From IMG/VR virus record IMGVR_UViG_3300045988_053504, positions 1 to 39,888 of that record: a stretch of DNA of 39,888 nucleotides; one strand, given 5' to 3'. The notes beneath the pieces are model-generated. The model searched no databases. It saw only the letters and a list, made by a program, of their open reading frames with translations, and was not told the origin of the DNA. Below, in pieces: positions 1 through 39,888 of this stretch. How positions within the stretch are numbered: the first letter of the stretch is position 1; each line of letters opens with the position of its first letter. This DNA comes from a virus. The position numbers and the translations under genes are program-made.

Positions 1-55
1 ATATACGCCTTGCGTTGTTGTTTAGCTTGGTTGTCACAGCGGCGCCACCGTGACA
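1..55. repeat. Terminal direct repeat copy 1 (identical to 39834-39888)
   Basis: ATATACGCCTTGCGTTGTTGTTTAGCTTGGTTGTCACAGCGGCGCCACCGTGACA was read at both contig ends. Confidence 0.95.
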
Positions 56-152
56 TCCAGCATAAAACGTTAAGAGGAAGCAAGAAAAACAACTGTTATA
101 GTTATTCTAGTTGCTCTATTATAATTATATCACTCCTTTTATGTTAATTGTG

Positions 153-569
153 TTAATCTTTCAAATATTCTTTGATTATCTGTGAAATTCGGCTGCGGCT
201 GTATCCCACTTGGTCCGCAACCTCCTGCTGTTTTTTTTCTTCTAAGAATGTAAGTTCAAATATCTGCCGGACTGTGCTGTCCGGTATAGAGGAAATAAAC
301 TCTTCTACCTCTAACACAGCACACATTGCTGTTATCTTTCGTGATGTTTTCATCTGGATCAGCCTCTTGACATGATCCGATTCTCCAGGTTCGTCCATGT
401 ATACAGTCGGTCGTGTCTCTATGTATGGAAACTCGGGGCTTGATCCTCTTACTTTTCCTAATACCGTGGGTATATTCTTTTGTCTGTCATAGAGCTGATC
501 TAATTTTGTGTCAATTAGCTCTATTTCCCTCCTGAGTGCACCGTACTGTTTAAGCCTCTTTTTTGTCAC
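153..569 (-). CDS. ArpU/RinA-like late-gene transcriptional activator candidate (sigma-70 region-4-type HTH)
   Basis: 138-aa ORF. The GTG start at 569 overlaps the stop of the upstream 33-aa ORF (GTGA). It has an N-terminal coiled segment LKQYGALRREIELIDTKLDQL, a central GSSPEFPYIE and a C-terminal HTH QQEVADQVGYSRSRISQIIKEYL. On the circular map it is the last gene before the tRNA/packaging block. Confidence 0.55.
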   Translation of the reverse strand: MTKKRLKQYGALRREIELIDTKLDQLYDRQKNIPTVLGKVRGSSPEFPYIETRPTVYMDEPGESDHVKRLIQMKTSRKITAMCAVLEVEEFISSIPDSTVRQIFELTFLEEKKQQEVADQVGYSRSRISQIIKEYLKD

Positions 570-667
570 TCCTCGTCCTCCCCGTAGTGATATAACATCT
601 CAATCTCATTTTTATCTGCCGCCAAAAGCAGCGCTGAAAATCCTAAATGAAAATTAATTATCCACAT
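566..667 (-). CDS. Small ORF, 33 aa (MWIINFHLGFSALLLAADKNEIEMLYHYGEDEE)
   Basis: Below the ORF-track size cut-off. ATG at 667 is preceded by AAGGAGGGG plus a 5-nt spacer. It begins 12 nt after the stop of 680-1699, and its TGA overlaps the GTG start of 153-569. Confidence 0.35.
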   Translation of the reverse strand: MWIINFHLGFSALLLAADKNEIEMLYHYGEDEE

Positions 668-679
668 CGTATCCCCTCC

Positions 680-1699
680 TTATTTCACCCTGGCTTGTTC
701 TATATTTCTGATAACAACCGTGCTCCCTCCGCCCGGTTCTTCTACAATCTCTACATTTGCTTTCGTATTGTACTCTTCCATAGGTATCTTGATTTCGACC
801 CCGGTATCCGTCTCAACTAAGATAAACTCAAGGCCCTTGACCGTGTTCTCCTTCCTGACTGTGAACTTATCGTACTGCATATCGTACCGTTCCATCCGGT
901 CGTCAAACTCCTGTTTCTTCTCTGGGCTGTCCCCAAAGATCCGGTCGCCGATCTCATTAATACGGAACTCATTTTTTTCAGCGAACTCCTCTCTGAGCTT
1001 GCTTTTTATATCTATCCGATCTTTCAACCCGGTTCCGTCATAACGGTTGTTTATGGCTGTGATCGTCTTGTTTAAGATCTGGAATTTCTTTTTGGGAGCC
1101 AGATCTGCATGACACTTGAGAAAGCGCTCGGAAATATAGTTTATCTTGTCGCCTGTCATCATCTCAAACTTCTTTTCCACCAGCTGAACCTTATATTCCA
1201 GAAGATCAACAATCACGGCCTCTGTGAGTCTTGCCCCGCCCATCGGCATAATCCGCTGTTTTACAATATCATTGACCTCATTCTCCTCCTCTTTATGTAT
1301 GTAGGTATCCTTATAGTTCATCTTTAGGAGAGCCAGGTATACGACACTATGTAACTGGAAACTAACCACGACCAGATCCGCCGCCGGGATCGTAACACTG
1401 TCGCACATGATGTCAAACAGGCTTTCTGCCAGCAGTCGGCTGGCTTTTATAAAGCTATCGTCTTCCTTTTCCTGCATATCTTCCAGCAGTGCCGGGATTG
1501 GAGAAAGGCTGCCGTCAAACTTGCATTTCTTTGTATCATCGCTGTCCAGGATCTTAAAGATATGGCCCCGAACAAATTCCATGAGGTCCGGCCCCATGTC
1601 CAACAGGTCATTGGATAATCCAAGATATCCGTTATTGCTGTCCAAAATGTGGATGATCCCTTTTCTAATGACAATATCGTCTTTTTCTATTTTCTGCAT
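680..1699 (-). CDS. Nucleoid-associated protein, NA37/NdpA(YejK)-like
   Basis: The track ORF is 680-1825. I moved the start to ATG 1699, which has GGAGGGAG 6 nt upstream and removes a 108-nt overlap with the methyltransferase gene. Segments IIHILDSNNG, LAESLFD, YLALLKMNYKDTYIH and YISERFLKC follow the NA37 family pattern by recall. Confidence 0.6.
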   Translation of the reverse strand: MQKIEKDDIVIRKGIIHILDSNNGYLGLSNDLLDMGPDLMEFVRGHIFKILDSDDTKKCKFDGSLSPIPALLEDMQEKEDDSFIKASRLLAESLFDIMCDSVTIPAADLVVVSFQLHSVVYLALLKMNYKDTYIHKEEENEVNDIVKQRIMPMGGARLTEAVIVDLLEYKVQLVEKKFEMMTGDKINYISERFLKCHADLAPKKKFQILNKTITAINNRYDGTGLKDRIDIKSKLREEFAEKNEFRINEIGDRIFGDSPEKKQEFDDRMERYDMQYDKFTVRKENTVKGLEFILVETDTGVEIKIPMEEYNTKANVEIVEEPGGGSTVVIRNIEQARVK

Positions 1700-1716
1700 T
1701 TTTATCTCCCTCCATT

Positions 1717-2538
1717 TTATATAAAATCCCATATATCCATCTGGTCCGTTTTGTAGTTCATCCACAGAGTTTCCGTCCTCGGCAGTCCTGCCTCTGCCTG
1801 TGTCTTTTTCTGTACTTTCTTCCACCCGGACAGATAACTGTTATATAGATCGTTGTCATAGCCGGATAGCAGGACTTTTCCCGGATGCCCCGCAAGGATC
1901 TCTAAAAGTTCTACATGCTCCGTATTTTCCATCTCGTACCGATATAAATAATTTTTCCTTGTTCCATGTAGATACGGTGGATCTACATACATAAAGACAT
2001 CCGGCGTATTATACCGCTTTATAAGCTCTACGGCAGGTAGATTTTCTATCTGTGCATTCTTAAGCCGCTCATTTGCAGCCTGTAGCCTTTCCGGAAGTTC
2101 TCTCCACTCTTTTGTTGTGTGTGGACTATTACCCTGCTGGCTACTCCTAAACCCGTTTTTATAAAGATTACTGCATCCAAATCCCTGCCAGCACCGAACC
2201 GCAAATTTCCGGGCCATCTCTACTTCTGAATCTGTTTTTGACTGCTCAAATGCTGTGTTGTACTCACCTCTTGCATACGGCGTTAAGGATAGTTTTTCTA
2301 TAAGTTCTTGCGGTTTGTCTCTAATTACACGAAAATAATTCACAACATTTCCATCCAGGTCGTTTAATGTCTCAATCCTAACAGGTTGTTTTGCAAAAAA
2401 CACGGCTAAGCTGCCGGCATACGGTTCTAAATATACATCATGTTTTGGTATGTAATTACAAATCCATTCCGCTAATCTGTTCTTGGCTCCTGGATATTTT
2501 AATACTGCTTTCATCTGTTCAGAGGAGCCGGTGCGCAT
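1717..2538 (-). CDS. DNA N6-adenine methyltransferase, Dam-like (D12 class)
   Basis: Motifs LKYPGAKNRLAEWI, a SAM-binding-like LEPYAGSLAVFF, and the catalytic DPPY in YVDPPYLHG. Confidence 0.85.
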   Translation of the reverse strand: MRTGSSEQMKAVLKYPGAKNRLAEWICNYIPKHDVYLEPYAGSLAVFFAKQPVRIETLNDLDGNVVNYFRVIRDKPQELIEKLSLTPYARGEYNTAFEQSKTDSEVEMARKFAVRCWQGFGCSNLYKNGFRSSQQGNSPHTTKEWRELPERLQAANERLKNAQIENLPAVELIKRYNTPDVFMYVDPPYLHGTRKNYLYRYEMENTEHVELLEILAGHPGKVLLSGYDNDLYNSYLSGWKKVQKKTQAEAGLPRTETLWMNYKTDQMDIWDFI

Positions 2539-2611
2539 CTTCCCGGGAGGCTCCGTCCTCCTTCCTTCATAAAATCTCAGTTTTATTAGGGTTCCACCAA
2601 CTTATTTTCTT

Positions 2612-3037
2612 TTACATTCTTTCGCAGTATCCATCTTCATAAAATTCTTGGGTAATATTCATAACATAAAATTTTACGTTATGTTTTGTTTCCCATAATA
2701 AATTGTTTGAACTCCCTTTTTCTTTTAAAATTTCTAATTTACCGTTATGTAGACTATTAGCAACTCTAATAACAAATTCGTCTTTATTTGAATAATAGCT
2801 TTTTGATGTTAAAGAAAAAACATGCTTATTAGATATAGAACTTTTGTAATGTTCGCATTTTTCTTGCAAATCGACCATTAATACAATGTTTCCATTTGCG
2901 ATATATTTAAGAACCTCGGACGGTGTAAGTTCAATTTTTGAAGGATATTCTACCCTGTCAGAATTGCTTACTAGTTGATTTTCTATTAATATGTTAATAC
3001 CACCACTTCTTACATATTCTTCATATTTAATTCCCAT
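2612..3037 (-). CDS. Hypothetical protein (about 141 aa), AT-rich early island
   Basis: The track ORF is 2612-3061. The internal ATG at codon 9 (3037 by codon arithmetic) follows GGAGG plus a 7-nt spacer. No recognisable motif. Confidence 0.6.
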   Translation of the reverse strand: MGIKYEEYVRSGGINILIENQLVSNSDRVEYPSKIELTPSEVLKYIANGNIVLMVDLQEKCEHYKSSISNKHVFSLTSKSYYSNKDEFVIRVANSLHNGKLEILKEKGSSNNLLWETKHNVKFYVMNITQEFYEDGYCERM

Positions 3038-3078
3038 TTTCTTACCTCCATTTAATCTCAATTTTGTTGATTATTCTC

Positions 3079-3273
3079 CTATTCCCAAAACGCTGATAAT
3101 TCATTTTCTTCATATCCTTCAATCATTGAATCCTGCCTGGAAGTCTCTACACCGTGTAATTCGATGTTGAGTTCCAGTTCTCCGGTATACCAATTACGAT
3201 GGAAATAAAAATCTGTAATATCCTGGTCTTTACAATTATTAATGATTTTTATTAAGTCTTCCTTTAACATCAC
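3079..3273 (-). CDS. Hypothetical small protein (64 aa)
   Basis: The start overlaps the stop of the upstream gene (GTGA/ATG), indicating translational coupling. Confidence 0.6.
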   Translation of the reverse strand: MMLKEDLIKIINNCKDQDITDFYFHRNWYTGELELNIELHGVETSRQDSMIEGYEENELSAFWE

Positions 3274-3518
3274 TCATACTTTGAAAGAATGTTCAGCACC
3301 CTTTCAAACTCCTTTGATCTTTCATCTTTGTTCTTCCAGTCCAGTTCAGTCCCACAATACGGACAATTTTTATATTCTTCTATGATTCCATGCTGACATT
3401 CAGGACATTGATAGTCCCTCATTTGTGTTCCATCATGCATCATGCATGAAACCAATTCTGGCCTCCCCACCTTAACAAGTTTTAATTTTCTCACTATTAT
3501 TCCTCCTTCATGATCCAT
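3270..3518 (-). CDS. Zinc-ribbon small protein
   Basis: Two Cys pairs, CPECQHG and CPYCG. An internal GTG at codon 9 (about 3494) has a much better SD (GAAGGAGGA plus 6 nt) than ATG 3518, so the true start may be 3494. Confidence 0.6.
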   Translation of the reverse strand: MDHEGGIIVRKLKLVKVGRPELVSCMMHDGTQMRDYQCPECQHGIIEEYKNCPYCGTELDWKNKDERSKEFERVLNILSKYE

Positions 3519-3522
3519 TTTT

Positions 3523-3774
3523 TTAAAAATTTCCTGTTATCTCTCTTAGACAGGCATTCCATCCTTCTGCTCTGGCAGAATTAACAATCGTCTGCCCACA
3601 CTCTTCGCTTTTAGCCTCCGGAAGTTCCCGAAGAGGACAGTTATTTAATAAGTCACTCAAAGAATCCGCATCAAAATTTTGGTATTCATCCTGCAAAATG
3701 CATTCATCACTTCCGTTTAACATATCGCAGTATAAACAATTTTCTGGCTTCTCAATAATGGCAATTACTTTCAC
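3523..3774 (-). CDS. Hypothetical Cys-containing small protein (83 aa)
   Basis: GTG start preceded by TAGAATTTAGGAGG, a copy of the junction motif. Confidence 0.6.
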   Translation of the reverse strand: MKVIAIIEKPENCLYCDMLNGSDECILQDEYQNFDADSLSDLLNNCPLRELPEAKSEECGQTIVNSARAEGWNACLREITGNF

Positions 3775-3792
3775 CTTTCTACCTCCTAAATT

Positions 3793-4005
3793 CTAATCAA
3801 ACGGCTTTAGCGCCTTTTCTACTTTATCGCAAATCCTTTTTATAATTTTTTCATTTTCGCTTTCTGTTAAAACGCCATGTAAGAATAACATTGCCCTAGC
3901 ATTTTTAATTTTTTCTAGCCTATTTGCATCTTCTCCAAGCGTATAACCGCTGTGATTTGCTTGCGCTTCCAAAGTATCCGACATCGCTCCAAATTCAAAT
4001 ATCAT
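3793..4005 (-). CDS. Hypothetical small protein (70 aa)
   Basis: ORF with GGAGGAGAAATAATAT upstream of the ATG. No motif recognised. Confidence 0.6.
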   Translation of the reverse strand: MIFEFGAMSDTLEAQANHSGYTLGEDANRLEKIKNARAMLFLHGVLTESENEKIIKRICDKVEKALKPFD

Positions 4006-4056
4006 ATATTATTTCTCCTCCATCTTTCGCTTATAGTTACCTCCTTAAATCTTAAA

Positions 4057-4533
4057 TTAAACAATTTCTCTTGCCGCCGATCTAAACATCATGAGTAGCA
4101 TTTCTGATACAGATCTTTTCCGGTCTTTTCTTGCTGCCTTTTTTACAGATCGCAAATCATACCAATCACCCCGTCCGCTCTTTCCATTTGGTATATACAC
4201 GCCTACTGCATGCGGTATTTCGTTTTGTACTGCAATGTATACTTCTTCCGGCATTACATAGTAATTAAAGTCTCCAATGAAGTTATGTCCATTTTTTGAT
4301 CGAAAATCTTCCACGGATGATTTTACCTCGTAGCAATAGAAATCGCCTTTTTCAATGCCAGATATAGTATTGTTCACAGGCTTAAAACGCATAAAATCCA
4401 CCCTTATTGCATTGCTGGTTCCATAGTCAAATGTGACTTCTGCCGCCCAATAAATTCTAGGATCATTGCGTTGATTTATATGCCTTCTAACAGATAAAGA
4501 CAACATTTTTGTTATCTCTGGTCGCTTACTCAT
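4057..4533 (-). CDS. PD-(D/E)XK nuclease-like protein (MmcB-like by recall)
   Basis: D...E-x-K arrangement: IRVDFMRF ... FYCYEVKSSVEDFRS ... FNYYVMPEEVY. The start is preceded by the junction motif TTAAGATTTAAGGAGG. Confidence 0.5.
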   Translation of the reverse strand: MSKRPEITKMLSLSVRRHINQRNDPRIYWAAEVTFDYGTSNAIRVDFMRFKPVNNTISGIEKGDFYCYEVKSSVEDFRSKNGHNFIGDFNYYVMPEEVYIAVQNEIPHAVGVYIPNGKSGRGDWYDLRSVKKAARKDRKRSVSEMLLMMFRSAAREIV

Positions 4534-4559
4534 TCTGTACCTCCTTAAATCTTAATTTC

Positions 4560-5381
4560 CTAATTTACATCAATCCCCGTAATTTCTTTAAAGATCGAAG
4601 CATCAAAATTTGGAATGTCCTTAATAATCTGTTTTTCATCATTGCTCAATCCACTCCACCACTCATTGGCTTCATTCGATGTATCCCATGTATCTTTTTC
4701 TTTTAAATATCCGCCTGTAATTTTGTAATCAGGATGTATCTCTTTTTCTTTATCACTCATTCTTTGTTCGCTGATCCATTCTGTAGGCGATGCATTGATT
4801 TGATTTAATAATGATCTTGCGTCTGAATGTATCCAATCAAGATAAGTCCAATTAGAAGGTTTGTTAAATAAATTTATTTTTGGTTCACTTGTATTAAAGC
4901 ATCCGCTTGCAAAATTTGTTTTGTTCCAATCGCCTGAGTTCCGATTGCCTGAGTTCCGATTGCCTGAGTTCCAATTGCCTGAGTTCCGATTGCCTGAGTT
5001 CCAATCGCCTGAGTTCCGATTGCCTGAGTTGCAATTGCCTGAGTTCCGATTGCCTGAGTTGCAAAAACCAGAACAACTTTTTCCAATATTTACTAATCTC
5101 AAAACTTCTTCCCAGCTGATCTCGCGTACAATTTCAATTTTGCTGGTACAGCATTTTGAATTGTCGCTTTTTCTGTCAATCTCGCCATGCGCAATAATTT
5201 CAGCAACTTTGTTATGTGGATCAAAGGTATAGTAGTTAAAACAATCTTTTAGATCTGTGCAATAATGAAACCCCCGCTCACAGCATATAGGTTTAAAACT
5301 CTCTGTGTATGTTTTTCCTACTTCATACTTAAATCCTCGGCATTCCAAATATTGATTAAATACTTTATATCCTTTTTCCAT
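4560..5381 (-). CDS. Pentapeptide-repeat protein with a DUF7666-like N-terminal domain
   Basis: The N-terminus KGYKVFNQYLECRGFKYEVGKTY resembles a phage domain I recall as DUF7666. The central part has about 9 consecutive 5-residue repeats (NSGNR/NSGNW/NSGDW/NSGNC). Confidence 0.7.
   Translation of the reverse strand: MEKGYKVFNQYLECRGFKYEVGKTYTESFKPICCERGFHYCTDLKDCFNYYTFDPHNKVAEIIAHGEIDRKSDNSKCCTSKIEIVREISWEEVLRLVNIGKSCSGFCNSGNRNSGNCNSGNRNSGDWNSGNRNSGNWNSGNRNSGNRNSGDWNKTNFASGCFNTSEPKINLFNKPSNWTYLDWIHSDARSLLNQINASPTEWISEQRMSDKEKEIHPDYKITGGYLKEKDTWDTSNEANEWWSGLSNDEKQIIKDIPNFDASIFKEITGIDVN
4920..5063. repeat. 15-bp tandem repeat array, about 9.5 copies (GCCTGAGTTCCGATT on + strand)
   Basis: Units read at 4932, 4947, 4962, 4977, 4992, 5007, 5022, 5037 and 5052 with 1-2 substitutions each. 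They lie in frame inside CDS 4560-5381 and encode the pentapeptide repeats. Confidence 0.95.
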
Positions 5382-5426
5382 TCTTATTCCCCTTTCTCGA
5401 TTAAATCTTAATAGTGTGTATGTTAG

Positions 5427-5675
5427 TTATCCCAAAATACATCTCATCCTATCTTCATATTCGCCTGCCCAAATTAGGTCTTCATCCCATGCACCTTCGT
5501 CATGGTCAAATTTGTAATAGCATACATCCCCATCGTCATCGACAAATGGGGCCGTATAGCTGTCATATGCAGGTCTGCCAACCGGATAATAGGTCATTAC
5601 CTCACAGGCAAGCATAGGACAATATATAATTCCCCATTCCTGAGCATTTTCCCATTGTAACCATTTTTCAGGCAT
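5427..5675 (-). CDS. Hypothetical acidic small protein (82 aa)
   Basis: ORF with GAGGAGGAGACT upstream of the ATG. Rich in D/E and W. No motif recognised. Confidence 0.6.
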   Translation of the reverse strand: MPEKWLQWENAQEWGIIYCPMLACEVMTYYPVGRPAYDSYTAPFVDDDGDVCYYKFDHDEGAWDEDLIWAGEYEDRMRCILG

Positions 5676-5693
5676 AGTCTCCTCCTCTAAATC

Positions 5694-6035
5694 CTAATCT
5701 TCCGGTCTGTACGGTTCAGGCAGCGGCATCCAAGCTATTGGCTGACAACTTTGATATGGCCAGTAAGGGTCATGCTGTCCATCTGCATAAATATCGAATA
5801 ATCCTTGCTTAACCTTGTTTCCGTCTGTCACAATGAACCGTCCGTCATTTTTGCAGTATTCCTTCGCATTTGGCAATCGCTCCGATACCGGAATCCACCC
5901 CGTCAGCAACTCCCTATCCATAATCTCTTCCGGCGTAAAACCTGTTTCTTTATACTTTTGTAATTCTTTTCTGTACATGTCACATTTATTACAATGCCGC
6001 ATGGGGCAGCTTGTACTATCAGTCAAATACATCAT
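5694..6035 (-). CDS. DUF551-like phage protein
   Basis: C-terminal pattern GWIPVSERLPN ... IAWMPLPEPYRP is typical of DUF551 by recall. Preceded by the junction motif. Confidence 0.55.
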   Translation of the reverse strand: MMYLTDSTSCPMRHCNKCDMYRKELQKYKETGFTPEEIMDRELLTGWIPVSERLPNAKEYCKNDGRFIVTDGNKVKQGLFDIYADGQHDPYWPYQSCQPIAWMPLPEPYRPED

Positions 6036-6049
6036 TTCCTCCTTAAATC

Positions 6050-6190
6050 TTAATTCTCAGGAAAACATCCTGAAACCTCTCTACACTCCGTACAATTTTG
6101 CCAGAACACACAGGATTCTCCTTCACAATTTTTGTCAGAGAAGCTGCATATACCGCAATGATCATGCACGCATTCAAAATCGTTACACAC
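6050..6190 (-). CDS. Cys-rich mini-protein, 46 aa, GTG start (not in ORF track)
   Basis: GGAAGGAG plus a 6-nt spacer plus GTG at 6190. Translation is VCNDFECVHDHCGICSFSDKNCEGESCVFWQNCTECREVSGCFPEN (9 Cys). Its TAA is part of the junction motif in front of 5694-6035. Confidence 0.45.
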   Translation of the reverse strand: MCNDFECVHDHCGICSFSDKNCEGESCVFWQNCTECREVSGCFPEN

Positions 6191-6290
6191 GTCCCACTCC
6201 TTCCTGCCCGCCGGAGCGGGCTGTAAAACAGGATGCCTACTGGTTTCTAAGTTTCTGTGTGATATATATAGACCCTACATGGGTAAATAC

Positions 6291-6518
6291 CTACTTCTTT
6301 TCAATCTTTACCCCGGTTTCTTCAAAGATTGTTTGTATTAGGTCTTCTAATGAAACATAGCCCTTTTCAAAGCTGTCATACAGCTCAAGAACTGCATCTG
6401 CAAACTTTTCTATTCGCTTGCGTCCAAACCCAAACTGGTCATGCAATGCCATAACCGGGATGCCCAGCATCAGGATAAAGGCCCTTTCCATTGCTTCTTT
6501 GGCTACATCTTCTTTCAA
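6291..6518 (-). CDS. Hypothetical small protein (75 aa)
   Basis: The start overlaps the stop of 6515-6712 by 4 nt. Confidence 0.6.
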   Translation of the reverse strand: MKEDVAKEAMERAFILMLGIPVMALHDQFGFGRKRIEKFADAVLELYDSFEKGYVSLEDLIQTIFEETGVKIEKK

Positions 6519-6712
6519 TGTTTTGATCTGCTTGCGGCCTTTGATCTCTCTGCCCTCTCTTGTTCTTCTTTCCGGTATAAAGAAATCCAGTTCTTGATCG
6601 TTGAGGCAGGAATACCATATTTCTTGCTTATTTTCGCTACATTTGCCTCTCCATGCAGATACATTTCCAGCACTTTCTTTTTAATCTCCTCTGAGTATTT
6701 GCTACTCCACAT
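6515..6712 (-). CDS. Small HTH DNA-binding protein (IS3-OrfA/HTH_28-like fold)
   Basis: EEIKKKVLEMYLHGEANVAKISKKYGIPASTIKNWISLY is a classic three-helix HTH layout. Confidence 0.55.
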   Translation of the reverse strand: MWSSKYSEEIKKKVLEMYLHGEANVAKISKKYGIPASTIKNWISLYRKEEQERAERSKAASRSKH

Positions 6713-7040
6713 TTGCGCTCTCCTTAACTATCCGGTATACTGCCGCCTTTCTCCCGGTTTTACTGTCCTTTCTCTTTCCGCATACCTCTACAATGCCCTC
6801 TTGAGTCATCTCCGTAAGACGTGGGGCCGTCTCGTCTCTGGCGGGTGTTAAAACCCGCTTTTCCCTGTATAACACCTCTGCGATCTCCCTGGCGGTTGCT
6901 GGGCCATAGGAAAGTTGTTCCAGGATCATCTCTCTTTTTTTATCCCGCTTTACAAGCCCGTTTGATTCCCGTCGGGTCTGCTTTGTAATCTGACTGCTTC
7001 TATAAGAAGTTTCGCAGTCAGGTAAGTTCCTCTGTTCCAT
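6702..7040 (-). CDS. Winged-helix DNA-binding protein (MarR-like fold)
   Basis: MILEQLSYGPATAREIAEVL ... EGIVEVCGKRKDSKTGRKAAVYRI shows an HTH plus beta-wing. The start may instead be the internal ATG at about 6929. Confidence 0.5.
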   Translation of the reverse strand: MEQRNLPDCETSYRSSQITKQTRRESNGLVKRDKKREMILEQLSYGPATAREIAEVLYREKRVLTPARDETAPRLTEMTQEGIVEVCGKRKDSKTGRKAAVYRIVKESANVE

Positions 7041-7773
7041 GGTTCCCTCCTATCTGCCGTTCAAAGAGCTGTTTTTCTAGCTCATCATAGTCATAGTCAC
7101 GTTCCTCAAAGTTGTGGAACTGGTTATTTTTCGGCTTCTGTGCAATCACGGCTGGTTTTTCGTAGTTCTCGTCCAGGTAATCTATATACCCGCTATTGAA
7201 GAACGTGCTGCCATTTTGTGTCTTTTTCCATGTCTGCTGTTCTAATTCCTCGATGTACCTCGCCATAGCCCGTTGCATTTCCTCCTCACCAATCTCGGCG
7301 ATCTTCTTTTTCTTTGCATCGGATACTTGGCCTTTTCCCCGTTTGTTCGGGTATGCTTTCCACAGGCGTTCAAACAGTGCATTTGCGTCAGCCTTGCACA
7401 ATGTATTTATATCTTTTTCATTAACATTATCTTTATCATTACTCTTTATCGGGTTTTCTGGGTTCTGTTCGGTTTTAGAAAAAACCAATGGGTTTTTTGG
7501 GTTTTCTGTATTTCCCTTAGGTTTCTTCGGTCTGCCTCCCTTTTTCCCGTTCTCCCGGTTGGCAGCAACCCGACTTTCATATTTTTCGCTGTCCCTGTCC
7601 ATCTGCGACCGGATGAAGGAGAAAGCCATCTGAGTTATTCCATCCAGTTCCGGGATCTCTCCCGCTTCGGAGTAGTCGATCAGGGCCATAAGCAGTTGCC
7701 CTCTTTGCTCATCTGTTAACAACTTTAAATGTTCCCGATACTCGTGATAAATCAGGAAACTATTTTTCTGCAA
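7018..7773 (-). CDS. Replisome-organiser / DnaD-like replication protein (DUF6291-like N-terminus, conserved phage C-terminus)
   Basis: N-terminus FLIYHEYREHLKLLTDEQRGQLLMALIDYSEAGEIP ... GKKGGRPKK. C-terminus LFERLWKAYPNKRGKGQVSDAKKK. Family names are by recall. Confidence 0.55.
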   Translation of the reverse strand: MQKNSFLIYHEYREHLKLLTDEQRGQLLMALIDYSEAGEIPELDGITQMAFSFIRSQMDRDSEKYESRVAANRENGKKGGRPKKPKGNTENPKNPLVFSKTEQNPENPIKSNDKDNVNEKDINTLCKADANALFERLWKAYPNKRGKGQVSDAKKKKIAEIGEEEMQRAMARYIEELEQQTWKKTQNGSTFFNSGYIDYLDENYEKPAVIAQKPKNNQFHNFEERDYDYDELEKQLFERQIGGNHGTEELT

Positions 7774-8151
7774 TCACCCCACCTCTTCCTCCTCGATATA
7801 TATTTCAATTCGTGGATTTTTCGGATCAATATAAAACTTGTCGTCAAATCCGCTTATGTATTTCTGTCCATCGTCCGGGAACACCCCGGAAGTCACTAGG
7901 GAATCCAAGATAAATTTCTTAGCAAAGGCTATATTGTCCGGATCCCTCCGGCGGTTCTTTTCGTACCATCGGAAGGAAATATGTACCGGAAAATTTATCT
8001 TCTTCCCCTTTAGATGCCTTGGAATATAGGCCATACAGATCCTCTCATTTTCTGCCTTGGCCTTGGCCCCTTTATACTGGTTCGTCCGGTTTGCCTTTGT
8101 GTAATCGTTCAGGCCGTCTAAACGTCCCTTGATTGTTATTTTGTATGTCAT
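7774..8151 (-). CDS. rusA: RusA-family Holliday junction resolvase
   Basis: 125 aa. LNDYTKANRTNQYKGAKAK ... RRDPDNIAFAKKFILDSLV ... PDDGQKYI matches the RusA layout. Confidence 0.8.
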   Translation of the reverse strand: MTYKITIKGRLDGLNDYTKANRTNQYKGAKAKAENERICMAYIPRHLKGKKINFPVHISFRWYEKNRRRDPDNIAFAKKFILDSLVTSGVFPDDGQKYISGFDDKFYIDPKNPRIEIYIEEEEVG

Positions 8152-8444
8152 AGCCAGGACCTCCTGCCAAACTCTCTCCTAAAGTCCTCTCTGGTTCCAT
8201 AGTGTTTTTCGTAATATATCTGAGCCTGCCTTTTTAAGAAAATATCAAGGTCGTTTAATTGCTTCGACCATGTAGCCATGGCCCCGTTCGGATGCAGGTC
8301 CGGGCGGAGAGGAACAACAAATCCGTATTTCTCAGACAGCTTTCTGTTTGCTCCGCCGAAGATATGGTGGCGTTCCACCGGGGCTGCCCCGGTAAAATAG
8401 CAATGGTCCATATCTTCTGTAAATACACTGCTAAGCTTTTTCAA
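8148..8444 (-). CDS. Conserved phage protein (His-rich, HNH/NinG-like context)
   Basis: Segment ERHHIFGGANRKLSEKYGFVVPLRPDLH ... REDFRREFGR recalls a family common in Firmicutes phage recombination modules. Function unknown. Confidence 0.4.
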   Translation of the reverse strand: MKKLSSVFTEDMDHCYFTGAAPVERHHIFGGANRKLSEKYGFVVPLRPDLHPNGAMATWSKQLNDLDIFLKRQAQIYYEKHYGTREDFRREFGRRSWL

Positions 8445-8991
8445 TGTTGATCCCCCATTCCTGTTTCATGCGTTCAATCTCGTCCGGCGTTTCCGTCTCA
8501 ATGCCAAGTTCCTTACATTCCCGGACGACTCCGTCTATCAGCAGGCTCATTTCCTTTGTATTGTATAGGCTAGAGCCTTTGTAACACTGCATTATGTGGA
8601 CGTTTACAAGATTTCCGCTCTCCGTCATAAGAATCCGCTGCCCCTTATCTCTTACAATACGAAAGACCGCTATTAGATCGCCTATCTCCTTTTTTGTCTG
8701 TGCAGGGAGGTAGACGCAATCACCGTATGTCTCCAGCATCCGCATATAAATTTCTTCTTTTGTAGATGCATTATGGAGTTTTTGCCGGATCTTCTCTAAC
8801 AAAACCCACATGTAAGAGTTGGCGTCCAGACTTCGCTTCTTCCGGTACTCTACAATCTTTATGGATACCTTTTCACGATCTTTCAGCCGGTCATACTCTT
8901 GCCGGATGTCTTCGTTGGTTTCAATTTCAATTTTCTGGCGGCCTGACACATAGTCTATTGCCAGGCCACTTAATTTCCCTGTACACTCCAT
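8431..8991 (-). CDS. Putative HNHc_6 / NinB-like recombination-associated protein
   Basis: KKRSLDANSYMWVLLEKIRQKL resembles the RSL-x-N-x-Y-x-W signature by recall. It sits between the annealase and RusA. Confidence 0.4.
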   Translation of the reverse strand: MECTGKLSGLAIDYVSGRQKIEIETNEDIRQEYDRLKDREKVSIKIVEYRKKRSLDANSYMWVLLEKIRQKLHNASTKEEIYMRMLETYGDCVYLPAQTKKEIGDLIAVFRIVRDKGQRILMTESGNLVNVHIMQCYKGSSLYNTKEMSLLIDGVVRECKELGIETETPDEIERMKQEWGINIEKA

Positions 8992-8994
8992 AGG

Positions 8995-9537
8995 CTATTT
9001 CTCTTTTTCTGGACGAATGTCGTAAACACATACCCTTTTATTTAAACTGTTATTTCTAATAGACATAGCCACAATCTTTTTGTTCTCAACCACAATTTGT
9101 TCAACGGAAAATTTATCCCACGTTGTCTTTTTTTGTTTTCCGCCAATGTTTTTGTCTTCCAAAGCCACGTTCCCGTCCTTTGCGGAAATCCAGATAAAAG
9201 GGGCGGTATAAAGTTCTCGACCAATCCCAAGATTAAAACATGCCCGTTTAAATGCGTCTGATGCCTGCCCTTTTTCCTTCTCTGTATAAGATTCTGTTCC
9301 AACATCCTGTTTTGAAATCCACTGTTCCTTGTCATCGTCATAGATTTCTACCGTACAAAATAGGTTTCCGTTTATGACTTCGTGATGCCGTTTCCATCCA
9401 GTAACCCCAAGTGTTTCATCAAGGATGTTCATATCGCATCGGGCATCCTTATAAAGTAGCAAGGAACACCCTTTTTCGCTTACTGTATTTACTCGACACT
9501 CTATTTCATCTGCTCTTAAATCCCTAAATACCATCAT
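8995..9537 (-). CDS. Rad52/Sak-type single-strand annealing protein
   Basis: The track ORF starts at 9576. ATG 9537 forms an ATGA overlap with the HD gene stop and follows GAGGAGGA. Motifs are RADEIECRV ... LLLYKDARCDMNILDE ... KEKGQASDAFKRACFNLGIGRELY. Confidence 0.7.
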   Translation of the reverse strand: MMVFRDLRADEIECRVNTVSEKGCSLLLYKDARCDMNILDETLGVTGWKRHHEVINGNLFCTVEIYDDDKEQWISKQDVGTESYTEKEKGQASDAFKRACFNLGIGRELYTAPFIWISAKDGNVALEDKNIGGKQKKTTWDKFSVEQIVVENKKIVAMSIRNNSLNKRVCVYDIRPEKEK

Positions 9538-10109
9538 GCGTCCTCCTCTTCCTTTTCCATAACACGGGCCGCCCACATATCCGCACTATGTAAGATTAGA
9601 TACAGCGGTGTTTCTTTCCCTTGAATCTGATACCGGAAGGAGCCGTACAGGCCGTTATGCATTAAGATCGCCCACTCTTCATCCTCGGTAAGCTCTATAT
9701 ACTTCTCAATAAATGTAATGGATCGGATTTCATGATCTACATACAGCAGATCTTTGTTCGATGCATAAGGCTTGCTTGCAGATTGTTTTCCGCTCTTTAA
9801 AATGTTTTCAATATAGTTTGGCTTACCAAATCCCCCGCACTTCCCTACATCGTGGAGCAGGGCTGTGATAATAACAGAGTTGTGATCCACTCCGATCGTA
9901 CTCGGCAAAAGAGCCGCCTCTAATGAATCCGCCGCAATCGCAACATTTAAGCTGTGTTCTGCAAGTCCTCCCGCTTTCGCAAGATGGTACTGTGTACTGC
10001 ATGGAGCCTCCCAGAACCCTATTTCTTCAAGGCCGACAAGCAGGTCCTCCATTCCTTCTCTCTTTGTTTCCATTAATTTATTTGTGATAATATCTCTAAT
10101 ATTTTCCAT
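9534..10109 (-). CDS. HD-domain phosphohydrolase
   Basis: AEHSLNVA ... LLHDVGK ... ILHSADMWA shows H...HD...D spacing. Confidence 0.7.
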   Translation of the reverse strand: MENIRDIITNKLMETKREGMEDLLVGLEEIGFWEAPCSTQYHLAKAGGLAEHSLNVAIAADSLEAALLPSTIGVDHNSVIITALLHDVGKCGGFGKPNYIENILKSGKQSASKPYASNKDLLYVDHEIRSITFIEKYIELTEDEEWAILMHNGLYGSFRYQIQGKETPLYLILHSADMWAARVMEKEEEDA

Positions 10110-10129
10110 GGTTTAATCTCCTTTTCTAT

Positions 10130-10294
10130 TTACATGTCTTCATCTTCATAGTGATGCCATCCCTGTTCCCAGCGATAGAACCAGTCCAGGAAAGCATCTT
10201 CCATTAATGCGTCTCCGGTTTCTACGGCTTCTAAGGCATACTCGAAAGCATCTGCCTCATCTATCCTTTTCCCGTCTTTTTCGTAAAATCCCAT
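10130..10294 (-). CDS. Strongly acidic mini-protein, 54 aa (not in ORF track)
   Basis: GGAGG plus a 9-nt spacer plus ATG at 10294. Translation is MGFYEKDGKRIDEADAFEYALEAVETGDALMEDAFLDWFYRWEQGWHHYEDEDM, with TAA at 10130-10132. Confidence 0.45.
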   Translation of the reverse strand: MGFYEKDGKRIDEADAFEYALEAVETGDALMEDAFLDWFYRWEQGWHHYEDEDM

Positions 10295-10426
10295 TTTCAA
10301 AAACCTCCGTTTGTGCTACAATAGCACTGTAAAAATTTATTTCATTTATTTGTTCCGCCTCTTTTGGAGTTGCCGCTCCGAAGGGGGCTTTTTCTATTTT
10401 CAGTTTCAAATCACTTCCTCCTCACC

Positions 10427-10455
10427 TTGTATTTCTTCCATATATCTCCTATAAT
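10427..10455 (+). promoter_or_regulatory. Sigma-A-type promoter candidate for the opposite-strand gene 10503-10889
   Basis: TTGTAT (10427-10432), a 17-nt spacer, then TATAAT (10450-10455). AAGGAG lies 6 nt before ATG 10503. Confidence 0.55.
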
Positions 10456-10502
10456 TTAAGTACAGGCTGTAGCGAGCTGAGTACATAAGAAAGGAGTAAA
10501 AT

Positions 10503-10889
10503 ATGCAATTAAATATTGATTGTGTCCGTGACATTCTTTTGGCCGTAGAAGCCAAAGACTTTGGTAAAATCTTTACAGTTGATTGCCTGTTAGAAATTCT
10601 TCCTCAGTATCAGGAAGATGAAATAACATATGCATGTCTAAAACTTGGCGAGGCTGGTATGTTAGATATATCAGCCGCCAAATACCTTGGAAGTGAAGTT
10701 CCTGGAATAAAGTCCATTCGAGAACTTACTTACTCCGGTCACCAGTTTTTAGAGAACATAAAATCTGATAATAACTGGTCAAAAACAAAAGAGATTGCAA
10801 AATCCGTTGGTTCATCTTCAATAGATACAGTAAAACAGATTGCCGTCGGCGTTATTTCTTCGGTAATCCAATCTCATCTGCAAATTTAA
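10503..10889 (+). CDS. DUF2513-like winged-helix protein, opposite strand within the early operon
   Basis: N-terminus MQLNIDCVRDILLAVEAKDF ... ITYACLKLGEAGML ... LTYSGHQFLENI fits the DUF2513 pattern by recall. It has its own promoter and RBS. Confidence 0.55.
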   Translation: MQLNIDCVRDILLAVEAKDFGKIFTVDCLLEILPQYQEDEITYACLKLGEAGMLDISAAKYLGSEVPGIKSIRELTYSGHQFLENIKSDNNWSKTKEIAKSVGSSSIDTVKQIAVGVISSVIQSHLQI

Positions 10890-11034
10890 CAGTTTCTACA
10901 TCCATAGTGATCTGTAATTCGGCTGTACGCTCTTCTGCGTTTTGAGAAAGCGTATAGCTGATTACACTTTCCAGCTTATTTTCATTCAAGAAAATGCCAT
11001 CCTTCCTTATTTCTAAACAACTTATCTTTGACAT
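10852..11034 (-). CDS. Hypothetical small protein (60 aa)
   Basis: The track ORF is 10852-11088. The internal ATG 11034 follows AGGAGGATGGA. Its 3' end overlaps the 3' end of the convergent gene 10503-10889 by 38 nt. Confidence 0.5.
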   Translation of the reverse strand: MSKISCLEIRKDGIFLNENKLESVISYTLSQNAEERTAELQITMDVETVKFADEIGLPKK

Positions 11035-11045
11035 TCCATCCTCCT

Positions 11046-11174
11046 TTAAATCTCTTTCTTCCAATACACTCCTGCCGCCCAGCAACACACAGCCAAGCCA
11101 TCGTATCCGCTCAGGGCCAGCAGACAGCCAGCGAAGTTGATTGCTGTTGCCATGTAGTGTTCTGCTTTACTCAT
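11046..11174 (-). CDS. Hydrophobic mini-protein, 42 aa (not in ORF track)
   Basis: MSKAEHYMATAINFAGCLLALSGYDGLAVCCWAAGVYWKKEI. The ATG overlaps the stop region of 11167-11475, and its TAA lies 11 nt before the next start. Confidence 0.4.
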   Translation of the reverse strand: MSKAEHYMATAINFAGCLLALSGYDGLAVCCWAAGVYWKKEI

Positions 11175-11475
11175 CGCATCCCTCCTTTTCCGGTTCATAT
11201 AAGATCCCTGTTACCTCCCATAAGAGTTTCGGGCTAATGTAGTAGCTCATCTTTCCGGTTTTCGCCGATGGCTTTGCATACCCAATGGGCAGCCATCCTT
11301 GTTCGATCCCAGCCCGAATAAATGTAGCGTCCTTTTTCATTACTTTAGCAACGAACGCAACGGGTACATTGCAGGCCGGGAATTTCGGCATGTTTATATA
11401 GGATGTAAGCAACCTTAACGCCTGTTTATTGCTCACTCTTATCACCTTCTTTCTTTTCTGGAATTTCTCCTCCAA
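11167..11475 (-). CDS. Hypothetical early protein (possible DNA-binding)
   Basis: The track ORF has a TTG start at 11475. An alternative GTG lies at about 11445. Basic N-terminus, no firm motif. Confidence 0.5.
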   Translation of the reverse strand: MEEKFQKRKKVIRVSNKQALRLLTSYINMPKFPACNVPVAFVAKVMKKDATFIRAGIEQGWLPIGYAKPSAKTGKMSYYISPKLLWEVTGILYEPEKEGCDE

Positions 11476-11602
11476 GTAACCCCACCATTAAATAGAAAAC
11501 GTTTTTTTGTTCTGATCCACTTAAATATGGGGCCATAATGCGGATGTTTTCTACATCATCTTCTGTAAGTTCTGGGAGTTTCTGTTTGTCTATTTGTTCC
11601 AT
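11426..11602 (-). CDS. First gene of the leftward early operon, 58 aa (not in ORF track)
   Basis: AAGGAGGTG plus a 5-nt spacer plus ATG at 11602. Translation is MEQIDKQKLPELTEDDVENIRIMAPYLSGSEQKNVFYLMVGLLGGEIPEKKEGDKSEQ. It occupies the Cro position, but no HTH is obvious. Confidence 0.45.
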   Translation of the reverse strand: MEQIDKQKLPELTEDDVENIRIMAPYLSGSEQKNVFYLMVGLLGGEIPEKKEGDKSEQ

Positions 11603-11633
11603 TTTTTCACCTCCTTGATTATTTTGTAATCTA

Positions 11634-11662
11634 ATAATATAACATAGTTTTCAAACTGTCAA
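11634..11662 (-). promoter_or_regulatory. Leftward early promoter candidate
   Basis: On the - strand: TTGACA (11662-11657), a 17-nt spacer, then TATTAT (11639-11634). Confidence 0.6.
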
Positions 11663-11672
11663 GTATTTTTGA

Positions 11673-11701
11673 TTGCATTGTTATCAAGAATGTGTTATAT
11701 T
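11673..11701 (+). promoter_or_regulatory. Rightward repressor promoter candidate
   Basis: TTGCAT (11673-11678), a 17-nt spacer, then TATATT (11696-11701). AGGAGGTG lies 5 nt before ATG 11721. Confidence 0.55.
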
Positions 11702-11720
11702 ATTTTTAGGAGGTGAGATA

Positions 11721-12101
11721 ATGGCCCAAGAAATGGGAGTGCGTTTAACAAAAATAAGAGATCATTTTAAAATGAATCAACGAGAATTTGCAAAAAGGAT
11801 GGGAATTAGCCAACCTGCGTTAGCTATGTTTGAAAAAGAAGATAGGGAACTAAAAGATATACATATTATGAGGATCCGTGATGAATTTGGTGTTAATGAA
11901 CTTTGGCTCAGAACTGGAGAAGGTGGAGATGAGAACATGTTTACTAAGGTTTCCAGAGAAGATCGTTTTTCAATTAATTTAGGAAAATTAAGCATTACAG
12001 AGAATGAATATGTAGAAAATGCAGTTAACTATATAGCTGAGACAGATCCAGAAAAGTTAAAGATCGTAGTAGATGCCATGCGGAAGATACTAGGAATGTA
12101 A
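11721..12101 (+). CDS. XRE-family cI-like repressor
   Basis: The track ORF starts at TTG 11673. ATG 11721 has a strong SD. HTH is MNQREFAKRMGISQPALAMFEKEDREL. It is divergent from the early operon. Confidence 0.8.
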   Translation: MAQEMGVRLTKIRDHFKMNQREFAKRMGISQPALAMFEKEDRELKDIHIMRIRDEFGVNELWLRTGEGGDENMFTKVSREDRFSINLGKLSITENEYVENAVNYIAETDPEKLKIVVDAMRKILGM

Positions 12102-12126
12102 AAAGGCCAGCCTTTCGGCTAGCCTT
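12099..12126 (-). terminator. Rho-independent terminator (minus-strand sense) at the convergent junction
   Basis: On the - strand: AAGGCUAGCC-GAAA-GGCUGGCCUU (10 bp including one G-U, GNRA loop) followed by UUUUA. On the + strand the same hairpin has an A-C mismatch and no U-tract. Confidence 0.6.
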
Positions 12127-12229
12127 GGGTGATTACAATGAGCATTAAATAGATTCTCCGCAGTATAGCGGTATTGTCTATTTTGTCAATAAGCTCTGTA
12201 ATTGCTGCTATGTATTCTTCTCTTCCCAT
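12119..12229 (-). CDS. Mini-ORF, 36 aa (MGREEYIAAITELIDKIDNTAILRRIYLMLIVITQG)
   Basis: The track ORF is 12119-12307. The internal ATG 12229 follows AAAGGAG plus a 7-nt spacer and lies downstream of a consensus promoter. The stop is inside the terminator stem. Confidence 0.4.
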   Translation of the reverse strand: MGREEYIAAITELIDKIDNTAILRRIYLMLIVITQG

Positions 12230-12249
12230 ATTAGTTCTCCTTTGTGTAC

Positions 12250-12317
12250 GAACAAATGTTTGTATTATTATATTACAAAATGAGGGCACTTGCAATATAA
12301 CTTCCAAACATTTGTTC
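12250..12317. repeat. 13-bp inverted repeat pair bracketing that promoter
   Basis: GAACAAATGTTTG at 12250-12262 and its reverse complement CAAACATTTGTTC at 12305-12317. Confidence 0.85.
12267..12295 (-). promoter_or_regulatory. Near-consensus promoter for the 36-aa ORF
   Basis: On the - strand: TTGCAA (12295-12290), a 17-nt spacer, then TATAAT (12272-12267). Confidence 0.55.
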
Positions 12318-12483
12318 TATTATAATTTTTGTTACCGAAATTATGCGGCAAAGTAGATACCAACGGGGTTAGATGTATCACCTTCTTTCTTTGCATATAT
12401 TGTATCATCTTTGGCATAATTTGTGTTATATTTTATTATTTTACCATAAGTTACATATTATGTAAATATAAAGAGGCGCATAC

Positions 12484-12512
12484 AAAAAGAGCCAGACACA
12501 AAGGTCCGGCTC
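12484..12512 (-). terminator. Terminator-like hairpin (minus-strand sense) in a non-coding AT-rich spacer
   Basis: On the - strand: GAGCCGGAC-CUUUGU-GUCUGGCUC (one G-U pair) followed by UUUUUGUA. Confidence 0.45.
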
Positions 12513-12698
12513 CGAGCATCTGCTCTCCGCAAACTGTTACCGAAAGCAAAGAACCATAAAGGGTTAAAAGCAAATGCAAACACATTGTATCGCATTTCAT
12601 ATTATTTTTGTTGGTTATTTGCATATTACCAGAATTTACATATATTAATACACTTAAGAGGGATGTAGCTTTTAACTTTTCACAATAAGGAGGATAAA

Positions 12699-13559
12699 AT
12701 GAAAAAGAAACTATTAATTATAGCATCCATGCTTATTTTAGTTATTGCATTTGCTGGATGCTCAAAAAAAGATGTTAAAGAATATAATATTGATGATCTA
12801 TTAGTAAAATACACAAAAGTAAAAAAAGGTATTGAAAAAGAAACTCAATATTGGAGTGATGACGAAAAAAAAGGTGACAAATATGTCAGGCTTGTAAAAA
12901 AATATGCAGAAAAAAACGGTTTTGAATTGAATGAAAAAATTTTAGTTAAGGGCAAAGTAAACTCAGTAATGGCGGGAGGTGTATTCCTTTCAACTAATTC
13001 AAAAGATTCGGATTCTCTTATGTGTACCTTTAAGAGCTTTAAACTTCCGAGTTATACAGCCTTACTCGAACCTGATAAAAATTCCACTGTGGAAGGTATA
13101 CTTTTTGAGACATATAAAGATAAAGACGGAACAAACGGAGTGCACGAGAACCTTTCTAAATGCAAAATAAAATCACCTAATTTAAATGAAACGGAGTTTG
13201 AGGATAATATTGAAGATATAGTGCTAAGTGAAAATTATCAAGATAGAATCATGGGTACTGTTACTTCTGTTGTAAAAATTCCCGCATCTGAAGATGAACG
13301 ACAGGAGGTATCAGACAGTGCTGATTCATCAATTCCAGGAGAATCGGATTTTGCAAGTGCTTATAGGTATGCATCTCATACAATAAGCTTTGATTTAGGA
13401 GATGATAAAAATTTAATATGCTTTGTAGATGAATCGTTTTGTAATCTTCCTGAAATCGGAGACAAAATAAGTTTGATCGGAAATCATTTTACATATGAAG
13501 ACGATGAATGGGTAGAAGCTATATATTCACCAATATATAATTTCAGCAATAAGAAATAG
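12699..13559 (+). CDS. Prophage lipoprotein (superinfection-exclusion candidate)
   Basis: Signal peptide plus lipobox in MKKKLLIIASMLILVIAFAG|CSKKD. AAGGAGG lies 7 nt upstream. The gene is AT-rich and sits between repressor and integrase. Confidence 0.75.
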   Translation: MKKKLLIIASMLILVIAFAGCSKKDVKEYNIDDLLVKYTKVKKGIEKETQYWSDDEKKGDKYVRLVKKYAEKNGFELNEKILVKGKVNSVMAGGVFLSTNSKDSDSLMCTFKSFKLPSYTALLEPDKNSTVEGILFETYKDKDGTNGVHENLSKCKIKSPNLNETEFEDNIEDIVLSENYQDRIMGTVTSVVKIPASEDERQEVSDSADSSIPGESDFASAYRYASHTISFDLGDDKNLICFVDESFCNLPEIGDKISLIGNHFTYEDDEWVEAIYSPIYNFSNKK

Positions 13560-13724
13560 AACAACAAAACCGCCCGGCGGCAACCAGGCGGCAACTACAT
13601 AACTCCGAAGAGATACATATATACTTCAAAGATATTTTATCATCTTCGGGCAGCTGTCACAAGAAGAACATTAGTTCACGGATAGCTGTTATTTTTGTAC
13701 ATTTTTTTAAAGGAGGATGATAGA

Positions 13725-14981
13725 ATGGCGCTGACAACTTGTCCGGAGTGTGCCGGGAAGGTATCCGACCGAGCTGACGCATGCCCACATTGCGGATACC
13801 CGTTAAAGAAAACACCACGTAAAAAGCCGAAACCAAACCGCAGACGTAAGTTACCAAACGGCTTCGGCAGCATAACGGAAATACGGCACACAGATCTGAA
13901 AAATCCTTTCTATGCCCGTGCGAATTGCGGAAAAGATATGTATAATAGACCGATCTTAAAGCCTCTTAAACCGGAGGCATATTTCCCGACTTATGAGGAG
14001 GCCATGGAGGCCCTTATAAAGTACAACAAGGGCAAGGTGGACTTATCTAAGGACATGCCCGTGGAAATGCTGTATCGGCTCTGGTTTGCGGAATATGAGC
14101 AGGAAGTAGCTGCTACAACCGCAAGAGTGGCTAAGAGTGCATTCTCTTATTGCCGATCCATATACAAGAAGTCTGTGCAGTCTCTTCGGATTGCAGACAT
14201 AAAGAACTGTATAGAAAACGGAATGGCAATAGAGACACGGGGAAAAGACAAAGGAGAGCTTAAAAAGGCATCTGCAAAGACAAAAATAAACATGAAATCC
14301 ACCCTTTCTATGATGCTGGACTATGCCAAAGAGCTTGAGATCGTAGACAGGAATTGCGCCAGGGAGTGCAACCTTTCTAAGCCGACAGTGAAAGATGCAG
14401 CGAAGGCAGAAAACCCGCACTTTTCTTTTTCTGCTGATGAGCGTGTGACACTGTGGGAAAACCGGGATATGGAGAATGTAGACCTGCTTTTGATTGCCTG
14501 TTATTCCGGCTGGCGGCCGGATGAATTATGCCAACTCAAACTTGAAGACATCGACCTGGAAAACAACCGCATGAAGGGCGGCAGCAAGACAGATGCCGGT
14601 ATAGACCGATATGTTCCGATTCACCCGGAGATCAAACCTCTGATTCTGGCCCGCTATCAGAAAGCGCAGGAACTTGGCAGCGACAGGCTAATTAACGTGG
14701 AGTCCCGAGGAAAGATCCGTCCAATTACATACGCAATTTACACGACCCGATTCCACAAGATTGTAAAGGAATTGGATCTGGATTTAAAGCATCGACCACA
14801 CGATACTAGGGATACATTTGCCACTGTTGCGAAAGAGGCGAATGTGGACGAATATGCGCTTAAGTATATAATCGGGCACTCTATTACGGACATAACAGAG
14901 CGGATCTATACGGACCGAAAGCCAGAGTGGTACTATAAAGAGATGTGTAAAATTGTTGTCGACAAATACTCGACAAATTAA
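13725..14981 (+). CDS. int: Tyrosine integrase with an N-terminal zinc ribbon
   Basis: The track ORF starts at 13695. ATG 13725 follows AAAGGAGGA. Zinc ribbon is CPECAGKVSDRADACPHCG. Catalytic region is GWRPDELCQL ... HDTRDTFAT ... IIGHS ... ERIYTDR. Confidence 0.85.
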   Translation: MALTTCPECAGKVSDRADACPHCGYPLKKTPRKKPKPNRRRKLPNGFGSITEIRHTDLKNPFYARANCGKDMYNRPILKPLKPEAYFPTYEEAMEALIKYNKGKVDLSKDMPVEMLYRLWFAEYEQEVAATTARVAKSAFSYCRSIYKKSVQSLRIADIKNCIENGMAIETRGKDKGELKKASAKTKINMKSTLSMMLDYAKELEIVDRNCARECNLSKPTVKDAAKAENPHFSFSADERVTLWENRDMENVDLLLIACYSGWRPDELCQLKLEDIDLENNRMKGGSKTDAGIDRYVPIHPEIKPLILARYQKAQELGSDRLINVESRGKIRPITYAIYTTRFHKIVKELDLDLKHRPHDTRDTFATVAKEANVDEYALKYIIGHSITDITERIYTDRKPEWYYKEMCKIVVDKYSTN

Positions 14982-15165
14982 CCGATTCGCACCGCTTTTT
15001 GTGGCTATTTAAAAACGCAGAAACGACCATTTTAAGCCATTTCTGCGATCTTATATACACTATAATGTTTTTATTTATGAAACACGGAACCACGGTTTTA
15101 TGCGGTCTGTAAGACCTCTCCGACAAATTTCCGACAAACTACCCGCTTTTTATGGGGTCTTACGG
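14960..15165. other. attP candidate region with arm-type repeats
   Basis: CGACAAAT at 14960 and 14971, then CGACAAAT at 15121 and CGACAAAC at 15132 (11-bp spacing in each pair). TTTTATG(C/G)GGTCT at about 15096 and 15146. GTAAGACC (about 15109-15116) and its complement GGTCTTAC (about 15156-15163). The region lies immediately 3' of int. Confidence 0.5.
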
Positions 15166-15191
15166 CTATTATGTCACCTGTTTTTAGGCAC

Positions 15192-15217
15192 AAAAATAGC
15201 CCGGCTACCTGCCGGGC
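15192..15217 (-). terminator. Rho-independent terminator ending the accessory operon
   Basis: On the - strand: GCCCGGC-AGGUA-GCCGGGC followed by UAUUUUUGUG, 7 nt after the stop of 15225-15467. Confidence 0.7.
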
Positions 15218-15224
15218 CTATACG

Positions 15225-15467
15225 TTATATCAGCTCTATCTCCGTGATCCTGATTACAGTCTCGAGGGGATCATCCTTCTTCTCTACTACGTCGAACACG
15301 TAGTTGATCCAGTCGGAATCCGTGAGCTGTATGCTCCAAGACTCCTGCGGCACGTCTCCTGTGCCGTCCCAGATTTCAGAGAGAGTTATCTCCCCCCCCT
15401 GTTCTATGTCAGGAAGATTGTTATTGAACTGGTCCATTTCTATCGCTTTTTCTACTATACTATTCAT
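15225..15467 (-). CDS. Strongly acidic small protein (80 aa)
   Basis: I counted 19 D/E against 4 K/R. GGAGGTAAGAGAT lies upstream of the ATG. Last gene before attP. Confidence 0.65.
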   Translation of the reverse strand: MNSIVEKAIEMDQFNNNLPDIEQGGEITLSEIWDGTGDVPQESWSIQLTDSDWINYVFDVVEKKDDPLETVIRITEIELI

Positions 15468-15525
15468 ATCTCTTACCTCCGCTATTTTCCTTTATTTTAC
15501 CATATTCTTTGTTACTTCGACAGTT

Positions 15526-15744
15526 CTAATTTTTAAGCTCCTTACAATAATTACAGTTACAAGGCTTCGTTTGCCGTATACACTCTAATACTTCCTTTTG
15601 CGTGTACTCATGTATTACGTGGAGTCCTGGGTCGTCCCAGTACCAGCCTCTGAGGTTGCACCAGTATCCATCACTATCTTGAAATATCTGACTGACCCGT
15701 GATTGATACTTTTTTGGCACCCTTATTTTTGTTGTGTTTTTCAT
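15526..15744 (-). CDS. Hypothetical small protein (72 aa), Trp/Cys-rich
   Basis: ORF containing DSDGYWCNLRGWYWDDPGLHVIHEYT ... CNCNYC. No family recognised. Confidence 0.6.
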   Translation of the reverse strand: MKNTTKIRVPKKYQSRVSQIFQDSDGYWCNLRGWYWDDPGLHVIHEYTQKEVLECIRQTKPCNCNYCKELKN

Positions 15745-15792
15745 GGTTTCCTTCTTTCTGCCCTCGTAATCTCCGGGGCGGGTTATATGTTT

Positions 15793-16053
15793 TTACTTTC
15801 CGAACTTCATGCAAAGAGTAAACATTTTCTTTGCTTTTTTATACCAAGACTTGTAGTCCTTGTAGTCCTCTCGATCATCAACCGCCACTGTAGCCATATT
15901 TTCGAATAATGAATATTTGTACTCCGGCAGCACTTTGTCCATTAAATCAAAGAGACGATTTGCCAATACGTTTTCTTCTTCTCCCCAGAAGATCATTGCA
16001 CATCTTGTATTTGCCTTTGTATCTTTCATCTGTCCCATATATGTAATTGTCAT
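15793..16053 (-). CDS. Hypothetical small protein (86 aa)
   Basis: AAAGGGAGG plus a 7-nt spacer upstream of the ATG. First gene downstream of the operator-controlled leftward promoter. Confidence 0.6.
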   Translation of the reverse strand: MTITYMGQMKDTKANTRCAMIFWGEEENVLANRLFDLMDKVLPEYKYSLFENMATVAVDDREDYKDYKSWYKKAKKMFTLCMKFGK

Positions 16054-16099
16054 ATCACTACCTCCCTTTTTGATATTTCGTTTCCTTTACTGTAATTAC

Positions 16100-16128
16100 A
16101 TTATATTATATGTCCGCTATATATTCAA
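16100..16128 (-). promoter_or_regulatory. Leftward promoter of the accessory operon
   Basis: On the - strand: TTGAAT (16128-16123), a 17-nt spacer, then TATAAT (16105-16100). The spacer contains operator copy 1. Confidence 0.6.
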
Positions 16129-16188
16129 TTGACATTTCTCACAAATATAGTGGACATATATTGTTGGTTTTGTATATAGTGGACATAT
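16108..16188. promoter_or_regulatory. Three copies of a 14-bp operator-like repeat, TATAG(T/C)GGACATAT
   Basis: ATATGTCCGCTATA at 16108-16121 (inverted). TATAGTGGACATAT at 16146-16159 and 16175-16188 (direct, 29 bp apart). Confidence 0.85.
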
Positions 16189-16208
16189 TATGATTATTGT
16201 GTTATACT
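16180..16208 (+). promoter_or_regulatory. Rightward promoter candidate for the RHH gene
   Basis: TGGACA (16180-16185, inside operator copy 3), a 17-nt spacer, then TATACT (16203-16208). A second candidate is TGGACA at 16151 plus an 18-nt spacer plus TATAGT at 16175. Confidence 0.45.
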
Positions 16209-16229
16209 GATTTCAAAAGGAGGTATGCT

Positions 16230-16466
16230 ATGGCTGGAACATATACAGAGGCACAGAAAAGGGCTGCAATTAAGCATATAAAAGAGAAAACAGACGATAT
16301 TCGCCTAAGAACAAAAAAGGGATTAAAAGACCGATATAAACATGCTGCTGCTGAATATAGCAGTAAGATTGGAAAAAAAATAAGTATGACACAGTTCATC
16401 ATTGAAGCTGTCGAAGAAAAAATAAATAGAGAAGATTTGGACAAAAAAATAACCCAGGACAAATAA
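16230..16466 (+). CDS. Ribbon-helix-helix (Arc/CopG-like) DNA-binding protein
   Basis: The track ORF starts at 16197. ATG 16230 follows AAAGGAGG plus a 6-nt spacer. It shows a beta-strand-like DDIRLRTKKGLKDRYKH and a C-terminal helix SMTQFIIEAVEEKINRE. Confidence 0.6.
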   Translation: MAGTYTEAQKRAAIKHIKEKTDDIRLRTKKGLKDRYKHAAAEYSSKIGKKISMTQFIIEAVEEKINREDLDKKITQDK

Positions 16467-16485
16467 ATGCCCTGGGTTTTCTTCT
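16443..16485. terminator. Bidirectional terminator at the convergent RHH/endolysin junction
   Basis: ACCCAGG (16452-16458), a 12-nt loop, then CCTGGGT (16471-16477). TTTTCTTCT follows on the + strand and an A-run upstream gives a U-run on the - strand. Confidence 0.6.
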
Positions 16486-16486
16486 G

Positions 16487-17227
16487 CTATTTTTTACGAT
16501 TCTTGAAAAGGGCCGTACAGGTCTTCTTCCCTGCATAGCTGCCTTTCTTCCAGCCAAGCTGTTTCCAGTATCTTTCCAGGTTTTTCTGTGTTGCTGGTCC
16601 CCAATCTCCGTCTACTGCAATGTCTGAACCAGGAGTCAGAGAATTTAGTTTTCCCTGCATCCACCGAATTGCGTTTTTAGAGGAGGTCTTTTTTACAGTC
16701 GTGTATTTTACAGCCTGGCCACCGATCGCCTTTTTAAAATTGTTCCATTCCTTGTTATCTGCTCCGATCCAAGGCGCAGGGCATTCTTTTCCGTTCACAT
16801 CCCAATGCCGAATAACACGGGATGCCGGAACACCGTACTTCTTCATTAAGAATTTTACTAATTCGATTGTCTGTTCCCGAACATTTGCCGGAACTTTCCC
16901 AACGCTGTTGCACATTTCTACAGACAAACTGTTTGCATTTGTACATTTTTTGTAATAGTTCCCCGCAGCTCCGACAGTAGAATAACAACCACCTACCGCC
17001 CATGCTACCCGATTAACTGCTACAGACTTATAGACGTACTTTCCTCCGTCTACAAAGTAGTGTGCAGACGCTCCTCTGGATGCCCCCTGGAAGTATTTGC
17101 AGTTGTTCAAGGCCGTATCTCCGCTGTTCCCGGTGTAATGTATTACGATGTAATCTATATCCTTTGTGCTTCTTGTCCCGCCGTAATTGCTCTTGTGAGC
17201 AAACTTCTTTTTAAATTTTAATGCCAT
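16487..17227 (-). CDS. Endolysin: N-acetylmuramoyl-L-alanine amidase (Amidase_2) plus PG_binding_1 domain
   Basis: IDYIVIHYTGN ... ASAHYFVD ... RVIRHWDVNGKECP. The C-terminal IRWMQGKLN ... VDGDWGPATQKNLERYWKQLGW is a peptidoglycan-binding repeat. Confidence 0.85.
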   Translation of the reverse strand: MALKFKKKFAHKSNYGGTRSTKDIDYIVIHYTGNSGDTALNNCKYFQGASRGASAHYFVDGGKYVYKSVAVNRVAWAVGGCYSTVGAAGNYYKKCTNANSLSVEMCNSVGKVPANVREQTIELVKFLMKKYGVPASRVIRHWDVNGKECPAPWIGADNKEWNNFKKAIGGQAVKYTTVKKTSSKNAIRWMQGKLNSLTPGSDIAVDGDWGPATQKNLERYWKQLGWKKGSYAGKKTCTALFKNRKK

Positions 17228-17263
17228 GTTATTATCTCCCTTCTGAATATGAAAAGAGGACGA

Positions 17264-17533
17264 TTACTCGCCCTCTGTTGATCCCTCTATAATCCTTGTA
17301 AATGCTTGGTGCAATCCTGTGCTTGCCAAGCCCGTAAACGCCCCGTAGACGACTATTTCCAACGTAATAGATGTTTTAGCCACGCAGCCCAAAACAGCTC
17401 CTAAAACCGCAAGGATCAGCGGGATGTACTTATTCGGAATGAAGTCTAAGGACTTCTTGATTACATAGCCTACGATCAGGCAGGCTACTAAAACGATAGG
17501 AATATAATACTCTGTAATAAATTCTAAACTCAT
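17264..17533 (-). CDS. Holin
   Basis: 89 aa with hydrophobic segments IPIVLVACLIVGYVI, IPLILAVLGAVLGCV and VVYGAFTGLASTGL and a charged C-terminus. Directly upstream of the endolysin. Confidence 0.75.
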   Translation of the reverse strand: MSLEFITEYYIPIVLVACLIVGYVIKKSLDFIPNKYIPLILAVLGAVLGCVAKTSITLEIVVYGAFTGLASTGLHQAFTRIIEGSTEGE

Positions 17534-17551
17534 GTTTCTTTACCTCTCTTT

Positions 17552-17836
17552 CTACTTGTCGATGATACTCTCAAGGAGCTCATCTCTGATCTTTTTCATG
17601 TTGTCGATCCCATTTCCGGTAATCTGATGATTAAGCATAGCGGCAAGACATTTATTCTGCTGTTTCTGCATCTCCTCCAAATTTACCAAACGCTTGTAAT
17701 CCTTTTCCGAATGGTCCTCCAATTTCTCCACCCGGTTCTTAAACTGAAAAGCCGGGTGCAGTATCTTAAAAATAACTGCCCCGGCTCCGCCTACGATGCT
17801 GATTGCTCCGCACACTGCTAAAATTTGTTGTAACAC
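17552..17836 (-). CDS. Membrane-anchored coiled-coil protein (lysis-cassette associated)
   Basis: GTG start after AAGGAGAG. One N-terminal TM segment (ILAVCGAISIVGGAGAVIF) followed by a charged helical region. Confidence 0.55.
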   Translation of the reverse strand: MLQQILAVCGAISIVGGAGAVIFKILHPAFQFKNRVEKLEDHSEKDYKRLVNLEEMQKQQNKCLAAMLNHQITGNGIDNMKKIRDELLESIIDK

Positions 17837-17854
17837 TTCGCTCTCCTTATGTCT

Positions 17855-17874
17855 GCAAAAGGCCCTGCGGCCTT
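17855..17874 (-). terminator. Weak hairpin/attenuator between tail and lysis genes
   Basis: On the - strand: AAGGCC-GCAG-GGCCUU then UUG. It overlaps the stop codon of 17873-18121. Confidence 0.3.
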
Positions 17875-18121
17875 ACTGCTGTTCTGGTGTCTCTGTTGCC
17901 CTGGCGTCCTGCGCTTCGTAGAACTGCTGTGTAAACTCTGCGATTTCCCGCCGCACGACTTCTTTGTTCGCTTCGTAGAGCTTGCTGTCCTGAATATTCT
18001 GATTAATACTGTCTTCTCCACCTCCTTCTGCCACAGTGGCGTTTAGGTAGACCACGGTGCGGTCTGAATCCGGTACTTTGATTTCTCCGGTGAGAGTAAT
18101 TGATCTTTTGATTTCTAACAT
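17873..18121 (-). CDS. Hypothetical protein (82 aa) between fibre and lysis genes
   Basis: ORF with GAGGAGAAAAAC upstream of the ATG. No motif recognised. Confidence 0.6.
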   Translation of the reverse strand: MLEIKRSITLTGEIKVPDSDRTVVYLNATVAEGGGEDSINQNIQDSKLYEANKEVVRREIAEFTQQFYEAQDARATETPEQQ

Positions 18122-18154
18122 GTTTTTCTCCTCTAATATCTAGCAATACAATCT

Positions 18155-19303
18155 TTAAATAATTCCAATTAAATTGAACGTAAGATTTGATCTGGCACTT
18201 TTGTTAATCTTATCATTTGAAATAATATACGCATATTCAACTAAACTAATTACACTACTTTCGACCATAATCTGCGAACATCCAATAACAGTGTCACTAA
18301 AATTAACACGATTATAAACTGCAGATGACGGATAATGTCTATCCAAAGTATATATAATGTAATTGTTATTACTATCCAAAACACCAATTTTATTGTATTT
18401 CGTAATCAGTAAAAACTTATCACTTGATATATTTGCTTGTCCATTGCTGTTAGTAGTAGCCGAAAACAAATTAACTTTTTTTCCTATTTCATCTTTGTTA
18501 TAAACCTCTGCTTTAGTATAAGTGTTATCAACCCCTCTTTTGAGTTCATTTACCGCAGATACAAGATCGGTTTTAGAAGCGGTTGTTAATTCTTCCGGTT
18601 TTCCTACAAACTGATTTACTTTTGTTTCTGTTGCTGCCAAATAAGAAACTTTCACATTTATATTTATTGGAAGAGGAGGCGCTTCAATGGTTCCCCCACC
18701 GTCGTCAGCACCCAATGAAATATCGTATAGAAGGCTTCTAAAGTACGCTGTATCTATTGTGAACTTTATATTGTCTCCAACTTCTATTTTTGTAAACGCA
18801 CTTCCAGAAAGTTTATCTGCTTCTGTATGTTCAAGCATTGGAACTATGGAAATATCTTCGATTACGGAATTTCCAATCCCTTCAATTTCAAGCAGACCAT
18901 TTCCATCGGCTTCTGGAGCTTCATTTAATACAGCAGAACATATTTTCTCTTCTCTGATCCAAATAGAATTTTTATCTTCATCGAGCCTTTGCTTTAGAGT
19001 GGCATACACCGTGTTTTCTCTCGTTCTACGGGAATCTACGATCTCATAATCCGAGGGACTGTCAAGCGTAATGTTTTTTATCTGTTCCTCATATTTACTA
19101 TTCAGGAGATCCATTTTTCCTGTATAGTCTGAGATAACTCCATCCTGCCTCTTTGTATACTTATCTATGGCTGTCTGTTTGGCCTCCATATCGGCTTTGC
19201 TTTCGTCGTTGATTCCCTTTATTCCGTCATGTATCGACTGTCTGACATCCCGCCCAAGCACAGCATTTTTAATATTCTCTAAACATTCTTGTATGCTTAA
19301 CAT
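18155..19303 (-). CDS. Tail fibre / receptor-binding protein candidate
   Basis: The track ORF starts at 19336. ATG 19303 follows GAAAGGAG plus a 5-nt spacer and removes the overlap with Tal. The N-terminus IKNAVLGRDVRQSIHDGI ... TVYATLKQRLDED is common in Firmicutes phage fibre proteins by recall. The 3' third is markedly AT-rich. Confidence 0.55.
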   Translation of the reverse strand: MLSIQECLENIKNAVLGRDVRQSIHDGIKGINDESKADMEAKQTAIDKYTKRQDGVISDYTGKMDLLNSKYEEQIKNITLDSPSDYEIVDSRRTRENTVYATLKQRLDEDKNSIWIREEKICSAVLNEAPEADGNGLLEIEGIGNSVIEDISIVPMLEHTEADKLSGSAFTKIEVGDNIKFTIDTAYFRSLLYDISLGADDGGGTIEAPPLPININVKVSYLAATETKVNQFVGKPEELTTASKTDLVSAVNELKRGVDNTYTKAEVYNKDEIGKKVNLFSATTNSNGQANISSDKFLLITKYNKIGVLDSNNNYIIYTLDRHYPSSAVYNRVNFSDTVIGCSQIMVESSVISLVEYAYIISNDKINKSARSNLTFNLIGII

Positions 19304-19317
19304 ATGTCTCCTTTCTA

Positions 19318-21066
19318 TCAACCTGTCCTCTTCCACATATAAACCGTTATATACGGCTGTAAGTTTCCTGCATTACCACCGCCTGCGGAAGTAGTATTCC
19401 CACTGTTTCCGCCTGTGTTTCCACTATTTCCTCCTGTGGTACATGTCCCGGAAGAGTTCATGGTATGTGTATGGTTACCTGTTGTGTTTGATTTATAAGA
19501 GGTACTTCCAGATTCGAAATTGTTGGGCTTGTTATAACTTGTACCTTTTTGTACAGCATCTTTGTTAATTCCGAGATAATGGTAATGATTTCCAGCCCCC
19601 TGCATCGTATGAACATGATTCGGAACAGTATGTGTATGATTATTTAGGCTATGTACGTGATTATTAAGCCCATGTGCGTGGCTCTGCAACTCCTTATGCC
19701 CTCCTGATTTCTCAACGGCATTAAACTCCCCCTGACTTGTATCTACCCCGACGATCGTTCGTCCTGTTGCAAATGCTGTCCAGCTGCCGCCGAAAAAGGA
19801 CGCCGGATTCGCATTGTTAACAGAGATGTAGATACTGCCCACGGGCCACAGCTTGTTTGTTACTGCGTCCATTTCCACCTTCACCTGCTCCGCAGTATTT
19901 GCGGCGTTGTTTGCTGTATTTACCGCGGTGTTCACGCTCCCGGCCATCCCCTGAACAATGTTCGTCAAATTGGAAGTTCCTGCCACCTTATCGGTTAGGC
20001 TACTGATCGTCCGGCCCAGCACAATCTTGTTATTAGCCGGGTTTTCCAGATCAATTTCATATTTGCTGACAAGGTAGTATGTAGATACATCGCCCATGGT
20101 GCTCAGAAGTCCATGCTGCTGTGACACGCATGGGACCAGATCGCCCAATCTGATAGCGTTTATATCCACGTCTATCATGTGCAGATCTACCGCTGTGAGT
20201 TCTATTGTGATTGCAAGATTCACGCAGGTTTTAAGATATTCCTGCGCTTTTGCAAGTAACGTCTGAGCATCCACCACATCGGGAAAATCCACTTTCTCAA
20301 AAATCCATCCGTATAAGTCCACGGCCTCTTGGTTATAGACATAATCTTTCCCGCCGTTTATATTCGTGATCTTTGTCTGTCCGTTTGCGCCCAGGGGGAT
20401 AATTGCAGTCTTGATATTTTCGGCCTTGGTGTACTTTTTAAGGTCCAGCAGATTTTCTCCGAATCGGATCACCTGATTGCTCACTTTTCCATACTGCTTC
20501 ACATAATCCAGATAGCGGATGCCGTTTTCATGCCGCACACGCAAATATCCAGGATATTTCCCTATAAAATTTGTATTTATAAAATCCCATGTTGTTTCAT
20601 AATTCGTAGATAATTTTGTAATCGGGACACTATCAATATCTATGGTCCCAATCGTGAATTGCTTTTCTGCTCCCATCTGTGAATTATGTTCTGCAATAAG
20701 GGCTTTGAAAATATCTATATTGTTATCTGCCTTATGCACTTCCGAAGATTCGCTTCCGTATGTGTGCGCCCGCTGTACGGAATCTAACAAAAAAGCAAGC
20801 TCCCCCTCACAGGAAACTTGCCCGGTCCTCTGAAAATCTATTTCATCCGTTAAGGATCTGCCCGAAAACAATAGTTCTGAATCCTCATAGACTTCAATTT
20901 TTGATTTCAGCTTATTGATAACATCTACATTCGGATGCCGTGGGAGAATTGAAAAATCAAAGTTACCGGTTTTGTTAAGCTCTAAAGCCACTTTTGGCCC
21001 CAGTAACATATACTCTTCGTCCCTCACGTCATGCAGCGTTTTCCCGTCGCATAAAACTCTATACAT
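19318..21066 (-). CDS. Tal-like tail tip protein (Prophage_tail N-terminus) fused to a tail-collar-like, His-x-His-rich C-terminus
   Basis: It follows Dit. C-terminal half has LWPVGSIYISVNNANPASFFGGSWTAF, HAHGLNNHVHSLNNHTHTVPNHVHTMQGAGNHYHY, GGNSGNTGGNSGNT and the final NLQPYITVYMWKRTG. Confidence 0.65.
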   Translation of the reverse strand: MYRVLCDGKTLHDVRDEEYMLLGPKVALELNKTGNFDFSILPRHPNVDVINKLKSKIEVYEDSELLFSGRSLTDEIDFQRTGQVSCEGELAFLLDSVQRAHTYGSESSEVHKADNNIDIFKALIAEHNSQMGAEKQFTIGTIDIDSVPITKLSTNYETTWDFINTNFIGKYPGYLRVRHENGIRYLDYVKQYGKVSNQVIRFGENLLDLKKYTKAENIKTAIIPLGANGQTKITNINGGKDYVYNQEAVDLYGWIFEKVDFPDVVDAQTLLAKAQEYLKTCVNLAITIELTAVDLHMIDVDINAIRLGDLVPCVSQQHGLLSTMGDVSTYYLVSKYEIDLENPANNKIVLGRTISSLTDKVAGTSNLTNIVQGMAGSVNTAVNTANNAANTAEQVKVEMDAVTNKLWPVGSIYISVNNANPASFFGGSWTAFATGRTIVGVDTSQGEFNAVEKSGGHKELQSHAHGLNNHVHSLNNHTHTVPNHVHTMQGAGNHYHYLGINKDAVQKGTSYNKPNNFESGSTSYKSNTTGNHTHTMNSSGTCTTGGNSGNTGGNSGNTTSAGGGNAGNLQPYITVYMWKRTG

Positions 21067-21780
21067 TTATAAACTCCCTCCCCTATAATCCACGGATACC
21101 GTGCCTGTACCCGTAAAAGTAAGATAGTTGTCTCCTTCACCCAGCCATATATCAAATACCTTTGACTTTCCAGCCGGGAGACTGTACGTTTTCCTATTGT
21201 ATGTTACCTGCATAGCTGCGCTGCACTCGATCACGGGCACGATCTTTTTTCTGCGCCCCGGAATGTAGAGTTGATAGCTCCCATCCACCTGCAGATCTTT
21301 ATATTCCCGTATGATTCCTGTTTCGAAATTGAAGTCGTCCCAGGTCCAGTCTTCCAGACTGCTATACTTTTCATATTTGTACGGGTCGACCTCCCCGGAG
21401 ATGGTGATTTTACTTTCTGCCTTTTCTGACTTTTCGGTGTCCAGTTTCAACCGTCCTATGTAACAGAACGTCGGATCACTGTCCAAGAAAATTTTAAATT
21501 TCTGTCCTGCTAGGTAGTTTGCGATCTCTGATAGCTTTGCCTGCCAATCAAAGTAATCAGTATCCAGCTGGTCAAACTCCATAGAGATTGACCTTTGCTT
21601 GTATTTCACATCTCCTGTGACTGCCTCCGTAAGGTCGATAATTCCGTCTGCACCCGGTATTTCCTGCTCATACGTCTTTGCCTCCGGGAATCCAAGGGTG
21701 ATCGACAACCACCCCAGATTCCAGTCTTTTAAAGTGTGCTTTCCTCCGATCTGCACACCTAATGTTCCTCTATCTTCCAT
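21067..21780 (-). CDS. Distal tail protein (Dit)
   Basis: 237 aa, immediately after the tape measure. N-terminus GGKHTLKDWNLGW ... is typical of siphovirus tail component proteins by recall. Confidence 0.65.
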   Translation of the reverse strand: MEDRGTLGVQIGGKHTLKDWNLGWLSITLGFPEAKTYEQEIPGADGIIDLTEAVTGDVKYKQRSISMEFDQLDTDYFDWQAKLSEIANYLAGQKFKIFLDSDPTFCYIGRLKLDTEKSEKAESKITISGEVDPYKYEKYSSLEDWTWDDFNFETGIIREYKDLQVDGSYQLYIPGRRKKIVPVIECSAAMQVTYNRKTYSLPAGKSKVFDIWLGEGDNYLTFTGTGTVSVDYRGGSL

Positions 21781-24700
21781 CTATACACCCCCTCTTGCTT
21801 TTCTATCTGCCATGCTGTTCAATCGGCTATCCATAAACGGGGCCAACGTCCTTGCCGCCTCTCGGCCCTCTATGTTTGTTACAACCTCTATCTTTTCCGG
21901 CCTGGTATAGACCGTCTTCTCTATTGTCGTTGTACCGCCGCCTCCGGCATATACAATCTGCGGCTGCACACTCGCTGTGATCTTGCCCATCTGCCCTGAT
22001 ACCGCTGTTTGCATCCTGCTCTGTAACTCCGGTATATTTAGCTTTGCTTTTGCAAAACGTGCCGCCATGGTATCCGCTACCGTCTCGACCTGTCTGTAAA
22101 GCTTCGGTGCTTCTTTCTCCTGTCCCTTTTCCGCTCCCTGGATCGTAAACTTTCCGATCTGGGCAAAAACACGGGATGGGGATTTTATTTTGAGCTCTTT
22201 TTTTGCGGCTTTTACAATGTCTTTGCAAAGCTTTTTCATAGCCTTGCTCAGATTCCGGGTTTCTCCCGTTATTCCAGCTGCCAAACCTTTAGCAACGTTA
22301 GCCCCGGCCTTTTTCATTTCGGCATTCAGATTATCTGTCTCTTTTTTTATTGCTGCTTGATATTCCTTATTGATCCTTTCAAAATCATCTTGGAAGAAAG
22401 ATTCTGAGAAGTTCTTTGCCATGGATTGCTGTTTGTTCCACTTGTCCGTGTAGGCTTTCTGCTCTGCCGCCGTAAGGGACTGGAACCAAGCCATATACTG
22501 TCGCCCTTCTTCCACATCCATGCCAAGGATACGCTGCATCATGGAATCAGGGATATTGTTCTCTAATGACTTCAACCTCTTTTGATAGTCTTCTATATCA
22601 TATAGGTTCTGGTCCAGATCGTAGAGACTGCCGTAACTCTGTTGCTTGCTTGTAAGATTGTCCCGCAGGCTCTTGATCTCGTTGTACTGTTCCTGGTACT
22701 TCTCTGAAAGCTCCTGGATCTTCTCCTCGGCAATCTTGGTCAGGCGGTCCGCTTCTTTCTCAAAGGCGGTATTATAGGCGTTTGCGGCCTTTTCTCCGGC
22801 CTCTTTTAGCTGCTTCTCCTTCTTTGCATTCGCAGCTTTAAGATCCTTTAACTCCTGTTTAAGCTTGGCTTTCTTTTTCTTATTTTCCTTTTTGTTGCCA
22901 AGCTTATCTATTCTTTTCTGCAGCTTTGCTTCGGCCTTTTCGCTTGCCTTTACCTGCTTGTTGTATGCCTGGTCAATGATCTGCTGCACTGTCTCGCTTG
23001 ACCGCTGTTTTGCAATGCTCAGAGAGTCGCTCAGTCCACTTAAAAGATCACTGCCGATATCGGAGTAATTGCCTTTAAATGTAGCTTTCTTTGCCGCAGA
23101 CAGTGCTGTAGAAATGACACCTTGCATTTCTGCTACAAGCTCACTCTGCCCCTCTCTGACGCCTTTTGCGATGCCCTTCGGGATAGTCTCACCTTTTAGG
23201 ATTTTGAACATTTTCCCTGGTGACGGGATGCCTTTCTTTGCGGCTCCGATTGTTACATTTATCACCTTCATGGCTGCTTTTGCTGCTTTATCTGCATTAT
23301 CCGTCATTCCAGATGCTATACCGAGAGTAAGAAATTTTCCGATTGCATTTTTGAACAAAGTAGATGGAGAATGGATGCCAGCCTCTGCTTCTGCCGCAGA
23401 CTTCGCTTGCTGGATCACTTTTCGTGCCGCCGAAGAAACAACGCCGGAGTTCGCATTGATTCCGGAGGCGATTCCAGAGGAAATGTTCTTCCCAACACTA
23501 TTGAACCCGCTTGTACTTACCTTCTTCGCACCATTGACCGCACTCTGGGCCGCCGTCTTAATCTTTCCTTTATTTGCGGTAACACCGCTGGCAGTTTTGC
23601 TTGAAAGTTCTTTTCCTTTTGCCGTGGCCTGCCCGTTTTTTGAAGAAATACCTGAGACATATGCACTGCTGAGTTTTGCCCCTGCCGCTTTGGCCTTAGA
23701 TGTACCGCCAGAAAATCCGCTCACTGCGGAACTGCTCACTTTTGCAGTAGCCGCCTTCGCCTTTCCTGCACCTTTAGAAAGTTCGTTCGTAAAGGAACTC
23801 TCTGTTTTCTTTCCCGCACCTGAGTTATTCGTTGCTGGAATCTTAGAATTTTTCTTGATTGAATCGGTATTTTTCTTTGTTTCTCCGGCTGCCTTTGATG
23901 ATTCTGTTTTAAAAGGTTTAAAAGAAGATGAAGCCGCACCACTGTTGTCTACAGGCTTCACCTTCATATTTGTTTCTATTTTCTTTGCAGAGTCTCCTGT
24001 GCTTTTTGCTACGCCATCAATAACGTTCATTACACCAAAAGCATCTGTTGATAACCCCTGCCCACTCATCATTTGAGTGACTGCATCATCTACGCTGGTC
24101 TTTCCTTGCGCTACCTTTGTAGCCAACTCTGTAGAGATCTGTGCCCCTTGTAGTCCTGCCTTATCAACCGCTGCCTGGAAATCCATCAGATTTGCTAATG
24201 CTTTTGCTGCTTCTGCTGGCTTCATACTTCCAGAAGTAATTCCATTAGCCAAATATTCCGGTACCTGAATACCACCATTTTGTGCCTTTGCCTTTAAATC
24301 CTCAAAATTCACGAGATTCTTCACTGCTGATACCGAGGTCGGTACCGCATACTCACCCGACTGGATTCCCTCTGCGATACTGTTCGGAACTTGCACACCC
24401 TCAGATTTTGCCTTTTCAATCATGTCAGACCAGTTCAGCCCATTTTTTAGCTGTTGTGCTGCGGATTTGAATGAGATAGATCCGTCTGCCATTCCCTGCG
24501 ACAGATACTCCGGTATCTTCATTCCGGCCTCTTGCATCTTTGCAAGATCTTCGCTGTTTACCAGATTATCTAACTTAATAAGCTGTTTTAGCTCTTTTCC
24601 ACTTGTGGGGTTGGCATAGATGCCAGCCTTGATTCCTTCCCCTACGGATTCCGGTATTTTAGATGCTTTTATACCTGCTTCTTTTGCCAGGTTATCCAGA

Positions 24701-27273
24701 TTTGCTGTAAACTCATTGAAGTTTGTCTGCGCAGTAAACTTGTCTGTATATGTATCCAATTCACCATATACGGATTTTAAATTCTTCTCACTTTTTGTTA
24801 CTGCATCGTTTGCTTTTGTTAGGTTCTGTTCATATTTTGTTAATGCATCGCCTGCCTTGGCGAGTTCTTCGTTTCCAGAGCCAAGTCCATATTTTTCAAC
24901 CAGCGTATCAAACTTTTCTTGTGCCTCATTTCTTTTGTCTAAGGCTTTTGTCTGTGTCTCTACTGCCTTTTCATGTGCTATCTCTGCCTCAGCAACTTTT
25001 TTGGCGGACTTCTCCATCCCTGCCTGATAAGCCTTTGCTATTGCCTGCTCTTTTAGGGCATCAATGTTCTTCTTAATCGCTTCTGTAGACTTGTTTAGTT
25101 TATCTCTCTCTGCGTCATACTTAAGACCAAGTTCCGGCATGAGATCGTTCAGTTCTTTTACAACACTTTTTATCCTTGCCTTTGTCCCTGCACTCTTATT
25201 TTCTACCTTTATTAACCTTTGCAACTGATTAAACAGGTTATCCGCTTCTACTCCCTGCGTTCTCGTAGATTCCACAGCTTTTTCATTCTCTTTGTGAAGT
25301 GCCTTTATGGATGTTCCCATCTCATCCTGTGCTTTCTTCACTCTTTCGCAAGTCTTTCCAAACTTATCGGCTTCTGTCTCCGCCTGTGGGACAGTCAAGG
25401 CATATGCCGCAATCCCTGCCGTCAGTGCTCCTGCTGCCAGTACAACCATGCCGATTGGACCACCAAGAGCAGCTGTTGCCGTCTTGAATATAGTTGTTGC
25501 TGCCGTTGCTGCTGTAATCTGCCCTGTAAGAAGTCCATATATAGCTTGCCCCGCTGTAAGCGTAGCATTACATAATACACCCTGAGCCGTACATGCAATC
25601 TGCGCTGCTCCAAATGCTGTAATGGCCTTTTGTGCTATTCCAATAGTACTGGCAACCGCTTTTACTGCTGAGTATCCTTTTATTACAACTAAAAGGCTTG
25701 TTGCTAACGGAAGTGCCGTCTGCATATTCTCTCCGAGAAACTTTGCAGATGCCCCAAGGATTTTTAATCCTCCCCCTGCGACTGTCTTCGCCGCAGAACC
25801 AAGATTTTTAACGGTTGTGATCGTCTCCTTTGGGATAATAGACTTAAGGCCGTGCGCTTCTACCTGGTCCGCCAGTCCTCCGACGGCATCGGATGCCGCT
25901 GCAACTCCATCCGCAAGCGGCCCTTTGAGTTCGTCTCCTACCGCAATTCCAAGGGCTACAAACTTGTTTCCAAGCATCTTAATCCGGCTTTCCAGCGTCT
26001 TATACCGCTGTTTTGCTTCGTTTGTCAGAGCCTTGTTTTCTTTCCAAGCGTTATTCCCGATCTTTAAGGCATCTGTAAAGGTTCCAGATGCTCCTGCCGC
26101 CCTTAAAAGTGCATCCCGCATACGGATATCAGACAGCCCCATATCGTCCAGTGTCTTAATTGCACTGCCGCCGTTTTTATTAATCTTATCCAAGCCCTGG
26201 ATAAAGGAAATAATAGCTCCGGCTGCATCCTCTTTAAATGCCTTTGCGAACTGGTCGGAAGACATTCCTGCTACCTGCGCAAACGCCTGTAAATCTTCCC
26301 CTCCGCTTGTTGTTGCAAGGTTCATTTTCGACATCAGGGTAGAAAATGCAGATCCTCCGGCTTCCGCTTCGATTCCTACGGAAGAAAGCGCACCTGCAAA
26401 GGAGAGGATATCCGCCTCGGACATGCCGACTTGTGAACCAGCACCAGCCAGCCTGAGTGCCATATCCGTGATCTCTTGCTCTGTTGTTGCAAGATTATTT
26501 CCAAGGTCTACGATGGTAGAGCCTAAACGGTCAAACTGCGTCTGTGGCATCCCTGTGATGTTTGCCAGCCTTGCCAGAGAAGTAGCCGCCGTATCGGCAG
26601 ACATGTTCGTGGAATCTCCTAGCATAACCATGGTTTTAGAGAATCCTGCGATATTTTTCGTCTTAATGCCAAGCTGTCCGGCTGCCTCTGCTACCCCTGC
26701 GATCTCATTTGCAGAGGTTGGCATCTCTTTCGACATATTTAAAATGTCTTTTCGCATGGTATTCAGTTCTTTATCCGTGGCATTTACTGTCTTTTTCACA
26801 CCAGCAAAAGCACTTTCAAACGAAATACTTGCTTTCAAAGATGCCGCACCACCCGCAATAACTGCGGCTCCGGTTGCTTTCATTCCGGTAGATACCGCAG
26901 ATTTTATTTTTCCGGCAGCACCAGACCAATATTTCTCTGCATTTTCCGCACTTTTCTTCGCTTGTGCCTCCGTTTGCTTATAAGACCGCTTCTGTTCCTC
27001 TCCGGCCTTTTTCGTGCTCTGCGAGGCTTTCTCTCCGGCTTGCTTTGCGGCTGTTTCCGCTGTCTTCCCGGCTTTTTTTGCCGCCTGTTCTGTTGTTTTG
27101 CTTGCTTGTTTTACAGAGGTTTCTGCGGACTTTGCCGCCTGCTTGGTCGCAGTTTCTGCGGATTTCGCCGCTTTTTTCGTCTCTGTGTCCAGTGTTCTCG
27201 ATAGTTGTTTGAGTTCTTTTTCGGCTTTTTCCGAATTTAACTCAACTTCGATTTCAATACTTCCGTCAGGCAT
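21781..27273 (-). CDS. Tail tape measure protein (1830 aa)
   Basis: Longest ORF. Ala/Lys-rich coiled N-terminus. TP901-type core MPTSANEIAGVAEAAGQLGIKT ... TAATSLARLANITG. Hydrophobic central segments and internal repeats of about 40 aa. Confidence 0.9.
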   Translation of the reverse strand: MPDGSIEIEVELNSEKAEKELKQLSRTLDTETKKAAKSAETATKQAAKSAETSVKQASKTTEQAAKKAGKTAETAAKQAGEKASQSTKKAGEEQKRSYKQTEAQAKKSAENAEKYWSGAAGKIKSAVSTGMKATGAAVIAGGAASLKASISFESAFAGVKKTVNATDKELNTMRKDILNMSKEMPTSANEIAGVAEAAGQLGIKTKNIAGFSKTMVMLGDSTNMSADTAATSLARLANITGMPQTQFDRLGSTIVDLGNNLATTEQEITDMALRLAGAGSQVGMSEADILSFAGALSSVGIEAEAGGSAFSTLMSKMNLATTSGGEDLQAFAQVAGMSSDQFAKAFKEDAAGAIISFIQGLDKINKNGGSAIKTLDDMGLSDIRMRDALLRAAGASGTFTDALKIGNNAWKENKALTNEAKQRYKTLESRIKMLGNKFVALGIAVGDELKGPLADGVAAASDAVGGLADQVEAHGLKSIIPKETITTVKNLGSAAKTVAGGGLKILGASAKFLGENMQTALPLATSLLVVIKGYSAVKAVASTIGIAQKAITAFGAAQIACTAQGVLCNATLTAGQAIYGLLTGQITAATAATTIFKTATAALGGPIGMVVLAAGALTAGIAAYALTVPQAETEADKFGKTCERVKKAQDEMGTSIKALHKENEKAVESTRTQGVEADNLFNQLQRLIKVENKSAGTKARIKSVVKELNDLMPELGLKYDAERDKLNKSTEAIKKNIDALKEQAIAKAYQAGMEKSAKKVAEAEIAHEKAVETQTKALDKRNEAQEKFDTLVEKYGLGSGNEELAKAGDALTKYEQNLTKANDAVTKSEKNLKSVYGELDTYTDKFTAQTNFNEFTANLDNLAKEAGIKASKIPESVGEGIKAGIYANPTSGKELKQLIKLDNLVNSEDLAKMQEAGMKIPEYLSQGMADGSISFKSAAQQLKNGLNWSDMIEKAKSEGVQVPNSIAEGIQSGEYAVPTSVSAVKNLVNFEDLKAKAQNGGIQVPEYLANGITSGSMKPAEAAKALANLMDFQAAVDKAGLQGAQISTELATKVAQGKTSVDDAVTQMMSGQGLSTDAFGVMNVIDGVAKSTGDSAKKIETNMKVKPVDNSGAASSSFKPFKTESSKAAGETKKNTDSIKKNSKIPATNNSGAGKKTESSFTNELSKGAGKAKAATAKVSSSAVSGFSGGTSKAKAAGAKLSSAYVSGISSKNGQATAKGKELSSKTASGVTANKGKIKTAAQSAVNGAKKVSTSGFNSVGKNISSGIASGINANSGVVSSAARKVIQQAKSAAEAEAGIHSPSTLFKNAIGKFLTLGIASGMTDNADKAAKAAMKVINVTIGAAKKGIPSPGKMFKILKGETIPKGIAKGVREGQSELVAEMQGVISTALSAAKKATFKGNYSDIGSDLLSGLSDSLSIAKQRSSETVQQIIDQAYNKQVKASEKAEAKLQKRIDKLGNKKENKKKKAKLKQELKDLKAANAKKEKQLKEAGEKAANAYNTAFEKEADRLTKIAEEKIQELSEKYQEQYNEIKSLRDNLTSKQQSYGSLYDLDQNLYDIEDYQKRLKSLENNIPDSMMQRILGMDVEEGRQYMAWFQSLTAAEQKAYTDKWNKQQSMAKNFSESFFQDDFERINKEYQAAIKKETDNLNAEMKKAGANVAKGLAAGITGETRNLSKAMKKLCKDIVKAAKKELKIKSPSRVFAQIGKFTIQGAEKGQEKEAPKLYRQVETVADTMAARFAKAKLNIPELQSRMQTAVSGQMGKITASVQPQIVYAGGGGTTTIEKTVYTRPEKIEVVTNIEGREAARTLAPFMDSRLNSMADRKARGGV

Positions 27274-27380
27274 ATATTCTCCTTTCTTTTTTGCCTGCGT
27301 CTGTCTTCTATGTTCACGTCTCTATCTTCCTGGGCGTAGAGTTCCGCTCCCCTGCAACCTCTGTGTTACAGTGTTTTTAT

Positions 27381-28046
27381 TTATAAAATATTGCTTAGGT
27401 CCCCACCGCTCAAAAGGGCCTGCGTAACCTCTTCTTCCAACATCCTGTCTTCTTCGGACACATTCTCCGGTAGCTTATATATTTCTTTCATCTTCTTATA
27501 GAACTTTTTCTGTTCCTTATCCATACCTGCGGTATCTGCTGCCCGGTATCCCATCACTTTCGATATTAAGCAGTCTTCTTTTAATCCGGCGAACATGGCC
27601 GAGAACTTCCACCAGTGCAATTCGACAGCGTTCAGATCTATGCCGTACTGTTCCATGAATGCAGCATAGATATAATCCGCATCATGAGTAAAGCTATAAA
27701 TCTGATCCTGTTTCTTTCCTTTTCCGGACTGCTTCTGTTCTTCTGTTTTCCCGCACTGATAAAACCACAACATTTGTGAAATGGCTCCGTCAAGGTCCTC
27801 CGGTATCTCTGGATAATACAAAACCAGGCCGCTATTGTATTTCGCAAGCAGCCTGGCTTTTTTCTCGTCTCCATCAAACTCCGGGATATTCAGAATATCT
27901 TCCACAAAAAACCGCTGTTCTTCCGTGATGTTTTTATCCTGTATCATCTCCTCAAAACGGATCGACACTCGGAAGTCTGTATTGATCTTATGTTCCTGAC
28001 CAGCCACCAGAACGGTTTCCGGCAGCTGATCCGTCAGAATATTCAT
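27381..28046 (-). CDS. Gp15-like tail assembly protein
   Basis: Positioned between the chaperone and the TMP. N-terminus MNILTDQLPETVLVAGQEHKINTDFRVSIRFE resembles the phage Gp15 family by recall. Confidence 0.5.
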   Translation of the reverse strand: MNILTDQLPETVLVAGQEHKINTDFRVSIRFEEMIQDKNITEEQRFFVEDILNIPEFDGDEKKARLLAKYNSGLVLYYPEIPEDLDGAISQMLWFYQCGKTEEQKQSGKGKKQDQIYSFTHDADYIYAAFMEQYGIDLNAVELHWWKFSAMFAGLKEDCLISKVMGYRAADTAGMDKEQKKFYKKMKEIYKLPENVSEEDRMLEEEVTQALLSGGDLSNIL

Positions 28047-28390
28047 TAGTCACCTGCCATGGACTGGACAAGTTTATTATAAGATTCCACCTGTGCCTCT
28101 CGCAGGTTCACAAGTTTGTTAAATGCAGCAACCCGCTCATGGATGTCTGTATCAGAAAACATTTTCTTTGCCGCACCATCTCCCAGCAACTTATCAAATG
28201 TCTGGTCAATAATCTTACATTCTGCCCGGACACCCTCTGCATTTAAGGCTCCGTCAATCCCATGTTTCTTTTCATATTCCATTAGTTCTTCAAACGTCTG
28301 CTGCTTCACATTGTTAAATCGCTCTATCATATCCGCATCCAGAGCAGAGAATTTAAACTCTGCCCCATTCCATTTAAAAATCTTGTTCAT
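28046..28390 (-). CDS. Tail assembly chaperone (gpG-position)
   Basis: 114-aa acidic ORF directly after the tail tube/Ig genes. 1-nt overlap with the next gene. Confidence 0.55.
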   Translation of the reverse strand: MNKIFKWNGAEFKFSALDADMIERFNNVKQQTFEELMEYEKKHGIDGALNAEGVRAECKIIDQTFDKLLGDGAAKKMFSDTDIHERVAAFNKLVNLREAQVESYNKLVQSMAGD

Positions 28391-28424
28391 ATCCTTTACT
28401 CCTCCATGTTCACTGTCTTTTTCT

Positions 28425-28670
28425 CTATGCTCCTGCTGTTACCGTAATGGCGCAGGTTGCCGTCTTATTTCCATCTGTCGTTGTCACTGTCACATCCGCG
28501 GCCCCTGCTGCAACCCCGGTCACTTCCCCAGTATCAGATACCTTTGCAATACCAGTATCCGTGCTGAACCATGTAACTGTCTTGTCTGTAGCATCTGCAG
28601 GCTCTACGGTTGCCGTAAGTGTCTCTTTCGCCGCAACTGCAAGGGACAGCGTTGTTTTATTCAACGCCAC
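28425..28670 (-). CDS. Big_2 Ig-like domain ORF (possible frameshift extension of the major tail protein)
   Basis: LSLAVAAKETLTATVEPADATDKTVTWFSTDTGIAKVSDTGEVTGVAAGAADVTVTTTDGNKTATCAITV is a canonical Big_2 layout. It has a GTG start with no SD and is in the +1 frame relative to 28684-29187. Confidence 0.7.
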   Translation of the reverse strand: MALNKTTLSLAVAAKETLTATVEPADATDKTVTWFSTDTGIAKVSDTGEVTGVAAGAADVTVTTTDGNKTATCAITVTAGA

Positions 28671-28683
28671 CCCGGTTACGGCT

Positions 28684-29187
28684 TTAAGAGGGTGTATCGC
28701 CTTTCGCTGTAAATTTCTTAGTGCTGGTATTAAATGTTCCCTCGACTACATCCCCGATACCTAACAGGTTACCTTCACAGTTCATTTCTCCATCTTCGTT
28801 TCCAAAGCTGGCTACTTCGATCGCCACGTGGAACTTGCGGGCATGGTAGGTATTCTCTGCGCTTTCCTTCTGGTCCAGATCTACGATCACGTAGTCTGTC
28901 TCTGCATCTGCTCCTGTTTTTAAAAGTTCACCGATCTCACAGATATAGGCAATCGCCTCTTCTGATCGAATCTGGTCTGCTGTGTACGGTGCCTGCCACT
29001 CGTACCCGGTGATTCCCTTGCTGGTAGATGCATCGTTTACGTACCGTTTTGAACTGGTCTGCGCTCCCGGTTCCTCATTAAGGTCCGTGAACCCTGTCCC
29101 CATCAGGACAAAATTTTCTTCCTCTGCGGTCCCAATGTCCAGATAGTTCGCCTGCATCCTTCTCTGTCTTACACTTTTTAATGCCAT
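28684..29187 (-). CDS. Major tail (tube) protein
   Basis: The track ORF starts at 29268. ATG 29187 follows GGAAAGGAAGG and lies 1 nt after the upstream stop. YLDIGTAEEENFVLMGTGFTDLNEEPGAQT ... is typical of phi13/TP901-type tube proteins by recall. Confidence 0.7.
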   Translation of the reverse strand: MALKSVRQRRMQANYLDIGTAEEENFVLMGTGFTDLNEEPGAQTSSKRYVNDASTSKGITGYEWQAPYTADQIRSEEAIAYICEIGELLKTGADAETDYVIVDLDQKESAENTYHARKFHVAIEVASFGNEDGEMNCEGNLLGIGDVVEGTFNTSTKKFTAKGDTPS

Positions 29188-29188
29188 G

Positions 29189-29620
29189 TTATACCTTCCT
29201 TTCCTGGTAATAAATAAAGCGGCACTGAATCTGATACTTTGCCTTGTCAAGCTCCGTATCAAACGCATAACCGCTCGTAATCGCTTCGATTTTTATTGCT
29301 TCCTTACCTTTCTCCAATTCCGGGAACTCCCCGGCCTCAGAGAATTGTTCCAGCCAGTCTGAAAAGTGCTCAAAGAACCCGATGTTTTCAAGGTTCTGCC
29401 GCACTTCTTCGCCGTATAGCTCCCGACTGGCAAAATTAAATAGATGTTGCCGTTTGGTATTTCCGACAATATCTTTTTTCAAAACTGTTTGTGATGGAAC
29501 GGATTCTATCGAGTAGTACGTTGTGTCACTACCCAGGTAATCCACCCCGATCCCTTTGCAATACTCATCTAGATACGGGCATTGCTTAACAATGTTCCGT
29601 ATAGCCTCCACAATCGTCAT
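29189..29620 (-). CDS. Tail completion / head-tail joining protein
   Basis: The track ORF starts at 29698. ATG 29620 makes an ATGA overlap with the upstream stop. The call rests on its position in the connector block. Confidence 0.55.
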   Translation of the reverse strand: MTIVEAIRNIVKQCPYLDEYCKGIGVDYLGSDTTYYSIESVPSQTVLKKDIVGNTKRQHLFNFASRELYGEEVRQNLENIGFFEHFSDWLEQFSEAGEFPELEKGKEAIKIEAITSGYAFDTELDKAKYQIQCRFIYYQERKV

Positions 29621-29943
29621 TTTGGCTTTCCTCCTACAAACCTCGCAATAGATACCAGAACCTCTCGCCCTCTGTCGGCAAACGCTCTCTTGTCCCAATG
29701 TTTTCCACGCAGTCCCTTGCCCTTATTTTCTTCGTAATTCTTCTTTGCATATGGGGTGATGTACTTTATGCAGTACGTTGTCTCAATCGCAGTATTTTTC
29801 AGTGGACCGTTGAGAAAAGGGACGTATGCATCCGATATTCTGCGCACTTCATGCACAGCAAGTCTCTGACCGGGACCACCTTTCTGCAGGTTCCTTTCTG
29901 TAAGGATTACGTTTGCAGGAGCAATCTTGACTTTTATCTTCAT
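29617..29943 (-). CDS. Head-tail joining protein (HK97 gp10-like position)
   Basis: 108 aa, with 4-nt overlaps on both sides. Confidence 0.5.
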   Translation of the reverse strand: MKIKVKIAPANVILTERNLQKGGPGQRLAVHEVRRISDAYVPFLNGPLKNTAIETTYCIKYITPYAKKNYEENKGKGLRGKHWDKRAFADRGREVLVSIARFVGGKPK

Positions 29944-30368
29944 TCAGCCGTCACCTTCCAATGCTGCATTTCCGGGCTGCCGTTGTCGTTCGTCTCTACA
30001 ACAGCGATGGTCCGTACATCATCATAGGTGTTTTTCATCCGCTCTTCGTCTTTTGCGCTGGTCAGTTCGTCTCCTACGATGCCTTGGACCACCAGGTCCC
30101 CAGCTTCGACCGTAAAAAATCCCGTCTTTTCTGGCTCCTGCACAAAGTTTTTCGGTTTCCGGAACTGCTTTTCCGTCTCTACCGCAAACGGGATATAGAT
30201 TTCTGCCACATCAGCACTTACAATCCCCTTGTCTGTGGGCTGCACGGCTGTGGTATCCTGCCAGTTCACGCCTTTTAGGACTGTCCGGTAATAGCGGTTC
30301 GTCCCGGTATCCCGGTCATATACCTTGTTGTAGAGTGTTATGTCTGCGTTTGTAACCATTACCGACAC
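29940..30368 (-). CDS. Head closure / minor capsid-type protein
   Basis: 142 aa in the connector block, overlapping the upstream gene by 10 nt. Confidence 0.5.
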   Translation of the reverse strand: MSVMVTNADITLYNKVYDRDTGTNRYYRTVLKGVNWQDTTAVQPTDKGIVSADVAEIYIPFAVETEKQFRKPKNFVQEPEKTGFFTVEAGDLVVQGIVGDELTSAKDEERMKNTYDDVRTIAVVETNDNGSPEMQHWKVTAE

Positions 30369-30733
30369 CCCCTGTATAACAACCCGGTATGGATTAAGTA
30401 CGGATAAGCAGCTGCATACTGTTTCTTTGCTGCTGCCGCCTCTCTTGTTTGTCCGTCCTGCTGTTCCGTCACATAGGATACAGAGACATTTCCAACTGTC
30501 TCAGACTTCTTCTCTTTCTGCTCTCCCTCGGCATCGGCTTTATACATAACTTCCGACACCTCACAGGCAGCCAGCCTGACCTCCTCCGGGATCTCTGTAT
30601 CCTCGATCCTACCGAACGTGATGTACTTTACATAAACACTCGCCCGCAGGATTACAGAGGAAAAGGCAGCCTCCGGTATGGTGCTGCCATGAAAAGTGTC
30701 TGTATAGAATGTGTAGTCTGCATACTCTACCAT
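30359..30733 (-). CDS. Head-tail connector (gp6-like DNA packaging) protein
   Basis: 124 aa immediately after the capsid gene. N-terminus YADYTFYTDTFHGSTIPEAAF ... is typical of this family by recall. Confidence 0.55.
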   Translation of the reverse strand: MVEYADYTFYTDTFHGSTIPEAAFSSVILRASVYVKYITFGRIEDTEIPEEVRLAACEVSEVMYKADAEGEQKEKKSETVGNVSVSYVTEQQDGQTREAAAAKKQYAAAYPYLIHTGLLYRGCR

Positions 30734-30751
30734 ACCGTTTACCTCCTTTTA

Positions 30752-31747
30752 TCACGCTGGCGTACTTGCCTTTGGCGCATAAACAGCAAATGGACAACGT
30801 TTCGTTTTGTCCTGCTCCATGGAATTGATCGGGTTTGGAATCTCCCAACCAAGACGCATCACAGCACGCAAAGCAACCATGTCATTCTGCATCAGGTTAT
30901 ACACAATCTCTTTTGTAGAAGGGTCCTGGATCACACCTTCTGTAAAGATCTTGAATGTAATGTCCTGACGGATAGCATATACTGCCTGCTGCATATCCCC
31001 CATGATCATTTTGGCCTTTGACGGATCAAACGCCCCGTTACGTGGGAATTGCATTGGATTTCCATCTAATGCATATGGTGTAGAACCCTGCATATCTGTT
31101 TTGAACAGCGGTCTGCCGTTTGTGTCCATAAGTTCTCTTAGTTCAGATCTCATTCCAATGTCAGCGATCGCGGCGCTTGGAAAATATCCGCTCTTCTCAA
31201 TTTTAGCGATCACGCCGTCTTTTCCCATGATGTCCTTATACATATTTGACGTTTCTGTTACAACTGCTTCTGCATTGGTTGCCGTAGTAAAGATATCGTC
31301 TCTCCATGACGCTGGTTTATCCACGCCAAAAAGAACCGCTCCGTCAACTTTCTTACCAAATGCCTCTACAAGCCTTGGTTTTACTTCTCCCCAAATATCG
31401 TAATCTGCATCATCTAAGACTGCTTCAGGGATCGGTACAATGACTGCGATCTCCTCGGCATAGATCTTTTTCTTATCCCATGCCATTTTTGTTGTCTGTT
31501 TTGTCCCGGTGTCTCCGTTCACAAAGTAAGCAACCGGCAGCATATCAAGTACCGGCTGTACTAAAGTCTTCCTTGACATGTTCGGCAACTTCCTGAAAGT
31601 AGAGAGTACCGTAGAACTTTCTGTTACTCCCTGGATAATTTCTCTGCTTGTTTCTTCGGGGATCAGTGCATCTGCCCCACCCCGGTCAATGATATTCGCA
31701 CTTCCAGCAAAAAACTGGATGTTCATTGGGATTCCATTTTTCTTCAA
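30752..31747 (-). CDS. Major capsid protein (HK97-fold type)
   Basis: 331 aa following the scaffold gene. The N-terminal leader MNIQFFAG is shared with the scaffold protein. Confidence 0.75.
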   Translation of the reverse strand: MKKNGIPMNIQFFAGSANIIDRGGADALIPEETSREIIQGVTESSTVLSTFRKLPNMSRKTLVQPVLDMLPVAYFVNGDTGTKQTTKMAWDKKKIYAEEIAVIVPIPEAVLDDADYDIWGEVKPRLVEAFGKKVDGAVLFGVDKPASWRDDIFTTATNAEAVVTETSNMYKDIMGKDGVIAKIEKSGYFPSAAIADIGMRSELRELMDTNGRPLFKTDMQGSTPYALDGNPMQFPRNGAFDPSKAKMIMGDMQQAVYAIRQDITFKIFTEGVIQDPSTKEIVYNLMQNDMVALRAVMRLGWEIPNPINSMEQDKTKRCPFAVYAPKASTPA

Positions 31748-31759
31748 GATGATTTCCTC

Positions 31760-32365
31760 CTATCTCTTTATTGAATTTCTAATAATATCGTTGATCTGAT
31801 CATTTATAGACGGCTGTCCTTCTTTCCCACCGTTCTGACTTCCAAAGGACACTCTCATCTGGCCCCCAGACTGCCCTGCATATTTGGGATTTTCTTTTAA
31901 GAACAGATCAAGTGCCTTTGAAAAATCCGTCTTTTCATCTACCAGTTTCCCGGCCTTGAACAGGACATAGTCAAGATCATCCGCATTAATACCTTTTTGT
32001 GTTGCGATCTTCTCTCGGTTTGACTGTTCAATCTTCTTATTTGCTTCATCAAGTTGTGTTTGTAGTTTTTTGGGGTCCGGCTGGCTTGCTGCCCTTGCGG
32101 TTTTGTAGTCTGCAATCGCTTGTGTAATTTCTTCGCTGCTCATTCCCTGCTGCTGAAAAAAACTCCTTAGCGCCGAATTGGTCGCCCTGGTCTCTCTTGC
32201 CTCTACAATCGCATCCAGCTGGTCTTGTGTATAAGATGCTCCGGTTGTCTGCGCTCCGGTTCCGCCTCCGGCGTTCTGATTTCCTTCCTGGCCGCCGTTG
32301 CCACCTTCTCCTCCGTCTCCGCCATCTGCAAAGAACTGGATATTCATTGGGATCATATTTTTCAT
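31760..32365 (-). CDS. Scaffolding protein (DUF4355-like)
   Basis: The track ORF starts at 32425. ATG 32365 follows GGAAAGGAACGAGT. It has an MNIQFFADGG leader, a Gly-rich linker and helical Q/K/E-rich regions. Confidence 0.7.
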   Translation of the reverse strand: MKNMIPMNIQFFADGGDGGEGGNGGQEGNQNAGGGTGAQTTGASYTQDQLDAIVEARETRATNSALRSFFQQQGMSSEEITQAIADYKTARAASQPDPKKLQTQLDEANKKIEQSNREKIATQKGINADDLDYVLFKAGKLVDEKTDFSKALDLFLKENPKYAGQSGGQMRVSFGSQNGGKEGQPSINDQINDIIRNSIKR

Positions 32366-32432
32366 ACTCGTTCCTTTCCGTATCTGTTCGTCAACATCCC
32401 GTGGGCAGTTTTTGGCCTTAACCACGTTTTGG

Positions 32433-32460
32433 GCATAAAAATAACACGCCTTAAGCGTGC
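32433..32460 (-). terminator. Terminator-like hairpin upstream of the scaffold gene
   Basis: On the - strand: AGCACGC-UUAAG-GCGUGUU (7 bp including one G-U) followed by AUUUUUAUG. Confidence 0.45.
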
Positions 32461-32711
32461 TTGATTTCCTGTATAAGTTGCTCTATCTGCCGGATATACT
32501 TCTGATTGCTTGTAACCCGGATATGGCTTTCCAGTGTTCGCAAGTTGCGGCTCCTTGGAAGTCTGCGACGCTCCACGTTGGATTTTATAACCAAGGATAC
32601 CCGTTTACTCCGGCAGTGGGTGTGAAGCGCAAAATTGTCCGGATTGTATAGAATCCATTCTCCTGTTTTTCTGTGCGATCTTTTAAGTTTTAATACACCG
32701 CTCCCTCCTCT
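32454..32711 (-). pseudogene. 86-codon open frame with a strong SD but no canonical start codon
   Basis: GGAGGGAG lies at 32708-32701. The in-frame codons 5-8 nt downstream are GTA and TTA. The frame is open from TAG (32712-32714) to TAA (32451-32453). Translation ...LKLKRSHRKTGEWILYNPDNFALHTHCRSKRVSLVIKSNVERRRLPRSRNLRTLESHIRVTSNQKYIRQIEQLIQEIKHA is very basic. Confidence 0.3.
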
Positions 32712-32720
32712 CTAATAGCA

Positions 32721-32750
32721 TAACAAAAGCACCCATCTCTGGATGCTTTC
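32721..32750 (-). terminator. Terminator-like hairpin after the zinc-ribbon ORF
   Basis: On the - strand: AGCAUCC-AGAGAU-GGGUGCU (one G-U pair) followed by UUUGUUAUG. Confidence 0.5.
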
Positions 32751-32760
32751 TACACTGACT

Positions 32761-32943
32761 CTACTCGTTTTTTGTAATATCCCCATCAAAAAGTGCGGCT
32801 TGACCGCAGTTTTGACATTTAAAGCAAATAGTGTTTCTTCCAAATTGTAATTTTTCAACCTTCACATTTTCCGCCCCACAGAATGGACACTTCCCGGCGT
32901 CCCCATTCTTTTGATAAGATATCAAATTTTCTAACCATTTCAT
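32761..32943 (-). CDS. Zinc-ribbon mini-protein (60 aa) coupled to the MuF gene
   Basis: CPFCG ... CQNCG. ATGA overlap with the stop of 32940-34547. Confidence 0.65.
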   Translation of the reverse strand: MKWLENLISYQKNGDAGKCPFCGAENVKVEKLQFGRNTICFKCQNCGQAALFDGDITKNE

Positions 32944-34547
32944 GGCTCCACCCTCTTTCTGACTATATTATACCAAAATTCTTCAAACTTGTAAGCCTGT
33001 TTTTCCATTTCTGCTAAATGATCTTGTGTATACTTTTTCCCGTACTTCCGAAGCTGTAAAACATGGCATCTTTCATGGATGATTGTCCTTACCAGTTCTT
33101 TTTCATCTTTAAATGCCCTTGGAAAAAGGTCAATCCTTCCTATGTTATCATAGTCCGTACTTCCAAGATAATGTAGCTTTATAAGCTCTTCATTTCTTTG
33201 TATTTTTATTGTTAAATCTCTTATTTCAAGTCCATATTTTTTAGAGATTTTATCGACACTTCTTTTCTGTAATGGTATTTCTAATCCTGCGAATTTTCCA
33301 GTATTCTTTTCCTTCCTTGTAAGTTTTGCCGCCCATACAGCCTTTTGTGCCACGCTCCGGTTGAATCCCACAATATTTCCACTACTGTCCAGAACTGCAT
33401 GAACCTGAGTCCTTGCAGATTCTACCCGGCGGCCCGTCTGCCTGCAAAACTCTTTTAGCTTCTTTTCCTGCTCCTTGAGCCGTACAGATTCGGATTCAAA
33501 ACGCTGTTGTAAGGTATTTTTCAGAACATCATCATCGCCTGCTGCCTTGATCCCGGCATCGTATCCGGTCAGCTTGCGCTTTGTGTTCCTGATTTGCCGC
33601 TCCTGGAAACGCTGCATCTGCGAGACTTCGTATTCTGTATAGTTCTTTCCTCCGTATGTATAGCTACTTTCCTGGTATTCTTGTAGCATCTTATCTGTAT
33701 ATGCAGGAACAGATACCCCAGGTATAAATGCATAGAAGTTATGACGGCAGTTCCATCCGCACAGCCCTGGCCCTGTTCCATATCCGGTACTTTCGTAAAA
33801 CGGCGGATACTTGGGATCTTTCCCAGAGATACAGAAAACCTTCCCTTGCCAGACTTCATGCTCCGGCCTGGCCCCGCTGTGTGCCGTAGTCTCGACATAG
33901 TCACAGTCCATTTCTTTGGCATATTCCAGGTTCAGCTGTGCCGCCGACTGGTTTACTCCGGTCAGCACACTGCGCCTGACTGCAACATCCAGTTTATCGG
34001 TATGACCAGATGGATATAATACCTCTGTACCCTGTACTGCTGCCTCTTTGATCGCATCTGCTATGGCCTTATCATAGCTGAAAGCCCCCGTTTGCACTTT
34101 CAGCGTAGCACTATTGCAGGCGTTTATATATGCGCTCTGGGCCTTGTTTGCAGTCGTTAGAGTAAGATTGCTAATCTCTCCTTTGGTCTTCCGGAAGTTT
34201 GCATTTAAAATCTTCTGCATTTCTTCCGACTGGTGTAATTCGATCGGTTTTTTCCCTGCACGTTTGTAGATCACAGATTCATTTTTTATGTTTTTTACTC
34301 CGGATTCTTCAAACAACCGCTTAACTTCCCGGTCTGTATACCCGGACACTTGGCCAATCCGTTTGATTGCGTCCTGATAGACAACTCCTGAGTTCTGTAA
34401 AACATACGCCTGATGCTTTGCCGTGTCTGTGATCTGCTTTGTTTTTACTATTCGGCGGGCAATGTCTCCGATAATAGCCGCTGACAGTTCATCTATTAGA
34501 GCAAGCAACTGATCTGAAAATTTCTCTAAGTATTCCGGATCAAGCAT
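32940..34547 (-). CDS. MuF / SPP1 gp7-like head morphogenesis protein with an extra C-terminal HExxH domain
   Basis: MuF core: ARPEHEVWQGKVF ... GPGLCGWNCRHNFYAF. A coiled linker follows. The C-terminal roughly 100 aa contain LVRTIIHERCHVLQLRKYG, with the HExxH codons at 33063-33077. Confidence 0.75.
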   Translation of the reverse strand: MLDPEYLEKFSDQLLALIDELSAAIIGDIARRIVKTKQITDTAKHQAYVLQNSGVVYQDAIKRIGQVSGYTDREVKRLFEESGVKNIKNESVIYKRAGKKPIELHQSEEMQKILNANFRKTKGEISNLTLTTANKAQSAYINACNSATLKVQTGAFSYDKAIADAIKEAAVQGTEVLYPSGHTDKLDVAVRRSVLTGVNQSAAQLNLEYAKEMDCDYVETTAHSGARPEHEVWQGKVFCISGKDPKYPPFYESTGYGTGPGLCGWNCRHNFYAFIPGVSVPAYTDKMLQEYQESSYTYGGKNYTEYEVSQMQRFQERQIRNTKRKLTGYDAGIKAAGDDDVLKNTLQQRFESESVRLKEQEKKLKEFCRQTGRRVESARTQVHAVLDSSGNIVGFNRSVAQKAVWAAKLTRKEKNTGKFAGLEIPLQKRSVDKISKKYGLEIRDLTIKIQRNEELIKLHYLGSTDYDNIGRIDLFPRAFKDEKELVRTIIHERCHVLQLRKYGKKYTQDHLAEMEKQAYKFEEFWYNIVRKRVEP

Positions 34548-34557
34548 CTGTTATCAC

Positions 34558-35988
34558 CTACTCTTCTCGAATATCCAGCGGTTCTTCTGCCTGCTGCGGC
34601 ATCATCTTCGTTGCTTCCGCCTCATCCACGCCATACCGCCACATCAGGTATTGTACCTTGTCAATGATCCCTGCGCTGACCTCCTGCATCCTTATCGTCT
34701 GTTCTGTATTGCTATCAACAATGATAGAATCATCAAATTTAATCGTAGCCTCTGAATCTATATTCAGGGACAATCCGGTTTCATTTCCCAGCCGCAGGAT
34801 GATTCGTATCAACTCTTTTAAAACAGATTCCAGAATAATCTCATGCTTACATATAGACCGGTACAGGTTAGAGTTCTCGGATATGACCTGCGTTGCCGTA
34901 GTCAGGTTTCCACTGTCAAACTTGTAATACTTCTCGCCAAGCCCTGCCTTGGTAGAAAAGATATTCAGGTTGTCATTTAGCCCTTGCTGGTGCTCGGCGG
35001 CTCTTAGAGACATATCTATTTCTTTCAGGAGTTGGTCTGTTGCTCCATCATCCTCCGGCATCTGGTAGAATACTACGTCTTTATCGTCAAATGCGGGTGT
35101 GCCAAATATATCTTGTGAGACCATGTCTGGCCTGACAAAGATCCTCTTCTTTCCCAGCACAAACTCATTGATATAGGAATCATATACAATGTCTATCCCC
35201 TGCATCACATCCTCCGCATTGGCATAAACACTGATCCCCATGGGATTATCCGGGTCAATGTTATTTGCAATATTGAGACGGTCGATCACAAACTGTTTTT
35301 CCGTTGTCCCGGTGTAGATCACGGGAACCATTCCAGTAAACGCAGTGATCTCGTTCCAATCCGTGACTTCTTTCATAGAGCCGTTTGTAGCATCTACGAC
35401 CTCGTTACGGATCTTGTACTGAAAAAATCCATCCGCACTGTTTTCAAGTTCATGATATTGCAGATGTGCATACTTCTTTCTGTTACAGTTCTTATAACTC
35501 ACAAAGCAACATTCTGTAATTGAACCATTCTCCCAAGAAAGCGGATAAATATTTGGGGCTGTGTAATAATTTATCCTTACTCTTCCTCCGCCTTTGATAT
35601 CACCTGCATCATTAATCACAACATCGTCCAGGTATGGAACAATCGCTACTGTACCAAGGGCTGCTTTCTTTTCCTGTCCCTCGTTCATGCGGACTGTAAA
35701 GTTATTCTCTTCAAGAATCTGTGTGATAAATTCATCTGCTGCCTGATCATCCAAGGTGATCGACACCTTCTCGTTGAACAGCAGATCTGCCCAATCCTCC
35801 GATACCTTTTTCCCCATTCCAAGTGTTTTCCTCTTACACCGGATCTGGTTCTTCCCGTTATATACCTTGTAATTGTGAAAGTTCTTGACCTCTCCCTCAT
35901 ACCAGGATTTCCACTGGTGGATATGTCCGTAAAAACTGCCATCCACGGAGTCATATCCTTTCTTATTTAGATACTGTAAAACATTCAT
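34558..35988 (-). CDS. Portal protein (SPP1 gp6-like)
   Basis: 476 aa between TerL and MuF, with a 4-nt overlap with terL. Confidence 0.75.
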   Translation of the reverse strand: MNVLQYLNKKGYDSVDGSFYGHIHQWKSWYEGEVKNFHNYKVYNGKNQIRCKRKTLGMGKKVSEDWADLLFNEKVSITLDDQAADEFITQILEENNFTVRMNEGQEKKAALGTVAIVPYLDDVVINDAGDIKGGGRVRINYYTAPNIYPLSWENGSITECCFVSYKNCNRKKYAHLQYHELENSADGFFQYKIRNEVVDATNGSMKEVTDWNEITAFTGMVPVIYTGTTEKQFVIDRLNIANNIDPDNPMGISVYANAEDVMQGIDIVYDSYINEFVLGKKRIFVRPDMVSQDIFGTPAFDDKDVVFYQMPEDDGATDQLLKEIDMSLRAAEHQQGLNDNLNIFSTKAGLGEKYYKFDSGNLTTATQVISENSNLYRSICKHEIILESVLKELIRIILRLGNETGLSLNIDSEATIKFDDSIIVDSNTEQTIRMQEVSAGIIDKVQYLMWRYGVDEAEATKMMPQQAEEPLDIREE

Positions 35989-37316
35989 GATGCATCATCC
36001 TCTCTATCTGCTGCCGGAAGAAACATCCTAACCCACTTCCAAAGTCCCATGATGCAGTATCTTGTAGCATCCTGGCAATGGTCATTTTCTTTCAGAGGTT
36101 CTTCCTTTCCTTTTTCTATGCTCTCCGGTTTATATCCATACAGCTCCATCTCTTCTGCCAGATGCTTCTGCTCTGGACAAAAAGAAAGCACCTGGAAGGA
36201 CATGAGCTTTTGCACTCTTCCGATGCCTGTTTTTACGGTATTGTCCGCATCTACTATCTTGATCCTTGGTACTTGCCGTTTTATCTCTTCTGCCAATCCT
36301 TTCGCAGACGGATCAATGAATGCCATTCGGACATAGCAGTGATATTTCTTTTCTATCTCTGCTACAAATGCCTTGAAGTCTTGGGCGTATTCAGATGGGG
36401 ACTTTTGCCCCTCTTCCCTGCCGCAGTGATAATACTCTGCAAGGCCCATGACTTTCTTCTGATGCAGATAGATCCCGTAGGGTTGATAGGTGGTAGCGTT
36501 CATCTGTCCATAGTCTATGCCGATGCCTATCACATCAGGACGATCCTGAGGTGCTTTGATATGCAACGCCTTGTTGAACATGTAATAGATCAACTCATCC
36601 AGACCGATGCTCTGACCAAGCCACACCCAGTTATATAGGCGTTCGTCCATCTGTTTCATGATCTCGGCAGATTCTATGAGCTTCTTACCAAGCCAGGAAA
36701 CAGGAACATCCCTATAATCCACATGGATATGAAGCACATCCGGACGCTCTTTCATCTTCTCCAGCCACTTTATGACTGGGGCCGCTGGATTTTTCGGAGG
36801 GTTGAAAAAGTATACCATCTGGAACTCTTCATCGTTTCCACGGATAAAGGTTGCTTCTATATTGGACAGTTCGTCTTCCCCGTCTCCTTTATCGAAGAAC
36901 TCCGTCAGCTCGTCAATAACAACTCTCTTGATCGGCTTACTCTCGTCAATCATTCCCTTTGTATCGTCGATACTGTCGTTCCCGGTAAAATAAATGGTGT
37001 TTCCATTCTTTTTATACTGGATCTCCATGGGACTGACTGTGATCTTGAAATCCCTCTTTTTGTTAAGCCCGAGCCTGTGAATCCCTCGGAGTGTTTCTTT
37101 ATATACCGTTTTTTTCAGCTTATTGTGAAATTTCCTCATGACCACAGTAGAACAGTTATCGTCTGAGATGATCTTATAGATATCCCGTATGCCGCCAAAG
37201 GAGGATTTTGTCCCGGCACGTCCAGATGTAATGATTAAATGTGTGTGTTCTGTGTCATTGAACGCTTCCCGGAATTTCGGAATAATAAGATCACTAATCC
37301 GTATTTCTTTAGACAT
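35985..37316 (-). CDS. terL: Terminase large subunit (PBSX/Terminase_3-like)
   Basis: Walker A-like ITSGRAGTKSS, Walker B-like RVVIDELTE, and a C-terminal nuclease region with acidic residues (IGIDYG ... FIDPS ... NDHCQDATRY). Confidence 0.85.
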   Translation of the reverse strand: MSKEIRISDLIIPKFREAFNDTEHTHLIITSGRAGTKSSFGGIRDIYKIISDDNCSTVVMRKFHNKLKKTVYKETLRGIHRLGLNKKRDFKITVSPMEIQYKKNGNTIYFTGNDSIDDTKGMIDESKPIKRVVIDELTEFFDKGDGEDELSNIEATFIRGNDEEFQMVYFFNPPKNPAAPVIKWLEKMKERPDVLHIHVDYRDVPVSWLGKKLIESAEIMKQMDERLYNWVWLGQSIGLDELIYYMFNKALHIKAPQDRPDVIGIGIDYGQMNATTYQPYGIYLHQKKVMGLAEYYHCGREEGQKSPSEYAQDFKAFVAEIEKKYHCYVRMAFIDPSAKGLAEEIKRQVPRIKIVDADNTVKTGIGRVQKLMSFQVLSFCPEQKHLAEEMELYGYKPESIEKGKEEPLKENDHCQDATRYCIMGLWKWVRMFLPAADREDDAS

Positions 37317-38097
37317 CGTTTATAATCACCACCTGGTCATTTTCCCCGTCATCCTTATCGGACTCTAACTTCCTGCGCTGTGCCTGCAGCAATTTAACCT
37401 TTTCTTGCTGCTCAGGTGTCGCAAGATCCATGTGATCGCTAATCCATTGTATGGCTTTCATTCGGTCAGCCAGCTTCACCTTTACACCGTCCTTGCCCTT
37501 TGAAACCTCTGATAACAGTGTTCCATCTACCTCTCCAGCATTCTTTATATTTACATAAGATATGGTCATAGGCCCATTATCCGTTTCTATTTCCATGTTC
37601 CCAAAGTCGGCAAAGTCGGTTATATCTGCCCGGGCAATATCTAAATACCATTGAAATACGTCTGAACCTTCCAGCATCGCTTTATTAAGCCTGCCCTGCT
37701 TTAGTTGCTGTATTTCCTCTTTGATTCGTGTATTTCTGAGTAGCCCTGGACCGTTTGTGAGTGCCGTTTCATATCTGCATCCATAGGCTTTCTGATATGC
37801 CTTTGTAGCATTAAAGCATCTGACATACTGTAAACAAAAAAGCCGTTGCTTATCGGTTAGATCAGGATTGTTTACTACCTGTTCTACTTCCGGTGCAATG
37901 GCTTCTTTCTGTTCTGTTTCCTGTTTCCGAACGTTCGCTTTCTTTCCCGAACGTTCGCTATCCCATCCCTGAGTGCTTTTCCATCGTCTCACGGTCCCAG
38001 GGGGCTTTCCGATCTCTTTTGCTATATCTACCAGATTCATACCTTGCTTATACATCTGCTCTGCCTTTATGGAATCCGGACTTCTGCTCCTTGGCAC
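37309..38097 (-). CDS. terS: Terminase small subunit (N-terminal HTH plus Terminase_2-like domain)
   Basis: MNLVDIAKEIGKPPGTVRRWKS is an HTH. LTDKQRLFCLQYVRCFNATKAYQKAYG is the terS signature by recall. 8-nt overlap with terL. Confidence 0.8.
   Translation of the reverse strand: MPRSRSPDSIKAEQMYKQGMNLVDIAKEIGKPPGTVRRWKSTQGWDSERSGKKANVRKQETEQKEAIAPEVEQVVNNPDLTDKQRLFCLQYVRCFNATKAYQKAYGCRYETALTNGPGLLRNTRIKEEIQQLKQGRLNKAMLEGSDVFQWYLDIARADITDFADFGNMEIETDNGPMTISYVNIKNAGEVDGTLLSEVSKGKDGVKVKLADRMKAIQWISDHMDLATPEQQEKVKLLQAQRRKLESDKDDGENDQVVIINDV
37927..37959. repeat. Two copies of a 13-bp repeat, CCGAACGTTCGCT, each containing the 10-bp palindrome CGAACGTTCG
   Basis: Copies at 37927-37939 and 37947-37959, 20 bp apart, inside terS. 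The two copies are read in different codon phases (SERS and ANVR). Confidence 0.9.
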
Positions 38098-38114
38098 TTT
38101 TCTTTCACCCCTTA

Positions 38115-38708
38115 TTATCTTCCCATCTGTCTAATCCATGCCTCTACTTCTTTTTCGTTGTAACTTAGCTGTTCCAGCACTGTTACAAGAGGAACTGTCT
38201 GGTTCAAAAATATCTGTTCATATGCATACCGCATACATCTTGCTATTTCCTCGTACATCACAGCTCCCGTTGCCCCTCCGAACGCCGGGATCATAGCCGT
38301 TTGCACCCCTAGCTTTTTCAGCTCAATAAGGCTGCTTCTCATACAGTTGTAGATAACGGATTTATCTACAACTATTTCTGGTATTCTCATTGTTGGGGAG
38401 TATACAAGATACTTACCTCCAGCTTTGACTGTCGTTGCACTTCCAGGCGGCAGTTCTCCATACCAATCTTTCTGTATTTTCTTTTGCAAGTCTTCTTGTG
38501 CCTTCATCCCGAAATAATTTCTTATTTCCAGATCCAGCCCGCCATCCATAATCCCGAAACTATTTCCAGGCGCTACGATTGCCTCTGGTTTATACTCTTT
38601 TATGAAAACTTGAAAATCACCAGTAACAATCTCAACATTTTGGTATTGAAATGTTTTTTTCCATGCTTCTGTCATATATCTATTCGAATCTAATAAATAC
38701 AGTTTCAT
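38115..38708 (-). CDS. Macro-domain protein (Macro_2-like, ADP-ribose binding/hydrolase candidate)
   Basis: The track ORF starts at GTG 38714. ATG 38708 gives an ATGA overlap with the upstream stop and follows AAGAGGG. Motifs are AIVAPGNSFGIMDGGLDLEI ... GELPPGSATTV ... LVYSPTMRIPE ... IPAFGGATG. Confidence 0.65.
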   Translation of the reverse strand: MKLYLLDSNRYMTEAWKKTFQYQNVEIVTGDFQVFIKEYKPEAIVAPGNSFGIMDGGLDLEIRNYFGMKAQEDLQKKIQKDWYGELPPGSATTVKAGGKYLVYSPTMRIPEIVVDKSVIYNCMRSSLIELKKLGVQTAMIPAFGGATGAVMYEEIARCMRYAYEQIFLNQTVPLVTVLEQLSYNEKEVEAWIRQMGR

Positions 38709-39169
38709 GAACACCCTCTTGGATAATATGTGCGTTCTTCAAGTTGCTTCTTTACATTTTCCATTACAGCTTTAGCAACTTTGCTTGAATCAACTGTGAC
38801 TTCTTTCGTTACAATATTGCCCTCCGGCAGGTCAATAGCGTCCACATCGATAAATGCCTGCAACATCTTTGGAAATTGCAATGCGATCCAGTCTGTGATT
38901 TCCTCTGACTGTCCCCATGCTTTCACATTGCCGCTATTGCTCCATAAGCCACTCTCGTACAAAAACGCATGAACAATTTCGTGTCGCAGAACTTTTTTCC
39001 TGTAAGAGTCCAGATCCTTGATACTGTCTCTATCGCTTTCTCCAAAGTCTGCGATCCATATTTCTTTAATCGAATGATCCATACATCCGTCACCTTCTAG
39101 AGGCATGTCTTCCTGTGGCACATCCATTTTGATCGTGTACTCTGTTCCTAATACATTTACCTTCTGCAT
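38705..39169 (-). CDS. HExxH metallopeptidase-like protein (ImmA/IrrE, M78-like architecture)
   Basis: GTEYTIKM ... GDGCMDHSIKEIWIAD ... RKKVLRHEIVHAFLYESG. The RBS GGAGGTAAGT lies 20 nt after the tRNA-Ser 3' end. Confidence 0.55.
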   Translation of the reverse strand: MQKVNVLGTEYTIKMDVPQEDMPLEGDGCMDHSIKEIWIADFGESDRDSIKDLDSYRKKVLRHEIVHAFLYESGLWSNSGNVKAWGQSEEITDWIALQFPKMLQAFIDVDAIDLPEGNIVTKEVTVDSSKVAKAVMENVKKQLEERTYYPRGCS

Positions 39170-39189
39170 ACTTACCTCCTTTTCTACAA

Positions 39190-39273
39190 CGGAGAATGAA
39201 GGACTCGAACCTCCGCACCCCGTAGGGTGTACTGATTAGCAATCAGCTGCATTACCCGGTCTGCCAATTCTCC
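39190..39273 (-). tRNA. tRNA-Ser (anticodon GCU), class II with long variable arm
   Basis: Folded by hand. Acceptor GGAGAAT/ATTCTCC. 3-bp D stem GCA/TGC. Anticodon stem GCTGA/TCAGT with loop TTGCTAA. Variable arm CACCC-TACG-GGGTG. T arm GGAGG-TTCGAGT-CCTTC. Discriminator G. No encoded CCA. Confidence 0.85.
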
Positions 39274-39558
39274 ATACGGGCTTAGCCCGTAGCAATATAT
39301 TTTATGTGCCATGCCGGGCACACCGTGTTCTTAGAATAATTATTTTTTGTATAGGATAGAACACAGAAGACCCATTACAGTTGTACAGTTTTGCTCCTTG
39401 AAAACCACCTGTGCGCCCTCGTTTCGTACGCACGTTCCTTAATTACTCCAGAGCTATTCGTATGTTGCATCTTCCACGCAAATACAACATTTTTTACGAA
39501 TTAGTTTTTTGCAGACCGCACCGTGGATTTTTATCGGACTGCCGTCTAGGTGTAAAAA

Positions 39559-39631
39559 TGGACACTCAGGGAATCGAACCCTGGACATATCGGTTATGAG
39601 CCGATTGCTCTACCATCTGAGCTAAATGTCC
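39559..39631 (-). tRNA. tRNA with CAU anticodon (elongator Met, or Ile2 if lysidine-modified)
   Basis: Folded by hand. Acceptor GGACATT/AGTGTCC (one G-U). D arm GCTC-AGATGGTA-GAGC. Anticodon arm ATCGG-CTCATAA-CCGAT. T arm CAGGG-TTCGATT-CCCTG. The G1-C72 pair and the lack of three G-C pairs in the anticodon stem argue against an initiator. Confidence 0.85.
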
Positions 39632-39635
39632 GCAC

Positions 39636-39669
39636 AAAAATACTCCGATACCTTGGAGATACCGGAGTA
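39636..39669 (-). terminator. Terminator-like hairpin immediately upstream of tRNA-CAU
   Basis: On the - strand: UACUCCG, a 15-nt loop, CGGAGUA, then UUUUUGUG. The tRNA 5' end lies 9 nt after the stem. Confidence 0.4.
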
Positions 39670-39833
39670 TTAGATCTGATTAATAGCAGCTTTGCAGATT
39701 ATTTCCTGCTTAGCACCATTTCTGGCTGGCAATGGTGGATTTTAGTTGCCATTAAGCACCACGACATGTCCTCCCTTACTCTTTCTCTTTCAAAAGACCG
39801 CTGCCACAACATGCCCTCCCAAATATATTAATC

Positions 39834-39888
39834 ATATACGCCTTGCGTTGTTGTTTAGCTTGGTTGTCACAGCGGCGCCACCGTGACA
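39834..39888. repeat. Terminal direct repeat copy 2 (identical to 1-55)
   Basis: Read directly from the sequence. See copy 1. Confidence 0.95.

Follow-up and report, generated by a model that had tools for sequence, protein, structure and literature searches.

The closest described systems to the locus reported here are the MuF polymorphic toxins. As set out in the main text of Jamet et al. 2017 (BMC Biol 15:75; PMC5576092), these proteins combine an N-terminus of the MuF superfamily, encoded right after the portal, with a variable C-terminal module common to other polymorphic toxin families. They are followed directly by a small ORF (<150 aa) that is a candidate immunity gene, and they lie in temperate phages or prophages. 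The same text predicts that they are widespread in gut prophages and assigns metallopeptidase domains to 20% of 191 MuF toxins. Thus MuF toxins with metallopeptidase domains have been known since 2017. Those studied by experiment, in the literature that we found, are of the (p)ppApp-synthetase type and are not peptidases.

Zincin-like metallopeptidase (MPTase) domains also occur in polyvalent proteins (PF18818), for example ArdC, N4 vRNAP and P1 DdrB, which are delivered with DNA by phages or plasmids and whose domain network has MuF as one of its hubs (Iyer et al. 2017, PMC5512222). The families Tox-MPTase1-5 and others like them are small HExxH modules, distantly similar to Wss1, that end Rhs, T6SS and T7SS toxins, as described in the sections of Zhang et al. 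2012 (PMC3482391) that deal with them. In the table given there, the field that seemingly lists immunity proteins holds a dash for these families.

The locus lies in the window, by which we mean the whole stretch of 39,888 nucleotides that was analysed. The window encodes a phage integrase and an endolysin, and its phage is temperate, an integrase-carrying prophage matching Anaerostipes hominis. The 535-aa protein studied here has a 100% identical counterpart annotated as ‘phage minor capsid protein [Anaerostipes hominis]’, and an identical copy is also encoded on bacterial contigs, the longest of 442 kb. In the head module, the large and small terminase genes are upstream of the SPP1-type portal gene, and the capsid gene is downstream of the gene for the 535-aa protein (Table 1). 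The locus thus shares with the MuF polymorphic toxins, as these are described in the main text of Jamet et al., the MuF-superfamily N-terminus encoded right after the portal, the variable C-terminal module, the small downstream ORF and the temperate setting.

An earlier note on this DNA had described a 535-aa MuF ORF with an HExxH motif, followed by a 60-aa ORF with two CxxC pairs whose start overlaps the MuF stop in an ATGA. We confirmed both reading frames and their overlap, seen as GCCATGAAAT. The HExxH codons are exactly where the note placed them (aa 491-495), and the two cysteine pairs of the zinc-ribbon protein (ZnR) are CPFC and CQNC, the second knuckle being within CFKCQNC. The note took the N-terminus for a normal MuF core. 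It does belong to the MuF superfamily, but the family is PF06152 (Phage_min_cap2) and not PF04233. The match to PF06152, the MuF2 domain of the superfamily in the main text of PMC5576092, covers residues 2-368 (E 2e-103, 346 bits vs a cut-off of 26.3) and includes GWNCRHNF at aa 264-271; phrog_581 ‘minor head protein’ is matched at E 8e-106. Two further parts of that description have to be revised. The supposed coiled linker to the C-terminal domain (~aa 305-371) belongs to the conserved core and is present in the short MuF2 homologues of 409 aa, which lack a C-terminal module, and the extension, put at more than 200 residues, has a variable part of only ~130 aa (406-535). The MuF core is poorly resolved in the full-length AlphaFold2 model (pLDDT 30-45 at residues 88-288), and this model was therefore used for the linker and the domain boundary only.

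Table 1. Positions of the features of the locus within the window (aa, residues of the 535-aa protein)
Feature	Position	Strand	Basis or remark
Phage_integrase ORF	13695-14981		Same window
26-nt element just upstream of the next structural gene	32434-32459		100% identical in relative L004
Variable cassette: zincin domain, ZnR gene and ~300 nt without a convincing ORF	32460-33333	-	blastn
Terminator-like hairpin with U-rich tail, just past the ZnR stop codon	32715-32756	-	Folding of 32712-32762
60-aa zinc-ribbon protein (CPFC ... CQNC), predicted cognate inhibitor/immunity protein	32761-32943	-	ORF list, linkage
MuF2 / Phage_min_cap2 minor head protein gene, 535 aa, with C-terminal zincin	32940-34547	-	ORF list, PF06152, phrog_581
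Minimal zincin-like metallopeptidase domain, aa 412-535 (124 aa)	32943-33314	-	AlphaFold2, profile search
E515 codon, candidate third zinc ligand, 20 residues past H495	33003-33005	-	Alignments and AlphaFold2 helix
HExxH motif (HERCH): H491, E492, R493, C494, H495	33063-33077	-	Invariant H, E, H
Flexible linker, aa 396-411, at the recombination breakpoint	33315-33362	-	pLDDT <50 (full-length AlphaFold2), blastn breakpoint
Conserved MuF2 core, aa 1-405, ending ...GNIVGFNRSVAQKAVWA	33333-34547	-	61-87% identity to relatives with other C-termini or none
SPP1-type portal gene (SPP1_portal)	34558-35988		10 nt upstream of the 535-aa MuF2 gene

A survey of C-terminal diversity among close relatives, proposed in the earlier note, revealed at least seven alternative C-termini, or none, on cores that are 61-87% identical to that of the window, so conservation of the region does not extend to all gp7 homologues. 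The alternatives include an ADP-ribosyltransferase (ADPRT, PF03496), a second HExxH type and unidentified domains, and the gene directly downstream of MuF2 changes with each C-terminal class. The boundary is sharp at the DNA level. The blastn similarity to relatives of other C-terminal classes stops at codons 404-406 in 7/7 cases (L002, L004 and L006-L010), with 90.6% identity to L002 up to that point, and from codon ~405 to the 26-nt element blastn found no DNA similarity to these relatives. Judged from these alignments, the C-terminal module of the MuF2 protein is a swappable cassette that is exchanged by recombination. The second HExxH class (HEVTH), found on relatives of 556-557 aa, has its own zinc ribbon. 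Homology of this domain and its zinc ribbon to the pair in the window is unproven, as hhalign gives probabilities of only 11% and 48%, and we treat the class as a parallel arrangement.

The structure prediction suggested earlier for the region of about aa 400-535 yielded a confident AlphaFold2 model (mean pLDDT 90, pTM 0.82), in which aa 412-535 is modelled as a minimal zincin fold. In domain numbering, the topology consists of helix H29-38, strands E47-50, E63-65 and E72-75, and the HExxH helix H83-103. The AlphaFold2 models place HERCH on helix 482-502 and E515, which is within DHLAEMEKQ (aa 509-517), on helix 511-533. The two His and the Glu of HExxH are invariant both in an alignment of 26 sequences (A1) and in one of 71 diverse carriers (A2); at E515, ‘ME’ is nearly invariant in the former and the Glu is invariant in the latter. 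Since these residues and a Glu 20 positions on are unchanged across 71 diverse carriers, a fortuitous HExxH match can be dismissed.

Unlike the peptidase domains of MuF toxins as described in the main text of Jamet et al., the domain exceeds no curated Pfam or NCBIfam cut-off. Its best, sub-threshold match is to the SprT-like family (PF10263; E 5.5e-4), with 20.2 bits for the domain alone and 17.6 for the whole protein vs a cut-off of 25.6, and only 2/71 carriers match that family at E<=1e-3. The MPTase-PolyVal family (PF18818) is also matched below threshold (E 0.03, 14.8 bits vs a cut-off of 27.5), and no Tox-MPTase Pfam family is matched at E<=1. In comparisons of predicted folds, the best BFVD matches are SprT-like proteins (E 1.3e-3, TM 0.54). 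Foldseek gave nothing significant in the PDB, its top entries showing only a weak enrichment of zincins (1ge6, 5giv, 7z5g MATCAP and collagenases, all at E >=0.4). Sequence searches of the PDB with the 535-aa protein and with the domain profile returned nothing relevant. The module resembles the Tox-MPTase families, in the account of Zhang et al., in being a small HExxH domain at toxin C-termini. It has the same minimal core as MPTase-PolyVal, namely an N-terminal helix, a three-stranded sheet, the HExxH helix and a Glu-ligand helix (that of the window being predicted). Polyvalent proteins have 2-15 domains, whereas the protein studied here has a single effector module; the latter also differs from MPTase-PolyVal in its strictly linked ZnR gene and its occurrence in CDI and T6SS toxins.

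At E<=1e-3, a profile of the domain matched 533 representative clusters; all of the 150 matches listed have it at the C-terminus. The 71 long carriers include 35 with Phage_Mu_F, 14 with Phage_min_cap2, 1 with DUF637 and PT-VENN, and 1 with DUF4280. A CdiA-type fragment that carries the domain (with a PT-VENN match) adjoins the gene for a TPS-domain CdiA, and a T6SS effector that carries it adjoins VgrG. By profile similarity, phage head, CDI and T6SS delivery proteins share this HExxH domain.

This distribution makes it quite unlikely that the domain is a morphogenetic or self-processing protease, which would trim MuF, the scaffold or the capsid, or free itself, with ZnR only timing its activity and without delivery to the host. 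Iyer et al. (PMC5512222) suggested that certain MPTase domains of packaged proteins act autoproteolytically. A recurrent link between MuF and proteases is also hinted at by the relative L010, in which a short MuF2 gene is followed by a separate stand-alone HExxH gene. That stand-alone protein, however, has no detectable relation to the domain of the window by profile comparison and was rejected as its kin; its gene is not followed by a ZnR gene. In most close MuF2 relatives the domain is missing or replaced by ADPRT or another module, so the zincin cannot be needed for head assembly, and the CdiA and T6SS proteins that end with the same domain have no capsid. In addition, the capsid ORF and the ORF in the scaffold position have ...NIQFFA at their start, similar to the F|A site at which host Prp cuts in phage 80alpha (PMC5744158). 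For these reasons the HExxH domain was rejected as a prohead protease.

A ZnR homologue is directly downstream of the domain in 69/69 related loci (50 non-redundant pairs), MuF1 and MuF2 proteins being among the carriers, so that no relative with the same domain among them is without one, and in the CdiA and T6SS loci the domain is likewise followed by the same ZnR family. The ZnR start overlaps the carrier stop by 4 nt in 21/52 distinct genes, and it lies between -16 and +18 nt from that stop in the 46 genes with a measurable offset. W3, CPxC and CxxC are invariant in an alignment of 33 ZnR sequences, and the family has a specific N-terminal helix, ‘MKWLxNL’. Distances among the domains and among their ZnR partners are correlated (Mantel r 0.60, reached by 0/2000 permutations). 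A search with the ZnR profile for a natural HExxH-ZnR fusion gave 37 matches, all of 57-107 aa and none of them a fusion. A dedicated ZnR partner is not mentioned in the main text of Jamet et al. (PMC5576092), and the strict pairing appears to be undescribed.

ZnR genes also occur as orphans. One, in Budvicia aquatica, sits in a small-gene array next to an Rhs fragment. Another is in a Clostridium chromosomal island, and the widespread Clostridium copy adjoins McrBC; a Clostridium copy has 83 aa. No HExxH domain was detected around the orphan genes by hmmsearch (E<=10, six frames, 4-8 kb per locus). ZnR evolves faster than the HExxH domain. Immunity proteins are typically fast-evolving, and orphan copies are typical of immunity genes. 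Because ZnR follows the domain in 69/69 loci and in both kinds of secretion-system locus, and also occurs without it, we favor an effector-plus-immunity cassette. We consider it likely that the window contains a MuF-type polymorphic effector locus of a temperate siphovirus, composed of a MuF2 carrier, a zincin effector and a ZnR immunity protein. The effector and partner layout that the earlier note had read from the gene order is thus supported by the breakpoint, the shared domain, the gene linkage and the orphan ZnR genes.

In SprT and Spartan proteins, a zinc-binding sub-domain adjoins the protease (PF17283, SPRTN structures). The locus might accordingly encode a split SprT-like protease, in which ZnR would be the detached zinc-binding (DNA-binding or activating) sub-domain that the HExxH domain needs, for example on DNA-bound proteins. 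The sequence and fold similarities given above, although all sub-threshold, are best to SprT-like proteins, which are of similar size and likewise associate a zinc-binding element with the protease, and tight translational coupling would give the two components a 1:1 stoichiometry. We nevertheless judge this arrangement unlikely. CdiA and T6SS deliver the toxin polypeptide only, so a cofactor made from its own gene would not reach the target cell. As third ligand the domain apparently has E515, a Glu on the next helix, and not the His that follows HExxH shortly in the SprT/Wss1 motif. Moreover, unlike the sub-domain of SprT-like, Wss1 and Spartan proteins, the zinc ribbon has its own gene, which moves independently, is at times an orphan with no HExxH domain nearby (in one case in the small-gene array beside the Rhs fragment), and changes faster than the protease does, as immunity proteins usually do.

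The best matches of the ZnR of the window are to Lar_restr_allev (PF14354; 22.6 bits vs a cut-off of 28.6) and to anti_R_Lar (TIGR03655; 22.4 vs 39.6), and it resembles Lar and other small phage zinc-ribbon proteins in being phage-encoded, in its length of ~60 aa and in its CxxC...CxxC pattern. On this basis the two genes could be unrelated neighbors, the HExxH region being degenerate or non-catalytic and ZnR an independent moron, for example one with Lar-like restriction alleviation. This is very unlikely. The sub-threshold Lar matches cover the zinc knuckles only and are level with those to ~25 other generic zinc-ribbon families, and ZnR differs from Lar proteins in its ‘MKWLxNL’ helix and its strict linkage to HExxH, which holds in 69/69 loci whatever the carrier. 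The catalytic residues, furthermore, are invariant in the 71 carriers.

Canonical ZnR members, one of 76 aa among them, have only generic, sub-threshold zinc-ribbon matches in Pfam and NCBIfam, with no better Lar scores, and in PHROGs they match small families without known function, phrog_6504 being the best (E 7e-6). The ZnR of the window belongs to a short sub-clade (60-65 aa) that lacks both the ‘SR’ motif, otherwise nearly invariant, and the ‘P..L.Y’ tail at the C-terminus. As these two elements are missing, its inhibitory competence is less certain than that of the canonical members. The N-terminus of ZnR contains no hydrophobic stretch, an indication that ZnR acts in the cytoplasm.

For the favored effector-plus-immunity cassette we propose the following course. 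By analogy with SPP1 gp7, the MuF2 core (aa 1-405) would be incorporated into the procapsid via the portal and would leave with the DNA. In the model of the module (aa 412-535), zinc would be bound by H491, H495 and E515, and E492 would serve as the catalytic base. On infection, the tethered protease may enter the cytoplasm and cleave a cytoplasmic target. ZnR most likely acts in the cytoplasm as an inhibitor whose translation is coupled to that of the protease, and it would neutralize the enzyme both in the cell that produces it and in every other cell with the ZnR gene.

We speculate further that zincin and ZnR form an undescribed toxin-antidote family that uses three routes (MuF capsid ejection, CDI and T6SS). 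The injected protease would then be an effector that promotes infection by cleaving a cytoplasmic protein of the host, perhaps one involved in defence, and chromosomal orphan ZnR genes, such as the Clostridium copy by McrBC, would provide host antidotes. We regard this wider scheme as doubtful. If it is true, orphan ZnR would represent an anti-phage defence that neutralizes a protein injected with the DNA.

The locus is a compact test case with sharp boundaries, from a lineage of human-gut Firmicutes that can be cultivated. It combines a 124-aa zincin module that has clear catalytic residues with a 60-aa partner from a family linked to that module at every locus examined. As the pair is common to phage, CDI and T6SS loci, work on toxicity, rescue and substrates is possible in standard hosts, and its results should transfer. 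Two protein families would thereby receive a name and a predicted function; at present they are annotated only as ‘hypothetical’ or, wrongly, as Com or Elf1.

With regard to expression, lysogens would benefit from ZnR immunity only if expression of the ZnR gene is not confined to the late operon. A single promoter-like match, at 32995-32967, precedes the ZnR gene and is no more than shuffled sequences give, and an Rfam scan of 32200-33100 returned one insignificant match only. As to the terminator that had been noted after the ZnR gene, a simple terminator scan did not list it, reporting 32808-32794 (inside the ZnR coding sequence) and 32461-32443, but folding reveals a stable, U-tailed hairpin just past the ZnR stop codon (dG -18.1 kcal/mol, z -3.97), and 0/200 shuffles fold as well.

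The MuF gene and the gene directly 3' of it, which encodes a zinc-ribbon protein (ZnR), belong to a temperate siphovirus and sit within its head/packaging module (see table); the virus also encodes an amidase endolysin, a tail protein and a 1830-aa ORF at the tape-measure position. Contigs as long as 442 kb encode a protein 100% identical to the MuF protein, named 'phage minor capsid protein [Anaerostipes hominis]', indicating that the element is a prophage. The ATG of ZnR lies on the TGA of the MuF gene (ATGA overlap), and the two ORFs, the sequence motifs and the trailing terminator (as a stable hairpin) described in the earlier note were all confirmed in the window sequence.

Coordinates of the features discussed, in the window unless a locus is named
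Feature	Position	Strand	Remarks
NA37 nucleoid-associated protein family match (ORF)	680-1825	-	early region; partly overlaps methyltransferase ORF
D12-class N6-adenine DNA methyltransferase ORF	1717-2538	-	early region
Tyrosine integrase	13695-14981		
HK97-type capsid	30752-31747	-	
Scaffold-position ORF	31760-32425	-	
335-nt stretch	32426-32760		between ZnR and next structural gene
26-nt element	32434-32459		
Scanner terminator, hairpin with T-run	32461-32443		
ZnR ORF	32761-32943	-	60 aa; ORF call
Scanner terminator	32808-32794		inside ZnR ORF
MuF ORF	32940-34547	-	535 aa; ORF call
Sigma-70-like promoter match	32967-32995	-	
HERCH (HExxH)	33063-33077		exactly aa 491-495 of MuF protein
DHLAEMEKQ			aa 509-517 of MuF protein
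GWNCRHNF			aa 264-271 of MuF protein
SPP1-type portal	34558-35988		followed in gene order by MuF gene, then ZnR ORF
Large terminase	35985-37316		
Small terminase	37309-38097		
Macro-domain protein (PF01661, PF14519)	38115-38714	-	199 aa; just upstream of small terminase gene
Stand-alone HExxH gene, locus L010	3727-4074		phrog_1233, unknown function
Orphan ZnR, Clostridium (L107-L109)	2501-2752		chromosomal island beside McrBC-domain gene
Orphan ZnR, Budvicia aquatica (L110)	4001-4282		array of small genes beside Rhs fragment

Residues 2-368 of the MuF protein match Pfam PF06152 (Phage_min_cap2, E 2e-103), which Jamet et al. (2017, PMC5576092) define as 'MuF2' inside the MuF superfamily, with muf genes sitting just after portal genes. 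PF04233 (Phage_Mu_F) gave no match in the Pfam search and the TIGR01641 model of SPP1 gp7 only a weak one (E 0.015). The supposed coiled linker, a helical region at about aa 305-371, belongs instead to the conserved core, as it is present in 409-aa homologues without an extension.

Of 3330 homologues, the close ones (core identity 61-87%) have a common sequence until '...GNIVGFNRSVAQKAVWA' (about aa 405) and diverge completely beyond it. The C-terminus is an exchangeable cassette and, as the earlier note anticipated, its versions are diverse. Proteins of 524-535 aa have the HERCH module of the window, those of 556-557 aa a different HEVTH/HEITH module and those of 587 aa an ADP-ribosyltransferase (PF03496); there are also at least four modules that lack annotation (513, 529-531, 533 and 564 aa), and proteins of about 409 aa that have no extension. 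DNA similarity to seven relatives of other C-terminal classes ends at codon 404-406 (window ~33333), up to which one of them, L002, is 90.6% identical, and returns only at or after a 26-nt element that shortly precedes the next structural gene. In the AlphaFold2 model of the full-length protein, this breakpoint falls in a linker of low confidence (aa 396-411), beyond which lies a domain of high confidence (aa 412-535). The gene 3' of muf changes with the C-terminal class, encoding unrelated proteins of 99, 101, 52, 56 and 72 aa in five other classes, which is the signature of polymorphic toxins or effectors.

A role of the module as a head-maturation or self-processing protease is unlikely, because it is absent or replaced by another in most close relatives. 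Furthermore, both the major capsid ORF (MKKNGIPMNIQFFAGS...) and the ORF at the scaffold position (...MKNMIPMNIQFFADGG...) have near their N-terminus the motif 'IPMNIQFFA', which resembles the FF|A site cut by the host protease Prp in ribosomal protein L27 and in the capsid and scaffold of S. aureus phage 80alpha (PMC5744158). This likeness suggests host-Prp processing in a Lachnospiraceae phage.

Structure prediction of aa 400-535 (26-sequence alignment; pLDDT 90, pTM 0.82) yielded a helix, three strands, a long HExxH helix and a second long helix with a conserved Glu. The predicted fold is the minimal zincin core of Iyer et al. (2017, PMC5512222), in line with the zincin suggested earlier. 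H491, E492 and H495 do not vary across 26 close and 71 diverse sequences, in which E515 is also invariant or almost so. The module reached the cut-off of no curated family, SprT-like scoring 20.2 bits (cut-off 25.6) and MPTase-PolyVal 14.8 bits (cut-off 27.5). Foldseek returned no significant match in the PDB, with zincins heading the list; among predicted viral structures, SprT-like proteins matched best (E 1.3e-3, TM 0.54).

An exhaustive profile search with the module recovered 533 representative clusters (E<=1e-3), and it was C-terminal in 150/150 among the matches listed. The 71 long carriers include Phage_Mu_F (35), Phage_min_cap2 (14) and VG15 (3) proteins, as well as single proteins with DUF637 plus PT-VENN and with DUF4280. 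The DUF637/PT-VENN carrier is an orphan CdiA C-terminal fragment adjoining a TPS-domain CdiA gene, and another carrier, encoded directly after a VgrG gene, is on that account a T6SS effector. The module therefore belongs to the common pool of polymorphic-toxin domains.

We fetched 70 module-encoding loci (37 genomes and 33 viral contigs) and scored linkage in the 69 with the carrier stop codon inside the sequence. An ORF of one family, 'MKWLxNL...G.CPxCGS.NTDY...GYG.(I/V)WCNxCK.A.HISR...P..L.Y', directly follows the carrier stop in 69/69 (50 non-redundant pairs), which, with sub-threshold scores, excludes ZnR as an unrelated Lar-like moron. A 4-nt overlap of its start with the stop is found in 21/52 distinct genes; in the 46 genes with a measurable offset, the start lies within -16 to +18 nt of the stop. 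The partner also follows the module in the CdiA locus (95 aa, again with an ATGA overlap) and in the T6SS locus (94 aa). Distances of the domain and ZnR co-vary (Mantel r 0.60; 0/2000 permutations as high), and ZnR diverges faster. No curated model covers the family, whose source labels are 'hypothetical', 'Com' and 'Elf1'. Two copies, one in the window and one in a relative with 70% identity (L001), make up a sub-clade of short proteins (60-65 aa), which have the N-terminal helix and the two zinc knuckles but neither the 'SR' motif nor the C-terminal tail.

Searches from the ZnR side identified orphan copies in Clostridium (195 blocks of the contig collection) and Budvicia aquatica; the 4-8 kb of sequence at these loci contained no HExxH domain. 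Such copies are expected of an immunity gene. They fit an obligatory cofactor badly, as contact-dependent inhibition (CDI) and T6SS deliver the toxin polypeptide only. A split SprT-like protease with ZnR as its activator is thus argued against by the orphans and by the CDI and T6SS contexts, and also by the candidate Glu ligand in the module.

We propose that, through its MuF2 core, the protein would be present in a few copies at the portal within the capsid and, by analogy with SPP1 gp7, would exit with the DNA; the tethered zincin would then be active in the cytoplasm of the infected cell. SPP1 gp7 is located inside the capsid at the portal and leaves with the DNA. ZnR, whose translation would keep pace with that of the protease, would inhibit it both in the producing cell and wherever else the gene is present. 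Roles offered in PMC5576092 are competition of lysogens against non-lysogens, or a mildly toxic enzyme modulating early infection or the lysis-lysogeny decision; our evidence favours neither.

[quoted passage not shown] Iyer et al. (2017, PMC5512222) describe MPTase and MuF as hubs among the polyvalent proteins that phages deliver. Within the literature searched, we found no description of this zincin family, of its invariable zinc-ribbon partner, or of the way both recur in loci of the MuF1, MuF2, CDI and T6SS types and as orphans.

A second HExxH module (HE[VI]TH...QW.E..C.AQE) occurs on the near-identical MuF2 cores of 556-557-aa proteins (L002/L003, L085-L106), and in 22/22 loci the next gene encodes a zinc-ribbon-type protein specific to it (53-72 aa). 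Profile comparison of the two pairs is weak (11% and 48% probability); the module is apparently independent of that of the window, homology of the pairs being unproven, and on this sequence evidence the protease-plus-zinc-ribbon arrangement may have arisen more than once. In L010, a 409-aa MuF2 gene without extension has an ATGA overlap with a gene for a stand-alone 115-aa HExxH protein (HEIVH). This protein has no detectable relationship to the module in the window, and the gene after its own does not encode a zinc ribbon. Sister phages carry an ADP-ribosyltransferase on MuF, and the macro-domain protein of the window could relate to ADP-ribosylation conflicts.

The sequence directly after the ZnR ORF folds into a stable hairpin whose 3' side is rich in U (dG -18.1 kcal/mol, z -3.97; 0/200 shuffles fold equally well). 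It fits the terminator of the earlier note; a simple scanner omitted it and gave two other sites. A sigma-70-like match (CTTACA, 17 nt, TATAAT, extended -10 TG; 10/12) sits within the MuF gene 3' end, 24 nt upstream of the ZnR ATG, its TATAAT deriving from the Tyr-Asn codons of '..WYNIV..'. Such matches are no more numerous there than in shuffles, but a site of this kind could drive ZnR independently of the late operon. The 335-nt stretch beyond ZnR contains no convincing ORF. Its 26-nt element overlaps a hairpin with a T-run and is 100% identical in L004, an otherwise diverged relative. Additional genes occupy this slot in relatives, among them a YjcQ-like gene and one for an N6-adenine methyltransferase.
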